A stretch of 40,917 nucleotides of DNA from Staphylococcus phage StB20. Below are positions 1-40,917 of this stretch, piece after piece (position 1 is the first letter of the stretch; every line of letters begins with the position of its first letter). Below the pieces are notes generated by a model, which saw only the letters and a program-made list of their open reading frames with translations, had not been told where the DNA came from and did not search any database. The stretch lies in the sequence record NC_019915.1; one strand, given 5' to 3'. Both the position numbers and the translations under genes were made by a program.

Positions 1-19
1 TAAATATTAATCGAGTGTC

Positions 20-31
20 TATACTTCCGTA
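20..31. repeat. Left copy of the terminal inverted repeat TATACTTCCGTA; candidate integrase att arm (P or P' half-site)
   Basis: Exact reverse complement of 40901..40912 at the other extreme of the window. It lies about 65 bp outside the integrase gene. Confidence 0.5.
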
Positions 32-96
32 CATAAGTTAATAAAATTCTATATCATTTATTTTAATGGAATGTCTGTTTTTAAGCTTTACATATT

Positions 97-1401
97 CTAT
101 GTCGATAGACTTAATGGCCATCTTAATGAAATCTGCTTTATCATCCAACGAGAATATTTTCCATGATTCCAACAATACATTTTTGAATTTTTTATCTTAT
201 CTATATCTAGTGTTTTTTTAGGTACTAATTCTTTTTGTTTTTCATATTCTGCGATTGTTTCGTCTGTTTCTTTAATTAATTCAAATAATTCTTCTTCTTG
301 CATTAACCCTTTAGCATATAATTTATGATACCTTTTACGTTGTTCCATAATTTTGTCTATATCAATAGTAACGACATCGTCTTTTTGTTTTGTCTTTACT
401 TCGTATTTTCCTAAGTCTAGTTTAGATAGGTAATCGCGAAAAACTCTTAATGCTTCATTTTCTGCAAAGCCGAAACTTTCCTTTTTACCTTTACATGTGT
501 TGCAATAATACGTTTTATAGGTAACATAGCCTTTCTTTCTCTTTTTTGTTGCTGTGTTCATTGTTAATGTGCCACCACATTTTGGGCAAATAAATTTACC
601 TCTGAATACTGATACATGACTGACTATTTTAGTGTTGATTCTTTCTTCTAGCCTTTCTTTTATTTGTTGATACATTTCTTCGGTAATAATAGGTTCGTGA
701 GAGTTTTCTATAAATACATCTCCCCAAGTATAATGTCCTCTTGTGATAGGGCTTCTTAGCGCTCTTGTTATTGTTCTATCTTCCCATCTTTTTCCATTAG
801 GAGGTGGTATATCTGAATCGTTTAATTTCCTAGCTATACCTTTTGAACTGACACCTTTCAAAACTTCATCATATGCCCACAAAACTACTTTTTTGTAATC
901 ATTAGGAATGTAAGTATTATCTACACGGTCATAATAAAAGGGTGGTGGTGTGAGTATCATGCCTTGCTTAATTGCTGCGCGTTTACCCATCATTACTCGT
1001 TCTCTAATCGTTTCACGTTCCCACTCTGCCATAGCACCAACCAATGTAACAAAAAGTCTACCCATAGCTGTAGAAGTGTCGTAAACCTCTGTAGCACTTC
1101 TGAAAGCAACATTGTTCTGTTCAAATATCTCTAGGAAGTCCAATAAGTCACGTACATTACGTGTAAGCCTATCTAACTTGTACACTAAGACTAAATCAAA
1201 TCGTTTAATGTCATTCATCATACGTTGTAATTCTGGTCGGTCACGTTTAGCACCAGAAAAACCAGCGTCGACAAATACATCTGATTCATTCCAATCATTT
1301 ATCTCACAAAATGATTTAAGTTTTCGTTCTTGCTCTTCGATAGAATGACCGTGTTCTTTTTGCTCTAACGTACTGACACGAACGTAAATAGCTACGTTCA
1401 T
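97..1401 (-). CDS. int: Large serine recombinase (phage integrase, resolvase/invertase-type catalytic domain plus large C-terminal domain)
   Basis: 434 aa. N-terminus VAIYVRVSTLEQ carries the serine-recombinase nucleophile context. Conserved DGFSG/KRDRP-like resolvase motifs are present. The C-terminal part has a Cys-rich zinc-ribbon (CPKCGG...CNTC) and a coiled coil typical of large serine integrases. RBS AGGGAGTGATGA lies upstream. Confidence 0.88.
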   Translation of the reverse strand: MNVAIYVRVSTLEQKEHGHSIEEQERKLKSFCEINDWNESDVFVDAGFSGAKRDRPELQRMMNDIKRFDLVLVYKLDRLTRNVRDLLDFLEIFEQNNVAFRSATEVYDTSTAMGRLFVTLVGAMAEWERETIRERVMMGKRAAIKQGMILTPPPFYYDRVDNTYIPNDYKKVVLWAYDEVLKGVSSKGIARKLNDSDIPPPNGKRWEDRTITRALRSPITRGHYTWGDVFIENSHEPIITEEMYQQIKERLEERINTKIVSHVSVFRGKFICPKCGGTLTMNTATKKRKKGYVTYKTYYCNTCKGKKESFGFAENEALRVFRDYLSKLDLGKYEVKTKQKDDVVTIDIDKIMEQRKRYHKLYAKGLMQEEELFELIKETDETIAEYEKQKELVPKKTLDIDKIKNSKMYCWNHGKYSRWMIKQISLRWPLSLST

Positions 1402-1419
1402 AATTCATCACTCCCTAAA

Positions 1420-1453
1420 AAAGTAAAAAATAATAAGGGTAGACGGACTACCC
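1420..1453. terminator. Hairpin GGGTAGACGGACTACCC flanked by T/A runs; probable bidirectional terminator between the lipoprotein gene and int
   Basis: 6-bp GC-rich stem gggtag/ctaccc with a 5-nt loop. A T-run follows on the minus strand, downstream of the lipoprotein gene. Confidence 0.45.
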
Positions 1454-1469
1454 ATATAAATTTATTTAA

Positions 1470-2393
1470 TTATTTTTTTGGTGGCGTATCTGTTCCGAAA
1501 ATTGAGGGGTGGCCACCAGAATGGTCTTGTGGTACTTGTTCCATTTGTGATTCATCGTGAGTAGTTGGTTTTGTTTTGTTCCATTCATCTATTTGTGAAG
1601 GTGTCATATATCCATTATCTTGTTGTTTATTGCTTTGGTTAGTGTTTGTCTGAGATTGACTTAATTGTTGTTTTCTCTCGTAAGATTGATTTGTTGATGA
1701 TTGTGCTTGTTTCATTTGAGGATTTTCATTATTTCCGTTATTATCTTGTGGTTTTGGATTATCGCTTTTAAATGTATTTTCTGATTCGTTATTCGCAACA
1801 TCTTTACTATCTTCTTTTGAACTACTAGCAGAATCGTTTATAATATCATCTGCCGCAGAATAATCTACGGACTTTAGTTTGCTAATATCTATTTTCTTGA
1901 TACCCAGTTTTTTACCCTCTGTGCCTTTAGTAGCTTTAAGTGTCACTTGCTTATCATTTTCTAATTCATAAGTAATAATACCTTTAGCAGTTTTACCTTT
2001 CTTAATTACATCATTGTTGTGTTTGTCCCATTCTTCGAATTTACCAGTATTAGGCGTTGGACCAACTTCAAGTTTACTTTCAGTATTTTCGCTATCTTGA
2101 ACGGCTTCCATTGACGCAATCCAAACATTCATTGGCGTTATTTGTTCATCTCCGTCTTTACTTTTAACCTCGTATTTAAATGCTAATAATTTCTTTCCGT
2201 TATCCGAATCCTTATCGTTAACTAAAAATGTGTCTTTTATTTTTAAAACAGCTTGATCAAGAACTAAAGTATCATTAGTGAATTGTACTTTGTTTTCATC
2301 AACGGAAGTCGACTTTTTCGAATTGCTATTGTTGTTACTACATGCCGCTAAAACTAAGAAACAAGATAATAAAATAAATAAGACTTTTTTCAT
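1470..2393 (-). CDS. Prophage lipoprotein; signal peptide with lipobox LAAC, globular N-domain and a long Q/N/S-rich disordered C-terminus
   Basis: 307 aa, MKKVLFILLSCFLVLAACSNN gives a lipoprotein signal with Cys+1. The gene sits between int and cI on the lysogeny strand. RBS AAAGGAGAAATG. Confidence 0.85.
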   Translation of the reverse strand: MKKVLFILLSCFLVLAACSNNNSNSKKSTSVDENKVQFTNDTLVLDQAVLKIKDTFLVNDKDSDNGKKLLAFKYEVKSKDGDEQITPMNVWIASMEAVQDSENTESKLEVGPTPNTGKFEEWDKHNNDVIKKGKTAKGIITYELENDKQVTLKATKGTEGKKLGIKKIDISKLKSVDYSAADDIINDSASSSKEDSKDVANNESENTFKSDNPKPQDNNGNNENPQMKQAQSSTNQSYERKQQLSQSQTNTNQSNKQQDNGYMTPSQIDEWNKTKPTTHDESQMEQVPQDHSGGHPSIFGTDTPPKK

Positions 2394-2444
2394 TCTACAT
2401 TTCTCCTTTGAATAAAATTATATTAAAGTTCCGAAAAGGCACTG

Positions 2445-2585
2445 TTAATCTTTATAAACATCTTTATTTTCAGTCAATGGTATATCGTTTTTTACCATAT
2501 GTTCCAATTGTTCCATAGTATATACTGGGACTTTTACTAATTCGTCCCAGTGTTTTGGTTCTTCGTCATAATATTCCCATTCCAT
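2445..2585 (-). CDS. Small hypothetical protein (46 aa, MEWEYYDEEPKHWDELVK...), downstream of cI on the same strand
   Basis: A strong RBS AGGAGGTTTTATTATG precedes the ATG. The product is an acidic small protein. It is absent from the 60-aa ORF track because of its length. Confidence 0.4.
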   Translation of the reverse strand: MEWEYYDEEPKHWDELVKVPVYTMEQLEHMVKNDIPLTENKDVYKD

Positions 2586-2596
2586 AATAAAACCTC

Positions 2597-3313
2597 CTAT
2601 AAAATAACTTTTCCAACTAATCTAACACTTTCATTCTCGTAAAAGTGTAAGTCACGATAATCTTTATTCAATGAAACAAGCGTCAATCTATCTTCTCCTA
2701 CATGTACTTTCTTAACATATGCCTCACCATTAATTATGAATACGCCGATTTGACCATTCTTAATGTTATTAGATTTCTCTACAAAGATAATTTCTTTATC
2801 ACTAAACATCGGTTCCATCGAATTACCGTTAACTTGTAATGCTAAATCATGTGGAGGAACGTAACCTTTAACTGAAACTTTGAATTTAGGTTCATCAAAG
2901 ATTTGTTCACCAGTACCAGCAGACACGTAACCATTAACGTCAGTTAATGTTGTGTTTTCATTTTTGTATGTATCTAAGTCGATTACGTTATCATCAGTAG
3001 AGTTTTGCAATTCTAACTGATGATTAGCAAAGTCTAGTACATTATGCTGGCGTGGAGGTGTGAGTTGGTTATATACAGTTGTGATGTCGTTGTCTTCTTT
3101 ATAGGTAGTATCAATATCACTTTTAACAACTCCAAAGACATCAGCTATTTTCTGAATGACACCATGTGAAGGGTTAGAACGTAAATTTAAATAATCACTT
3201 AATGTAGATGGTTTAATATTAATTAATTCAGCTAATTGTTTTTGAGTCATTTCAGTTTCTTTTATATATTTTCTTATATTGTTAGCGATTATTTTATTTC
3301 TTTCTTTATTCAT
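2597..3313 (-). CDS. cI: CI-like repressor: N-terminal XRE-family HTH plus C-terminal S24 (LexA-like) autopeptidase domain
   Basis: 238 aa. HTH region QKQLAELINIKPSTLSDYLN. The C-terminal GNSMEP...GQIGVFIINGEAYVKK matches the Ser/Lys dyad context of S24 peptidases. It is transcribed divergently from cro. RBS AAGGAGGCGGTGACC. Confidence 0.9.
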   Translation of the reverse strand: MNKERNKIIANNIRKYIKETEMTQKQLAELINIKPSTLSDYLNLRSNPSHGVIQKIADVFGVVKSDIDTTYKEDNDITTVYNQLTPPRQHNVLDFANHQLELQNSTDDNVIDLDTYKNENTTLTDVNGYVSAGTGEQIFDEPKFKVSVKGYVPPHDLALQVNGNSMEPMFSDKEIIFVEKSNNIKNGQIGVFIINGEAYVKKVHVGEDRLTLVSLNKDYRDLHFYENESVRLVGKVIL

Positions 3314-3331
3314 AGGTCACCGCCTCCTTAT

Positions 3332-3424
3332 TTCGTATTATACGAAAAATTCATATCAAAGTAAAGTTTTTTTACGAAAAAAACGTATTTTTTTGTTGAC
3401 AATACGAAAAAATCGTATTATATT
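3332..3424. promoter_or_regulatory. Divergent PcI/Pcro control region with three palindromic operators (TCGTATTATACGA, TACGAAAAAAACGTA, AATACGAAAAAATCGTATT); rightward -35 TTGACA (3395..3400) and -10 TATATT (3419..3424); leftward -10 TATAAT (complement of 3336..3341)
   Basis: Repeated TACGA-N5-7-TCGTA inverted repeats lie between the cI and cro start codons. A consensus sigma-A -35/-10 pair has an operator sitting in its spacer. Confidence 0.7.
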
Positions 3425-3449
3425 GGTATTACCGAAAGGCGGTGATGAC

Positions 3450-3719
3450 ATGAAAACATTAAAAGAGTTGAGAACTGATTACGGATTAACTCAAGAAGAG
3501 CTAGGAGATTTATTCAAAGTCTCATCACGTACTATTCAAAATATGGAAAAAGATTCTACTAATATTAAAGATAGTTTACTTTCTAAATATATGAACGCTT
3601 TTAATGTTAAATACGATGATATTTTTTTAGGTAACGAATACGAAAATTTCGTATTTATGAATGATAAAAAGAAATCAATCATTTTAGCATTTAAAGAAAA
3701 AGAACACCAAACAACTTAA
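3450..3719 (+). CDS. cro: Cro-like XRE-family HTH regulator
   Basis: 89 aa from ATG 3450 (MKTLKELRTDYGLTQEELGDLFKVSSRTIQNMEK), after RBS AAAGGCGGTGA. The longer ORF in the track (3279..) overlaps cI and has no RBS. Confidence 0.8.
   Translation: MKTLKELRTDYGLTQEELGDLFKVSSRTIQNMEKDSTNIKDSLLSKYMNAFNVKYDDIFLGNEYENFVFMNDKKKSIILAFKEKEHQTT
3638..3658. promoter_or_regulatory. Fourth operator-like perfect palindrome AATACGAAAATTTCGTATT inside the 3' part of cro
   Basis: It has the same half-sites as the three intergenic operators, about 220 bp downstream of them. Confidence 0.5.
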
Positions 3720-3732
3720 GGAGGAATTAAAA

Positions 3733-4452
3733 GTGAGTGAATTACAAACGTTCAATTTTGAAGATTTACCAGTAAGAACATTAACAGTAGATGAGGAACC
3801 GTATTTTGTAGGAAAAGATGTGGCGGATATTTTAGGTTACTTAAAACCTGCAAATGCTATTGCAAACCATGTTGATGATGAAGATAAAACCACTACCCTA
3901 ATTCGGGGAACTGGTTCTAACTATAAATCAAAAGCAGTAATCATCAACGAAAGCGGACTTTATAGCTTAATCTTCTCAAGCAAGTTAGAAAGTGCTAAAC
4001 GTTTCAAACGCTGGGTAACATCAGAAGTTTTACCAGCTATTCGCAAAACAGGTTCTTATCAAGTTCCTAGTGATCCAATGCAAGCACTTAAATTGATGTT
4101 TGAAGCAACTGAACAAACTAAAGAAGAAATCGCAACAGTGAAAGCAGATGTAATTGATTTAAGAGAAAACCAAAAATTAGACACAGGAGATTATAACTTG
4201 TTATCCAGAACAATTAATCAACGAGTGGCTCATATCCAAAAGATACATGCAATCACAAATCAAAAACAGCGCAGTGAATTATTCCGAGATATCAATTCAG
4301 AAGTTAAAAAGATGACAGGCGCAACATCAAGAACAAATGTAAGACAAAAGTATTTTGATGACGTTATTTCAATGGTTGCTAACTGGTTTCCATCACAAGC
4401 TACGTTGTACAAAATTAAACAATTAGAAATGAATTTTGAAAACGAACAATAA
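3733..4452 (+). CDS. ant: Phage antirepressor (Bro-N N-terminal domain, KilAC/Ant-like C-terminal domain)
   Basis: 239 aa. The N-terminus FNFEDLPVRTLTVDEEPYFVGKDVADILGY is characteristic of Bro-N. RBS AAGGAGGAATTAAAAGTG. It sits immediately downstream of cro. Confidence 0.8.
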   Translation: MSELQTFNFEDLPVRTLTVDEEPYFVGKDVADILGYLKPANAIANHVDDEDKTTTLIRGTGSNYKSKAVIINESGLYSLIFSSKLESAKRFKRWVTSEVLPAIRKTGSYQVPSDPMQALKLMFEATEQTKEEIATVKADVIDLRENQKLDTGDYNLLSRTINQRVAHIQKIHAITNQKQRSELFRDINSEVKKMTGATSRTNVRQKYFDDVISMVANWFPSQATLYKIKQLEMNFENEQ

Positions 4453-4477
4453 GACGAAAATAAAAGGAGCGAATGAA

Positions 4478-4642
4478 ATGAAAAGTTTAAAAATTCAATA
4501 CGGAGTACCTGAAGCATCAAAAATCAAAAATGCAGTAAATGAAATTGAAGAAGCTATCGAAGATTTAAATTATGACGCAATCGATATAGAGATAGGTATA
4601 GCGCCTAAACCAATTATCGAATTCGATGAAGAAGAGGAATGA
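4478..4642 (+). CDS. Small acidic protein (54 aa from ATG 4478; C-terminal EFDEEEE)
   Basis: RBS AAAGGAG lies 7 nt upstream of ATG 4478. The ORF is open from 4436 but has no RBS there. Confidence 0.5.
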   Translation: MKSLKIQYGVPEASKIKNAVNEIEEAIEDLNYDAIDIEIGIAPKPIIEFDEEEE

Positions 4643-4647
4643 TTGTA

Positions 4648-4743
4648 ATGCCTGAACACATTCAACAAATGTTATTTGATTTCGCATTAGAAAGAGGATA
4701 TATCGAAAAACTTTTAGAAATGAAAGGAGAGGATGATAAATGA
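4648..4743 (+). CDS. Mini-ORF, 31 aa (MPEHIQQMLFDFALERGYIEKLLEMKGEDDK)
   Basis: RBS GAGGAAT precedes it. Its stop overlaps the next start (ATGA). It is too short for strong support. Confidence 0.3.
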   Translation: MPEHIQQMLFDFALERGYIEKLLEMKGEDDK

Positions 4744-4916
4744 AATATCTATTAAGTTATATGACGATGTTCATCGCAATGATCATCACATTACTTTTAG
4801 GAGGTGGTTTTACAACAATTATAGGCGTAGCAATTTTGACTTTTATCTTTAGCACATTCTTTTGGGAGAAGTGGCTTGAGATAACAAAAAAGACTGAAAC
4901 TTGCGCCAACAAGTAA
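4740..4916 (+). CDS. Small membrane peptide, 58 aa (two predicted TM helices, MKYLLSYMTMFIAMIITLLLGGGFTTIIGVAILTFIF...)
   Basis: Strong RBS AAAGGAGAGGATGATAAATG. It is very hydrophobic. Confidence 0.5.
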   Translation: MKYLLSYMTMFIAMIITLLLGGGFTTIIGVAILTFIFSTFFWEKWLEITKKTETCANK

Positions 4917-4970
4917 CAGTCAAACACTAAAGAAAATATACAACTTAAATATACAAGTGGAGGAGAGAAA

Positions 4971-5246
4971 ATGCAAGAAGTAATTACAGTCAAGTTGACT
5001 AGAGAAGAATACTCTCGACTAATCAAAAGCCAAATAGATTTAGATTTCTTGCGAAGTGACTACGACTTTTTGAATAAACGTTACGAAGATATGTGTGATA
5101 GATATTTTGAACTTAGAAAAGATTTCAGAAAAGCTATAGAATCGTGCAAAACACAAAGTGAAACAATCAAAGTTATGGAAAGAACAATCGACATGCTGCA
5201 TAAAGGAGTGGTTGGCATTGAAAGAAACAGTGACGTATCTAATTAA
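4971..5246 (+). CDS. Hypothetical early protein (91 aa; resembles the DUF1108-type small proteins found upstream of staphylococcal phage recombinases)
   Basis: RBS GGAGGAGAGAAAATG. A coiled-coil-like basic/acidic pattern is present. Family assignment is from memory only. Confidence 0.6.
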   Translation: MQEVITVKLTREEYSRLIKSQIDLDFLRSDYDFLNKRYEDMCDRYFELRKDFRKAIESCKTQSETIKVMERTIDMLHKGVVGIERNSDVSN

Positions 5247-5445
5247 ACTAAAAGGCGCTCCCTTCGACTTATTTATTACAAATAAACCTAGCGCAAACTT
5301 CCAGACTATCAAGTATTCAACAAGTATTAGAGATGCTAAAGGTTTCGACGGATTAGATAAGTCTGTTATCGACATGACAAAACATACAGCAATTAAAAAG
5401 ACAGTAACAGAAACAACTGAATATGAGGAGGTTGAGTATGACTGA
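5212..5445 (+). CDS. Hypothetical early protein (about 77 aa; start TTG 5212 or 5218; resembles DUF2482-type phage proteins)
   Basis: The ORF is open from 5158 (GTG) in another frame, overlapping the previous gene. RBS AAAGGAGTGG sits just before TTG 5212/5218. The start is uncertain. Confidence 0.5.
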   Translation: MALKETVTYLIKLKGAPFDLFITNKPSANFQTIKYSTSIRDAKGFDGLDKSVIDMTKHTAIKKTVTETTEYEEVEYD

Positions 5446-6082
5446 ACAACTTAATTTATACCAAAAAATAGCTGACGTTAAAGCTAATATTGAAGGCTTT
5501 ACTAAAGATACAAAAGGTTACAACTATTCATATGTTAGTGGATCTCAAGTGTTACACAGAATCAGAAATAAGATGATTGAACATAATTTATTACTCGTTC
5601 CATTCACAGAAAACGAAGAAATCACACAAACGACAAACGCTAAAAACAAAACTGAACATATCGTTAAGCTGAAACTCACTTACAAATGGATTAACGCAGA
5701 CAATCCTCAAGAAATGTTAGAAGTTCCGTTCTTCGCAGTAGGTCAACAAGACGACGTATCTAAAGCGCATGGGACAGCGCTAACATACGCAGAACGTTAC
5801 TTTTTAATGAAATTCTTCAATATACCAACTGATGAAGATGACGCAGATGCAAAACAAAAGCAAGAAAAGTACAACAAAGCAAGTAGTCAAACAGTCGGCG
5901 TTCTAAAAGAAGAAATACTTAAATTTGTCGACTTGATGAAATCGTTAGGAAAAGAAGTATCTCAACAACAAGCAGAACAAACTTTCGGCATACAAAACTA
6001 TTCATCAATGTCAGAACAACAAGCAATCAATACAATCAACAAAATTCAAACAATGGCTAAAAAATATACGGAGGCAAAATAA
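5438..6082 (+). CDS. ERF-family single-strand annealing protein (recombinase)
   Basis: 214 aa from ATG 5438 (RBS GAGGAGGTTGAGTATG). Overall resemblance to the ERF superfamily (KDTKGYNYSYVSGSQV...AHGTALTYAERYFLMKFF). It is followed directly by ssb. Confidence 0.75.
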   Translation: MTEQLNLYQKIADVKANIEGFTKDTKGYNYSYVSGSQVLHRIRNKMIEHNLLLVPFTENEEITQTTNAKNKTEHIVKLKLTYKWINADNPQEMLEVPFFAVGQQDDVSKAHGTALTYAERYFLMKFFNIPTDEDDADAKQKQEKYNKASSQTVGVLKEEILKFVDLMKSLGKEVSQQQAEQTFGIQNYSSMSEQQAINTINKIQTMAKKYTEAK

Positions 6083-6492
6083 TGACTAACTTAACTATTT
6101 TAACAGGACGTATAACTAAAGATTTAGAACTTAAACAAGCAGGACAAACACAGGTAACTAACTTCTCTATGGCAGTAGACAATCCATTCAAAAAAGATGA
6201 CACATCATTCTTCGACATCGTAGCGTTTGGTAAAACTGCACAACTATTAAATGACTATTGCGGTAAGGGAAGCAAAGTTTTAATCGAAGGCAACTTGAAG
6301 CAAGACCGTTTCCAAGATAAAGAAGGTAACAATCGTTCAGTAGTACGAGTGATTGCTAATAGAATTGAATTCTTAGATAGCAAAGGTAGTAATCAACAAA
6401 ATAGTCAATCTCAACAACAAAGAGGACAAGCACCAGCAGGCAATAACCCGTTCGAAAATGATAACGGTATTTCAGATGGTCTCCCTTTCTAG
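6082..6492 (+). CDS. ssb: Single-stranded DNA-binding protein
   Basis: 136 aa. OB-fold motifs LTGRITKDLELK...FDIVAFGKTAQ, a Gln/Gly-rich tail and a C-terminal acidic DGLPF tip typical of SSB. Confidence 0.9.
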   Translation: MTNLTILTGRITKDLELKQAGQTQVTNFSMAVDNPFKKDDTSFFDIVAFGKTAQLLNDYCGKGSKVLIEGNLKQDRFQDKEGNNRSVVRVIANRIEFLDSKGSNQQNSQSQQQRGQAPAGNNPFENDNGISDGLPF

Positions 6493-6503
6493 GGTGTGAT
6501 TGA

Positions 6504-7057
6504 ATGATGGAAATTTGGAAAGATGTTGTTGGTTATGAAGGTATCTACGAAGTCAGCAATAAAGGTCGAGTAAGAACTCATAAAGATAAAGTTAGTTGGT
6601 CAAAACGTTTAAAAAATGGAGACATTGGAAACAGCGATATTTAAAAGATAAAACGCCTAATGGTGGATATGTAAGAGTAGCGCTTTGGAAGAATGGAAAG
6701 CCTAAATATTTCTTAGTTCATAGATTAGTAGGTTTTGCTTTTATTCCAACTATCAAAGGTAAGGATTGCGTTAATCATATTGATGGTAATCCTAAAAATA
6801 ATAGTGTTGAAAATTTAGAATGGTGTAATCACTTAGAAAATAATAGACATGCTTTTGAGAACAATCTTATAGATACGCAAAAGGCTGTTAAGTTAACACA
6901 CTTAGATTTAGGTATCCAATTAGAATTTGTAAGTATGTCAAAAGCTAGTAAATGGCTTGGGCGTAACACTGGATATTTAAGTGGTGTTTTAAAAAGAAAC
7001 AAATATATAGCTACCTCTAATGACGGTGAAAAATACCAAGTAGAGAAGTTGATATAG
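6504..7057 (+). pseudogene. Free-standing NUMOD4/HNH homing endonuclease, frameshifted (N-terminal 6504..6644 in one frame, remainder 6596..7057 in the -1 frame)
   Basis: N-terminus MMEIWKDVVGYEGIYEVSNKGRVRT is a NUMOD4 motif and parallels the intact paralogue at 38909 (MKEIWKDIKGYENYYMISNTGKVKS). The downstream frame carries the HNH part (NHIDGNPKNNSVENLEWCNHLEN). The frames overlap at an A6 run 6611..6616. Confidence 0.7.
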
Positions 7058-7732
7058 ATGGCCAAAATTAAGAATTACATCACTCAAGATGACGGTACAA
7101 CAACCGTCGTCATTGAGGGTGTCGAACTAGGTAACAAAGAAACATTATTACTCGATAACGGTTTAGAAGTAGAGGTCGATGTACAGGTTGTAGACCCGTT
7201 CAAGATAACAGACAAACAACGCAGAAAGATATTCGCTCTTGTAAAAGACATAGAGGCTCATACAGGACAACCTTTTGAGTATATGAGGGAAATGTTCCAG
7301 AATTACGTATCGTTCCTCTACGGCTACGAGAAACGCCTATCGTTGAGCGACTGCACAAGAGAACAAGCTAAACAAGTTATAGAAGTTATTCTCGACTGGG
7401 TGTTTCACAATAATATACCACTTAATTATAAGACGAGTGACTTACTCAAAAATGATAAAGCGTTCCTTTACTGGTCAACAGTCAATCGTAACTGCGTAAT
7501 ATGTGGTAAGCCAAAGGCTGAACTTGCACATTATCACGCAGTAGGTCGAGGACGTAACAGACGAAAGATAGATCACACAGACAACAAAGTATTAGCGCTA
7601 TGTTCAAGACATCATAAAGAGCAGCACCAAATAGGTATAGATAGTTTTAATGAGAAATACAAATTACATGAAAGTTGGGTGTCCGTAGATGAACGACTCA
7701 ACCGAATGTTGAAAGGAGAAGTAAATGGCTGA
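7058..7732 (+). CDS. HNH-motif putative nuclease / Cys-His metal-binding phage protein
   Basis: 224 aa. C-terminal CVICGKPKAELAHYHAVGRGRNRRKIDHTDNKVLALCSRHHKEQH has CxxC...H..H...C..HH spacing typical of HNH-like zinc fingers. Confidence 0.6.
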   Translation: MAKIKNYITQDDGTTTVVIEGVELGNKETLLLDNGLEVEVDVQVVDPFKITDKQRRKIFALVKDIEAHTGQPFEYMREMFQNYVSFLYGYEKRLSLSDCTREQAKQVIEVILDWVFHNNIPLNYKTSDLLKNDKAFLYWSTVNRNCVICGKPKAELAHYHAVGRGRNRRKIDHTDNKVLALCSRHHKEQHQIGIDSFNEKYKLHESWVSVDERLNRMLKGEVNG

Positions 7733-8525
7733 AGTATCGTGGATTAAATTAAAAGTCGGAATGTTCGATGATAGCAAAATCAAGTATATAGAAGCACTGC
7801 CAGAACGAGATACAATCATCACTTTGTGGGTTAAGTTACTGACATTAGCTGGAAAGTATAACGAACAAGGATACATTATGTTATCCGAAAGTCTACCGTA
7901 TAACGAAGAAATGTTAGCTAATGAATTTAATAGACCTATCAATTCAATAAGATTAGCATTACAAACATTCAAAAAGCTAAGCATGATTGAAGAAGTGAAT
8001 GGTGTCTTTAAAGTAACTAACTGGGAGAAACATCAAAGCTTAGATAGTAAAAGTAAGCACAGAGAAAAGAACCGACTTCGACAACAAAGATATAGAGAAA
8101 GACAAAAACAACTAGAGAATAACGTTACAGTAACGTTACGTAACGATACAGAAGAAGAATTAGAAGAAGAATATAAGAATAAGAAAAAGAATAAAGAAGA
8201 TAGAAGTGACGACGTCTTTAAAAATTCAATTAATTACATCATGAACAACCTTGATAATAACTTAACTCCTCATCAGATGGAACAGGTAGGATGTGCTATT
8301 GATGATATTGGGGAACATGCAGATGAAGTTGTTGAAGTGGCTACTAATTATACAAAAGATAAAGGTTGTCATGTAGGTTACCTTATCAAAGTGTTAAATA
8401 ACTGGGCTAAAGAAAACGTTAAGACTAAAGAAGAGGCTGAAAATAAAATTAAACCTAAAAATAAAAAGTCTGTAACAGATGATGTAATTGCTCAAATGGA
8501 GAAAGAGCTAGGAGATGAAAGTTAA
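7725..8525 (+). CDS. Replisome organiser (phage replication initiation N-domain plus DnaD-like C-terminal domain)
   Basis: 266 aa. N-terminus SWIKLKVGMFDDSKIKYIEAL...TLWVKLLTLAGK matches the phage_rep_org_N pattern. The C-terminus ...TPHQMEQVGCAIDDIGEHADEVVEVATNYTKDKGCHVGYLIKVLNNW is DnaD/DnaB_2-like. Confidence 0.75.
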   Translation: MAEVSWIKLKVGMFDDSKIKYIEALPERDTIITLWVKLLTLAGKYNEQGYIMLSESLPYNEEMLANEFNRPINSIRLALQTFKKLSMIEEVNGVFKVTNWEKHQSLDSKSKHREKNRLRQQRYRERQKQLENNVTVTLRNDTEEELEEEYKNKKKNKEDRSDDVFKNSINYIMNNLDNNLTPHQMEQVGCAIDDIGEHADEVVEVATNYTKDKGCHVGYLIKVLNNWAKENVKTKEEAENKIKPKNKKSVTDDVIAQMEKELGDES

Positions 8526-8884
8526 TGCCTATGACTAAACAGCAAGCCCTAGAAGTGATTAAGACAATTAGACATGTATACAACGTTGACTTTGACAGAC
8601 CTAAATTAGAAACATGGGTTAACATTTTGAGCCAAAACGGGGATTATGAACCGACTAAAAAAACAGTGATGCAATATATCAATGATGCTAATCCTTATCC
8701 ACCAAGTATTCCAAACATAATGAGAAAAGAAGTCAAAGTCGTAAAAGAAGAGCCTGTCGACGAAAAAACTGCTAGACATCGTTGGAGAATGAAAAATGAT
8801 CCAGAATATGTAGCACAACGTAAAAAGATATTAGACGACTTCAGAAAGAAGTTAAGTGAGTTTGGAGTGAGTGACGATGAATGA
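8525..8884 (+). CDS. Hypothetical replication-module protein (119 aa) between the organiser and helicase; possible helicase-loading accessory protein
   Basis: Translationally coupled (ATGA overlap at 8522..8525 and again with the helicase start). No recognisable motifs. Confidence 0.55.
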   Translation: MPMTKQQALEVIKTIRHVYNVDFDRPKLETWVNILSQNGDYEPTKKTVMQYINDANPYPPSIPNIMRKEVKVVKEEPVDEKTARHRWRMKNDPEYVAQRKKILDDFRKKLSEFGVSDDE

Positions 8885-10112
8885 ACGTCATGAAATCGAA
8901 AGTACAATCGTTGCTAGTTTACTTCAAAAACCGGACATAATTGAGAAGTTACGCGTGAGACCGGAAATGTTCTCGCATGATGGTATGAAGTCATTTATGG
9001 AATATGTATTCGAAGTCGGAAAGGTAGATCATAACGAAATCTATTTAAAAACCACAAAAGATAAGTCATTCCTAGATATGGACACCATTTCAAATTTGTA
9101 TAACTCAAAGTTTATAGGTTATGGATTTTTTGAAAGATATCAACAAGATTTGCTCAACCTTTATCAAATAGAGCGTACGCAAAACGTATTACAAGAATTC
9201 AATTTTGACCCGAATATACAAAATTTTGATGAAATGCTCAACAAATTGCAAAAGGTTAGTTTAATTAGTGCAACAGAAGAAAGTGGTACTAAAAAAATTG
9301 TAGATCACTTTGTCGAAGAATTATATAGCGAAGAACCAAAACAAAAAATCAATACAGGTTATAAACTGGTGGATTACAAAATAGGTGGTTTAGAGCCTAC
9401 ACAGTTGATTGTAATCGCTGCGAGACCGTCAGTAGGTAAAACGGGGTTTGCACTTAATATGATGCTTAATATAGCATCTCAAGGATACAAAACTTCATTC
9501 TTCAGTCTAGAGACAACTGGTGTATCTGTATTAAAAAGAATGTTATCAGCAGAAACTGGGATAGAACTAACTCGTATCAAAGAAGTTAAAGATTTAGAAC
9601 CGGATGAATTAACACGTTTAACAACTGCAGCAGACAAAATACTCAAACTTGATATAGATATACACGATAAAAGCAATATCACTACACATGATGTACGTAA
9701 ACAAGCGATGAAAAACAAAGATGTGCAACAGGTTATCTTCATTGACTACTTACAACTTATGCAGACAGACAGTAAGTTAGATCGTCGTAATGGTATTGAA
9801 AAGATATCGCGAGACTTGAAGATTATTGCAAATGAAACAGGTGCAATTATTGTGTTGCTATCTCAATTGAGCAGAGGTGTAGAAACAAGAAATGACAAAA
9901 GACCTATGCTATCTGACATGAAAGAAGCAGGTGGAATTGAAGCAGATGCAAGTTTAGCTATGCTGTTATATCGAGATGATTACTACAACCGTGATGATGT
10001 TGATGACTCAGACAAGTCAATTGTTGAATGTAACATCGCAAAGAATAAAGACGGAGAAACAGGTGTAGTTGAGTTTGAGTACTACAAGAAAACGCAGAGG
10101 TTCTTCACATGA
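8871..10112 (+). CDS. DnaB-family replicative DNA helicase
   Basis: 413 aa. Walker A ARPSVGKTGFALNM. Walker B / ssDNA-binding context QVIFIDYLQLM. RecA-like C-domain with SQLSRGVE. Confidence 0.9.
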   Translation: MTMNERHEIESTIVASLLQKPDIIEKLRVRPEMFSHDGMKSFMEYVFEVGKVDHNEIYLKTTKDKSFLDMDTISNLYNSKFIGYGFFERYQQDLLNLYQIERTQNVLQEFNFDPNIQNFDEMLNKLQKVSLISATEESGTKKIVDHFVEELYSEEPKQKINTGYKLVDYKIGGLEPTQLIVIAARPSVGKTGFALNMMLNIASQGYKTSFFSLETTGVSVLKRMLSAETGIELTRIKEVKDLEPDELTRLTTAADKILKLDIDIHDKSNITTHDVRKQAMKNKDVQQVIFIDYLQLMQTDSKLDRRNGIEKISRDLKIIANETGAIIVLLSQLSRGVETRNDKRPMLSDMKEAGGIEADASLAMLLYRDDYYNRDDVDDSDKSIVECNIAKNKDGETGVVEFEYYKKTQRFFT

Positions 10113-10330
10113 AAGTAGTTGAATATCAAAAGTTATTAGGTGTTATGTATCGAGAAGATTATCAAAACGATCCGTTAATAGCTAAGACACTTATTGAGTC
10201 AGGTTGGGCAGTTAAACGTTTGTTAGAAAACAAGACGATATCACCATTTGACGAATATGAAAAAGTTCAGGAATTAATCATGAATGAAACGAAGTGGAGG
10301 CAAAGCGATGGGGCTTTTAGAAGGACATAA
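10109..10330 (+). CDS. Hypothetical protein (73 aa)
   Basis: ATGA-coupled to the helicase stop. No motifs. Confidence 0.5.
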   Translation: MKVVEYQKLLGVMYREDYQNDPLIAKTLIESGWAVKRLLENKTISPFDEYEKVQELIMNETKWRQSDGAFRRT

Positions 10331-10553
10331 ACAAAAGTATTACCTATATCAAAGCGATGGTTGGAAGATGTGTAGTGTCATACCTTTAGCAGAAGATACA
10401 TTCAATATCGGCAACTATGCAGGTATGCACTTTCAAAAGGTGTTCAATGGCAATGTAACCAAAGAAGAACTTAACAAGTTAAAACGTAAATATAAATTGT
10501 ATCGCAAGGAAGAATTACAACAACAAACCACGATTGATGACTATTTATTTTGA
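10308..10553 (+). CDS. Hypothetical protein (81 aa from ATG 10308)
   Basis: RBS GGAGG lies 7 nt upstream of ATG 10308. The ORF is open from 10284. Confidence 0.5.
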   Translation: MGLLEGHKQKYYLYQSDGWKMCSVIPLAEDTFNIGNYAGMHFQKVFNGNVTKEELNKLKRKYKLYRKEELQQQTTIDDYLF

Positions 10554-10561
10554 GGTGAATC

Positions 10562-10969
10562 ATGAGTAAATACAATGCTAAGAAAGTTGAGTATAAAGGA
10601 ATTGTATTCGATAGCAAAGTCGAATGTGAATATTACCAATATTTAGAAAAAAAGATGAATGGCGTGACATATAACCGTATCGAGATACAACCGAGATATG
10701 AGTTAATCCCTAAGTTTGGGGATCAGAGAAAAACCGAATACATCGCAGATTTTTCTTTATATCTTGATAACGACTTAATAGAAGTCATAGATGTGAAAGG
10801 TATGGCAACAACTACAGCAAAGTTAAAAGCAAAACTGTTCAGATACAAATATCCCGAAGTTAAACTAACTTGGATATGTAAAGCACCTAAATATACAGGT
10901 CTTGAATGGATTGAATATGACGAATTAATCAAAGTCAGACGAAAGAGAAAGAGGGAGAAGAATGACTGA
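10562..10969 (+). CDS. DUF1064-like PD-(D/E)xK fold nuclease (putative recombination/Holliday-junction processing protein)
   Basis: 135 aa. Motif pattern ...EYIADFSLYLDNDLIEVIDVKG is consistent with D...(D/E)xK. RBS GAGGTGAATCATG. Confidence 0.6.
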   Translation: MSKYNAKKVEYKGIVFDSKVECEYYQYLEKKMNGVTYNRIEIQPRYELIPKFGDQRKTEYIADFSLYLDNDLIEVIDVKGMATTTAKLKAKLFRYKYPEVKLTWICKAPKYTGLEWIEYDELIKVRRKRKREKND

Positions 10970-11156
10970 ACCTATAGAGGAAATAGTCACAGTAAACGCT
11001 ACAGTGAAAATCAAATGTGATTTTCCGGTATGGCTTAATAAGCATACTAATTTAGAAGACGAAAAAGAGAAATTACTTGATGTGATTGCGGAGAACCCAG
11101 AAAAAGAATTGATGAACGAGAACTTTGAATTTATAGATTTAGTAGAGGTGGAGTAA
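10962..11156 (+). CDS. Hypothetical acidic small protein (64 aa)
   Basis: Translationally coupled (ATGA with the upstream stop). Confidence 0.45.
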   Translation: MTEPIEEIVTVNATVKIKCDFPVWLNKHTNLEDEKEKLLDVIAENPEKELMNENFEFIDLVEVE

Positions 11157-11522
11157 ATGAGAAATATCAGAGTAGGCAAACAAACTTTTGTGGTGACTGA
11201 AAAAGACGAAATGAAAATGAAAGAAAGTGGCGTAAATATGTATGGCGTCAGACAAAGAATAAAAAAAGGTTGGGATTTTTACGACGCAATTGAAGCGCCA
11301 GTCGGTATGCGTCGCAAAGAGTGGAATGCACTAAAAAGAATGGAACGATTAGAGGAAATGAGAGAAGTCGAAAGTTTAAAAGAACGTATCCAAAGACGAA
11401 GAACGGAAGAACTAAGACGTAAGAAACCTCACTTGTTCAACGTGCCTCAAAAACATACGCGTAGTGATTATTGTAGTTACTTAATGGAAAACGACATATT
11501 TCCAAAAAAGGTAGTCGGATAA
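11157..11522 (+). CDS. Hypothetical protein (121 aa), Arg/Glu-rich coiled-coil centre
   Basis: RBS GAGGTGGAGTAAATG. No enzymatic motifs. Confidence 0.55.
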   Translation: MRNIRVGKQTFVVTEKDEMKMKESGVNMYGVRQRIKKGWDFYDAIEAPVGMRRKEWNALKRMERLEEMREVESLKERIQRRRTEELRRKKPHLFNVPQKHTRSDYCSYLMENDIFPKKVVG

Positions 11523-11720
11523 ATGGATAGAATTTTATTTCATGAATTGCAGGTTGGCGATAACATTTGGTTTAAAAACCCATATGCCTCATTTAGCCAC
11601 TGGGGGACTGTAGAGAGCCTTAATTATAATTTTGAGGGTAAATCATACGTGAATGTAAAAGTGGGCGTAGAAACGGTTTTGAGAGCTTATGAGAACTACA
11701 CATTTATTAAGGAGAATTAA
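11523..11720 (+). CDS. Hypothetical protein (65 aa)
   Basis: Tightly packed in the operon (ATAAATG start overlaps the upstream stop). Confidence 0.45.
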   Translation: MDRILFHELQVGDNIWFKNPYASFSHWGTVESLNYNFEGKSYVNVKVGVETVLRAYENYTFIKEN

Positions 11721-11722
11721 GA

Positions 11723-12202
11723 ATGACGGATAGAACAACGATCTATTTAGGCGGCGACATGCTAAGTTTAGGACAACAAATGCGTCGTGAGTGGGAGAAA
11801 CAAGAGTTACAACGATTAGGCTTTAAAGTCTACGCACCACATGACGATAAGGATATCAATGATAAAGAAAATGCTAACCAAGATAAGTTAGCAGAACGTA
11901 TCGTGTTTAATGACACATTAGGTATGGAAACGAGCGATGTAATGATATTCGACTACTTACCACATGCACAAGGGACAATTTGCGAAATGGGATATGCACA
12001 GCACCTTAAAAGAGCAAGTGAGAAAGATATTAAGATTTATGTTCAATGTACTGACATCAGACAAGGGACAGGACATATTTCAGATGAACAAGATCGAGCA
12101 GAGTTCAGTATCAATCAATATGTGTATGGCGTAATCATGGATATCACTGACGGTAGAGGTATTCAAACGTTTGATGAGATATGTGAGGAGTTAATCTCAT
12201 GA
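11723..12202 (+). CDS. Nucleoside 2-deoxyribosyltransferase-like protein (PF05014-type fold)
   Basis: 159 aa. N-terminal IYLGGDM plus ...GTICEMGYA... matches the conserved YxGG...E(catalytic Glu)xG arrangement of the N-deoxyribosyltransferase / DNPH1 family. RBS AAGGAGAATTAAGAATG. Confidence 0.6.
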   Translation: MTDRTTIYLGGDMLSLGQQMRREWEKQELQRLGFKVYAPHDDKDINDKENANQDKLAERIVFNDTLGMETSDVMIFDYLPHAQGTICEMGYAQHLKRASEKDIKIYVQCTDIRQGTGHISDEQDRAEFSINQYVYGVIMDITDGRGIQTFDEICEELIS

Positions 12203-12384
12203 TACTTAGCAAAACAATCAACCAACGATACAAATACAACACACAAGGCAAGACACCTACAGAAGTACAGCGTGAACTAAGACAGCTAGGTGTTAAAGGC
12301 TTTGTGGTTAAAGTAGCAGGCAACAGAGTGACGATGAAAGTTAATGAGAACGATATTAAAAAGAACAGGGAGTTTTTGAGATGA
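12199..12384 (+). CDS. Hypothetical protein (61 aa)
   Basis: ATGA-coupled. Basic small protein. Confidence 0.45.
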   Translation: MILSKTINQRYKYNTQGKTPTEVQRELRQLGVKGFVVKVAGNRVTMKVNENDIKKNREFLR

Positions 12385-12641
12385 ACGCAGAAGCTAAATT
12401 TGTATCTAGTGTGATGGACGCTAGGTTGAAGAAAGTTAAACAACAACGTGACACGTATAAAAAACAACGTGATGAACTCATCAATGATATTGCAGACATT
12501 AAACGTAAAGCAGAGGCGTTTGATGAGGTAGCGGTAACTGTATTATCTGAAGATAACGATGTAATAAAAAACATGAATAACATAGTAACTAAAATAGTTA
12601 TTAATAATTTGGAGCGTGGTAGTGATGACAATCGAAACTAA
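12381..12641 (+). CDS. Hypothetical coiled-coil protein (86 aa)
   Basis: ATGA-coupled. Confidence 0.45.
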   Translation: MNAEAKFVSSVMDARLKKVKQQRDTYKKQRDELINDIADIKRKAEAFDEVAVTVLSEDNDVIKNMNNIVTKIVINNLERGSDDNRN

Positions 12642-12804
12642 ACGCATTTATGAAATTAGTAGAGATAAATTCCATGGGGGGGTGTTTTCTAATCGTAAGT
12701 TTGACATTTTGTGCGAATTTAAAGAAGAGCCTTATGCAGTTATTGAATACGATAACAAACTAATAAAAGTGGAATTATATCAAGTTGAATTTAAGGAGGA
12801 ATAA
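12625..12804 (+). CDS. Hypothetical protein (59 aa from ATG 12625)
   Basis: RBS GGAGCGTGG precedes it. Overlaps the previous gene. Confidence 0.4.
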   Translation: MTIETKRIYEISRDKFHGGVFSNRKFDILCEFKEEPYAVIEYDNKLIKVELYQVEFKEE

Positions 12805-12805
12805 A

Positions 12806-13231
12806 ATGACTAACACATTAGAATTTAAAAAAATATCAAAGAACGCAACTATGCCAACACGAGCTAATGAATTTGATTCTGGCTTGGATTTATATGTATC
12901 TGAAACAATCACAATCCCAGCGCATACAACAACAATAGTTAAGACAGATATAGCAATCAACTTACCATACGGATATGAGGGACAAGTAAGACCTAGATCA
13001 GGCAAATCACTTAAAACGAAGTTACGTGTAGCATTAGGAACTATAGATAAAACGTATCATAAAGAAATAGGTATCATCACAGACAATATAGGCGATGAAG
13101 ACATCACAGTAGAAAAAGGTGAAAGACTAGCTCAGTTAGTTGTAGCACCAGTTGTATATCCTACACCCAAAGAAGTTAAGGAGTTTGAAAATGAAAGTGA
13201 CAGAGGCGCATATGGAAGCACAGGAGAGTAA
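12806..13231 (+). CDS. dut: dUTPase, minimal trimeric type
   Basis: 141 aa from ATG 12806 (RBS AAGGAGGAATAAAATG). All five trimeric dUTPase motifs are present: DSGLDLY, RPRSGKS, GTIDKTYHKEIG, RLAQLV, RGAYGSTG. There is no long motif-VI insertion. Confidence 0.9.
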   Translation: MTNTLEFKKISKNATMPTRANEFDSGLDLYVSETITIPAHTTTIVKTDIAINLPYGYEGQVRPRSGKSLKTKLRVALGTIDKTYHKEIGIITDNIGDEDITVEKGERLAQLVVAPVVYPTPKEVKEFENESDRGAYGSTGE

Positions 13232-13279
13232 AGATATAGTAGCAGAGATCAAACAAATACTAGGTAAGGAGTGAACGGA

Positions 13280-13462
13280 ATGATTAAACGCATATTAAAG
13301 ATATGGTTCACTATCGCTATGTACGAGTTAGGTAAATGTATTGGTAGAGAGTTGTATTATAAGTTAACTGCAAACGATGAGGTGGAAGTGCCTAAGGACT
13401 TTTACCATAAGAATGATCAAATAGATATAGAAAATTATATACGAAAGGACGATAAATTTTAA
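13280..13462 (+). CDS. Small protein with N-terminal hydrophobic helix (60 aa)
   Basis: RBS AGGAGTGAACGGAATG. Confidence 0.4.
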   Translation: MIKRILKIWFTIAMYELGKCIGRELYYKLTANDEVEVPKDFYHKNDQIDIENYIRKDDKF

Positions 13463-13612
13463 ATGTGGATTATTCTTTCAATTATATTGGCTATTGCACT
13501 CTTAATATCATTATGTGTTCAAAGTGAACTGAGAGTCAAAGCAAGTGAATATAAATACTATAGCGAATTATTAAGTCGTCAAATTAAGTATTTTGAAGAT
13601 AACAAAAAGTAA
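13463..13612 (+). CDS. Small membrane protein (49 aa; MWIILSIILAIALLISLCV...)
   Basis: ATG overlaps the upstream stop (TAAATG). An N-terminal TM helix is predicted. It is short. Confidence 0.35.
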   Translation: MWIILSIILAIALLISLCVQSELRVKASEYKYYSELLSRQIKYFEDNKK

Positions 13613-13628
13613 GTATCGGAGGTTTCTT

Positions 13629-14075
13629 ATGAATCTAGGTAAAGAAGACATACCAAAGTTAGAACAGTTCTTTCGTAATTATGAAGATATGAAAGGACAG
13701 TTATTATACAGACGCTATGAATTATTATATCAGCCTCAAGATACAAATACTGGTGGAGGCAAAAGTAACTTGCCATCAAGTCCAGTAGAGAATGAAGTTA
13801 CTAAATTACATAGTGACTTGAAGTACAATAACCTACAAGCAATCATACAAGCTATTGAAGATGTATATAAGAATGCTACACAAGAACAAAAGCTTATAGT
13901 TGATTATAGATACTGGGAGAAAGACTTAACAGTATATGAGTGGCCAGACATTGCACATGAGTTAACAAAGGCAAGAGAAGATAACAAAGTAATTAGTAGA
14001 GATGCTACACTTCGTATGCGTAATCAACTGATGAGAGAGACAGCTAAAAGAATTGGTTGGGTAAGCTTTGACTAA
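13629..14075 (+). CDS. rinA: RinA-family late-gene transcriptional activator
   Basis: 148 aa from ATG 13629 (RBS CGGAGGTTTCTTATG). Size and sequence character match RinA. It is positioned immediately before the packaging module. Confidence 0.8.
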   Translation: MNLGKEDIPKLEQFFRNYEDMKGQLLYRRYELLYQPQDTNTGGGKSNLPSSPVENEVTKLHSDLKYNNLQAIIQAIEDVYKNATQEQKLIVDYRYWEKDLTVYEWPDIAHELTKAREDNKVISRDATLRMRNQLMRETAKRIGWVSFD

Positions 14076-14676
14076 GCGCACTTCCGACATACTAGAAGTG
14101 CGGGTTGTCAATAGGGTATTATAGTAGCATAAGGAAAACTGGATAGCACCTTTAGAAGTGGAGTTGTTATTCAGTAGGTATGTGATCCAACACTATATTC
14201 TTGAGGCACGTTACTTTTGTAGCGTGTCTTTTTGTATGCACCTATCTTAACTACCCACAGAATAAGGACGCACATATTAAAGGACACTACTTATTTAAGG
14301 TGGGGTTTGAAGGTGATACTATTTAAGGTCACATACTTTTAGGTCATCACTTTAGTGTGTGACATACATAACAATAAACATTCATTTATATGTCAAAAAG
14401 GTTTCGTTAGTTTAAGAGATTGATAGAAACATTAAATAATAAATCAAAAAGTAAAGTTTGTTTGTTGTTAATATTATTTGTTGTTTAACAATTGAATGTT
14501 AAAAGAAATGTTTTCTTAATCATAATCTTTGTGAGATTAATTTCTATTTGATTGATAAAACATTTTCTAAAGTTAAAGACAAAATGATTTTCTATTTTAG
14601 AATTTCGTTTTGTCTTTTCTTTTATTCTTAAATTGATTTGAGTTTCTTTGTTAAGAAATGAAAGAACAAAAGTTAA
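14076..14676. promoter_or_regulatory. 600-bp noncoding region between rinA and the HNH-terminase module: stem-loop GCGCACTTC...GAAGTGCG (14086..14112), a GC-balanced block with short direct repeats (CTATTTAAGGT twice; GTCACATAC/GTGACATAC) and an AT-rich tract; probable late-promoter and packaging-region DNA
   Basis: No ORF with an RBS on either strand. The repeats and the dyad were read directly from the sequence. Confidence 0.5.
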
Positions 14677-14691
14677 TTGAAAGAAGTTGAA

Positions 14692-15054
14692 ATGAATTTG
14701 AGTAATTTCAAAGTTCCAAAAGTTAGATTAGGAAACAGAACTTATAGTCAAAGCGAGCTACAAGACTATAGGAAAGCCAATACACAAAGGTATAACCAAG
14801 AGGTTAGGCATAATAGGCACAATAGGGAGTATACAGCGTTCTACAACAGTACACAGTGGCGTAAGCTACGTCAACAAGTGCTGATGCGTGATAACTATTT
14901 GTGTCAACATTGTTTAAGTAAAGGAATAGTGAATGACAAAAATTTGATTGTTCACCATAAGATTGAATTAAAACGGGATTGGTCGAAAAGACTGGATATG
15001 GATAATTTAGAGGTAGTGTGTTTTAGCTGCCACAACAAAATTCATTCGAGTTAA
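14692..15054 (+). CDS. HNH endonuclease of the terminase-associated type (cos-phage packaging HNH)
   Basis: 120 aa from ATG 14692. CQHC...HHKIELKRD...CFSCHNKIH gives the HNH/zinc-finger motif. It is immediately upstream of terS/terL. Confidence 0.85.
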   Translation: MNLSNFKVPKVRLGNRTYSQSELQDYRKANTQRYNQEVRHNRHNREYTAFYNSTQWRKLRQQVLMRDNYLCQHCLSKGIVNDKNLIVHHKIELKRDWSKRLDMDNLEVVCFSCHNKIHSS

Positions 15055-15084
15055 AATTTATTTTTATTTTTGAAAATATTTTTT

Positions 15085-15150
15085 GCGGGGTGAAGAAAAA
15101 CCGGGTGCCAATCTGACGGCGCTCGATAACGAGCCGGCCTCATTTCCGAC
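15085..15150. other. GC-rich island between hnh and terS with dyad GCTCG-ATAA-CGAGC (15121..15134) and flanking CCGGG/GCCGGCC; candidate cohesive-end site (cosN)
   Basis: A local GC content far above the AT-rich surroundings and twofold symmetry, in the expected location for cos in HNH-terS-terL phages. Confidence 0.4.
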
Positions 15151-15198
15151 CAAACTCCCAAAACTTAATGTTGTAATATTACAAAAGGAGGTGGTTAG

Positions 15199-15669
15199 AT
15201 GGCTAGACCACGTAAATTGAACCTACAAAAGCAAGGACATCGCACTAAAGAAGAATTGCAAGAAGCAGAAAACGTTGAAAATGGTCTTTATGAGTTCGAC
15301 CAGATTAATGCAGAAAATTTACCAGAAGATTTAACCGAAGGTGCTGCTAAAGAATGGGTGCGTGTTGTTCCTCTTTTACAACAACTACCAATTGCTGAAC
15401 TAGATTATGGTTTAATCAAGAAATATTGCCAGTTAGTCGACATTAGTGACGAAGCATACCAAGAAATGCAACAAGTTGGTACGTATCAACCAGATAACCA
15501 TCGTAAAACAGGACCATATGTCACATTCATGGATACTACAAGAGAAATTATAAGCATATGTGGCAAATTGGGTATGACAATTGATAGTCGTATGCGTTTA
15601 GTTGTACCGGTTGAAAAGGATAAAGCAAAATCGGTTTACGATGAATTTGGTGTTGATGAAGATGACTAA
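15199..15669 (+). CDS. terS: Terminase small subunit (P27-family type)
   Basis: 156 aa. RBS AAAGGAGGTGGTTAGATG. It sits next to the HNH gene and overlaps the terL start. Confidence 0.8.
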   Translation: MARPRKLNLQKQGHRTKEELQEAENVENGLYEFDQINAENLPEDLTEGAAKEWVRVVPLLQQLPIAELDYGLIKKYCQLVDISDEAYQEMQQVGTYQPDNHRKTGPYVTFMDTTREIISICGKLGMTIDSRMRLVVPVEKDKAKSVYDEFGVDEDD

Positions 15670-17413
15670 CGTTAAAATACCTAAAGTGTATGAAAAGCTT
15701 CTAAATATACCCAATGATTTAAGAGATGATGCATACAAATACTGTGTCATGGTTCTATCCGGTGCATACATTACATGTAAGGATACTAGACTTGCCTGTA
15801 TTCGTCATTTAAAAGACATACACAAGTCAATAGATAATCCTGAATGGAATTATATCTATAAACCTAAACGTGCCAAAAAGGTTATTAAATTCATGGAAAC
15901 ACTACCTGATACAAAAGGTAAAATACACAAATTGACATTGTTTCAAAAGTTCATTGTCGCAAATGTCAGAGGTTGGTTCACGAAAGACAGAGATATGCTG
16001 AGATTTAGAAAAGCTTTTATCTCAATGTCAAGAAAAGGAGGTAAGTCACTTTTAGTAAGTGGACTTGTACTTTATTCTTTTTTATTCGATAGGGAACCAG
16101 CAGAAGGCAGACAGATATTTTGTGCAGCTAATGACAAGAAACAAGCAAGCGTAGTATTCAACATGGTAACTAAACAACTTATGCATTTAGTATCAAAAGT
16201 ACCAGAATTAAAGAAAGACGTTAAAAAAGTACGCGAGTTGCTTAATAACTTGCGTGATGACTCTTTCGTTATGCCATTATCACGTGATACAAGTGCAGTC
16301 GATGGTTTCGAACCATTCCTAGCTGTTATTGATGAATACCATGCAGCGAAAACAGATGAAATGGTCGAATTAATCCAATCAGGTCAAGGTAACTTATACC
16401 AATCACTTATATTTATCATCAGTACCGCAGGTTTTAACTTAAATTCACCGATGTTTGTAAATGAATGGCCTTATGCTAAAGATATTTTAGCTGAAATTTA
16501 TGATGATCCAGAATACTTTGCGATTATCTATGAACAAGACTCGGAAGATGAATGGCAAGATAAAACAACATGGGCTAAGTCCAATCCATTAATAAATGAA
16601 TCAGATGACTTAAAAGAGCAAATTGAAGAGTATTTAGAAAAACGCGTAGCAGAAGCTAATAAAAAAGGATCTATGTTTAAAGTGCTTGTTAAAAACTTCA
16701 ATTATTGGTTACAAGCAAGTACAGAATCTTACTTGGATTTCAATGATTGGAAAAAGAATGAAACAGATTTTGATATACATGGGTCTAAAACTTATATCGG
16801 CCTAGACTTATCGCGTGCTGATGACTTAACCGCAGTGTCGTTCATTCATCTTAATGAAGATAGTCAGCAATATTATGTGACAAGTCATTCGTTTGTGGCT
16901 ACTAAAGGTGGACTGGATGGAAAAATTGATAGGGACTTTATCGATTATAGACAAATTGCAGAAAACGGTTATTGTACGATTACCGATTTACAAAGTGGAA
17001 TTATCAATACAGACCAAGTTTTGAATTACATTGAAGATTACATCAATCAATACAACCTAGATGTACAAGCTATATGTTATGACCCATATTCAATACATGG
17101 CGTTATTGCTGAAATTGAACGACGCGATTGGCCATATGATTTATTTGAAATCAGACAAGGGCCACAAACGTTATCCAATCCAATATTGGATTTCAGATTA
17201 AAAGTGATTAATGGAGACATCAAGCATCATAAAAATCCATTGCTAGATATCGCAATTAAAAACGCAGTGGCTAAAGATACTAACGACTCTTTAATGATTG
17301 AAAAGAAAATGAACAGAGAAAAGATTGATCCATTAATGAGTTCAATATTCGCTTACGTGATAGCGAGCGAACATGAATGGAACACAGAAACTTTAATGCC
17401 GCTATTTTTATAA
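15656..17413 (+). CDS. terL: Terminase large subunit
   Basis: About 585 aa from ATG 15656/15662. ATPase P-loop-like SMSRKGGKSLLVSG. Walker B LAVIDEYH. C-terminal nuclease region. Overlaps the terS stop. Confidence 0.9.
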   Translation: MKMTNVKIPKVYEKLLNIPNDLRDDAYKYCVMVLSGAYITCKDTRLACIRHLKDIHKSIDNPEWNYIYKPKRAKKVIKFMETLPDTKGKIHKLTLFQKFIVANVRGWFTKDRDMLRFRKAFISMSRKGGKSLLVSGLVLYSFLFDREPAEGRQIFCAANDKKQASVVFNMVTKQLMHLVSKVPELKKDVKKVRELLNNLRDDSFVMPLSRDTSAVDGFEPFLAVIDEYHAAKTDEMVELIQSGQGNLYQSLIFIISTAGFNLNSPMFVNEWPYAKDILAEIYDDPEYFAIIYEQDSEDEWQDKTTWAKSNPLINESDDLKEQIEEYLEKRVAEANKKGSMFKVLVKNFNYWLQASTESYLDFNDWKKNETDFDIHGSKTYIGLDLSRADDLTAVSFIHLNEDSQQYYVTSHSFVATKGGLDGKIDRDFIDYRQIAENGYCTITDLQSGIINTDQVLNYIEDYINQYNLDVQAICYDPYSIHGVIAEIERRDWPYDLFEIRQGPQTLSNPILDFRLKVINGDIKHHKNPLLDIAIKNAVAKDTNDSLMIEKKMNREKIDPLMSSIFAYVIASEHEWNTETLMPLFL

Positions 17414-17426
17414 GGGAGGTGCAGCG

Positions 17427-17621
17427 ATGAAAAAATTCTTATATGCGTTTGTAGTCATACTGTTATTCGTTGTGGGGTTAATAGGGCTATTCTATGGCTT
17501 ATTTATACTTTGGAAGCCATTAGCTTATATTGTTGGTGGATTGCTACTCGTAGGCCTCTCAGGTGTTTTAAATCAAGCGTATGACAATACCTCGATAAGT
17601 CAGAAAGGGGGTGACGATTAA
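17427..17621 (+). CDS. Small membrane protein (64 aa, two TM helices) between terL and portal
   Basis: RBS AAGGGAGGTGCAGCGATG. Hydrophobic. Confidence 0.6.
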   Translation: MKKFLYAFVVILLFVVGLIGLFYGLFILWKPLAYIVGGLLLVGLSGVLNQAYDNTSISQKGGDD

Positions 17622-17623
17622 AG

Positions 17624-18856
17624 ATGCCACTACTTGATTTAGGATTTACAAGTAAGCAAGAAAAAATGAATAGAGATTTAGAAAGATTATTATATTGGCA
17701 AGAGCATGGTACGCACGCGAACTATGTTGGTATAAATGCATTGCGTAATAGTGATGTATTTACTGCTACACGTATTATTTCCGCAGACATTGCAAGTACC
17801 AAGTTAAAAGTTAAAGGTCACGAAACGAATACAGTGATGAATCAAATATTAGATTTATTCAATAACAATCCATATTCGGACTTACCAGGATGGCATTTTA
17901 AATTTATAATTATCGCGAATATGTTACTTAACGGACAATCTTTTGTCGAAATTGTACGCGATAAGAATGATTTCCCTATCGGTTTCCATTTCTTACATAA
18001 CGATTTAGTAGGAATAGAGGAAAAAGACGGGGATATTATTTACAATGTTAGCGAAGATGTGGAAGGTAATGCTGTTAAGATAACAAGCGATGATATATTG
18101 CACTTTAGATATATCACATTAGATGGATATGTAGGGTACAGTCCGTTGTATGCACTAGCACATGAGATTGGTATTTCTCAAGGTTCTAAGAGCTTCCTGC
18201 GTAACTTCTTCGACAATGGCGGTACATCAACATCAGTGTTGAAGTATAAAAAAGGGCAAATCAATGCTGAACAATTAAGAGATTTGAAAAAGAATTTCTC
18301 AGAAAGCCAATTAAAAAACAATGGTGGCTTAGTTGCTATCGACGACACAATGGAATTCAGCAGGTTGCAAATTCCTACCGAAGTATTGAACTTCTTAAAC
18401 AGTTATAAGTTTAGTACGTCTCAAGTTGCTAAAGCGTTTGGTTTACCAGTATCGAAGTTAGGTATTGAAACAGTCAATACATCTATCACACAAGCAAACT
18501 TAGAGTATTTGCAAAGTACACTAGATCCAATATTTAAAATGATGATTGCAGAACTTGAAACAAAAATATTTAAGTTTATTGATTCGGGTTACGAATTAGA
18601 GTTTGACTCATCACGTCTTATTGATATTGATCCAGAATTACAATTACAACGTATCACTGAATTGCATAGTAAAGGAATTATCTCAACAGACGAAGCAAGA
18701 AGTGTATTTGGTTATCAACCTATTGAACATGGTGAACAACCATTGGTTGACCTTAATAGAGCGCCACTTAACACTTTAGAAAATTATCAAAAATCGAAAA
18801 TTGACAAAGAAGTCGAAAAGAACTCCATTAAAGGGGGTGATGAGTATGACGAATAG
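17624..18856 (+). CDS. Portal protein (HK97-family type)
   Basis: 410 aa. It lies between terL and the prohead protease. RBS GGGGGTGACGATTAAAGATG. Confidence 0.85.
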   Translation: MPLLDLGFTSKQEKMNRDLERLLYWQEHGTHANYVGINALRNSDVFTATRIISADIASTKLKVKGHETNTVMNQILDLFNNNPYSDLPGWHFKFIIIANMLLNGQSFVEIVRDKNDFPIGFHFLHNDLVGIEEKDGDIIYNVSEDVEGNAVKITSDDILHFRYITLDGYVGYSPLYALAHEIGISQGSKSFLRNFFDNGGTSTSVLKYKKGQINAEQLRDLKKNFSESQLKNNGGLVAIDDTMEFSRLQIPTEVLNFLNSYKFSTSQVAKAFGLPVSKLGIETVNTSITQANLEYLQSTLDPIFKMMIAELETKIFKFIDSGYELEFDSSRLIDIDPELQLQRITELHSKGIISTDEARSVFGYQPIEHGEQPLVDLNRAPLNTLENYQKSKIDKEVEKNSIKGGDEYDE

Positions 18857-19403
18857 TAACGTTGACACTGGACAGCAAGATATGGTTATTGAGGGGTACG
18901 CAATTATCTTCAATACAATGAGTGATGACTTAGGCGGTTTTAGAGAAATCGTAGCACCGAACGCCTTAGATGGTGTAGATGTAAGTGATGTGAAATGTTT
19001 AATCAATCACGATTTCAATTACGTTATAGGACGCACACAAGCTGGAACACTTGAGTTAAAAGTAGATGAAAAAGGCTTGTACTTTAAATGTCACCTACCT
19101 AACACATCTTATGCTAGAGATATTTACGAAAATATTAAGGCAGGCAACGTAAACCAGTGTAGTTTCTTCTACACATTGCCACCTAATGATTCAACAGCTC
19201 GTACATGGCAAAATATAGATAATGAGTACGTTCAAACCATAAATAAAATTGATGAACTTATTGAAGTTAGTATTGTTACAGTACCAGCTTATAAAGAGAC
19301 ATCGGTTGAAGTCGGTCAACGTGCAAAGGATTTAAAGAAATTCAAAGAATTAGAGCAAATGAAAATAGCACTAGATATTGAAAGCCTTCGTTTTGAAACG
19401 TGA
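18846..19403 (+). CDS. Prohead maturation protease (HK97 family)
   Basis: About 185 aa from ATG 18846 (RBS AAAGGGGGTGA). The N-terminal region VIEGYAIIFNT...GGFREIVAPNAL is typical of HK97-type proteases. Confidence 0.8.
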   Translation: MTNSNVDTGQQDMVIEGYAIIFNTMSDDLGGFREIVAPNALDGVDVSDVKCLINHDFNYVIGRTQAGTLELKVDEKGLYFKCHLPNTSYARDIYENIKAGNVNQCSFFYTLPPNDSTARTWQNIDNEYVQTINKIDELIEVSIVTVPAYKETSVEVGQRAKDLKKFKELEQMKIALDIESLRFET

Positions 19404-19444
19404 GGCTATTTTTTATGCACAAATTTAACAAGGAGTGATATTGC

Positions 19445-20803
19445 ATGGCTAATTTAGACGAGCGTAAAGAAGAAATCGTAAATTTGATTTCTAAAGCGCA
19501 AGAAGCAGTCGAAAAAGGCGACCTAGAAACTGCTCGTAATTTAAAAGCTGATATTGACGCTCAAAAGAAAGAGTATGAAGAACTCGAGCAGCTTTCAAAA
19601 GAAATTGAAGCATCAGCACCTAAACAAGACGAACCACCTAAAGATGAAGGTGCAGAAGTCGAAGATAATCAAGATGTCGACTCTGGTGAAGGGTCAGAAA
19701 GTAAACCATCTGACGACAAAGAGGAGAAACCGTCTGACGAAGAAAAACCTGATGATAAACCCGAACCAGATGACCCACCTAAATCTGAAGAAAAACCAGA
19801 AGCATCTGCTATTGAAAAGGTGGAGGAACCTACGGAAGAAGAATTAGAAAAAGAAAAAGACAAAAAGAAAAAAGAAGGAGCGAAACGTTCTATGGCGAAA
19901 TTAAATCAAAACCCAGAGACAAACGAAGAAGTATTAGCATTTGAACAGTACATGAAATCAAAAGGGGCTAAACGTGACAACGTTAAATCAGATGACGTTG
20001 GCGTAACAATCCCAGAGGATATTAAATATATTCCTGAAAAAGAAGTAAAAACAGTACAAGATTTATCAGAGTTGGTAGAAAAAACATCAGTATCAACTGC
20101 AAGTGGTAAATACCCAATCTTGAAACGTGCTAACGCTAAATTCAACACTGTTGCTGAATTAGAGAAAAACCCTGAGTTAGCTCGTCCGGAATTCGAAACG
20201 ATAAATTGGGAAGTTGAAACATATCGTGGTGCAATTCCAATCTCACAAGAAGCATTAGACGATTCAGTTGCTAACTTAACTGCTATTGTTTCTGAAAATA
20301 TCAATGAACAAAAAATCAACACATTAAACGAAAAAATCGGCGATGTATTAAAAGCATTCAATCCGACATCTGTTTCTGATGTGGACGACTTAAAATCAAT
20401 CATCAACGTTAAGTTAGATCCTGATTATGACCGTCAAATTATCTGTACTCAAAGTTTCTACCAAAAACTTGATACATTGAAAGATGGTAACGGACGTTAC
20501 TTATTACAAGATAGCATTATCAACACTGCTGGTAACACTGTATTAGGTATGAACGTAACAGTTGTACGCGATGACTTATTAGGTGAAAACGGAGATGCAT
20601 TAGCGTTTATCGGCGATGTAAAACGTGGTGTGTTATTCGCAGACCGTACTGACGTATCAGTGCAATGGATTGAAAACGAAATCTACGGTAAATACCTAAT
20701 GGGTGCTTTCCGTTTCGATGTAAAACAAGCTGATAAAAACGCTGGTTTCTTCGTAACGTTTGAAGATGCAGCAACAGAACCTAGCGGAGATTTAGGAGCA
20801 TAA
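19445..20803 (+). CDS. Major capsid protein (HK97 fold) with a long N-terminal coiled-coil plus acidic/Pro-rich low-complexity delta/scaffold-like domain
   Basis: 452 aa. Residues about 50-150 are EPPKDEGAEVEDNQDVDSGEGSESKPSDDKEEKPSDEEKPDDKPEPDDPPKSEEKPE. There is no separate scaffold gene between the protease and the capsid gene. Confidence 0.85.
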   Translation: MANLDERKEEIVNLISKAQEAVEKGDLETARNLKADIDAQKKEYEELEQLSKEIEASAPKQDEPPKDEGAEVEDNQDVDSGEGSESKPSDDKEEKPSDEEKPDDKPEPDDPPKSEEKPEASAIEKVEEPTEEELEKEKDKKKKEGAKRSMAKLNQNPETNEEVLAFEQYMKSKGAKRDNVKSDDVGVTIPEDIKYIPEKEVKTVQDLSELVEKTSVSTASGKYPILKRANAKFNTVAELEKNPELARPEFETINWEVETYRGAIPISQEALDDSVANLTAIVSENINEQKINTLNEKIGDVLKAFNPTSVSDVDDLKSIINVKLDPDYDRQIICTQSFYQKLDTLKDGNGRYLLQDSIINTAGNTVLGMNVTVVRDDLLGENGDALAFIGDVKRGVLFADRTDVSVQWIENEIYGKYLMGAFRFDVKQADKNAGFFVTFEDAATEPSGDLGA

Positions 20804-20821
20804 GTAAAGTAGGTGATTTCA

Positions 20822-21163
20822 ATGTTCAAAATAGATAACGTTGAATCAATCAAAAAAGCGATACGTGTTGATCATGATTTCGATGATGACTTGATTATGC
20901 AAGTTTATTTACCTGGAGCAATAAATGAGGTTAAGGCTGCCGTTTCTTTAGATGAAAAAGATGATAAATTCTACAACGATAATCCTATATTCAATTTAGC
21001 AGTCTTAAATATCATTGCTCACCACTATGATAATCGCTCAATCACATCTAATGAACAATCATTTGATGTGCCTGCATCGTCAATGAAACTTATACAAACA
21101 CTTAGAAGCAATCTAGTTAAGTGGCGAAAAGATAACATCGAGGTGATAGCCGATGAATCTTAA
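20822..21163 (+). CDS. Head-tail connector protein (gp6-like)
   Basis: ATG 20822 follows RBS AGGTGA. The ORF is open from GTG 20813. Confidence 0.65.
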   Translation: MFKIDNVESIKKAIRVDHDFDDDLIMQVYLPGAINEVKAAVSLDEKDDKFYNDNPIFNLAVLNIIAHHYDNRSITSNEQSFDVPASSMKLIQTLRSNLVKWRKDNIEVIADES

Positions 21164-21482
21164 TGAGCTTGATTATAGAATTGTTTTTTATTCAGTTTCA
21201 AATAACGGACCCGAAGCAGGAACGGGTAACTGGGAAGAAGTTTTTAGTTGCTTCGCTGGTCTATACGAACCTACGCAAAAAGATGTACAATTAGGAAATT
21301 TAGAAACGAGTAAACGTTCTGTAACTATTAATATTAGAAATGCACAGCCTGACTTTCTACCTACAGTCAATCACGTATTTGAGATTAAAAATGGAATGTA
21401 TGCTGGGTTAACTTTTGACATTAAGAACGTTGCTCCTGCTAAAACTCCTAATTACATCAAAGTGGTAGGTGAAGAATCATAG
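21153..21482 (+). CDS. Head-tail adaptor / head closure protein
   Basis: 109 aa. Overlaps the upstream stop. Typical position in the module. Confidence 0.65.
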   Translation: MNLNELDYRIVFYSVSNNGPEAGTGNWEEVFSCFAGLYEPTQKDVQLGNLETSKRSVTINIRNAQPDFLPTVNHVFEIKNGMYAGLTFDIKNVAPAKTPNYIKVVGEES

Positions 21483-21616
21483 GGGTATCAATCAAAGGTG
21501 ATAAAGAACTTATAGCATATTTAGAAAAGCATTATGGAACATCAGCAACAAAGCGTATCACTGATTATGCATTAACTAAAGGTGGAAACAAGGTTGTAAG
21601 TGTTATCAAAAGTAAT

Positions 21617-21883
21617 ATGAAAACTTTTAAAGACACTGGAGAATCGGTAGAAGAAACTACACTTTCAAAACCTATGACGATAAGCGGTGTAAGAACCGTT
21701 AAAATTCATTGGCGTGGTCCTAAACAACGTTATCGTATTATCCATCTAAATGAATACGGTCACTTTGATCGTTCAGGTAAATGGGTTAATACAGCAGGTA
21801 AAGGTGTTATTGAAAACGCTATGCGTGAAGGCAGAGAAACGTATTTCAGAACAGTAAAAGAAGAAATGAGAAAGAGGGTGTAA
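21617..21883 (+). CDS. HK97 gp10-like tail component; the reading frame is open from 21473 without a canonical start, so a longer product (about 136 aa) is likely
   Basis: C-terminal KIHWRGPKQRYRIIHLNEYGHFDRSGKW resembles the HK97 gp10 family. There is no RBS before ATG 21617. RBS AGGTGAAGAA at 21465..21474 precedes in-frame ATC/ATA codons. Confidence 0.55.
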   Translation: MKTFKDTGESVEETTLSKPMTISGVRTVKIHWRGPKQRYRIIHLNEYGHFDRSGKWVNTAGKGVIENAMREGRETYFRTVKEEMRKRV

Positions 21884-21887
21884 TTTA

Positions 21888-22292
21888 TTGGATGACATCA
21901 CAATGAAAATATACGAAGCGATTATAGATAACAAAGAAATTATGAATCATGTTCAAAAGAACAATATTAAATTCTTTGATTATCCAAACGCACAAGAAAT
22001 TAGAGATGTAGTGATTGTCATAGATCCATTAGATACACCTACACCTACTGATTTTGGTGATAATGATAATCTCACTTACGAATATTTTTATCAAATAGAT
22101 GTATTTGTAAAACAAAAACAAGGAGTAAACGGACGAGTCTTATCAGATAGACTCGTTTTTTTAATACAACGAATGATGTGGGAAGTATTGGGATTTGGCG
22201 AAACATCTTCCGTTAAACCAGAATATATCAAAGAATTTAATATCTACCGACAAGCTAAAAGGTTTGAAGGTAAACAATATTTTAAAATTTAG
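21888..22292 (+). CDS. Tail completion protein (gp11-like)
   Basis: TTG start at 21888 after RBS GAGGGTG. 134 aa. Confidence 0.6.
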   Translation: MDDITMKIYEAIIDNKEIMNHVQKNNIKFFDYPNAQEIRDVVIVIDPLDTPTPTDFGDNDNLTYEYFYQIDVFVKQKQGVNGRVLSDRLVFLIQRMMWEVLGFGETSSVKPEYIKEFNIYRQAKRFEGKQYFKI

Positions 22293-22304
22293 GAGTGTTT
22301 TAAT

Positions 22305-22934
22305 ATGGCAGAGAAAAACTATCGTTCATTTACAGGGTTAACAGAATTTTATTATAAAGTTCATGGAGAAGGTGGAGTTCAAAAAGTTGCTGATCCAGAA
22401 CGCATTAAATATTTACAAGAAATTTCAGTATCTAAAGACCAAGACATCGAAAAAGCATATGGTGATAACCAAGTTGCAGAAATGGCAGTTGCTAACGGAA
22501 CAATTGAAGTAGAAGCTGGTTTCCATAAATTACCATTAGAGGACAGAGTTGCATTGTTCGGATTAGAAAAATCAGAGGACGGCATCGTGTCAGTTGGTAA
22601 CGATACACCACCATATGTGGCTGTTATGTTTGCGAAAACTATGGAAGATGGTTCACGAGAGTATGTGGGATTACCTAAAGGATTATTCACATTCCCTGAA
22701 TTAGAAGGTAATACAAAAGAAGATGGCGTAGAATTTAGTTCTGACTCTACTACTGCTGAATTCATGCAAGCTAAAGTTAAAGGATTCGAAGAAGAAAAAG
22801 CAATGTTATTAGGTCACGATGCTAAAGGTACATCCGTTATGAAAGATGCTATCTGGGAAGCCATCTTTGGTGATTCTGCACCAAGCAGTAACTCAGAAGA
22901 AACTAGTGATGCAGAATCAGATTTAGGCGCATAA
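22305..22934 (+). CDS. Major tail protein
   Basis: 209 aa. RBS TTTAGGAGTG. It is followed by a small ORF, a terminator and the G/GT chaperones. Confidence 0.8.
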   Translation: MAEKNYRSFTGLTEFYYKVHGEGGVQKVADPERIKYLQEISVSKDQDIEKAYGDNQVAEMAVANGTIEVEAGFHKLPLEDRVALFGLEKSEDGIVSVGNDTPPYVAVMFAKTMEDGSREYVGLPKGLFTFPELEGNTKEDGVEFSSDSTTAEFMQAKVKGFEEEKAMLLGHDAKGTSVMKDAIWEAIFGDSAPSSNSEETSDAESDLGA

Positions 22935-22952
22935 CTTACAGGAGGTTTGATT

Positions 22953-23138
22953 ATGGCTAAGAAAAAGTATGAAGTCTTGCACAAATTCATCGATTTAGAG
23001 GATAAGAACAAAGTATATAACGCTGGCGATACTTATCCTAAACCAGCAAATAAAAAAGTGCCACACGACCGCATTTTAGACCTTTCTACAAGCGATAACA
23101 AACGTGGCAAGGCATTAATCAAAGAAATAGAAGAATAA
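22953..23138 (+). CDS. Small protein (61 aa) downstream of the major tail protein
   Basis: RBS AGGAGG lies 8 nt upstream of ATG 22953. Confidence 0.5.
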   Translation: MAKKKYEVLHKFIDLEDKNKVYNAGDTYPKPANKKVPHDRILDLSTSDNKRGKALIKEIEE

Positions 23139-23144
23139 CCAACA

Positions 23145-23170
23145 CGAGGGCTCAAATGCCCTCTTTTTAT
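23145..23170 (+). terminator. Rho-independent terminator (GAGGGC-TCAAAT-GCCCTC followed by TTTTTATTT)
   Basis: 6-bp GC stem, 6-nt loop and a T-run, directly after the major-tail operon segment. Confidence 0.7.
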
Positions 23171-23201
23171 TTACAATTCAAAAACAAAGGAGCAATTATA
23201 A

Positions 23202-23564
23202 ATGGCTAAACGTAATTTTATTAAATTAGTACAAGTAGACAAAAAAGGTAACGCAGTAACAGATACAGAAGGCAACGCAAAATACGATACATTCATTACA
23301 CCTACACAAATTCCTTTCCGTAAAATCTATGATGCAGCTGATTTAATGGACGGTGCATCAGACGAAAACACTTCTGCACAAGAGAATATCGACCAAATGT
23401 TAGATATGGTGGTTGATATCTACAATAACCAATTTACAAAAGATGACTTATTAGACAGATTACACGCACCAGACGCAGTAGAAGAATTACAACAACAAAT
23501 TCAATTTATTGCACAAGGTCAAATGGATGAAGAAAGAAAAAAGCAACTAGCCAAAATGATTTAA
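23202..23564 (+). CDS. Tail assembly chaperone G
   Basis: 120 aa. Acidic. It ends 20 nt after the slippery site. RBS AAAGGAGCAATTATAAATG. Confidence 0.8.
   Translation: MAKRNFIKLVQVDKKGNAVTDTEGNAKYDTFITPTQIPFRKIYDAADLMDGASDENTSAQENIDQMLDMVVDIYNNQFTKDDLLDRLHAPDAVEELQQQIQFIAQGQMDEERKKQLAKMI
23537..23543 (+). other. Programmed -1 ribosomal frameshift slippery heptamer A_AAA_AAG (gpG to gpGT)
   Basis: In the G frame the codons are aga aaa aag. The -1 frame is open from 23531 to 23749 and encodes a T-like extension. Confidence 0.75.
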
Positions 23565-23749
23565 AACCTATCAATTATAAAGAACATAAGGAAAATATGA
23601 AGAAGTTAATGTTGAAAATGATGGAAGAAGGCGGCAAGGATATCAATGACATATTAAACATGCCTTTTGCATTTTTCATGGAGTTAGTTGACGAAAGTAA
23701 TAAGAAAAACGTCAAGAAAACAAACAGTATGATCGACGCGTTCATGTAA
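23543..23749 (+). CDS. T extension of the tail assembly chaperone GT (made by -1 frameshift from 23202)
   Basis: The -1 frame continues KKATSQNDLKPINYKEHKENMKKLMLKMMEEGGKDINDILNMPFAFFMELVDESNKKNVKKTNSMIDAFM*. Confidence 0.7.
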   Translation, partial: ATSQNDLKPINYKEHKENMKKLMLKMMEEGGKDINDILNMPFAFFMELVDESNKKNVKKTNSMIDAFM

Positions 23750-23774
23750 TACATTTTATAAGTAAGGAGGTGGA

Positions 23775-26700
23775 GTGATGGCAGAAAGAATAAAAGGGTT
23801 GCAGATTGACCTATCTATGAAGGATATGGGCGTTCAACGTAGTATTTCGGAAATAAAACGTAGCTTTAAAGGATTAAACGCTGACTTAAAACTATCTAAC
23901 AACAACTTTAAGTATTCCGAAAAAAGTTTAAATTCATATAAGTTAAGAACTAGAGAATTATCGCAAGCAGTCAAAGAATCTAAAGCTAACGTTGCAGCGT
24001 TGAAAGCAAAATACCAAGAAGCATCAAGAGCATCTGGTGTGAATAGCAAAAAAGCTGCTCAATTAAGGCAGGAATATAGTCGACAAGCTGACAATCTTAA
24101 TTATTTACAAAACGAACTCGACCAAACACGAGGCAAATACAGAGAAATGATTGCAGTAAGTAAATCATCTGTCGGTAGACTTGGGCAAACATTTTCTGAA
24201 ATAGGACCTAAGATAAAATCCGTTGGAGACTCAATGAAGTCAGTCGGGCGTAGCATGAGTTTATACGTTACCGCACCAATTGCAGCAGGATTTGGCACTG
24301 CGATGAAGAAAAGTATAGACTTCGACGATACCATGCGTAAAGTAAAAGCCACATCTGGTGCTACTGGCGATGAATTTAACCAACTTAGAACAAAAGCACT
24401 TCAAATGGGTCGAGATACTAAATTCACTGCTTCGGAATCTGCTGAAGCGATGAATTATATGGCTTTAGCCGGCTGGGATACTAAAGATATGCTAAAAGGT
24501 GTTGGTGGTGTCATGGACTTAGCTGCCGCATCTGGTGAAGATTTAGCAAGCGTATCTGATATTGTAACCGACAACTTAACTGCATTTGGCATGAAAGCTA
24601 AAGATAGTACCCACTTTGCAGATGTTTTAGCTCAAACGAGTTCAAAAGCTAATACCGATGTACGTGGTTTAGGAGAGGCGTTTAAATATGCTGCTCCAGT
24701 TGCTGGTGCATTAGGTTACTCTGTCGAAGATACATCAATAGCTATTGGTTTGATGTCTAATGCTGGGATAAAAGGTGAAAAAGCCGGCACAGCATTAAGA
24801 ACAATGTTTACCAACCTTTCTAAACCAACAAAAGCAATGAAAGACGAAATGGATAAACTAGGAATATCTATTACTGATAGCAACGGTGAAATGTTACCTA
24901 TGAGAGATGTTTTAGATCAACTTAGAGGTAAAATGGGTGGTCTATCTAAAGACCAACAAGCAGCCGCAGCTAGTACAATATTTGGTAAAGAGGCCATGAG
25001 TGGTGCATTAGCAGTTATCAATGCATCAGACGAAGATTATAAAAAGCTAACTAAATCCATAGACGGCTCTAAGGGTGCTTCTAAAAGAATGGCTGATGAA
25101 ATGGAAGGTGGCATTGGTGGTGCAATGCGTAAGATGAAATCGGCAATTGAAAGTTTAGCGATTTCATTAGGTGATGCATTAGCACCAATGTTATATAAAG
25201 TTGCTACATGGGTTACTAAATTAGCAAATAAGTTTTCTAATTTACCTACTGGCGTTCAAAAAACGATAGCAGTTGTAGGATTACTCGCCGCAGCTATCGG
25301 TCCACTATTAATGGTATTTGGTGTTATGGCATCAACAATTGGCACTGCTATAACAGTATTAGGTTCTTTAATGACGAGTATGAGAACACTATCATTTTTA
25401 TCTAAAACCAGTGCAGCAGCGACTGGTATTTGGAATGGTGTTACTGCTACTGCTCGTGGTATCGCAAATGGTTATAGATATGCGGTAGCTGCATTAACCA
25501 CATCTCAAACAATACAGGCAATTAAATCTAAAAATTGCGGCTGCTGCAATGACGGTCTGGACTGGCGTAACTAAAGCGGCGGCATTGGCCACTAGAGGTT
25601 TAGGGTTAGCAATAAGATTTATGACTGGACCAATTGGAATTGTTATCACTGTGATTACTGCACTAGTAGGTGCTATCATTTACCTTTGGAAAACGAATAG
25701 CACATTCAGAAATGCTGTAATAACTGCATGGAATGCAATTAAAAACGCAGCAATATCTATCTTTGGATTTATCAAACCTTATATCATTAATATTTGGAAC
25801 GCAATTAAAAATTCCACAATTGCTATATGGAGTGGTATTAAAACAAGTGCTGTGACAATATGGAATGGCATTAAATTTGCCGTTCAACATCCTATACAAG
25901 CATTAAAAAACGTATTATCTGCTTTATGGAACGGAATGAAAGCTGCAGCTATTAAAATATGGACGTTACTTAAAAACGGCGTTTTAGCAATAATTAGAGC
26001 TTATGTAGCACAAGTTAGAACTAACTTTAACTTAGTAAAAAGAATTGTGTTGACTATATTCAACGCTATTAAGTCATTCTCCATAAGAGTTTGGAATGCG
26101 ATTAAAAATGGCATACTAAATATTGTTAGAATTTTAAGAAATGGTATCGATAAAATATTCAAAGGAATAAAAAATACCGTAACAACTATATTTAATGCTA
26201 TTAAGAATTTCTCTATTAAAGTTTGGAATACTATTAAAAATAGTGTTATAAACCGAGCTAAAGGACTTTGGAATGGTGTTCGCAACACATTCAATGCGCT
26301 TAAAAAAGGTACAACTGCGATATTCAATGCGGTTAAAAACTTTGCGTTAAAAGTGTGGACTAGCATTAAAAATAGTGTTATTTCAAGAGCTAAGGCATTG
26401 TGGTCTGGTGTAAGAAATACATGGAACAACCTTAAAAAAGGCACAACTAACATATTCAAGTCAGTTGGTAGTTTCATGAGTTCAAAATGGAATTCTATTA
26501 AATCCGGAACAGTAAATAAAGCTAAAGCGCTATGGTCTGGTGTTAAAGGTGCTTGGGGATCACTTAAAAAAGGTACTCATAACACCATGTCGGCTGTTGG
26601 TGGTTTCATGAGCAAAAAGTGGAATGGCATTAAAAATACTACTGTATCTATTGTAAATAACATAAAATCGAAAGTTATGGGCACCATGAATAAAATGAGT

Positions 26701-28670
26701 AGTGGCATTAAAACAGTTACCGGTAAAATTGGGAATCTTTTTGGCGGAATGGTCAAAGGTGTTAAAAAAGGCCTTAATGGATTAATCAAAGGCGTTAACT
26801 GGGTTGCTGATAAATTAGGTATGGAGAAAATTGACCCTATTAAACTTTCTACTGGTACACAATCTACACATACTCAACGTTATGTTACTAATGGTAAAAT
26901 TAACAAAGATACAATGGCAACAGTAGGAGATAAAGGTAGAGGAAACGGTCCTGGAGGATTTAGACATGAAACAGTTATTCCTCCTAAAGGGAAACCATTT
27001 ATTACCCCTGCTAAAGATACAACTATGCCACTACAAAAAGGCACACGTATTTTAAATGGTGCTCAAACACACGCAATGTTAAATAGACCACAATTTAATA
27101 CAGGAACTATTCCCAAATTCAGTATTGGTTCGATGTTAGGTAATCTCATAGGTGGAGGAAAAAAACCTAAAAAAGAAAAACATAGTAAAGCTAATGATTC
27201 AGATAGTTCATTAGGTAGTAAGTTGGGTAATATGTGGGGCGGCGTAAAGATGCAGCTGCTAAAGTCGGCGGAAAAGTTTTAGGTGGAGTCAATACTGCTG
27301 TACAAACTGGTAAGGGTATGGCTAAGATTGCAAGCAAAGCCATTGGAGATGTACTAGATTACATCGAAAAGCCAGGTAAATTAGTCAATAAAGTCTTCGA
27401 TATCTTCGGTATTAATATGGGTAGCTTCGGAATCCCTAAAGGTGCTGAATTACCTTTTAATATGATGAAAGGTATGTTTGGCAAACTTAAAAAAGGTGCT
27501 ATAGATAAAGTTAAAGATTGGCTTGAAGAAGCTGGCGGCGGCGATGGTGGATATATTAAATATTTAGACAACATCACAACGCCATATAGTCCGAACGGCC
27601 CACCTCCTGGATATGCATTCAGTTGGCCTCACCCTGGTATCGACTTACCTTACAAATATGAACCTGTTTATTCGACAATTAGCGGTACAGCACACACAAA
27701 AGAAATGCCAGGTGGTTTTGGACACTACATTTCTGTTATTCGCGGCGCACTTGAAGTAATTTATGGTCATTTAAGTAAGTGGCTTGTTAAAAATGGACAA
27801 AAAGTTCATCCTGGTACAAAACTTGGTATCTCTGGTAATACAGGAGCCAGCACAGGACCTCACTTACACTATGAAATGCATAGAAATGGTAAACCTATCG
27901 ACCCTGTTAAGTGGTTGAAATCACATAACGGCGGTGGCAAGTCTGGGGGTAGTCGTGCAGCAAGTGCATGGCGACCTGAAGTTGTTAAAGCGTTAAGAGC
28001 CAATCATCTGCCTACTTCCGGTGCTTATGTTAATGCTTGGATTAGACAAATAGATAGTGAGTCAAGTGGTAATGCTGGAGCACGCCAAGGCATACGTGAT
28101 ATAAATAGTGGCGGTAATGAAGCTCAAGGTTTAGTACAGGTTACGCCTTCTACATTCAGAGCATTTAAAATTCCTGGACATGGTAATATCCTTAATGGTT
28201 TAGACAACTTAATGGCTGGTATTCATTATGCTAAATCAAGATACGGTGGTAGTATGCTTAGTGTTATCGGCCACGGTCATGGTTATGCCACTGGCGGTCT
28301 TATTAACACTGCTGGATTATATAATTTGGCAGAAGATGGGTACCCTGAGATAGTGATACCTACAGATCCAAGCAGACAATCAGATGCGATGAAATTGTTA
28401 CATCTTGCTGCAAGTAAAATTAGTGGAAATAACAGAAATAAACGACCTAACCAATTACGTACACCTAATGTTACTAGTAATACAGTTGATAATGCAGAAT
28501 TACTACTACAAATGATAGAAAATCAACAGAAACAAATAAACGTGTTAATGGAAATAGCACGAAGTAATAAAACTATTGAAAAACAACCGAAAGGTTTTTC
28601 AGAACACGATGTAAGTCAGGCACAAGGTTCAAGGTTAAGACTCGCTGCTTATAGCCAGGGAGGTTTATAA
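23775..28670 (+). CDS. Tape measure protein, present as three overlapping ORFs in frames 0/+1/0 (23775..25574, 25549..27282, 27234..28670); the C-terminal part carries peptidase M23 and lytic transglycosylase (SLT)-like domains
   Basis: The N-terminus is coiled coil with a TM segment ([21 protein letters not shown]). The middle part holds tandem repeats. In the C-terminal part HYISVIRG...[19 protein letters not shown] matches M23 and [12 protein letters not shown]...[11 protein letters not shown] matches an SLT domain. The frame junctions fall at A5 25530..25534 and G4 27236..27239. Confidence 0.8.
26191..26586 (+). repeat. Three tandem copies of a roughly 132-bp (44-aa) repeat inside the tape measure gene (FNA[IV]KNF..KVW..IKNSVI.RAK.LW.GVRN....LKKGTT.I), with degenerate 11-aa W/F-x-x-I-K-N periodicity extending over about 25700..26700
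   Basis: Direct comparison of the 26191..26322, 26323..26454 and 26455..26586 translations. Confidence 0.7.
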
Positions 28671-28671
28671 A

Positions 28672-29505
28672 TTGGAAAATAAAAAAGTAAAAATATTTAA
28701 CGATCATTTCGAAGAAACACTAACGGATATTCCTCATCTTAAGTTTCTAGAATTTGAAGAAGAGGATTTAGATAGAAAGTCTAATCAGATTGAAGTTAAT
28801 GGTAGTGATGGCGTTTTACAAGGACCGATGAATTTCGGTCCTTTTAATTTGATACTGAGATTTGCATATAAAGGCATGGATTATAAAGAATATAGATTAG
28901 CAAAAGAAAAGTTACGTCAATTGATAAATAGGAGAGATCCTTATTTCGTATGGCATTCAGATATGCCAGGTAAAAAGTATGCAGTTATACCAGAGGGTGT
29001 CAGTAATGAAAACTTAACAAGTCAATTCGGACTTATTGAGGTGACTTATTCTGTCTACAAAGGATATGCAGAATCATTAAAAGATACTTCTGAATTTAGT
29101 TGGACTGATGAAAGTTGGCAATTTGAACAAGGTGTTATAGGAAGTGATGAAGTTAAATATAAACACAATATTCGTTACTTTAAAATATTTAACGGTTCTA
29201 AAGATACTATTAACCCTTTATTAAGACACAAATTAAATATTAATTGCACACTTACAGCACCTTATGGATTTGAAATTGTTAATCTAACTACAAATGATAT
29301 ATTTGAATATAAAAAACCGCTCAAAAAGCGTAATACGGTTTCTATTATAGGAGTGCATCCTTATATTAATAATAAAAGAGTTGGTAAAGACACAAATTAT
29401 GATTTTATTACTTTAGCGCCGGGTTGGAATGAAATTTTAATTAGAGGTCACAATATATCCAATAGTCCTAAAACAGAATTTATATTTAATTACATCTATA
29501 GGTAG
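28672..29505 (+). CDS. Distal tail protein (Dit)
   Basis: 277 aa. TTG start after RBS GGGAGG. It follows directly after the tape measure gene. Confidence 0.7.
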   Translation: MENKKVKIFNDHFEETLTDIPHLKFLEFEEEDLDRKSNQIEVNGSDGVLQGPMNFGPFNLILRFAYKGMDYKEYRLAKEKLRQLINRRDPYFVWHSDMPGKKYAVIPEGVSNENLTSQFGLIEVTYSVYKGYAESLKDTSEFSWTDESWQFEQGVIGSDEVKYKHNIRYFKIFNGSKDTINPLLRHKLNINCTLTAPYGFEIVNLTTNDIFEYKKPLKKRNTVSIIGVHPYINNKRVGKDTNYDFITLAPGWNEILIRGHNISNSPKTEFIFNYIYR

Positions 29506-31074
29506 GTGAGAATATTGGAAAATCTAATATTTATGAATAGAGAAGGGACATTTTCGGAAATTGTTAATGACTTTGACTTTGGTTCCTTTAAATATGAATA
29601 TGAACAAAATAATGAGCGATCCATATCTCTCACTGCTTATAAAACTAATGTTAACGCGGATATATTTGATAGTTTGATTAATGAAAATTATTTAGTTTGG
29701 AAGGGCCAGAAATATGTCATTAAATCGACTGAGCTTAAGTATGAAGAAGGTGTAATACTTAATGAAATTGAGGCTAAGCATATTTCTATGGAATTTCAAA
29801 ATCATTATGTACCTAAAGATTTAGATGATGAGTCACTGAATGATGAAGATGAGACTGAAGCAAAAATCTCCATGAAAGTTAGAGAGTACCTTGATTTTGC
29901 ATTCAAAAATAATAAACTTAATTTCGATTATAAGTTACATGGAAAATTTAATGAAAGTAAATATATTGAACAGTTAGGAGATAAAAATGGTTTAGAACAT
30001 CTTATTGAAGGTGCTGAGCATTTTGGCTATATATTTTTTGCTGATAATAAAACTTTCCATATCTATACACCTGATAATTTTTATAAAAAATCAGATGAAA
30101 TATTAGTTTATAAATATAATAATAGTTCGGTTTCGGCTAAAACAATCACAACTGAATTACGCACCTACATTCAAGGATATGGAAAGAAAAAGTCAAAATC
30201 CGAAACGAAAAACTATAAACCTATAAAACCTAAAGACTTCTCATACTCTGGAAATTTTAATAAAGAAGGGACTTGGTCTACTGAACATATAGGAGATTCG
30301 TTTTATAAGACATTTGATTGTAAGTGGGGGAATGAAACCTTAACTTGGAATCTAAAAAAAGGACCTAAAGGTGGAATAATCGAAGTATTTATTGATGATA
30401 AGTCGAAAGGGACTTTTGATTGTTACAGCACTCATGCTTCGACGCAAAAAGTGATTTTAGCTAAAGGATTATCAAAAGGTAAACATTCTTTTAGAGGAGT
30501 TTTTAAATCGAAAAAACCTGGTATTGATTATAAGAAGTCTAATCCAATCATGTATGTTGGTACGAGTAAAAGTAGTGTTTTAAATCTAACTGCAGTTCTT
30601 AAAGGTAAAGATATTTATCATGTATATGCTGAATATAAGTCGCCATATTATAAGCAATATGGTAAATCAGAAGCCCCAACAATATATGATGATAATATTA
30701 CAAGTCAATCAGAGTTAAAGAAGAAATTAAAAGAAACACTTGATGATATTCCAACAATCGAAGTAGCAACGAATTATTTAGGATTAGAAAGTATTCATGA
30801 AAATAATACTATTCGATTTATACACAAACCTATCGGATTTAATACTGATTTAAAAGTTGTCAAACTTACTGAATATCATCCACTTGTTTCGCAGCCTATT
30901 GAAGTGGAATTCAGTAATGCTCAGAAAGATATTATAAAAATGCAATCACAGTTCAATCGTAGGTTAAGAAAGGTTAATAATCTTATGAAAAAAGGATTCA
31001 AAACTAGTGACTATTCTTTAAATGTGTTAGAGGAATATAACGAAACAGTAGGAAGTGTATTGATTGATGAGTAA
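29506..31074 (+). CDS. Tail-associated protein (Tal; prophage tail endopeptidase-family N-terminal domain)
   Basis: 522 aa. Start ambiguous (GTG 29506, TTG 29515 or ATG 29533). Position and size are typical of siphovirus Tal proteins. Confidence 0.7.
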   Translation: MRILENLIFMNREGTFSEIVNDFDFGSFKYEYEQNNERSISLTAYKTNVNADIFDSLINENYLVWKGQKYVIKSTELKYEEGVILNEIEAKHISMEFQNHYVPKDLDDESLNDEDETEAKISMKVREYLDFAFKNNKLNFDYKLHGKFNESKYIEQLGDKNGLEHLIEGAEHFGYIFFADNKTFHIYTPDNFYKKSDEILVYKYNNSSVSAKTITTELRTYIQGYGKKKSKSETKNYKPIKPKDFSYSGNFNKEGTWSTEHIGDSFYKTFDCKWGNETLTWNLKKGPKGGIIEVFIDDKSKGTFDCYSTHASTQKVILAKGLSKGKHSFRGVFKSKKPGIDYKKSNPIMYVGTSKSSVLNLTAVLKGKDIYHVYAEYKSPYYKQYGKSEAPTIYDDNITSQSELKKKLKETLDDIPTIEVATNYLGLESIHENNTIRFIHKPIGFNTDLKVVKLTEYHPLVSQPIEVEFSNAQKDIIKMQSQFNRRLRKVNNLMKKGFKTSDYSLNVLEEYNETVGSVLIDE

Positions 31075-31240
31075 AGAAGTATCGATAAGATATCTACAAG
31101 ATATAGATGGAGAAGAATATTTTCCAGTCACGCACATAGAGGCAGTCATCGGTTTAGGTGTTTACTTAGACAAAATAGAAAATTTGGAAAAAGAAAATGA
31201 AGAACTTAAAAAGAGAATATCTCATTTAGAGAAGGAATAA
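31068..31240 (+). CDS. Small coiled-coil protein (57 aa)
   Basis: The ATG overlaps the Tal stop. ...LEKENEELKKRISHLEKE is a leucine-zipper-like C-terminus. Confidence 0.45.
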
Positions 31241-31255
31241 AAGGAGGTTCATAAA

Positions 31256-33118
31256 ATGTTATTAACTTTAGATTTTCCTATTCAAATAGGACACACATTT
31301 AGAACCAAGATGATAAATAATTTTAGAACAATACTTAATTATTATAATGAATTAGATCATCAGCATCGCGCACACACAGAAACTAAGCATCATGCACATC
31401 AAGCCATTCAGGTTGATTATAGAAATACAAACGTTTCTGCATTTTTAGATTATCTTAACGGTAATATTAATGGGCTTGTTTTAGGAGCAAATGGAGACGG
31501 TATAGCTGAAACAAAACAAGCCAGAGTATCAATAGATGGTACCGTACATCCCTTGTTGCAAGAAAGACTGCTTCATGACTTTTTAGGAATTAACAGAAAA
31601 TTAGATAAAGAAATACATTCTAATGGTGCAGTGGATTTTATTTGGAATCCTCCATATATATCAGGAAATAGATTAGGAGAAAATGGGACACCAAATAATT
31701 GGGAACCAGAAGCCCATATTGAAGCATTTTTAAACCCTTTAGTTGATAATCAATACGTTACAAAAGAAGTTATAGGAGAAGATACATCAGGAAAATATAA
31801 TGTGTACAAATTCACGTTTGAACCACAAAATTACAATAAAACGTTACTTATTACTTCATGTATACACGGTAATGAAACTACTGGATTTTTTGATATGTGC
31901 CATATACTCAATCTATTGGTCAATCAGTGGGAAAAGTATCCTCAACTAACTTACTTAAGAAAAAATGTACGTTTAATTTATGTTCCTATGGTTAACCCGT
32001 GGGGATTCGCAAATCAAGAAAGAGAGAATGTGAACAATGTAGATTTAAACAGAAATTTTGATTATAACTGGAAGGCAGGTAAAGGGACAGATCCTGATAA
32101 ATCTAACTTCAAAGGTAAAAGTCCTTTTTCTGAAAAGGAATCACAAAATATGCGCAGCTTAGTTCAACGTATAGATAACTTGACTGCTCATTTAGATTTG
32201 CATGATATTATTTCTGTAAATAATGATTACTGTTTATTTTATCCTCGTTGGGCCAATCAAAAAAACAATAATATGACTCATCTCATTAACAATTTAAAAA
32301 GTAACGGGGATCTCGTTGTTTGGGGTTCCAGTACATTATCGTCTTTTAGTAATTGGGTAGGTATCCGAAATAAAACAACGTCATATCTTTCAGAAATAAA
32401 TGAAAAACGTGTCGGTGAAAAGAAAAGTCCTGAAGAAATGAGACGTTCAGTACGCTGGGTAGGTAATGTAATTTTCAGAATGGCACAATTTGAATCTTAT
32501 CAAAATGGTCAAACATCATTAGATCCTTTCATTAAAGTGATGGTATATGATGATAGATTTAACAATAAAACATCTGAAGTCATTACCCTACGTGCAGAAA
32601 GGAATGAATGGCAACGTATAATGATGAGTCAGCAGCGTTTCAAAGTTTTAGCAAATGGATTTGTAGAGCTCTATGGATATGTGACTATAAACGTTGATAG
32701 AGATGTTACAGTGGGGATTAGTCCTAATATTGTTCAAAATTATCATCCATTCTTTGGGTTTGGTAAAAGTAGAAAACGTAATCTATTTTCAATTGAACAT
32801 AGACTAAACAAAGGAAATACGACCTTCCCTATATATGCTGCTGCTGGTGTTCAAATGTCGACGATCACTGAACCAGGTACTAAACGTACTGATACAGTAA
32901 TGCCGGTACTAGATGTTAAGAAAAAAGGTGCTGGTATTGTAACAATCAAACAAATTAAATTATTTGCGAAGTTCACTCCTACGCATTCTGCTAATTCCAT
33001 TCAGATATTAAAATCTGGAGAATACGGTAATCTTAAAGAAGATACGTTCACACAAATTTACCCTAATACTATATACGATGATGATTTAAGAAACGTTATA
33101 AATGGAGAGGATAAATAA
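31256..33118 (+). CDS. Tail tip / receptor-binding structural protein containing a zinc carboxypeptidase (peptidase M14-like) domain
   Basis: 620 aa. M14 hallmarks are present: zinc-ligand HxxE (CIHGNETTG), NPWG...R...NVDLNRNFDYNW (Asn-Arg substrate-binding motif) and a later HLDLHD histidine. RBS AAAGGAGGTTCATAAAATG. Confidence 0.65.
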   Translation: MLLTLDFPIQIGHTFRTKMINNFRTILNYYNELDHQHRAHTETKHHAHQAIQVDYRNTNVSAFLDYLNGNINGLVLGANGDGIAETKQARVSIDGTVHPLLQERLLHDFLGINRKLDKEIHSNGAVDFIWNPPYISGNRLGENGTPNNWEPEAHIEAFLNPLVDNQYVTKEVIGEDTSGKYNVYKFTFEPQNYNKTLLITSCIHGNETTGFFDMCHILNLLVNQWEKYPQLTYLRKNVRLIYVPMVNPWGFANQERENVNNVDLNRNFDYNWKAGKGTDPDKSNFKGKSPFSEKESQNMRSLVQRIDNLTAHLDLHDIISVNNDYCLFYPRWANQKNNNMTHLINNLKSNGDLVVWGSSTLSSFSNWVGIRNKTTSYLSEINEKRVGEKKSPEEMRRSVRWVGNVIFRMAQFESYQNGQTSLDPFIKVMVYDDRFNNKTSEVITLRAERNEWQRIMMSQQRFKVLANGFVELYGYVTINVDRDVTVGISPNIVQNYHPFFGFGKSRKRNLFSIEHRLNKGNTTFPIYAAAGVQMSTITEPGTKRTDTVMPVLDVKKKGAGIVTIKQIKLFAKFTPTHSANSIQILKSGEYGNLKEDTFTQIYPNTIYDDDLRNVINGEDK

Positions 33119-34332
33119 TGGAATTAAAAAAGATTGGTAAAATTGAAGTTAAAAACGAGCCTTACTTAAAACCGATATCTGATGAAGGTATCGGTTTTTA
33201 TAATTTAGATGATAAAACTGCTGTTTTAAGGTTTTATGTGACTAAAAACAAAAAGCCTTTATTAATTAGTGAAGAAAACACTGAAACGTACATATATCTT
33301 GAGTCCTCTAACGATTCTAATCAAGTAGTAGAAAATGTACGTTTTATTGACCCTTTAAATGGTGTTATTGAAGTAACTATACCTATTGAATTCTTACAAG
33401 CTTCAACGAATACAACTGTTATAGGTCAAATATATATTTCGATTAACCATCAAAATCAGGTAGATAGCGATAAATCATCAACTGCAGTTTTAACTGAATT
33501 TGAATTCGAAGTAGGTGACGCAATAATAAATAAAATTAATGGTGCAACTAAAATTAAATATATCCGTATGTTTGATGAATTAAAAAGACAAATTAATGCA
33601 CGAGCCACTGAAATACAAGAACAATTAGATAATTTAGAAGATTACGTTGTTAAAGTTAAAGATGCAAGTGATGAAGGAATTACAAAGATTCAAAATGAAA
33701 CAAAAAAAGGATTGGACAAACTTAATCAACAACATAGTAAAAGTGTCAAAGACGTCGAGGAATCTCTTAACGCGGCTAAAAATACAATTCAAAATCTTTA
33801 TGAAGAATATGACAACGAAATTGACACAAAAGGAAGTCAATATTTAAAAGATTTAAGAATCGAAATTAGGAATATTGAAAATGTGTTAAGTCAAGAGGGA
33901 TACGTCACAATTGATGAACATCGTAAAATTATTACTGAAATACAAGAAAAGTTGCCTGAATCTTCAGATTGGATTGAATATGATTTAATTAATGGAGCTA
34001 TAAAAAATAGGCATTATAAAGCTGAAGGACAAAATGGTTTTAATTGCGCTTATAAAATCATTCAACATCAAGACTACAAGGAAGTGATTTTAAGAATTAA
34101 CGCTGACAACTTTAAAAGTGGAACTGTTATAGCGAAGTTACCTAGCGAACTAATTACAAGTACGCAAACTGCGTTCCTAAGAACGGTTCCTGTTAAAGCT
34201 TGTGGTGCTCAATTAACTATTGAACCTAATGGAGATGTTAAAGTTTATATTTCTCAGAGCGATCAGTGGTCAGTAAGCCGTGAAGCTTATATTTACGGAG
34301 AAATTAGAATGATAAACAAAGGAGGTGATTAA
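33118..34332 (+). CDS. Tail fibre / minor structural protein with a central coiled coil
   Basis: 404 aa. ATGA-coupled. A long heptad-like region (33540..33900). Confidence 0.6.
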   Translation: MELKKIGKIEVKNEPYLKPISDEGIGFYNLDDKTAVLRFYVTKNKKPLLISEENTETYIYLESSNDSNQVVENVRFIDPLNGVIEVTIPIEFLQASTNTTVIGQIYISINHQNQVDSDKSSTAVLTEFEFEVGDAIINKINGATKIKYIRMFDELKRQINARATEIQEQLDNLEDYVVKVKDASDEGITKIQNETKKGLDKLNQQHSKSVKDVEESLNAAKNTIQNLYEEYDNEIDTKGSQYLKDLRIEIRNIENVLSQEGYVTIDEHRKIITEIQEKLPESSDWIEYDLINGAIKNRHYKAEGQNGFNCAYKIIQHQDYKEVILRINADNFKSGTVIAKLPSELITSTQTAFLRTVPVKACGAQLTIEPNGDVKVYISQSDQWSVSREAYIYGEIRMINKGGD

Positions 34333-34336
34333 AGTG

Positions 34337-34960
34337 ATGGATACTTATAAATCTATGACTGAACTTGTGAGGAATGAAAAAGATTGGATGATTGAGACAC
34401 AAGATAGAAATAGTAAATCACTTATAACTGCTATACACGGAGGCGGTATAGAGTGCGGTACTTCTGAATTAGCTTTATTGGTTGCAGAATTATCGAATTC
34501 AAACTATTTCACTTTTAAAGGTTTAAAACCGAAAAACAATAGAACTCTACACGTCACTTCAACAAATTATGATAACCCCAATTTATTATATTGGAATCAA
34601 TTTATGAATGTAACGATAGCCATACATGGTTATTCAAGCAGTAAAGCGAACAGTTATATTGGTGGACTAGATGAAAGACTTATATCTCTTATTACTCACA
34701 ATTTAAAAGTTTCAGGTTTTAATGTGGAAGCTGCTCCTGACAGAATTGCGGGCAGAGAAATTAATAATATAACCAACAAAAATGCCTATGGCATGGGTGT
34801 ACAGATTGAAATATCGACTCAACAAAGAAAAGAATTTTTTAGTCGAAACGATTTTAGTCGAAAGAATAGAGAAAATACACATAATTGGACAGAAGATATG
34901 TATTATTATGCTAATGCTATTTGTGCTGCACTTAATGATAGAAAGTGGGTAGAAACATGA
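34337..34960 (+). CDS. Poly-gamma-glutamate hydrolase (PghP)-like zinc peptidase-fold protein
   Basis: About 207 aa from ATG 34337 (RBS GGAGGTGA). AIHGGGIECGTSELA plus VTIAIHGY reproduce the H-x4-E ... H zinc-ligand arrangement of the PghP family. Confidence 0.6.
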   Translation: MDTYKSMTELVRNEKDWMIETQDRNSKSLITAIHGGGIECGTSELALLVAELSNSNYFTFKGLKPKNNRTLHVTSTNYDNPNLLYWNQFMNVTIAIHGYSSSKANSYIGGLDERLISLITHNLKVSGFNVEAAPDRIAGREINNITNKNAYGMGVQIEISTQQRKEFFSRNDFSRKNRENTHNWTEDMYYYANAICAALNDRKWVET

Positions 34961-35382
34961 AGAAAACACACCGTATGACTGAAATGGAATATATTAATGT
35001 TATTTCTTTATTATTTATTGGAACAATAGGTATGGCTCGAGGTTCTTTTTTTATATTTGCTTCTGAAATTCAAGTCGATAAAAGTCCATTGTATAGCAGT
35101 ATTAATGAAATAATACCCTTAAGTATTTGGGGTATTCCATTCTTTATAGGAGGTTTATGTTTAGCTATTGCAGCTATGGCTTTACCTTATAGAAATATTA
35201 ACAAAGTCTATAGTATCACTCTTATTTTAGGAGGGATTATTTGTTCTGTGTTTTTCTTTGTCATTACGTTAGCTGGTATTAGTGATTCCTTAAATTGGAT
35301 GTCACCTCTTATTTACTTTTTAACTACTTTAACGTGTGGTGGTTATGCTTACTTTGGAGTGTTGCATTATGCCAAACAATGA
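34957..35382 (+). CDS. Integral membrane protein (about 141 aa, four predicted TM helices)
   Basis: ATGA overlap with the upstream stop. Highly hydrophobic. Confidence 0.55.
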   Translation: MKKTHRMTEMEYINVISLLFIGTIGMARGSFFIFASEIQVDKSPLYSSINEIIPLSIWGIPFFIGGLCLAIAAMALPYRNINKVYSITLILGGIICSVFFFVITLAGISDSLNWMSPLIYFLTTLTCGGYAYFGVLHYAKQ

Positions 35383-35776
35383 GTTACCTCAAAGTTACTA
35401 TGACGATAAGGATGAGATTCATAAAAGAATAAGAGAAGTCGATGAAAAACATACGAATAATTATAACAATTTAAGTGTGCTATTAGCAGAATTTAAACCT
35501 ACACTTAATCAAATGGTAGATGCAACTAAAGAGATGAGTGCTGAACAGAAAAAGACAAACCGACAAATCATAGAACAAGGTCAACGATTGTCTCTCGTCG
35601 AAAAAGATGCTCGAATGTTTAGGGAACATTTAAGTCAAGAAGAACAAGAAGCAAAAGAGAAAGGTAAAGAAAATAAAGAGTTTATTTTAAAAGCTACCGG
35701 TATATTTGTTGGAGGAGGTGGTGTGGCTTGGCTTATCCATCCATTGTTCAACTTTTTAAAAAATGTGATTAATTAA
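35369..35776 (+). CDS. XhlA-like coiled-coil protein with a C-terminal transmembrane anchor (135 aa)
   Basis: From ATG 35369. Long coiled coil, then GIFVGGGGVAWLIHPLFNFL as a hydrophobic tail. Confidence 0.5.
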   Translation: MPNNELPQSYYDDKDEIHKRIREVDEKHTNNYNNLSVLLAEFKPTLNQMVDATKEMSAEQKKTNRQIIEQGQRLSLVEKDARMFREHLSQEEQEAKEKGKENKEFILKATGIFVGGGGVAWLIHPLFNFLKNVIN

Positions 35777-35876
35777 AGTAGGATTAAAAGGTATGTACTA
35801 CATTCGCGATAAATATAGATAAAAGGCTACTCACTGACGGTGTGTAGCCTTTAATAATAAATAATGAGGTGGATAT

Positions 35877-37259
35877 ATGATTATTAAAATGGGAGAAGTC
35901 GAAACACATATCAACCCTAGAAATGTTGATATAGGGGATATTGGTAGTCGTTTCTATACAGAAGATGAGAATACTGCATTTATCAGAATTAGAATTAATT
36001 ATAATGGCAGTCCAGTTGATTTAACTAAAACAGATATGAAACCTAAACTCGATTTATTTATGGAAGATGGTTCTGTATTCATTGATGAAACAATTGAAGT
36101 ATTAATTCCTGAAATTGGTTTGATCAAATATGACATACCTTCTAACGTGATTAAACACATTGGGAAAGTGAATTGTAAGTTATTTATGGACAGTCTTGAA
36201 CATTCCGTTCATGTAGCTAACTTCTCATTCACTATTGTTGATAGTGGCGTAGAAGAAGCAGTAGCCAAAGAAGTTAATTTAAATATAGTTAAAGATACAG
36301 TGAAACAAATCATGTCTGAAGATTTAGTTGATTTATTAAACGATGGTTTCAAAGATAAGTTAACTGGTGATTTAGAGAATTATTTATCTACACATAATGA
36401 AGAATTTAAAGGTCCAAAAGGTGACAAAGGACCTCAAGGAGAACAAGGTCCACAAGGGTTGCAAGGAGAACAAGGTATTCAAGGAGAAAAAGGAGAACAA
36501 GGTCCGCAAGGTGCTACTGGTCCACAAGGCCCACCTGGAAAAGATGGTAGAGATGGCGTCGACGGTAAATCTTTTGCTTATGATGACTTCACACCAGAAC
36601 AACTTGATAAATTAAAACCAGAATTGCCAGATTTTTCAAAGTGGCAGAAATATAAGTTGACTAATGATGATGGTAACCAAATAGCTACTTTCGACAGTGA
36701 TAATAGAATGACCAATGAAAACCTACTGTCTACCCCAACAGGTTTTTATTATAACTACGAATATGACGATTCCCCTAATGGTTCCGAGGGGGTTGTTTAT
36801 GTAATGGAATATACTGATGAGTGTAAAAAAGTATACTATTCTTCATATAGGTATAACGATTTATATGTTAAAACTTATCATCCCGATTTTGGATGGCTAG
36901 AATGGGAAGAAATAAGTAATGGCTACACTGATACTGGTTGGATTCCACTAGCAATTAAAAATGACTATGAAATAATCACTAACCTAAATTATGAACAGTC
37001 TTATCGTGTGATTGATTATGGTAATTTTAAAAAAGTATCTGTTCGTTTAGGCGTAATTGATAATTCGCCGAGTAACCACAGCGTTGTCGCATCTATCCCT
37101 GAATACCTCAACCCATACGATGTTTTTGGTTATGGAGTGTCAACTACTCAAGGTGGTAGACCTGTAACAGTAACAATAGTTGACGGCGATATAATGTTGT
37201 ACTCTAACAGTTTCGCCAGTTCTATGAACACTTACTATCAAGGAGAATGGATAATATAG
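35877..37259 (+). CDS. Tail fibre protein with a collagen-like triple-helix region and a C-terminal globular (receptor-binding-like) domain
   Basis: 460 aa. RBS TGAGGTGGATATATG. Gly-X-Y run (see repeat feature). Confidence 0.75.
36411..36570 (+). repeat. Collagen-like Gly-X-Y repeat tract (about 53 residues: [52 protein letters not shown])
   Basis: Uninterrupted G-x-y triplets in the translation. Confidence 0.85.
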
Positions 37260-37630
37260 GAGTGAAAAAAATGTACAAACAAATTTTTAAAAAGGCTAAT
37301 GGTAAACCTGAACTAATTAAATCAATAGAAGATGAAGAAACTGGAAAAGAATACTTTGATTATAACGAATCAGAATATACAACAGAAATACCACCTTCGA
37401 ATTTATACGAACCTATTTATTTTGAAAACGGTAAATGGATAGGTGCTACTAGAGAAGAATATCTAAAAAGACAAACTAAAGTCGAAATCGAAGAATTGCC
37501 AGATGATAAAGATACTTTAATAGCTGATTTAACATTACAATTAATAGAAACACAAAATACAGTAACAAATTTACGGAATGATATGGCGAGTTTAACATTA
37601 CAAATTTTGGAGAGTGATATTAATGCGTAA
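37247..37630 (+). CDS. Hypothetical tail-fibre-associated protein (127 aa)
   Basis: RBS ATAGGAGTGAAAAAAATG. C-terminal amphipathic helix. Confidence 0.55.
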
Positions 37631-37769
37631 CATAGGTATTAGATATTATAAAATGGGTTTATATAATGAAGAACAGTTTGCTTTATTTGTTAAAAGAGGA
37701 TTTGTAACGCCGGAAGAATATTTATCTTTAACTGGCGTTGAATATGATCCTGAAAAAGCACATGCATAG
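37623..37769 (+). CDS. XkdX-family small protein (48 aa)
   Basis: [42 protein letters not shown] fits the XkdX consensus (...Y..g.wt.eqv...V.kG.IT.EEY..ITG). Overlaps the upstream stop. Confidence 0.55.
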   Translation: MRNIGIRYYKMGLYNEEQFALFVKRGFVTPEEYLSLTGVEYDPEKAHA

Positions 37770-37832
37770 AATATATCAAGAGCTAACACAAAGTGTTGGC
37801 TCTTTTATTTTACTATAAAGGAGATGTAATCT

Positions 37833-38243
37833 TTGAAAATTAATTGGATGACACGTTTAAAAAACGGAACAACACTCACAGCTTTAGTAGGTGCTATTTT
37901 ATTATTTGCTAAACAAGTTACCGAAGCGTTTGGTATAGATATATCAAGTCAACTTGAAACAATCAGTAGTATTCTGGGAAGTATTATTACAATACTTGTA
38001 GCTTTAGGTATTGTTACAAACCCTAATACTAAGGGAGTTTCAGACGCTGGTATTGACTTCGAATTAAACAAACCACGTAACGAAAATACCCACCCTGTAC
38101 AGTTTAAAAGTGAATCAGGCGCAGTGAAACCTGAAGTTTTCGACACTAACGAATCGTTTACTGATGATTCTGATGAAGAAGAATTCGAATTTAATAATGA
38201 TGGAGGAGGCGCTCCAGATGAAAACACAATCTCAAATCAATAA
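37833..38243 (+). CDS. Holin
   Basis: 136 aa. TTG start after RBS AAAGGAG. Two TM helices ([12 protein letters not shown]; [15 protein letters not shown]) and a long acidic C-terminal tail. Overlaps the lysin start. Confidence 0.75.
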
Positions 38244-38842
38244 ACGTTTAAGAGATTATAAAAACGGTGTAGTAGATAGTCCATACAGAGTTAAACATTG
38301 GACGAGTTATGACGCTTCCTTTGGTGCTATGGAACCAGGTTGCATTGATAAAGACCGTGCTTATCACGCACAGTGTATGGATTTGGCGATAGATTATGTA
38401 ATGTGGTTAACTGATAATCAAACAGAGATGTGGGGCGATGCTAAAAGCTCTATAAAAAACAAATTCCCTAAAGGGTGGAAGATTGTAGAAAACAAACCGT
38501 CAACGATACCCAAAAAAGGTTGGATAGCTGTATATACAGCTGGAACCTATTCACGTTATGGGCACATTGGTATTGTATATAATGGTGGTAATACGAATAG
38601 CTTCCAAATTTTAGAACAAAATTGGAATGGCTGGGCTAATAAAAAACCTAGCTTACGATGGGATAACTATTATGGTTTAACACATTTTATAGTTCCACCG
38701 GTAGCGAAAGAAATAGAAGAACCTAAGAAAGATGTAAAATCAGCTCCTAAACAGTCAGTTAAGAAAAATAGTAGTATCAAAGTTAACACGCATCATATAA
38801 AAGGTTGGACTATGACTAAAAGAGGTCGTAAACCTAAAGGTG
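38218..38842 (+). CDS. Endolysin exon 1: CHAP peptidase domain, linker and the first residues of the amidase_2 domain (5' splice boundary +/-3 nt)
   Basis: RBS GGAGGAGG lies 8 nt before ATG 38218. CHAP Cys/His context (CMDLA...GHIGIV). The protein ends ...[12 protein letters not shown] immediately before an in-frame stop. It continues logically into VIHNDAG at 39776. Confidence 0.75.
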
Positions 38843-39775
38843 TATAATAGTGCAAATCCCCTTCATATATAGTATAATACCTGTATAATGACTTAGGAGA
38901 GGTATTATATGAAAGAGATATGGAAAGATATAAAAGGTTATGAAAATTATTATATGATTTCTAATACAGGTAAGGTTAAATCTTTAAAGAGAGTTATTAA
39001 GCACGGCGGTTCAAAGACTAAAACGCTCCCCGAAACTATTTTAAAACCAAATAAAGTTAATTTCGGGTATTTACAAGTTACTTTAAACAAAAACGGAAAA
39101 AGAAAGTGTAAGTATATTCACAATTTAGTTATGGAAACTTTTGTTGGTCCAAAAAAAATAGGATACGAAGTGAACCATAAGAACGAAAACAAAGAGGATA
39201 ATTCTTTGGAAAATTTAGAATATTTGACTTGTAAAGAAAATAACAATTACGGTACTAGGATACAAAGATATGTTGAAAAGGCTAAAAATGGAAAACGTAG
39301 CAAAAAAATTAAAGGAACTCATATAATAACTGGAGAAATCATATACTTCCCTTCTATATCTGAAGCTAGAAGACAAGGATATGGAAAACATATATCTGAA
39401 GTTTGCAGAGGTTATAGAAATCACTGCAATAATTACAAATGGGAATTTGTATAAGCACTGCATATATAGCGATGTATATGTACTAAAAACATAAATTGCT
39501 TTGAAGAACCTTAGAGCCTTAATACCACAATAAAGCTGAAAAGACTTTTTGACGGTTTAACAATTTTAAGGATTGGTTTGTTTAGCAGCACTACCCCTAA
39601 GTGGAGACATATGGGGAATGTTCAACGACTAGAGGATTGCGTCCTCGTAGGTTTCAAGTGAAATCGAAAGAAGAACTATCTCACGTAGATAGAGACATAT
39701 AGTCTGGTCACGTCTTGTAATGAGAGTGCTAGGAATTAACCTAGAGTTAGACTAACGACCTAACAAAACAAAACG
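38843..39775 (+). mobile_element. Group I intron (about 930 nt, boundaries approximate) interrupting the endolysin gene and carrying a homing endonuclease ORF
   Basis: The exon reading frame is restored exactly across it (KGV | VIHNDAGT). P7-like complementary strands GACTAGAGG (39614..39622) and ATAGTCTGG (39697..39705) and GNRA-type loops (cgaaag) lie 3' of the HEG. Confidence 0.65.
38909..39454 (+). CDS. Intron-encoded NUMOD4/HNH homing endonuclease
   Basis: 181 aa. RBS AGGAGAGG. N-terminal IWKDIKGYENYYMISNTGKVKS (NUMOD4). HNH region VNHKNENKEDNSLENLEYLTCKENNN. Confidence 0.85.
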   Translation: MKEIWKDIKGYENYYMISNTGKVKSLKRVIKHGGSKTKTLPETILKPNKVNFGYLQVTLNKNGKRKCKYIHNLVMETFVGPKKIGYEVNHKNENKEDNSLENLEYLTCKENNNYGTRIQRYVEKAKNGKRSKKIKGTHIITGEIIYFPSISEARRQGYGKHISEVCRGYRNHCNNYKWEFV

Positions 39776-40614
39776 TAGTTATCCATAACGATGCCGGTAC
39801 AATGAATTCTAAACAATACTATAACAATTTGGTAAACGCTGATTACAATAGGTTAGCACGAGGTATAGCTCATGCATACGCTGATAGAAACGGTATTTGG
39901 GAAGCTATATCAGAAGATAGAATTGCTTGGCATGTTTCTGATGGCGTTCAACCAGGTTCAGGTAATTTTGAAACTTATGGAATTGAAGTTAATCAATCAA
40001 TGTATGTAAGTGATAAAGATTTCCTTAAAAATGAACAAGCAGCTCTTAAATTCGCAGCGCATAAACTTAAAAAGTGGGGGTTACCAGCTAACAGAAATAC
40101 TGTTCGTTTACACAACGAATTTAGTTATACAGCTTGTCCTCATCGTTCAGCTAAATTGCATACTGGTATTGATCCAACAAAACAAGCATGGACTAAAGCG
40201 ACACAACTTAAGTTAAAAGATTACTTCATTAAACAAATTAGGGCGTATATGAAAGGTGATACACCTAAGGTTACTACGGTCAAAAATAAACCTGGTAGTG
40301 CTTCTACTCCTGCTAACAGACGAGATATGAACGGTTGGAAAATCAATAAGTATGGAACTTATTACAAATCAGAAGTAGCTCATTTTACGCCAAACACGCC
40401 TATTAAAACTCATTATGTTGGACCGTTTAGAAGTTGTCCTGTGAGCGGTGTATTACAACCCGGACAAACGGTAAGATACGATACCGTATGTAAACAAGAT
40501 GATCACGTTTGGATTAGTTACACAGCCTACAATGGCAAAGATGTGTGGTTAGCAGTAAGAACATGGGACAAAAATACAGATAGTTTAGGTAAGTTGTGGG
40601 GGACAATTAAATAA
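39776..40614 (+). CDS. Endolysin exon 2: remainder of the N-acetylmuramoyl-L-alanine amidase (amidase_2) domain plus a C-terminal SH3b cell-wall-binding domain
   Basis: The frame is open from 39751. VVIHNDAGTMNS...GIAHAYADRNGIWEAISEDRIAWHVSDG...YGIEVNQSM is the amidase_2 core. The C-terminal WKINKYGTYYKSE...VWISYTAYNGKDVWLAVRTWD is SH3_5-like. Confidence 0.8.
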
Positions 40615-40647
40615 TCTGTTATAATACAATTACCACGTCATTATACA

Positions 40648-40677
40648 AGGGTAGTCCTAGCGACTGCCCTATTTTTT
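40648..40677 (+). terminator. Rho-independent terminator after the lysis module (AGGGTAGTC-CTAGC-GACTGCCCT plus TTTTTT)
   Basis: 9-bp stem (one G·U), 5-nt loop and a T6 run. Confidence 0.8.
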
Positions 40678-40867
40678 ATGTTATAATGTTAATGAGGAAA
40701 CAGTGTTTGACACTGGCATACTATCATTTGGTATGTTTTATTATGTGCAGAGGACTTGCTTGCGTTTAGCAGTAAGAAGCTGACTGCACCGTTTACTTTT
40801 AACTACCCACACATGTCACTGGGTGGTTTCTTAATTTCAACCGCCTCGATTTCGATACGGATAATCT

Positions 40868-40890
40868 AAACCCGTCGAATTCGACGGGTT
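40868..40890. repeat. Perfect 18-bp palindrome CCCGTCGAATTCGACGGG (centred on GAATTC) adjacent to the right att arm
   Basis: Read directly from the sequence. It is followed by CTATAAAAAA and the terminal repeat. Confidence 0.6.
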
Positions 40891-40900
40891 CTATAAAAAA

Positions 40901-40912
40901 TACGGAAGTATA
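40901..40912. repeat. Right copy of the terminal inverted repeat (TACGGAAGTATA); candidate integrase att arm
   Basis: Reverse complement of 20..31. Confidence 0.5.
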
Positions 40913-40917
40913 CACAT

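Follow-up and report, generated by a model that had tools for sequence, protein, structure and literature searches.

Two one-nucleotide indels private to the record, probably sequencing or assembly errors, divide the tape measure gene of a Staphylococcus epidermidis temperate phage into three reading frames

Three overlapping ORFs in the tape measure region of the window (the whole stretch of 40,917 nt that was analysed, record NC_019915.1, Staphylococcus phage StB20) are the pieces of a single ordinary siphovirus tape measure protein (TMP), and the two indels that separate them are most likely homopolymer-length errors of sequencing or assembly rather than mutations, a reading to which we assign, from sequence comparison, a probability of about 0.6. 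Both lesions are private to the window, and after their repair the gene is exactly collinear with intact genes. The window represents a temperate phage of S. epidermidis from the StB20-like / PH15 / S-CoN_Ph25 group. The ORF listing agrees with the first-pass annotation as to the frames and overlaps: 23775..25574 in frame 0, 25549..27282 in frame +1 and 27234..28670 again in frame 0. The features of the region are as follows.

23202..23564, plus strand: tail assembly chaperone (PF23857), preceding the TMP gene
23537-23543, plus strand: -1 slippery site A_AAA_AAG in the chaperone gene; the -1-frame extension ends at 23749
23778..25529, plus strand: TMP segment 1, frame 0, residues 1-584 of the repaired protein
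about 24390-24986, plus strand: PhageMin_Tail (PF10145), aa 205-403, in segment 1 (E = 2.7e-64)
25530..25534, plus strand: junction 1, A5 with one extra A, frame 0 to +1
25531..27244, plus strand: TMP segment 2, frame +1 (mechanical ORF 25549..27282)
27236..27239, plus strand: G4 run, unchanged in relatives, not the lesion
27245..27245, plus strand: junction 2, single T versus TT of relatives (GCG-TT-AAAG), frame to 0
27245..28670, plus strand: TMP segment 3, frame 0 (mechanical ORF 27234..28670)
about 27627-27905, plus strand: Peptidase_M23 (PF01551), aa 1284-1376, in segment 3 (E = 2.6e-21)
about 28053-28253, plus strand: SLT (PF01464), aa 1426-1492, in segment 3 (borderline, 21.9 bits versus a cut-off of 21.3)
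28672..29505, plus strand: distal tail protein (Sipho_tail), directly 3' of the TMP gene
29506..31074, plus strand: tail-associated endopeptidase (Prophage_tail), after the distal tail protein gene

The gene can be identified as that of a TMP because the genes for the distal tail protein and the tail endopeptidase adjoin it downstream, and the gene order around it is the same in relatives. Its position between the chaperone and distal tail genes, the PhageMin_Tail domain followed by a helical ruler and the optional C-terminal M23/SLT domains are all those of TMPs. The earlier suggestion that the three ORFs are parts of one tape measure gene was confirmed by alignment of the TMP of an intact relative, which runs through all three frames in order, and the suggested M23+SLT C-terminus by the domain matches, with the SLT match borderline. 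Segment 2 comprises a hydrophobic stretch and a repetitive W-N-x-I-K-N helical region visible in the translation, while Tandem Repeats Finder detected no DNA-level tandem array. A strong Shine-Dalgarno sequence (AAGGAGGTG) lies immediately 5' of the ATG at 23778, and no ribosome-binding site precedes the ATG at 25549. Past junction 1, ORF 23775..25574 continues for 15 out-of-frame codons up to the stop at 25572-25574. The single continuous TMP frame found in every relative is spread over three frames in the window because of the two private 1-nt indels; their repair (removal of an A at junction 1 and addition of a T at junction 2) gives a gene of 4893 nt encoding 1630 aa, and not the roughly 1650 aa first proposed. 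Intact copies of such a TMP with lytic domains are common in public data.

Several relatives have an intact 1630-aa TMP (e.g. contig KV830664.1 of GCA_001836835.1; Logan SRR3177797, SRR7939247, SRR7939114 and ERR3679856; IMG/VR UViG_3300001512_000002). Five such TMPs from independent assemblies, located via an identical portal protein, are collinear with the repaired TMP, show no other indel and have 95.2-95.6% nucleotide identity to it, and between the window and the IMG/VR contig the two indels are the only differences over 6.2 kb. At junction 1, relatives have A4 in 26/26 sequences that cover the site (9/9 in another set), and all six pattern matches are 38 nt long, i.e. of the A4 length; the first break was thus correctly placed at the A5 run 25530..25534, where deletion of one A restores continuous reading. 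The second break had been assigned to the G4 run 27236..27239, to be mended by one extra G, which proved wrong: relatives also have G4, and the missing base is a T of the TT at 27245, which is present in 6/6 relatives. Addition of this T gives a 15-letter peptide different from the one proposed across the junction, and annotation should place the second junction at 27245. Thus, the view that the gene breaks exactly at homopolymer runs holds for the A5 of junction 1 and fits junction 2, in a run of only 2 bases, loosely. StB20-like, L003 and S-CoN_Ph22 could not serve as arbiters of junction 2, their linker and C-terminal modules being mosaic there.

Neither lesion was found in relatives (0/26 at junction 1, 0 of at least 8 at junction 2), therefore the split is private to the window sequence and unconserved. 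Comparison with intact TMPs of related phages had been proposed at the outset as a check, with a split conserved among homologues as the outcome that would speak against a lesion; the same split occurs in no homologue. A scan of the genome collection returned two loci, both from one Staphylococcus phage contig within actinomycete assemblies, with the TMP intact. The exact products of the three ORFs, and that of the gene at 33118..34332, are not on record in the collections searched. A protein search with ORF2 revealed no near-identical 577-aa product; its matches were all of at most 1002 aa and the full-length relatives were missed, so it is otherwise uninformative on conservation of the split.

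The two explanations first offered, homopolymer errors or an inactivated TMP in a defective prophage, are both live. That proposal had missed other private changes of run length in the window:

187..192, minus strand: integrase run, T6 on the plus strand (A6 in the gene) versus 7 in 6/6 relatives
6596..6644, plus strand: apparent frame break in a NUMOD4/HNH homing endonuclease gene, from frame 0 (6504-6608) to frame 2 (6620-7054)
14395-14399 and 14446-14450, no strand assigned: two private intergenic A4 to A5 changes, 51 nt apart

In the serine integrase gene (minus strand, ORF 97..1401), the T7 to T6 change puts the last ~50 aa out of frame. The intergenic region around 14395..14450 is conserved and otherwise identical to that of seven relatives. 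In the HNH gene the lesion apparently falls within 6596..6644, an interval that includes the A6 run 6608-6613. Five private 1-nt changes in runs are thereby resolved (three A4 to A5, one T7 to T6 and one TT to T), and the apparent HNH break spanning the A6 run would be the sixth. Of the six, three affect runs of 4 bases and one a run of 2; the window has 20 runs of 7 or more. The well-sampled parts (13-19 kb and 24-33 kb) contain 23 private substitutions and 4 private 1-nt indels; real mutations could produce this ratio of ~6:1, although it would be unusual. Taken alone, 13-15 kb has no private substitution and 2 private 1-nt indels. Over 16 kb, relatives exhibit 1-nt indels between genes only and never a coding frameshift. 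Several further candidates were discarded: the indels at 7239 and 7243 cancel each other, those at 15063 and 19435 also occur in some relatives, and at 36338 the sequences differ by 3 nt, in frame. At another candidate site, 1694, none of the relatives tried could be aligned. A shared error-prone k-mer does not account for the three A4 to A5 changes, as TCAAAAG occurs 14 more times unchanged. The record deserves a flag for several private run-length differences.

Among the private codon changes of the window's TMP, 21 are synonymous and 8 nonsynonymous (38:6 and 18:8 in relatives), and its 4.9 kb include no nonsense codon. Neither relaxed selection nor further disabling changes were found within the TMP, the 21:8 ratio being similar to that of intact relatives; judged from these codon changes, the gene appears to have remained under selection practically until now. 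Elsewhere in the window all genes that could be compared with relatives are intact except those bearing lesions, i.e. the integrase with its frame-broken C-terminus and the HNH gene, both with breaks of the same run-length type that errors would give. The window ends prophage-like, as if cut at an attachment site.

According to the error explanation, base-calling or assembly miscalls at short homopolymers would have turned A4 into A5 at 25530 and TT into T at 27245, with about six errors of this kind in all over the 41-kb window, and the gene of the real phage would be intact, encoding a 1630-aa TMP with PhageMin_Tail, a long repetitive helical ruler and M23 + SLT. We favour this explanation because of the other private run-length changes and the normal ratio of synonymous to nonsynonymous changes. 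As expected of miscalls, the private indels lie in mononucleotide runs, non-coding DNA included. Replication slippage climbs steeply with run length, so that the spread of the hits over short runs fits miscalls better. On the other hand, outside these few sites the sequence is clean, with less damage than a strongly error-prone assembly should show. The TMP gene, only 12% of the genome, bears two of the few lesions, and prophages decay by exactly such frameshifts. There is a precedent among close relatives: phages S-CoN_Ph25 and S-CoN_Ph26, which form plaques, were sequenced with Nanopore R9.4.1 only (PMC11001980), and their deposited TMPs (OR354848, OR354849) are each in at least 5 pieces. 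Since the phages form plaques (PMC11001980), these breaks are errors.

Or perhaps the frameshifts are genuine and very recent, and the element is a freshly grounded defective prophage that lacks a TMP and has an altered integrase C-terminus? We consider this a serious but less probable alternative. The gene would then yield only the N-terminal 584 aa, followed by 15 aa out of frame, the prophage could not build tails and perhaps could not excise, and its host might be poor in mismatch repair. The lesions are, after all, present in the sequence, the prophage-like ends at the attachment site agree with such an origin, the integrase and possibly the HNH gene are also broken, as early decay predicts, and the cleanness of the remaining sequence speaks against the assembly being poor in general; other Staphylococcus genomes, too, contain fragmentary TMP products, e.g. 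one of 999 aa with an apparently out-of-frame tail on a 2.7-Mb contig. However, the window branch bears no sign of relaxed selection (21:8, no nonsense codon), deletions and insertion elements are absent, the remaining genes are all of full length, short runs are over-represented among the affected sites, and neither lesion occurs in any other assembly examined. Two private A4 to A5 changes 51 nt apart, in strictly conserved non-coding DNA with no private substitution nearby, also speak against mutation. It is rather doubtful that the lesions capture a just-grounded S. epidermidis prophage at the first step of decay, with four homopolymer frameshifts (integrase, homing endonuclease and two in the TMP) and two intergenic expansions preceding any other damage; if true, such a burst would point to a mismatch-repair-deficient host lineage. 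Were the lesions real, tails would be impossible and excision possibly lost, a case of routine prophage decay.

A functional split, in which programmed recoding at the junctions (+1, then -1) would give full-length TMP or the three pieces would act as separate proteins (ruler fragments and a free M23/SLT lysin), is very improbable and, through the lack of conservation, close to refuted: phage tail modules do use programmed frameshifting, with a canonical A_AAA_AAG in the chaperone gene upstream, and the third piece alone contains complete lytic domains, but the junctions recur in none of the relatives (0/26 and 0 of at least 8), which have one continuous ORF, no X_XXY_YYZ or known +1 motif is present at 25516-25574 or 27231-27279, an A5 run is not long enough to cause transcriptional slippage, a Shine-Dalgarno sequence precedes the true start but neither ORF2 nor ORF3, and frame-0 read-through ends 15 codons past junction 1. 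For this last reason the two shifts (+1 then -1) were also rejected as a compensating pair. The biological weight of the case is small, as it concerns a standard TMP with lytic domains, and its main value is for annotation: the three ORFs should be described as one gene, frameshifted or with sequence error, and not as three proteins.

Among known systems, the intact 1630-aa TMPs of S. epidermidis are the closest counterparts: they occupy the same gene position, have the 4893 nt that the window has after repair, share PhageMin_Tail and Peptidase_M23 and show >99% identity to the window in the flanks of each junction, but they read as one ORF through A4 and TT, whereas the window, with A5 and a single T, reads as three. 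In GenBank the closest phage is S-CoN_Ph25, at 95.5% over the TMP, and there, too, 1-nt indels break the TMP, many of them at homopolymers; the breaks in S-CoN_Ph25 and S-CoN_Ph26, however, are at other positions, and both phages exhibit the intact A4 and TT at the window junctions. The intact TMP of StB20-like (YP_009200535.1, 1570 aa) is 94.5% identical to the window over its N-terminal 585 aa, and its neighbourhood matches (chaperone, TMP, distal tail protein, tail endopeptidase), but the protein is mosaic in its central module (67% identity) and its C-terminal one (52%), and the junction 2 linker is not alignable. Xu, Hendrix and Duda reportedly described in 2004 a programmed -1 frameshift of tail assembly chaperones, of the lambda G/GT type. 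The genuine programmed frameshift in the window's tail module is the A_AAA_AAG of the chaperone gene, which lies 230 nt before the start of the TMP gene. It resembles the TMP junctions as a frame change within the tail module, but the programmed type is conserved and has a slippery heptamer, from which two products arise at a set ratio, whereas the TMP junctions exhibit none of these.

The tail tape measure protein (TMP) gene of the phage StB20 is distributed over three ORFs, whose translations agree with those reported by an earlier reading of the sequence without database searches (the first-pass annotation):

23775..25574, plus strand, ORF 1, frame 0
25549..27282, plus strand, ORF 2, frame +1
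27234..28670, plus strand, ORF 3, frame 0

Because the intact 1570-aa TMP of the relative StB20-like aligns through all three window frames in order, with switches at ~25516–25532 and between 27138 and 27270, the ORFs are pieces of one gene. Its true start at 23778 exhibits a strong Shine-Dalgarno sequence, and none was seen before ATG 25549 or GTG 27234. Removal of one A and addition of one T yields a gene of 4893 nt, encoding a 1630-aa protein without stops, equal in length to the unbroken TMPs of five independent assemblies (one NCBI genome, four Logan) and 95.2–95.6% identical to them in nucleotide sequence with zero further indels. Compared over 6.2 kb with one related IMG/VR contig, L008, the window differs in indels only by the two in the TMP. 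Exact look-ups of the three ORF products and of the gene 33118..34332 gave zero matches, and a large protein search, which also missed known full-length relatives, returned only fragments of at most 1002 aa.

Pfam analysis of the repaired protein identified PhageMin_Tail (aa 205–403, E = 2.7e-64), Peptidase_M23 (aa 1284–1376, E = 2.6e-21) and SLT (aa 1426–1492, 21.9 bits vs the cut-off of 21.3). The TMP gene is preceded by that of a tail chaperone (23202..23564, PF23857), at the end of which a canonical -1 slippery site, A_AAA_AAG (23537–23543), is followed by an extension in the -1 frame as far as 23749, a standard G/GT arrangement that is intact in the window. Downstream genes encode a distal tail protein (Sipho_tail) and an endopeptidase (Prophage_tail). 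In the TMP repeat region (26137–26268) the window and the 1630-aa relatives share a 132-nt (44-aa) block that the 1587-aa TMP of two genome-collection contigs, L003 and L004, lacks; this natural in-frame variation in the length of the ruler should change tail length.

At the first junction the window reads TCT-AAAAA-TTG (25530–25534). AAAA was found instead in S-CoN_Ph25, in StB20-like, in the two genome-collection loci with the intact 1587-aa TMP, in one IMG/VR contig and in six contigs reached via an identical portal protein; four viral and two metagenome pattern matches were each 38 nt, the A4 length. A relaxed all-against-window comparison revealed that the extra A is missing in 26 of the 26 relatives covering the site, bearing out the single extra A proposed in the first-pass annotation, and the closest relatives here (L009, 99.5%; L014, 99.3%) are intact. 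As to the second junction, frame 0 is closed by stops up to ~27230 and frame +1 ends at 27280–27282, therefore the shift must fall within 27231–27279. S-CoN_Ph25, S-CoN_Ph26, L008 and the 1630-aa relatives read TGGGGCGGCG-TT-AAAGATG (6/6 in a private-indel scan) vs a single T at 27245 in the window. An extra G at the G4 run 27236–27239, as suggested previously, would not match the relatives, which also have G4; the lesion is the missing T. The closest relatives at this site are likewise intact (L008, 99.5%; L018, 99.4%), and the alignments of mosaic relatives do not resolve it.

Among temperate siphoviruses, the window falls in the Staphylococcus epidermidis group. S-CoN_Ph25 is its top GenBank match over the TMP region (95.5%), followed by StB20-like, and the left arm is similar to those of phiIPLA7 and PH15. 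The window's end (40890–40917) and start (1–40) are contiguous in PH15 and one IMG/VR relative, and a 12-nt inverted repeat, TACGGAAGTATA / TATACTTCCGTA, spans or adjoins the cut; the window thus has the appearance of a prophage that was cut out in silico at the attachment site. Several IMG/VR prophage contigs stop within a few bases of the same point, and by this sequence evidence the window comprises the complete genome of the phage, opened at a putative attP or directly beside it. The two 41,200-bp contigs L003 and L004 (NZ_JBITIH010000038.1, NZ_JBEORH010000021.1), Staphylococcus phages with identical TMP genes, come from assemblies of a single sequencing programme labelled Micromonospora sp. 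and Nocardioides sp., almost certainly as laboratory or skin-derived contamination.

Comparison of the window with all translated ORFs from ~80 related loci revealed frame breaks in the TMP and two further genes. The gene of the large serine integrase (97..1401 on the minus strand) is frameshifted close to its C-terminal end by a T6 run (187–192, plus strand) that is T7 in 6/6 relatives, including PH15; with the base added, the 454-aa product ends in ...IKINDIEFY, and as it stands it carries a 28-codon out-of-frame tail. At the 5' end of the same gene (~1368–1377, minus strand) CTGAC occurs once in the window and as tandem CTGACCTGAC in PH15 and five IMG/VR prophages; the window's N-terminus is the canonical serine-recombinase MNVAIYVRVSTLEQ, and these six relatives have a stop in that frame, need another ATG (MNYERSYLRSCQVSTLEQ) and lose the conserved first strand. 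The NUMOD4/HNH homing endonuclease gene (6504–7057) appears split, with residues 1–35 in frame 0 and the remainder in frame 2; since the comparison relatives (single ORFs of ~185 aa) are only 71–76% identical, the lesion is placed by inference within 6596–6644, an interval holding an A6 run. The private-indel scan (29 kb covered by at least three relatives at ≥92% identity) detected the two TMP lesions and two A4 to A5 expansions (14395–14399 and 14446–14450), 51 nt apart in a stretch otherwise base-for-base the same as in seven relatives. Both lie in a ~600-nt conserved non-coding region, likely the site of the late promoter or a packaging site, between the gene of a DUF722 (RinA-like) regulator and the HNH/terminase genes. 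No shared error-prone k-mer accounts for the A4 to A5 changes, these two and the one in the TMP. A 460-aa ORF beside the lysis genes (35877..37259) has a private 3-nt in-frame deletion (36338–36340) vs 4/4 relatives.

We consider a sequencing or assembly error the probable cause of the split (probability about 0.6, judged from sequence comparisons). Across the same 16 kb the relatives exhibit 1-nt indels confined to intergenic DNA, 3-nt indels inside genes and no coding frameshift. In the well-sampled stretches 13–19 kb plus 24–33 kb the window has few private substitutions, 23 vs 4 private 1-nt indels; within 13–15 kb the figures are 0 vs 2. The six changes involve runs of 4, 4, 4, 7, ~7 (HNH, inferred) and 2, and the window holds 20 runs of at least 7; because replication slippage climbs steeply with run length, the over-representation of short runs agrees better with miscalls. 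Or perhaps the TMP was genuinely inactivated very recently, a somewhat less probable reading but a serious one: the rest of the sequence is clean, the remaining genes open to comparison all have their full length, and the window is prophage-like, prophages being known to decay via such frameshifts. There is no sign of relaxed selection on the TMP, because the changes on the window's own branch (21 synonymous, 8 nonsynonymous) resemble those of intact relatives (38:6 and 18:8) and include no nonsense codon. A functional split, by programmed recoding or a working three-gene arrangement, is very unlikely, because it is not conserved in relatives, neither junction has a slippery motif and the frame-0 reading ends 15 codons past the first junction.

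The TMP belongs to a well-known protein family, and near-identical intact copies of the gene are already public. A precedent for breaks by error comes from S-CoN_Ph25 and S-CoN_Ph26, plaque-forming phages sequenced by Nanopore R9.4.1 only (PMC11001980). In their GenBank records (OR354848.1, OR354849.1) many genes are shattered by 1-nt indels, S-CoN_Ph26 carrying 178 annotated CDSs over its 44.6 kb. Both deposited TMPs are in at least five pieces (five in S-CoN_Ph25). A gene broken by indels in short runs, through error or decay, is a familiar situation, and the split TMP of the window belongs to known kinds.

Follow-up and report, generated by a model that had tools for sequence, protein, structure and literature searches.

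A mobile, td-like (IA2-like) group I intron has very probably invaded the endolysin gene of Staphylococcus phage StB20, a siphovirus of coagulase-negative staphylococci related to the StB20-like and S-CoN_Ph25-like phages. The window analysed here is the whole 40,917-nt sequence (NC_019915.1), to which all positions refer (Table 1). In a global alignment, the StB20-like endolysin, whose gene is uninterrupted, was collinear with exon 1: its positions 1-624 matched 38218-38841, and its positions 625-1464 matched 39775-40614, so that the insert measures exactly 933 nt. The S-CoN_Ph25 and StB20-like lysins contain the sequence CCTAAAGCTGTAGTTATTCATAAC, a candidate target of the endonuclease. A previous examination of these letters without database searches (hereafter the sequence-only reading) had proposed a split endolysin, and the intron-less alleles of the closest phages bear this out. 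Its stop codon at 38845 does close the CHAP-bearing ORF, and its estimate of about 930 nt before VVIHNDAG agrees with the size of the insert. Its placement of the CHAP end at ...GRKPKGV was wrong: the CHAP domain (Pfam, 46.2 bits in exon 1) ends near residue 135, and RKPKGV begins Amidase_2.

The frame beginning VVIHNDAG (39775 to 40614) matches Amidase_2 and SH3_5, and the domain order of the endolysin is CHAP, Amidase_2, SH3_5. The Amidase_2 match, 50.4 bits before the exons are joined, is complete only on the joined sequence, where it covers residues 203-331 (profile positions 2-130) at 54.7 bits. Because the match extends in this way on the spliced protein, the intron is placed within Amidase_2, immediately ahead of the histidine of VIHND, and would lie six codons into that domain.

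Table 1 Features of the endolysin locus and of the proposed intron (exon, intron and helix boundaries are predictions).
Feature	Position	Strand	Remarks
Holin gene	37833..38243	+	Pfam Phage_holin_1, 67.2 bits; overlaps endolysin start
CHAP-bearing ORF	38218..38847		Stop TAA 38845-38847
Endolysin exon 1	38218..38842	+	CHAP, linker and first six Amidase_2 residues
P1 5' strand GGUGU	38839..38843	+	Pairs with guide 39455-39459
Intron, td-like (IA2-like) group I	38843..39775	+	933 nt; absent from closest phages
Promoter-like site	38862..38889	+	TTCATA, 16-nt spacer, TATAAT; 5' of endonuclease gene
Shine-Dalgarno GGAGAGG	38896-38902		Ahead of endonuclease gene
HNH homing-endonuclease gene	38909..39454	+	181 aa, NUMOD4 + HNH_3; in P1 loop
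Internal guide sequence GCACU (P1 3' strand)	39455..39459	+	Directly after ORF stop codon
P2 hairpin GCAUAUA / UAUAUGU	39460..39481	+	3 pairs changed on both sides
A-rich segment ACUAAAAACAUAAAU	39482..39496	+	Where relatives have P3 5' strand
P4-P6 domain	39497..39621	+	
P4	39497-500 / 39584-87	+	Invariant
P5	39506-10 / 39575-79	+	
P5a	39517-22 / 39566-71	+	4 pairs changed on both sides
P5c	39532-35 / 39545-48	+	3 pairs changed on both sides
P6	39588-90 / 39619-21	+	1 pair changed on both sides
P6a	39594-97 / 39613-16	+	2 pairs changed on both sides
P7 and enclosed elements	39627..39704	+	
P7	GACUA 39627-31 / UAGUC 39700-04	+	Invariant
P7.1	39632-46	+	4 pairs changed on both sides; aligns to td P7.1
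P7.2	39650-65	+	2 pairs changed on both sides; aligns to td P7.2
Purine run GAAAGAAGAA	39666-75	+	Place of td P3 3' strand
P8	39676-92	+	Compensatory changes
P9, P9.1, P9.2	39709-28, 39729-44, 39746-64	+	P9 has compensatory changes
P9 region and 3' tail	39709..39775	+	Tail ends in G39775, proposed terminal G
Endolysin exon 2	39776..40614	+	Remainder of Amidase_2, then SH3_5
Terminator-like hairpin	40648..40670	+	3' of endolysin

An RNA core related to the T4 td intron

The RNA core follows the endonuclease ORF (39455..39775, 320 nt), and P4, P5, P6, P7, P8, and P9 were all located in canonical order. Plain minimum-free-energy folds were not useful. The 3' domain is homologous to its counterpart in T4 td, a self-splicing intron: a covariance model trained on nothing but five staphylococcal copies of this domain matched td (L017 1293-1452) over the full model length at 69.1 bits (E=1.6e-18), with no non-standard pairs and with the match ending at the td terminal G. 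The same model also matched a Silviavirus intron (71.5 bits). Across five lineages, 82 pairs were 98.3% paired and 13 had changed on both sides, with 0/500 shuffles as good and 0-2 for slid controls. Extending the comparison to nine lineages gave 72 proposed pairs, again 98.3% paired, with 24 changed on both sides as compared to 6.3 ± 2.0 in shuffles and 0-4 in slid controls. Covariation was seen in 12 helices. Compensatory changes at one-third of the pairs (24/72) thus indicate continuing selection on the RNA fold.

The group I intron named by the sequence-only reading is upheld by the td match and by these compensatory changes, with splicing itself predicted. Of the P7 strands proposed there, GACTA and TAGTC do pair, but the GAGG that follows belongs to P7.1 instead. 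The R/S elements of P7 (GUUCAACGACUA, 39620-31, and AUAUAGUCUG, 39697-706) align to td P7, and the subgroup, previously left unfixed, now looks IA2-like, since P7.1 and P7.2 are both present. At the other end of the core, the exon-1 end GGUG(U) would pair with the guide GCACU across a 611-nt loop holding the endonuclease gene. This P1 is GGCGU/GCGCU in phage 85, a compensatory change from U-A to C-G, and an ORF-less copy in phage PSU6 has the same hairpin closed by a 5-nt loop.

No Watson-Crick P3 was found, either by listing conserved complementary segments or by constrained RNAalifold and RNAfold runs with P7 masked. The two segments at the P3 position (39482-96 and 39666-75) are purine-rich and unpaired in constrained folding, and no complementary segment was found as a partner for either of them. 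Both are invariant in the nine lineages except for the divergent copy L025, in which a search for covariation found no partner change matching its substitutions. A plain P3 of 6-7 bp is present in the relatives L029 and Romulus and in td. The candidates AACAU/AUGUU, CUUU/AAAG, GUUC/GAAC, and ACU..AAAC/GUUU..AGU were all rejected, each because it either clashed with a compensation-supported helix (P6, P5c, or P7.2) or was absent from relatives. An architecture with GCUUU as P3 was likewise discarded, the Romulus P4 being perfect (UGCUAA/UUAGCA) and a change in 6ec strengthening P4, and reading the Romulus P1 as GUGU/GCAC proved wrong, as the intron-less VL10 allele puts the start of that intron 24 nt upstream.

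Predicted splice junctions

Because GTA is repeated (38842-44 and 39775-77), the ends of the insert can be placed in more than one way, and the 3' end of exon 1 could fall anywhere within 38841 to 38844. Comparison narrows the junctions, which the sequence-only reading had also left unfixed, to a single candidate that is in frame and has a terminal G, namely between 38842 and 38843 and between 39775 and 39776 (predicted product AAAGGTGTAGTTATCC). With this junction, the core (39455-39775) would excise 38843..39775 and join ...AAA GGU G to UA GUU AUC..., for a predicted 487-aa CHAP-Amidase_2-SH3_5 lysin. G39775 is the last position of the covariance model and aligns with the terminal G of td (L017 1452), and all the lineages examined allow for a terminal G.

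The in-frame junction puts G38842 at position -1 and makes U38843 the first intron base. A G at this position is unusual for group I introns, in which the 5' splice site usually follows a U. A U.G pair is present in P1 (U38843.G39455), but cutting after this wobble U, with G39775 as the terminal G, would add one nucleotide to the joined exons and lead to an early stop (predicted junction AAAGGTGTTAGTTATCC). No useful report on group I introns with non-canonical 5' splice sites came from a search of the literature. That the 5' exon would end in G follows from this being the only junction both in frame and with a terminal G in the ten lineages examined. We consider it doubtful that the widespread staphylococcal lysin-intron family is a deviant group I type, with no Watson-Crick P3 and with cleavage one nucleotide 5' of the U.G pair; if both features are true, this abundant family would help to show what a group I core cannot do without.

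Intron mobility and alternative readings

The ORF at 38909..39454 is intact and exceeds the Pfam cut-offs for both NUMOD4 (57.0 bits, cut-off 23.4) and HNH_3 (46.1 bits, cut-off 24.8). It also matches the I-HmuI structure 1U3E (E=1.7e-13, residues 5-179), with the NHKN histidine and the asparagines downstream of it conserved in the alignment, in agreement with the NUMOD4/HNH endonuclease of the sequence-only reading. Upstream, the promoter-like site agrees with 10/12 consensus positions, the number of such sites in the region being not above shuffles, and a candidate hairpin (38875-82 / 38900-07; centroid helix, z=-1.5) might hide the Shine-Dalgarno sequence; both are put forward tentatively. 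A helix bridging the ORF (38853-60 / 39441-49) is found in all ORF-bearing copies and is only weakly better than shuffles (z +0.2 to -6.1). The endonuclease gene is probably expressed independently, through its own promoter and ribosome-binding site, and the I-HmuI-like product would nick intron-less lysin alleles, the repair of which would copy the intron in.

The intron is absent from all close relatives: the lysins of S-CoN_Ph25 (95.5% identity over 91% of the query), S-CoN_Ph18-24, and the StB20-like phages are uninterrupted, and the StB20 exons are 91-96% identical to those of intron-less phages. Its closest copies lie in unannotated metagenome prophage contigs (L020-22, no phage record), with 96.7% identity over all 933 nt, while the lysin exons of these contigs are only 74% and 68% identical to those of StB20. 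This discordance between intron identity (96.7%) and exon identity (68-74%) is a signature of mobility. The CHAP/intron/amidase arrangement recurs in many prophage contigs, and the PSU6 copy of the same RNA occupies the same lysin position. Exact-pattern scans of the genome and viral contigs returned 85-type and 6ec-type copies only, none identical to that of StB20.

Another view of these data is that the ribozyme is decayed or inactive, which would leave a CHAP-only lysin of 209 aa stopping at 38845 and thus functionally two genes plus a selfish HNH cassette, with the amidase/SH3 part unexpressed or separately made. The absence of a detected P3, the frameshift and stop that the canonical splice rule would give, the stop codon carried by exon 1, and the annotation of the lysin halves as separate CDSs in GenBank records are all compatible with this view, as is the lytic activity of CHAP-only fragments of related lysins. 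Nonetheless, we consider it unlikely given the compensatory changes across nine lineages, the presence of the first six Amidase_2 residues in exon 1, and the state of exon 2, which lacks both a start codon and a ribosome-binding site ahead of the conserved strand VVIHND (its earliest in-frame ATG lies at 39802). Moreover, selection on exon 2 is indicated by its differences from the intron-less allele, 50 synonymous and 17 non-synonymous codons, and both exons are collinear and in frame in every lineage examined.

It is far less probable still that the insert is a free-standing HNH cassette or other non-intron mobile element whose group I resemblance is superficial. Phages often carry free-standing HNH genes, and Rfam RF00028 had no match on the phage stretch, at the gathering threshold or at E<=10, nor on the ORF-less PSU6 copy at E<=1. 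However, this null result is uninformative, since the T4 td intron, which is proven, likewise escapes RF00028 at gathering, and a cassette would account neither for the full-length covariance-model match to the td catalytic domain nor for an RNA copy that lacks the ORF at the same lysin position, the structured RNA covarying independently of the ORF.

With a mobile group I intron as the preferred reading, a single 487-aa CHAP-Amidase_2-SH3_5 product of splicing would be a better annotation of the StB20 lysin than two genes and a separate HNH gene, and cloning such lysins as enzybiotics requires the correct exon junction. The StB20 copy documents a recent horizontal move of the phage 85-type lysin intron into a lineage of phages of coagulase-negative staphylococci whose other members lack it.

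Comparison with known introns

This type of intron is already known in staphylococcal phages, and the StB20 copy is in a lineage whose known relatives lack it. Group I introns have been described in the lysins of phages 85, X2, G1, and Mh15 (PMC9430571, PMC6507118), experimental splicing data for the Mh15 intron being lacking according to PMC9430571. Those of phages 85, X2, and vB_SauS_Mh15 (Dubowvirus) are of the same family as that of StB20 (PMC9430571, PMC6507118), consistent with the sequence-only reading, which had mentioned intron-interrupted staphylococcal lysins. They share the gene, the position between KG and VVIHND, the ORF length (546 nt), and the ribozyme, with ~80% nucleotide identity over 98% of the intron; they belong to another lineage with S. 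aureus hosts, and the ~20% divergence includes the compensatory change in P1.

The lysK intron of phage K (lys-I1, with I-KsaI) is likewise a group I intron with an HNH ORF in the amidase part of a CHAP-amidase-SH3b lysin. It lies at a different site (after IAWHTG) and so was unusable as an experimental reference for the junctions, while the StB20 site is "empty" in phage K (GGAATGGTAATACAC). Its ribozyme is only distantly related to that of StB20 (17.6 bits with the staphylococcal covariance model) and it has the canonical U.G at its 5' splice site, unlike the in-frame junction of StB20.

T4 td (IA2) aligns with StB20 helix for helix across the 3' domain (P7, P7.1, P7.2, P8, P9, P9.1, P9.2, and terminal G), and both introns are phage-borne and carry a homing endonuclease (I-TevI in td). 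Unlike StB20, td shows an evident P3 (UCUAUC/GAUAGA) and is cleaved at a U.G, its ORF is annotated as GIY-YIG rather than HNH and lies in the P6 region, not in the P1 loop, and it lacks the enlarged P5 arm (P5a-c) of the StB20 intron. For the endonuclease itself, the counterpart is I-HmuI from the SPO1 DNA-polymerase intron (1U3E), which is homologous from end to end, shares the NUMOD4-like N-terminus and the HNH motif, and is also encoded within a phage group I intron. The two enzymes differ in host gene, in host genus, and in the residue before the catalytic His, which is Asn in the StB20 enzyme and Asp in I-HmuI.

Layout of the interrupted lysin gene

Global alignment pairs window positions 38218-38841 with positions 1-624 of the uninterrupted StB20-like endolysin and 39775-40614 with 625-1464, and because both flanks are collinear with the intact gene, the surplus DNA amounts to exactly 933 nt, its ends being ambiguous since GTA is present at either end. 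The joined protein of 487 aa is 93.4% identical to the StB20-like lysin. A sequence-only reading had described a CHAP frame stopping at 38845, an amidase resuming in frame about 930 nt downstream, and a NUMOD4/HNH endonuclease at 38909..39454; all three were borne out by the TAA, the length of the insert, and an ORF above both Pfam cut-offs whose residues 5-179 align with I-HmuI (PDB 1U3E), the HNH enzyme encoded by the group I intron of Bacillus phage SPO1 (E=1.7e-13). It had also placed the intron after CHAP. The lysin is indeed split, but the Amidase_2 match on the joined protein begins at residue 203, within exon 1, so the amidase domain itself is interrupted rather than a post-CHAP linker.

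Features of the lysin locus and the intron in the window
Feature	Position	Strand	Remark
CHAP-domain ORF	38218..38847	+	stop TAA 38845; holin gene directly upstream
P1	38839-43 / 39455-59		exon end GGUGU with GCACU, immediately 3' of ORF stop
Inferred intron	38843-39775		exon 1 would end at G38842, exon 2 start at 39776
Second ORF-bridging helix	38853-60 / 39441-49		
Promoter-like site	38862-89	+	TTCATA, 16-nt spacer, TATAAT; such sites in the region not above chance
Hairpin	38875-82 / 38900-07		z=-1.5
Shine-Dalgarno sequence	38896-902	+	
NUMOD4 + HNH_3 ORF	38909..39454	+	181 aa; Pfam
5' P3 place	39486-94		AAAAACAU(A)
3' P3 place	39666-75		GAAAGAAGAA
Amidase_2 + SH3_5 frame	39775..40614	+	begins VVIHNDAG; domain matches
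460-aa ORF	35877-37259	+	upstream of lysis cassette; collagen-like Gly-X-Y run

The 460-aa ORF probably encodes a tail fibre. The hairpin next to the endonuclease gene, for which comparable pairings can be read in homologues, might conceivably mask the Shine-Dalgarno sequence in read-through transcripts.

Group I identity and covariation of the RNA

The general group I model RF00028 yielded no match in the window, none on the 1-kb region even at E<=10, and none at E<=1 on the natural ORF-less copy of phage vB_SurM-PSU6. This negative carries no weight, because the experimentally proven T4 td intron likewise escapes RF00028 at gathering. The 3' half looks td-like by eye, and a covariance model built solely on the 3' domain of five staphylococcal copies matched the real td locus (L017 1293-1452; test sequence 100% exact vs T4 records) at 69.1 bits (E=1.6e-18), along its whole length and free of non-standard pairs. 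This match aligns P7, P7.1, P7.2, P8, P9, P9.1, and P9.2, and ends exactly on the td terminal G; P7.1 and P7.2 are a hallmark of subgroup IA. With the same model the Silviavirus (Romulus) intron scores 71.5 bits, and the phage K lysK intron gives a weak match of 17.6 bits. The td match upholds the group I nature proposed from sequence alone. A weak match elsewhere in the window (6930-7040, +; 12 bits, E=0.07), inside ORF 6596-7057, is probably due to chance.

Homologous introns were drawn from phages 85/X2 (80% identical), vB_Sau_P68 and PG-2021 phages (77%), 6ec-like phages (74%), PSU6 (ORF-less, 87% identical over the core), and metagenome or genome contigs (L020-L030). Across five lineages, 98.3% of cells were paired over 82 pairs in 15 helices, with 13 pairs changed on both sides, a level reached by 0/500 shuffles (slid registers, 0-2). 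Nine lineages gave 72 pairs in 13 helices, again with 98.3% of cells paired, and 24 both-side changes vs 6.3 +/- 2.0 in shuffles (slid registers, 0-4). P4 and P7 were invariant, as expected of the catalytic centre, and P1 carries a compensatory change in phage 85 (GGCGU/GCGCU). The endonuclease gene lies in the P1 loop, since the P1 3' strand directly follows the ORF stop and the PSU6 intron (L005 about 2513-2827) closes the P1 hairpin with AAAAC in place of the 611-nt ORF-bearing loop. The second ORF-bridging helix is present, with differing sequence, in every ORF-bearing copy, and is only weakly better than shuffles.

The alternative of separate CHAP and amidase genes can be weighed on exon 2, which differs from the intron-less allele by 50 synonymous and 17 non-synonymous codon differences and lacks both a start codon and a ribosome-binding site before the conserved VVIHND strand. 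These features and the RNA covariation jointly argue for a single spliced lysin over two genes.

Splice junctions and the P3 helix

Collinearity with intron-less alleles leaves several cut options per lineage, each given as a pair of bases, the last of the exon and the last of the intron: (U,C), (G,G), (U,U), and (A,A) in the window, L020, L023, and L030; (C,C), (G,G), (U,U), and (A,A) in phage 85; (U,G) and (G,G) in P68, PSU6, L025, and L028; (U,C) and (G,G) in 6ec; (U,C), (G,G), and (U,U) in L029; and, in a different gene, (G,U), (G,G), (G,G), and (U,U) in Romulus. The sole option common to every lineage is (G,G), which agrees with the td-aligned terminal G, and on these grounds we infer the boundaries listed in the table. 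Group I introns are normally cleaved after the wobble U. Under (G,G) that U is the first intron base (U38843.G39455), and a G that pairs with C39456 occupies position -1. A cut after the wobble U combined with G39775 would read GGU GUU AGU UAU CCA UAA, a frameshift and stop, and this one-nucleotide excess recurs in every lineage. The Romulus/Remus intron (L008 2196-2633), in a gene that bears a tail-fibre annotation in phage VL10, has the P7-P9 domain in common with the window's intron and carries the 3-nt repeat GGU at both ends, as the latter does GTA; U at -1 and a terminal G are therefore together ruled out. With four collinear options in the window and (G,G) at odds with the usual cleavage, the earlier statement that junctions cannot be fixed from sequence alone stands.

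P3 is UCUAUC/GAUAGA in T4 td, AAAGGUU/AAUCUUU in Romulus, and a normal 7-bp AAGGGUU/AAUUCUU in the divergent relative L029, the latter two exactly at the expected places, before AAU-UGCU (P4) and before P8. All nine staphylococcal amidase-site lineages instead hold invariant, purine-rich segments at these places, AAAAACAU(A) and GAAAGAAGAA. In L025 the 5' segment is altered without a matching change in the 3' segment, no conserved complement of either was found elsewhere, and both stay single-stranded in constrained folding. P3 is either substituted by a non-canonical element or was overlooked in our analysis. The L029 copy (75.6 bits), of higher GC, lies at a locus (888-3555) in a contig with a glucosaminidase/GW-type lysin, two HNH ORFs, and, at 2680-2823, a further, weak intron-like match.

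Distribution, transfer, and relation to known lysin introns

A search of 5.8 billion proteins returned a 95%-identical endonuclease cluster, along with numerous homologues showing 55-75% identity. The contigs of seven homologues were examined. In six of them the homologue separates the halves of a lysin gene: four have the order holin, CHAP, HNH, Amidase_2/SH3_5, one has an M23 peptidase replacing CHAP, and one is a glucosaminidase/GW lysin; no lysin accompanies the seventh (P0044, 46% identity). Because the same intron family splits the lysin with an N-terminal Peptidase_M23 domain (L028 834-3224), the intron tracks the amidase target site and not the CHAP module.

Across 91% of its final 25 kb the window matches Staphylococcus phage S-CoN_Ph25 at 95.5% identity, and this part matches StB20-like and S-CoN_Ph18-24 at 90-93%, all with uninterrupted lysins, so that by these comparisons the window represents an intron-plus allele within an otherwise intron-minus lineage. 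Its intron is 96.7% identical across all 933 nt to copies in contigs L020-22, whose lysin exons share only 74% and 68% identity with those of the window; against intron-less phages the window exons reach 91-96%. Such decoupling is what horizontal intron transfer would be expected to leave behind. At 38839-38841 the window has GGT (Gly) vs GCT (Ala) in intron-less alleles, the G improving guide-sequence pairing (G38840-C39458), a change that fits either P1 selection or co-conversion during homing. In the metagenome contigs bearing the 96.7%-identical intron, a PTS EIIC/EIIB gene comes after the lysin (L020 4951-5546), which suggests that these copies are prophages integrated at a chromosome junction.

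A second, canonical group I intron lies further upstream, in the CHAP domain of the PSU6 (L005 1552-1925; RF00028, 58.6 bits) and 6ec (L006 1589-1831; 109.1 bits) lysins, with U at -1 and a terminal G in PSU6. Exon 2, the amidase-coding part, of the phage 85 (L002 2865-3119, 259.7 bits) and 6ec (L006 3792-4046, 212.2 bits) lysins contains a match to Rfam S808 (Staphylococcus sRNA 808); the Rfam search gave no such match in the window.

Intron-split lysins are, as the sequence-only reading stated, known in staphylococcal phages: group I introns occur in about 20/205 phages, including 85 and G1 (PMC6507118), and are named for X2, G1, 85, and Mh15, with splicing noted as needing experimental proof (PMC9430571). 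The split lysin is real, correctly read, and ordinary in kind, with modest added interest from the apparent lack of P3 and the unusual 5' junction that (G,G) would imply. Since lysin introns are established and the phage K lysK intron, with its canonical U.G, occupies another insertion site, the element is assigned to the phage 85-type family, in a phage lineage new for it.
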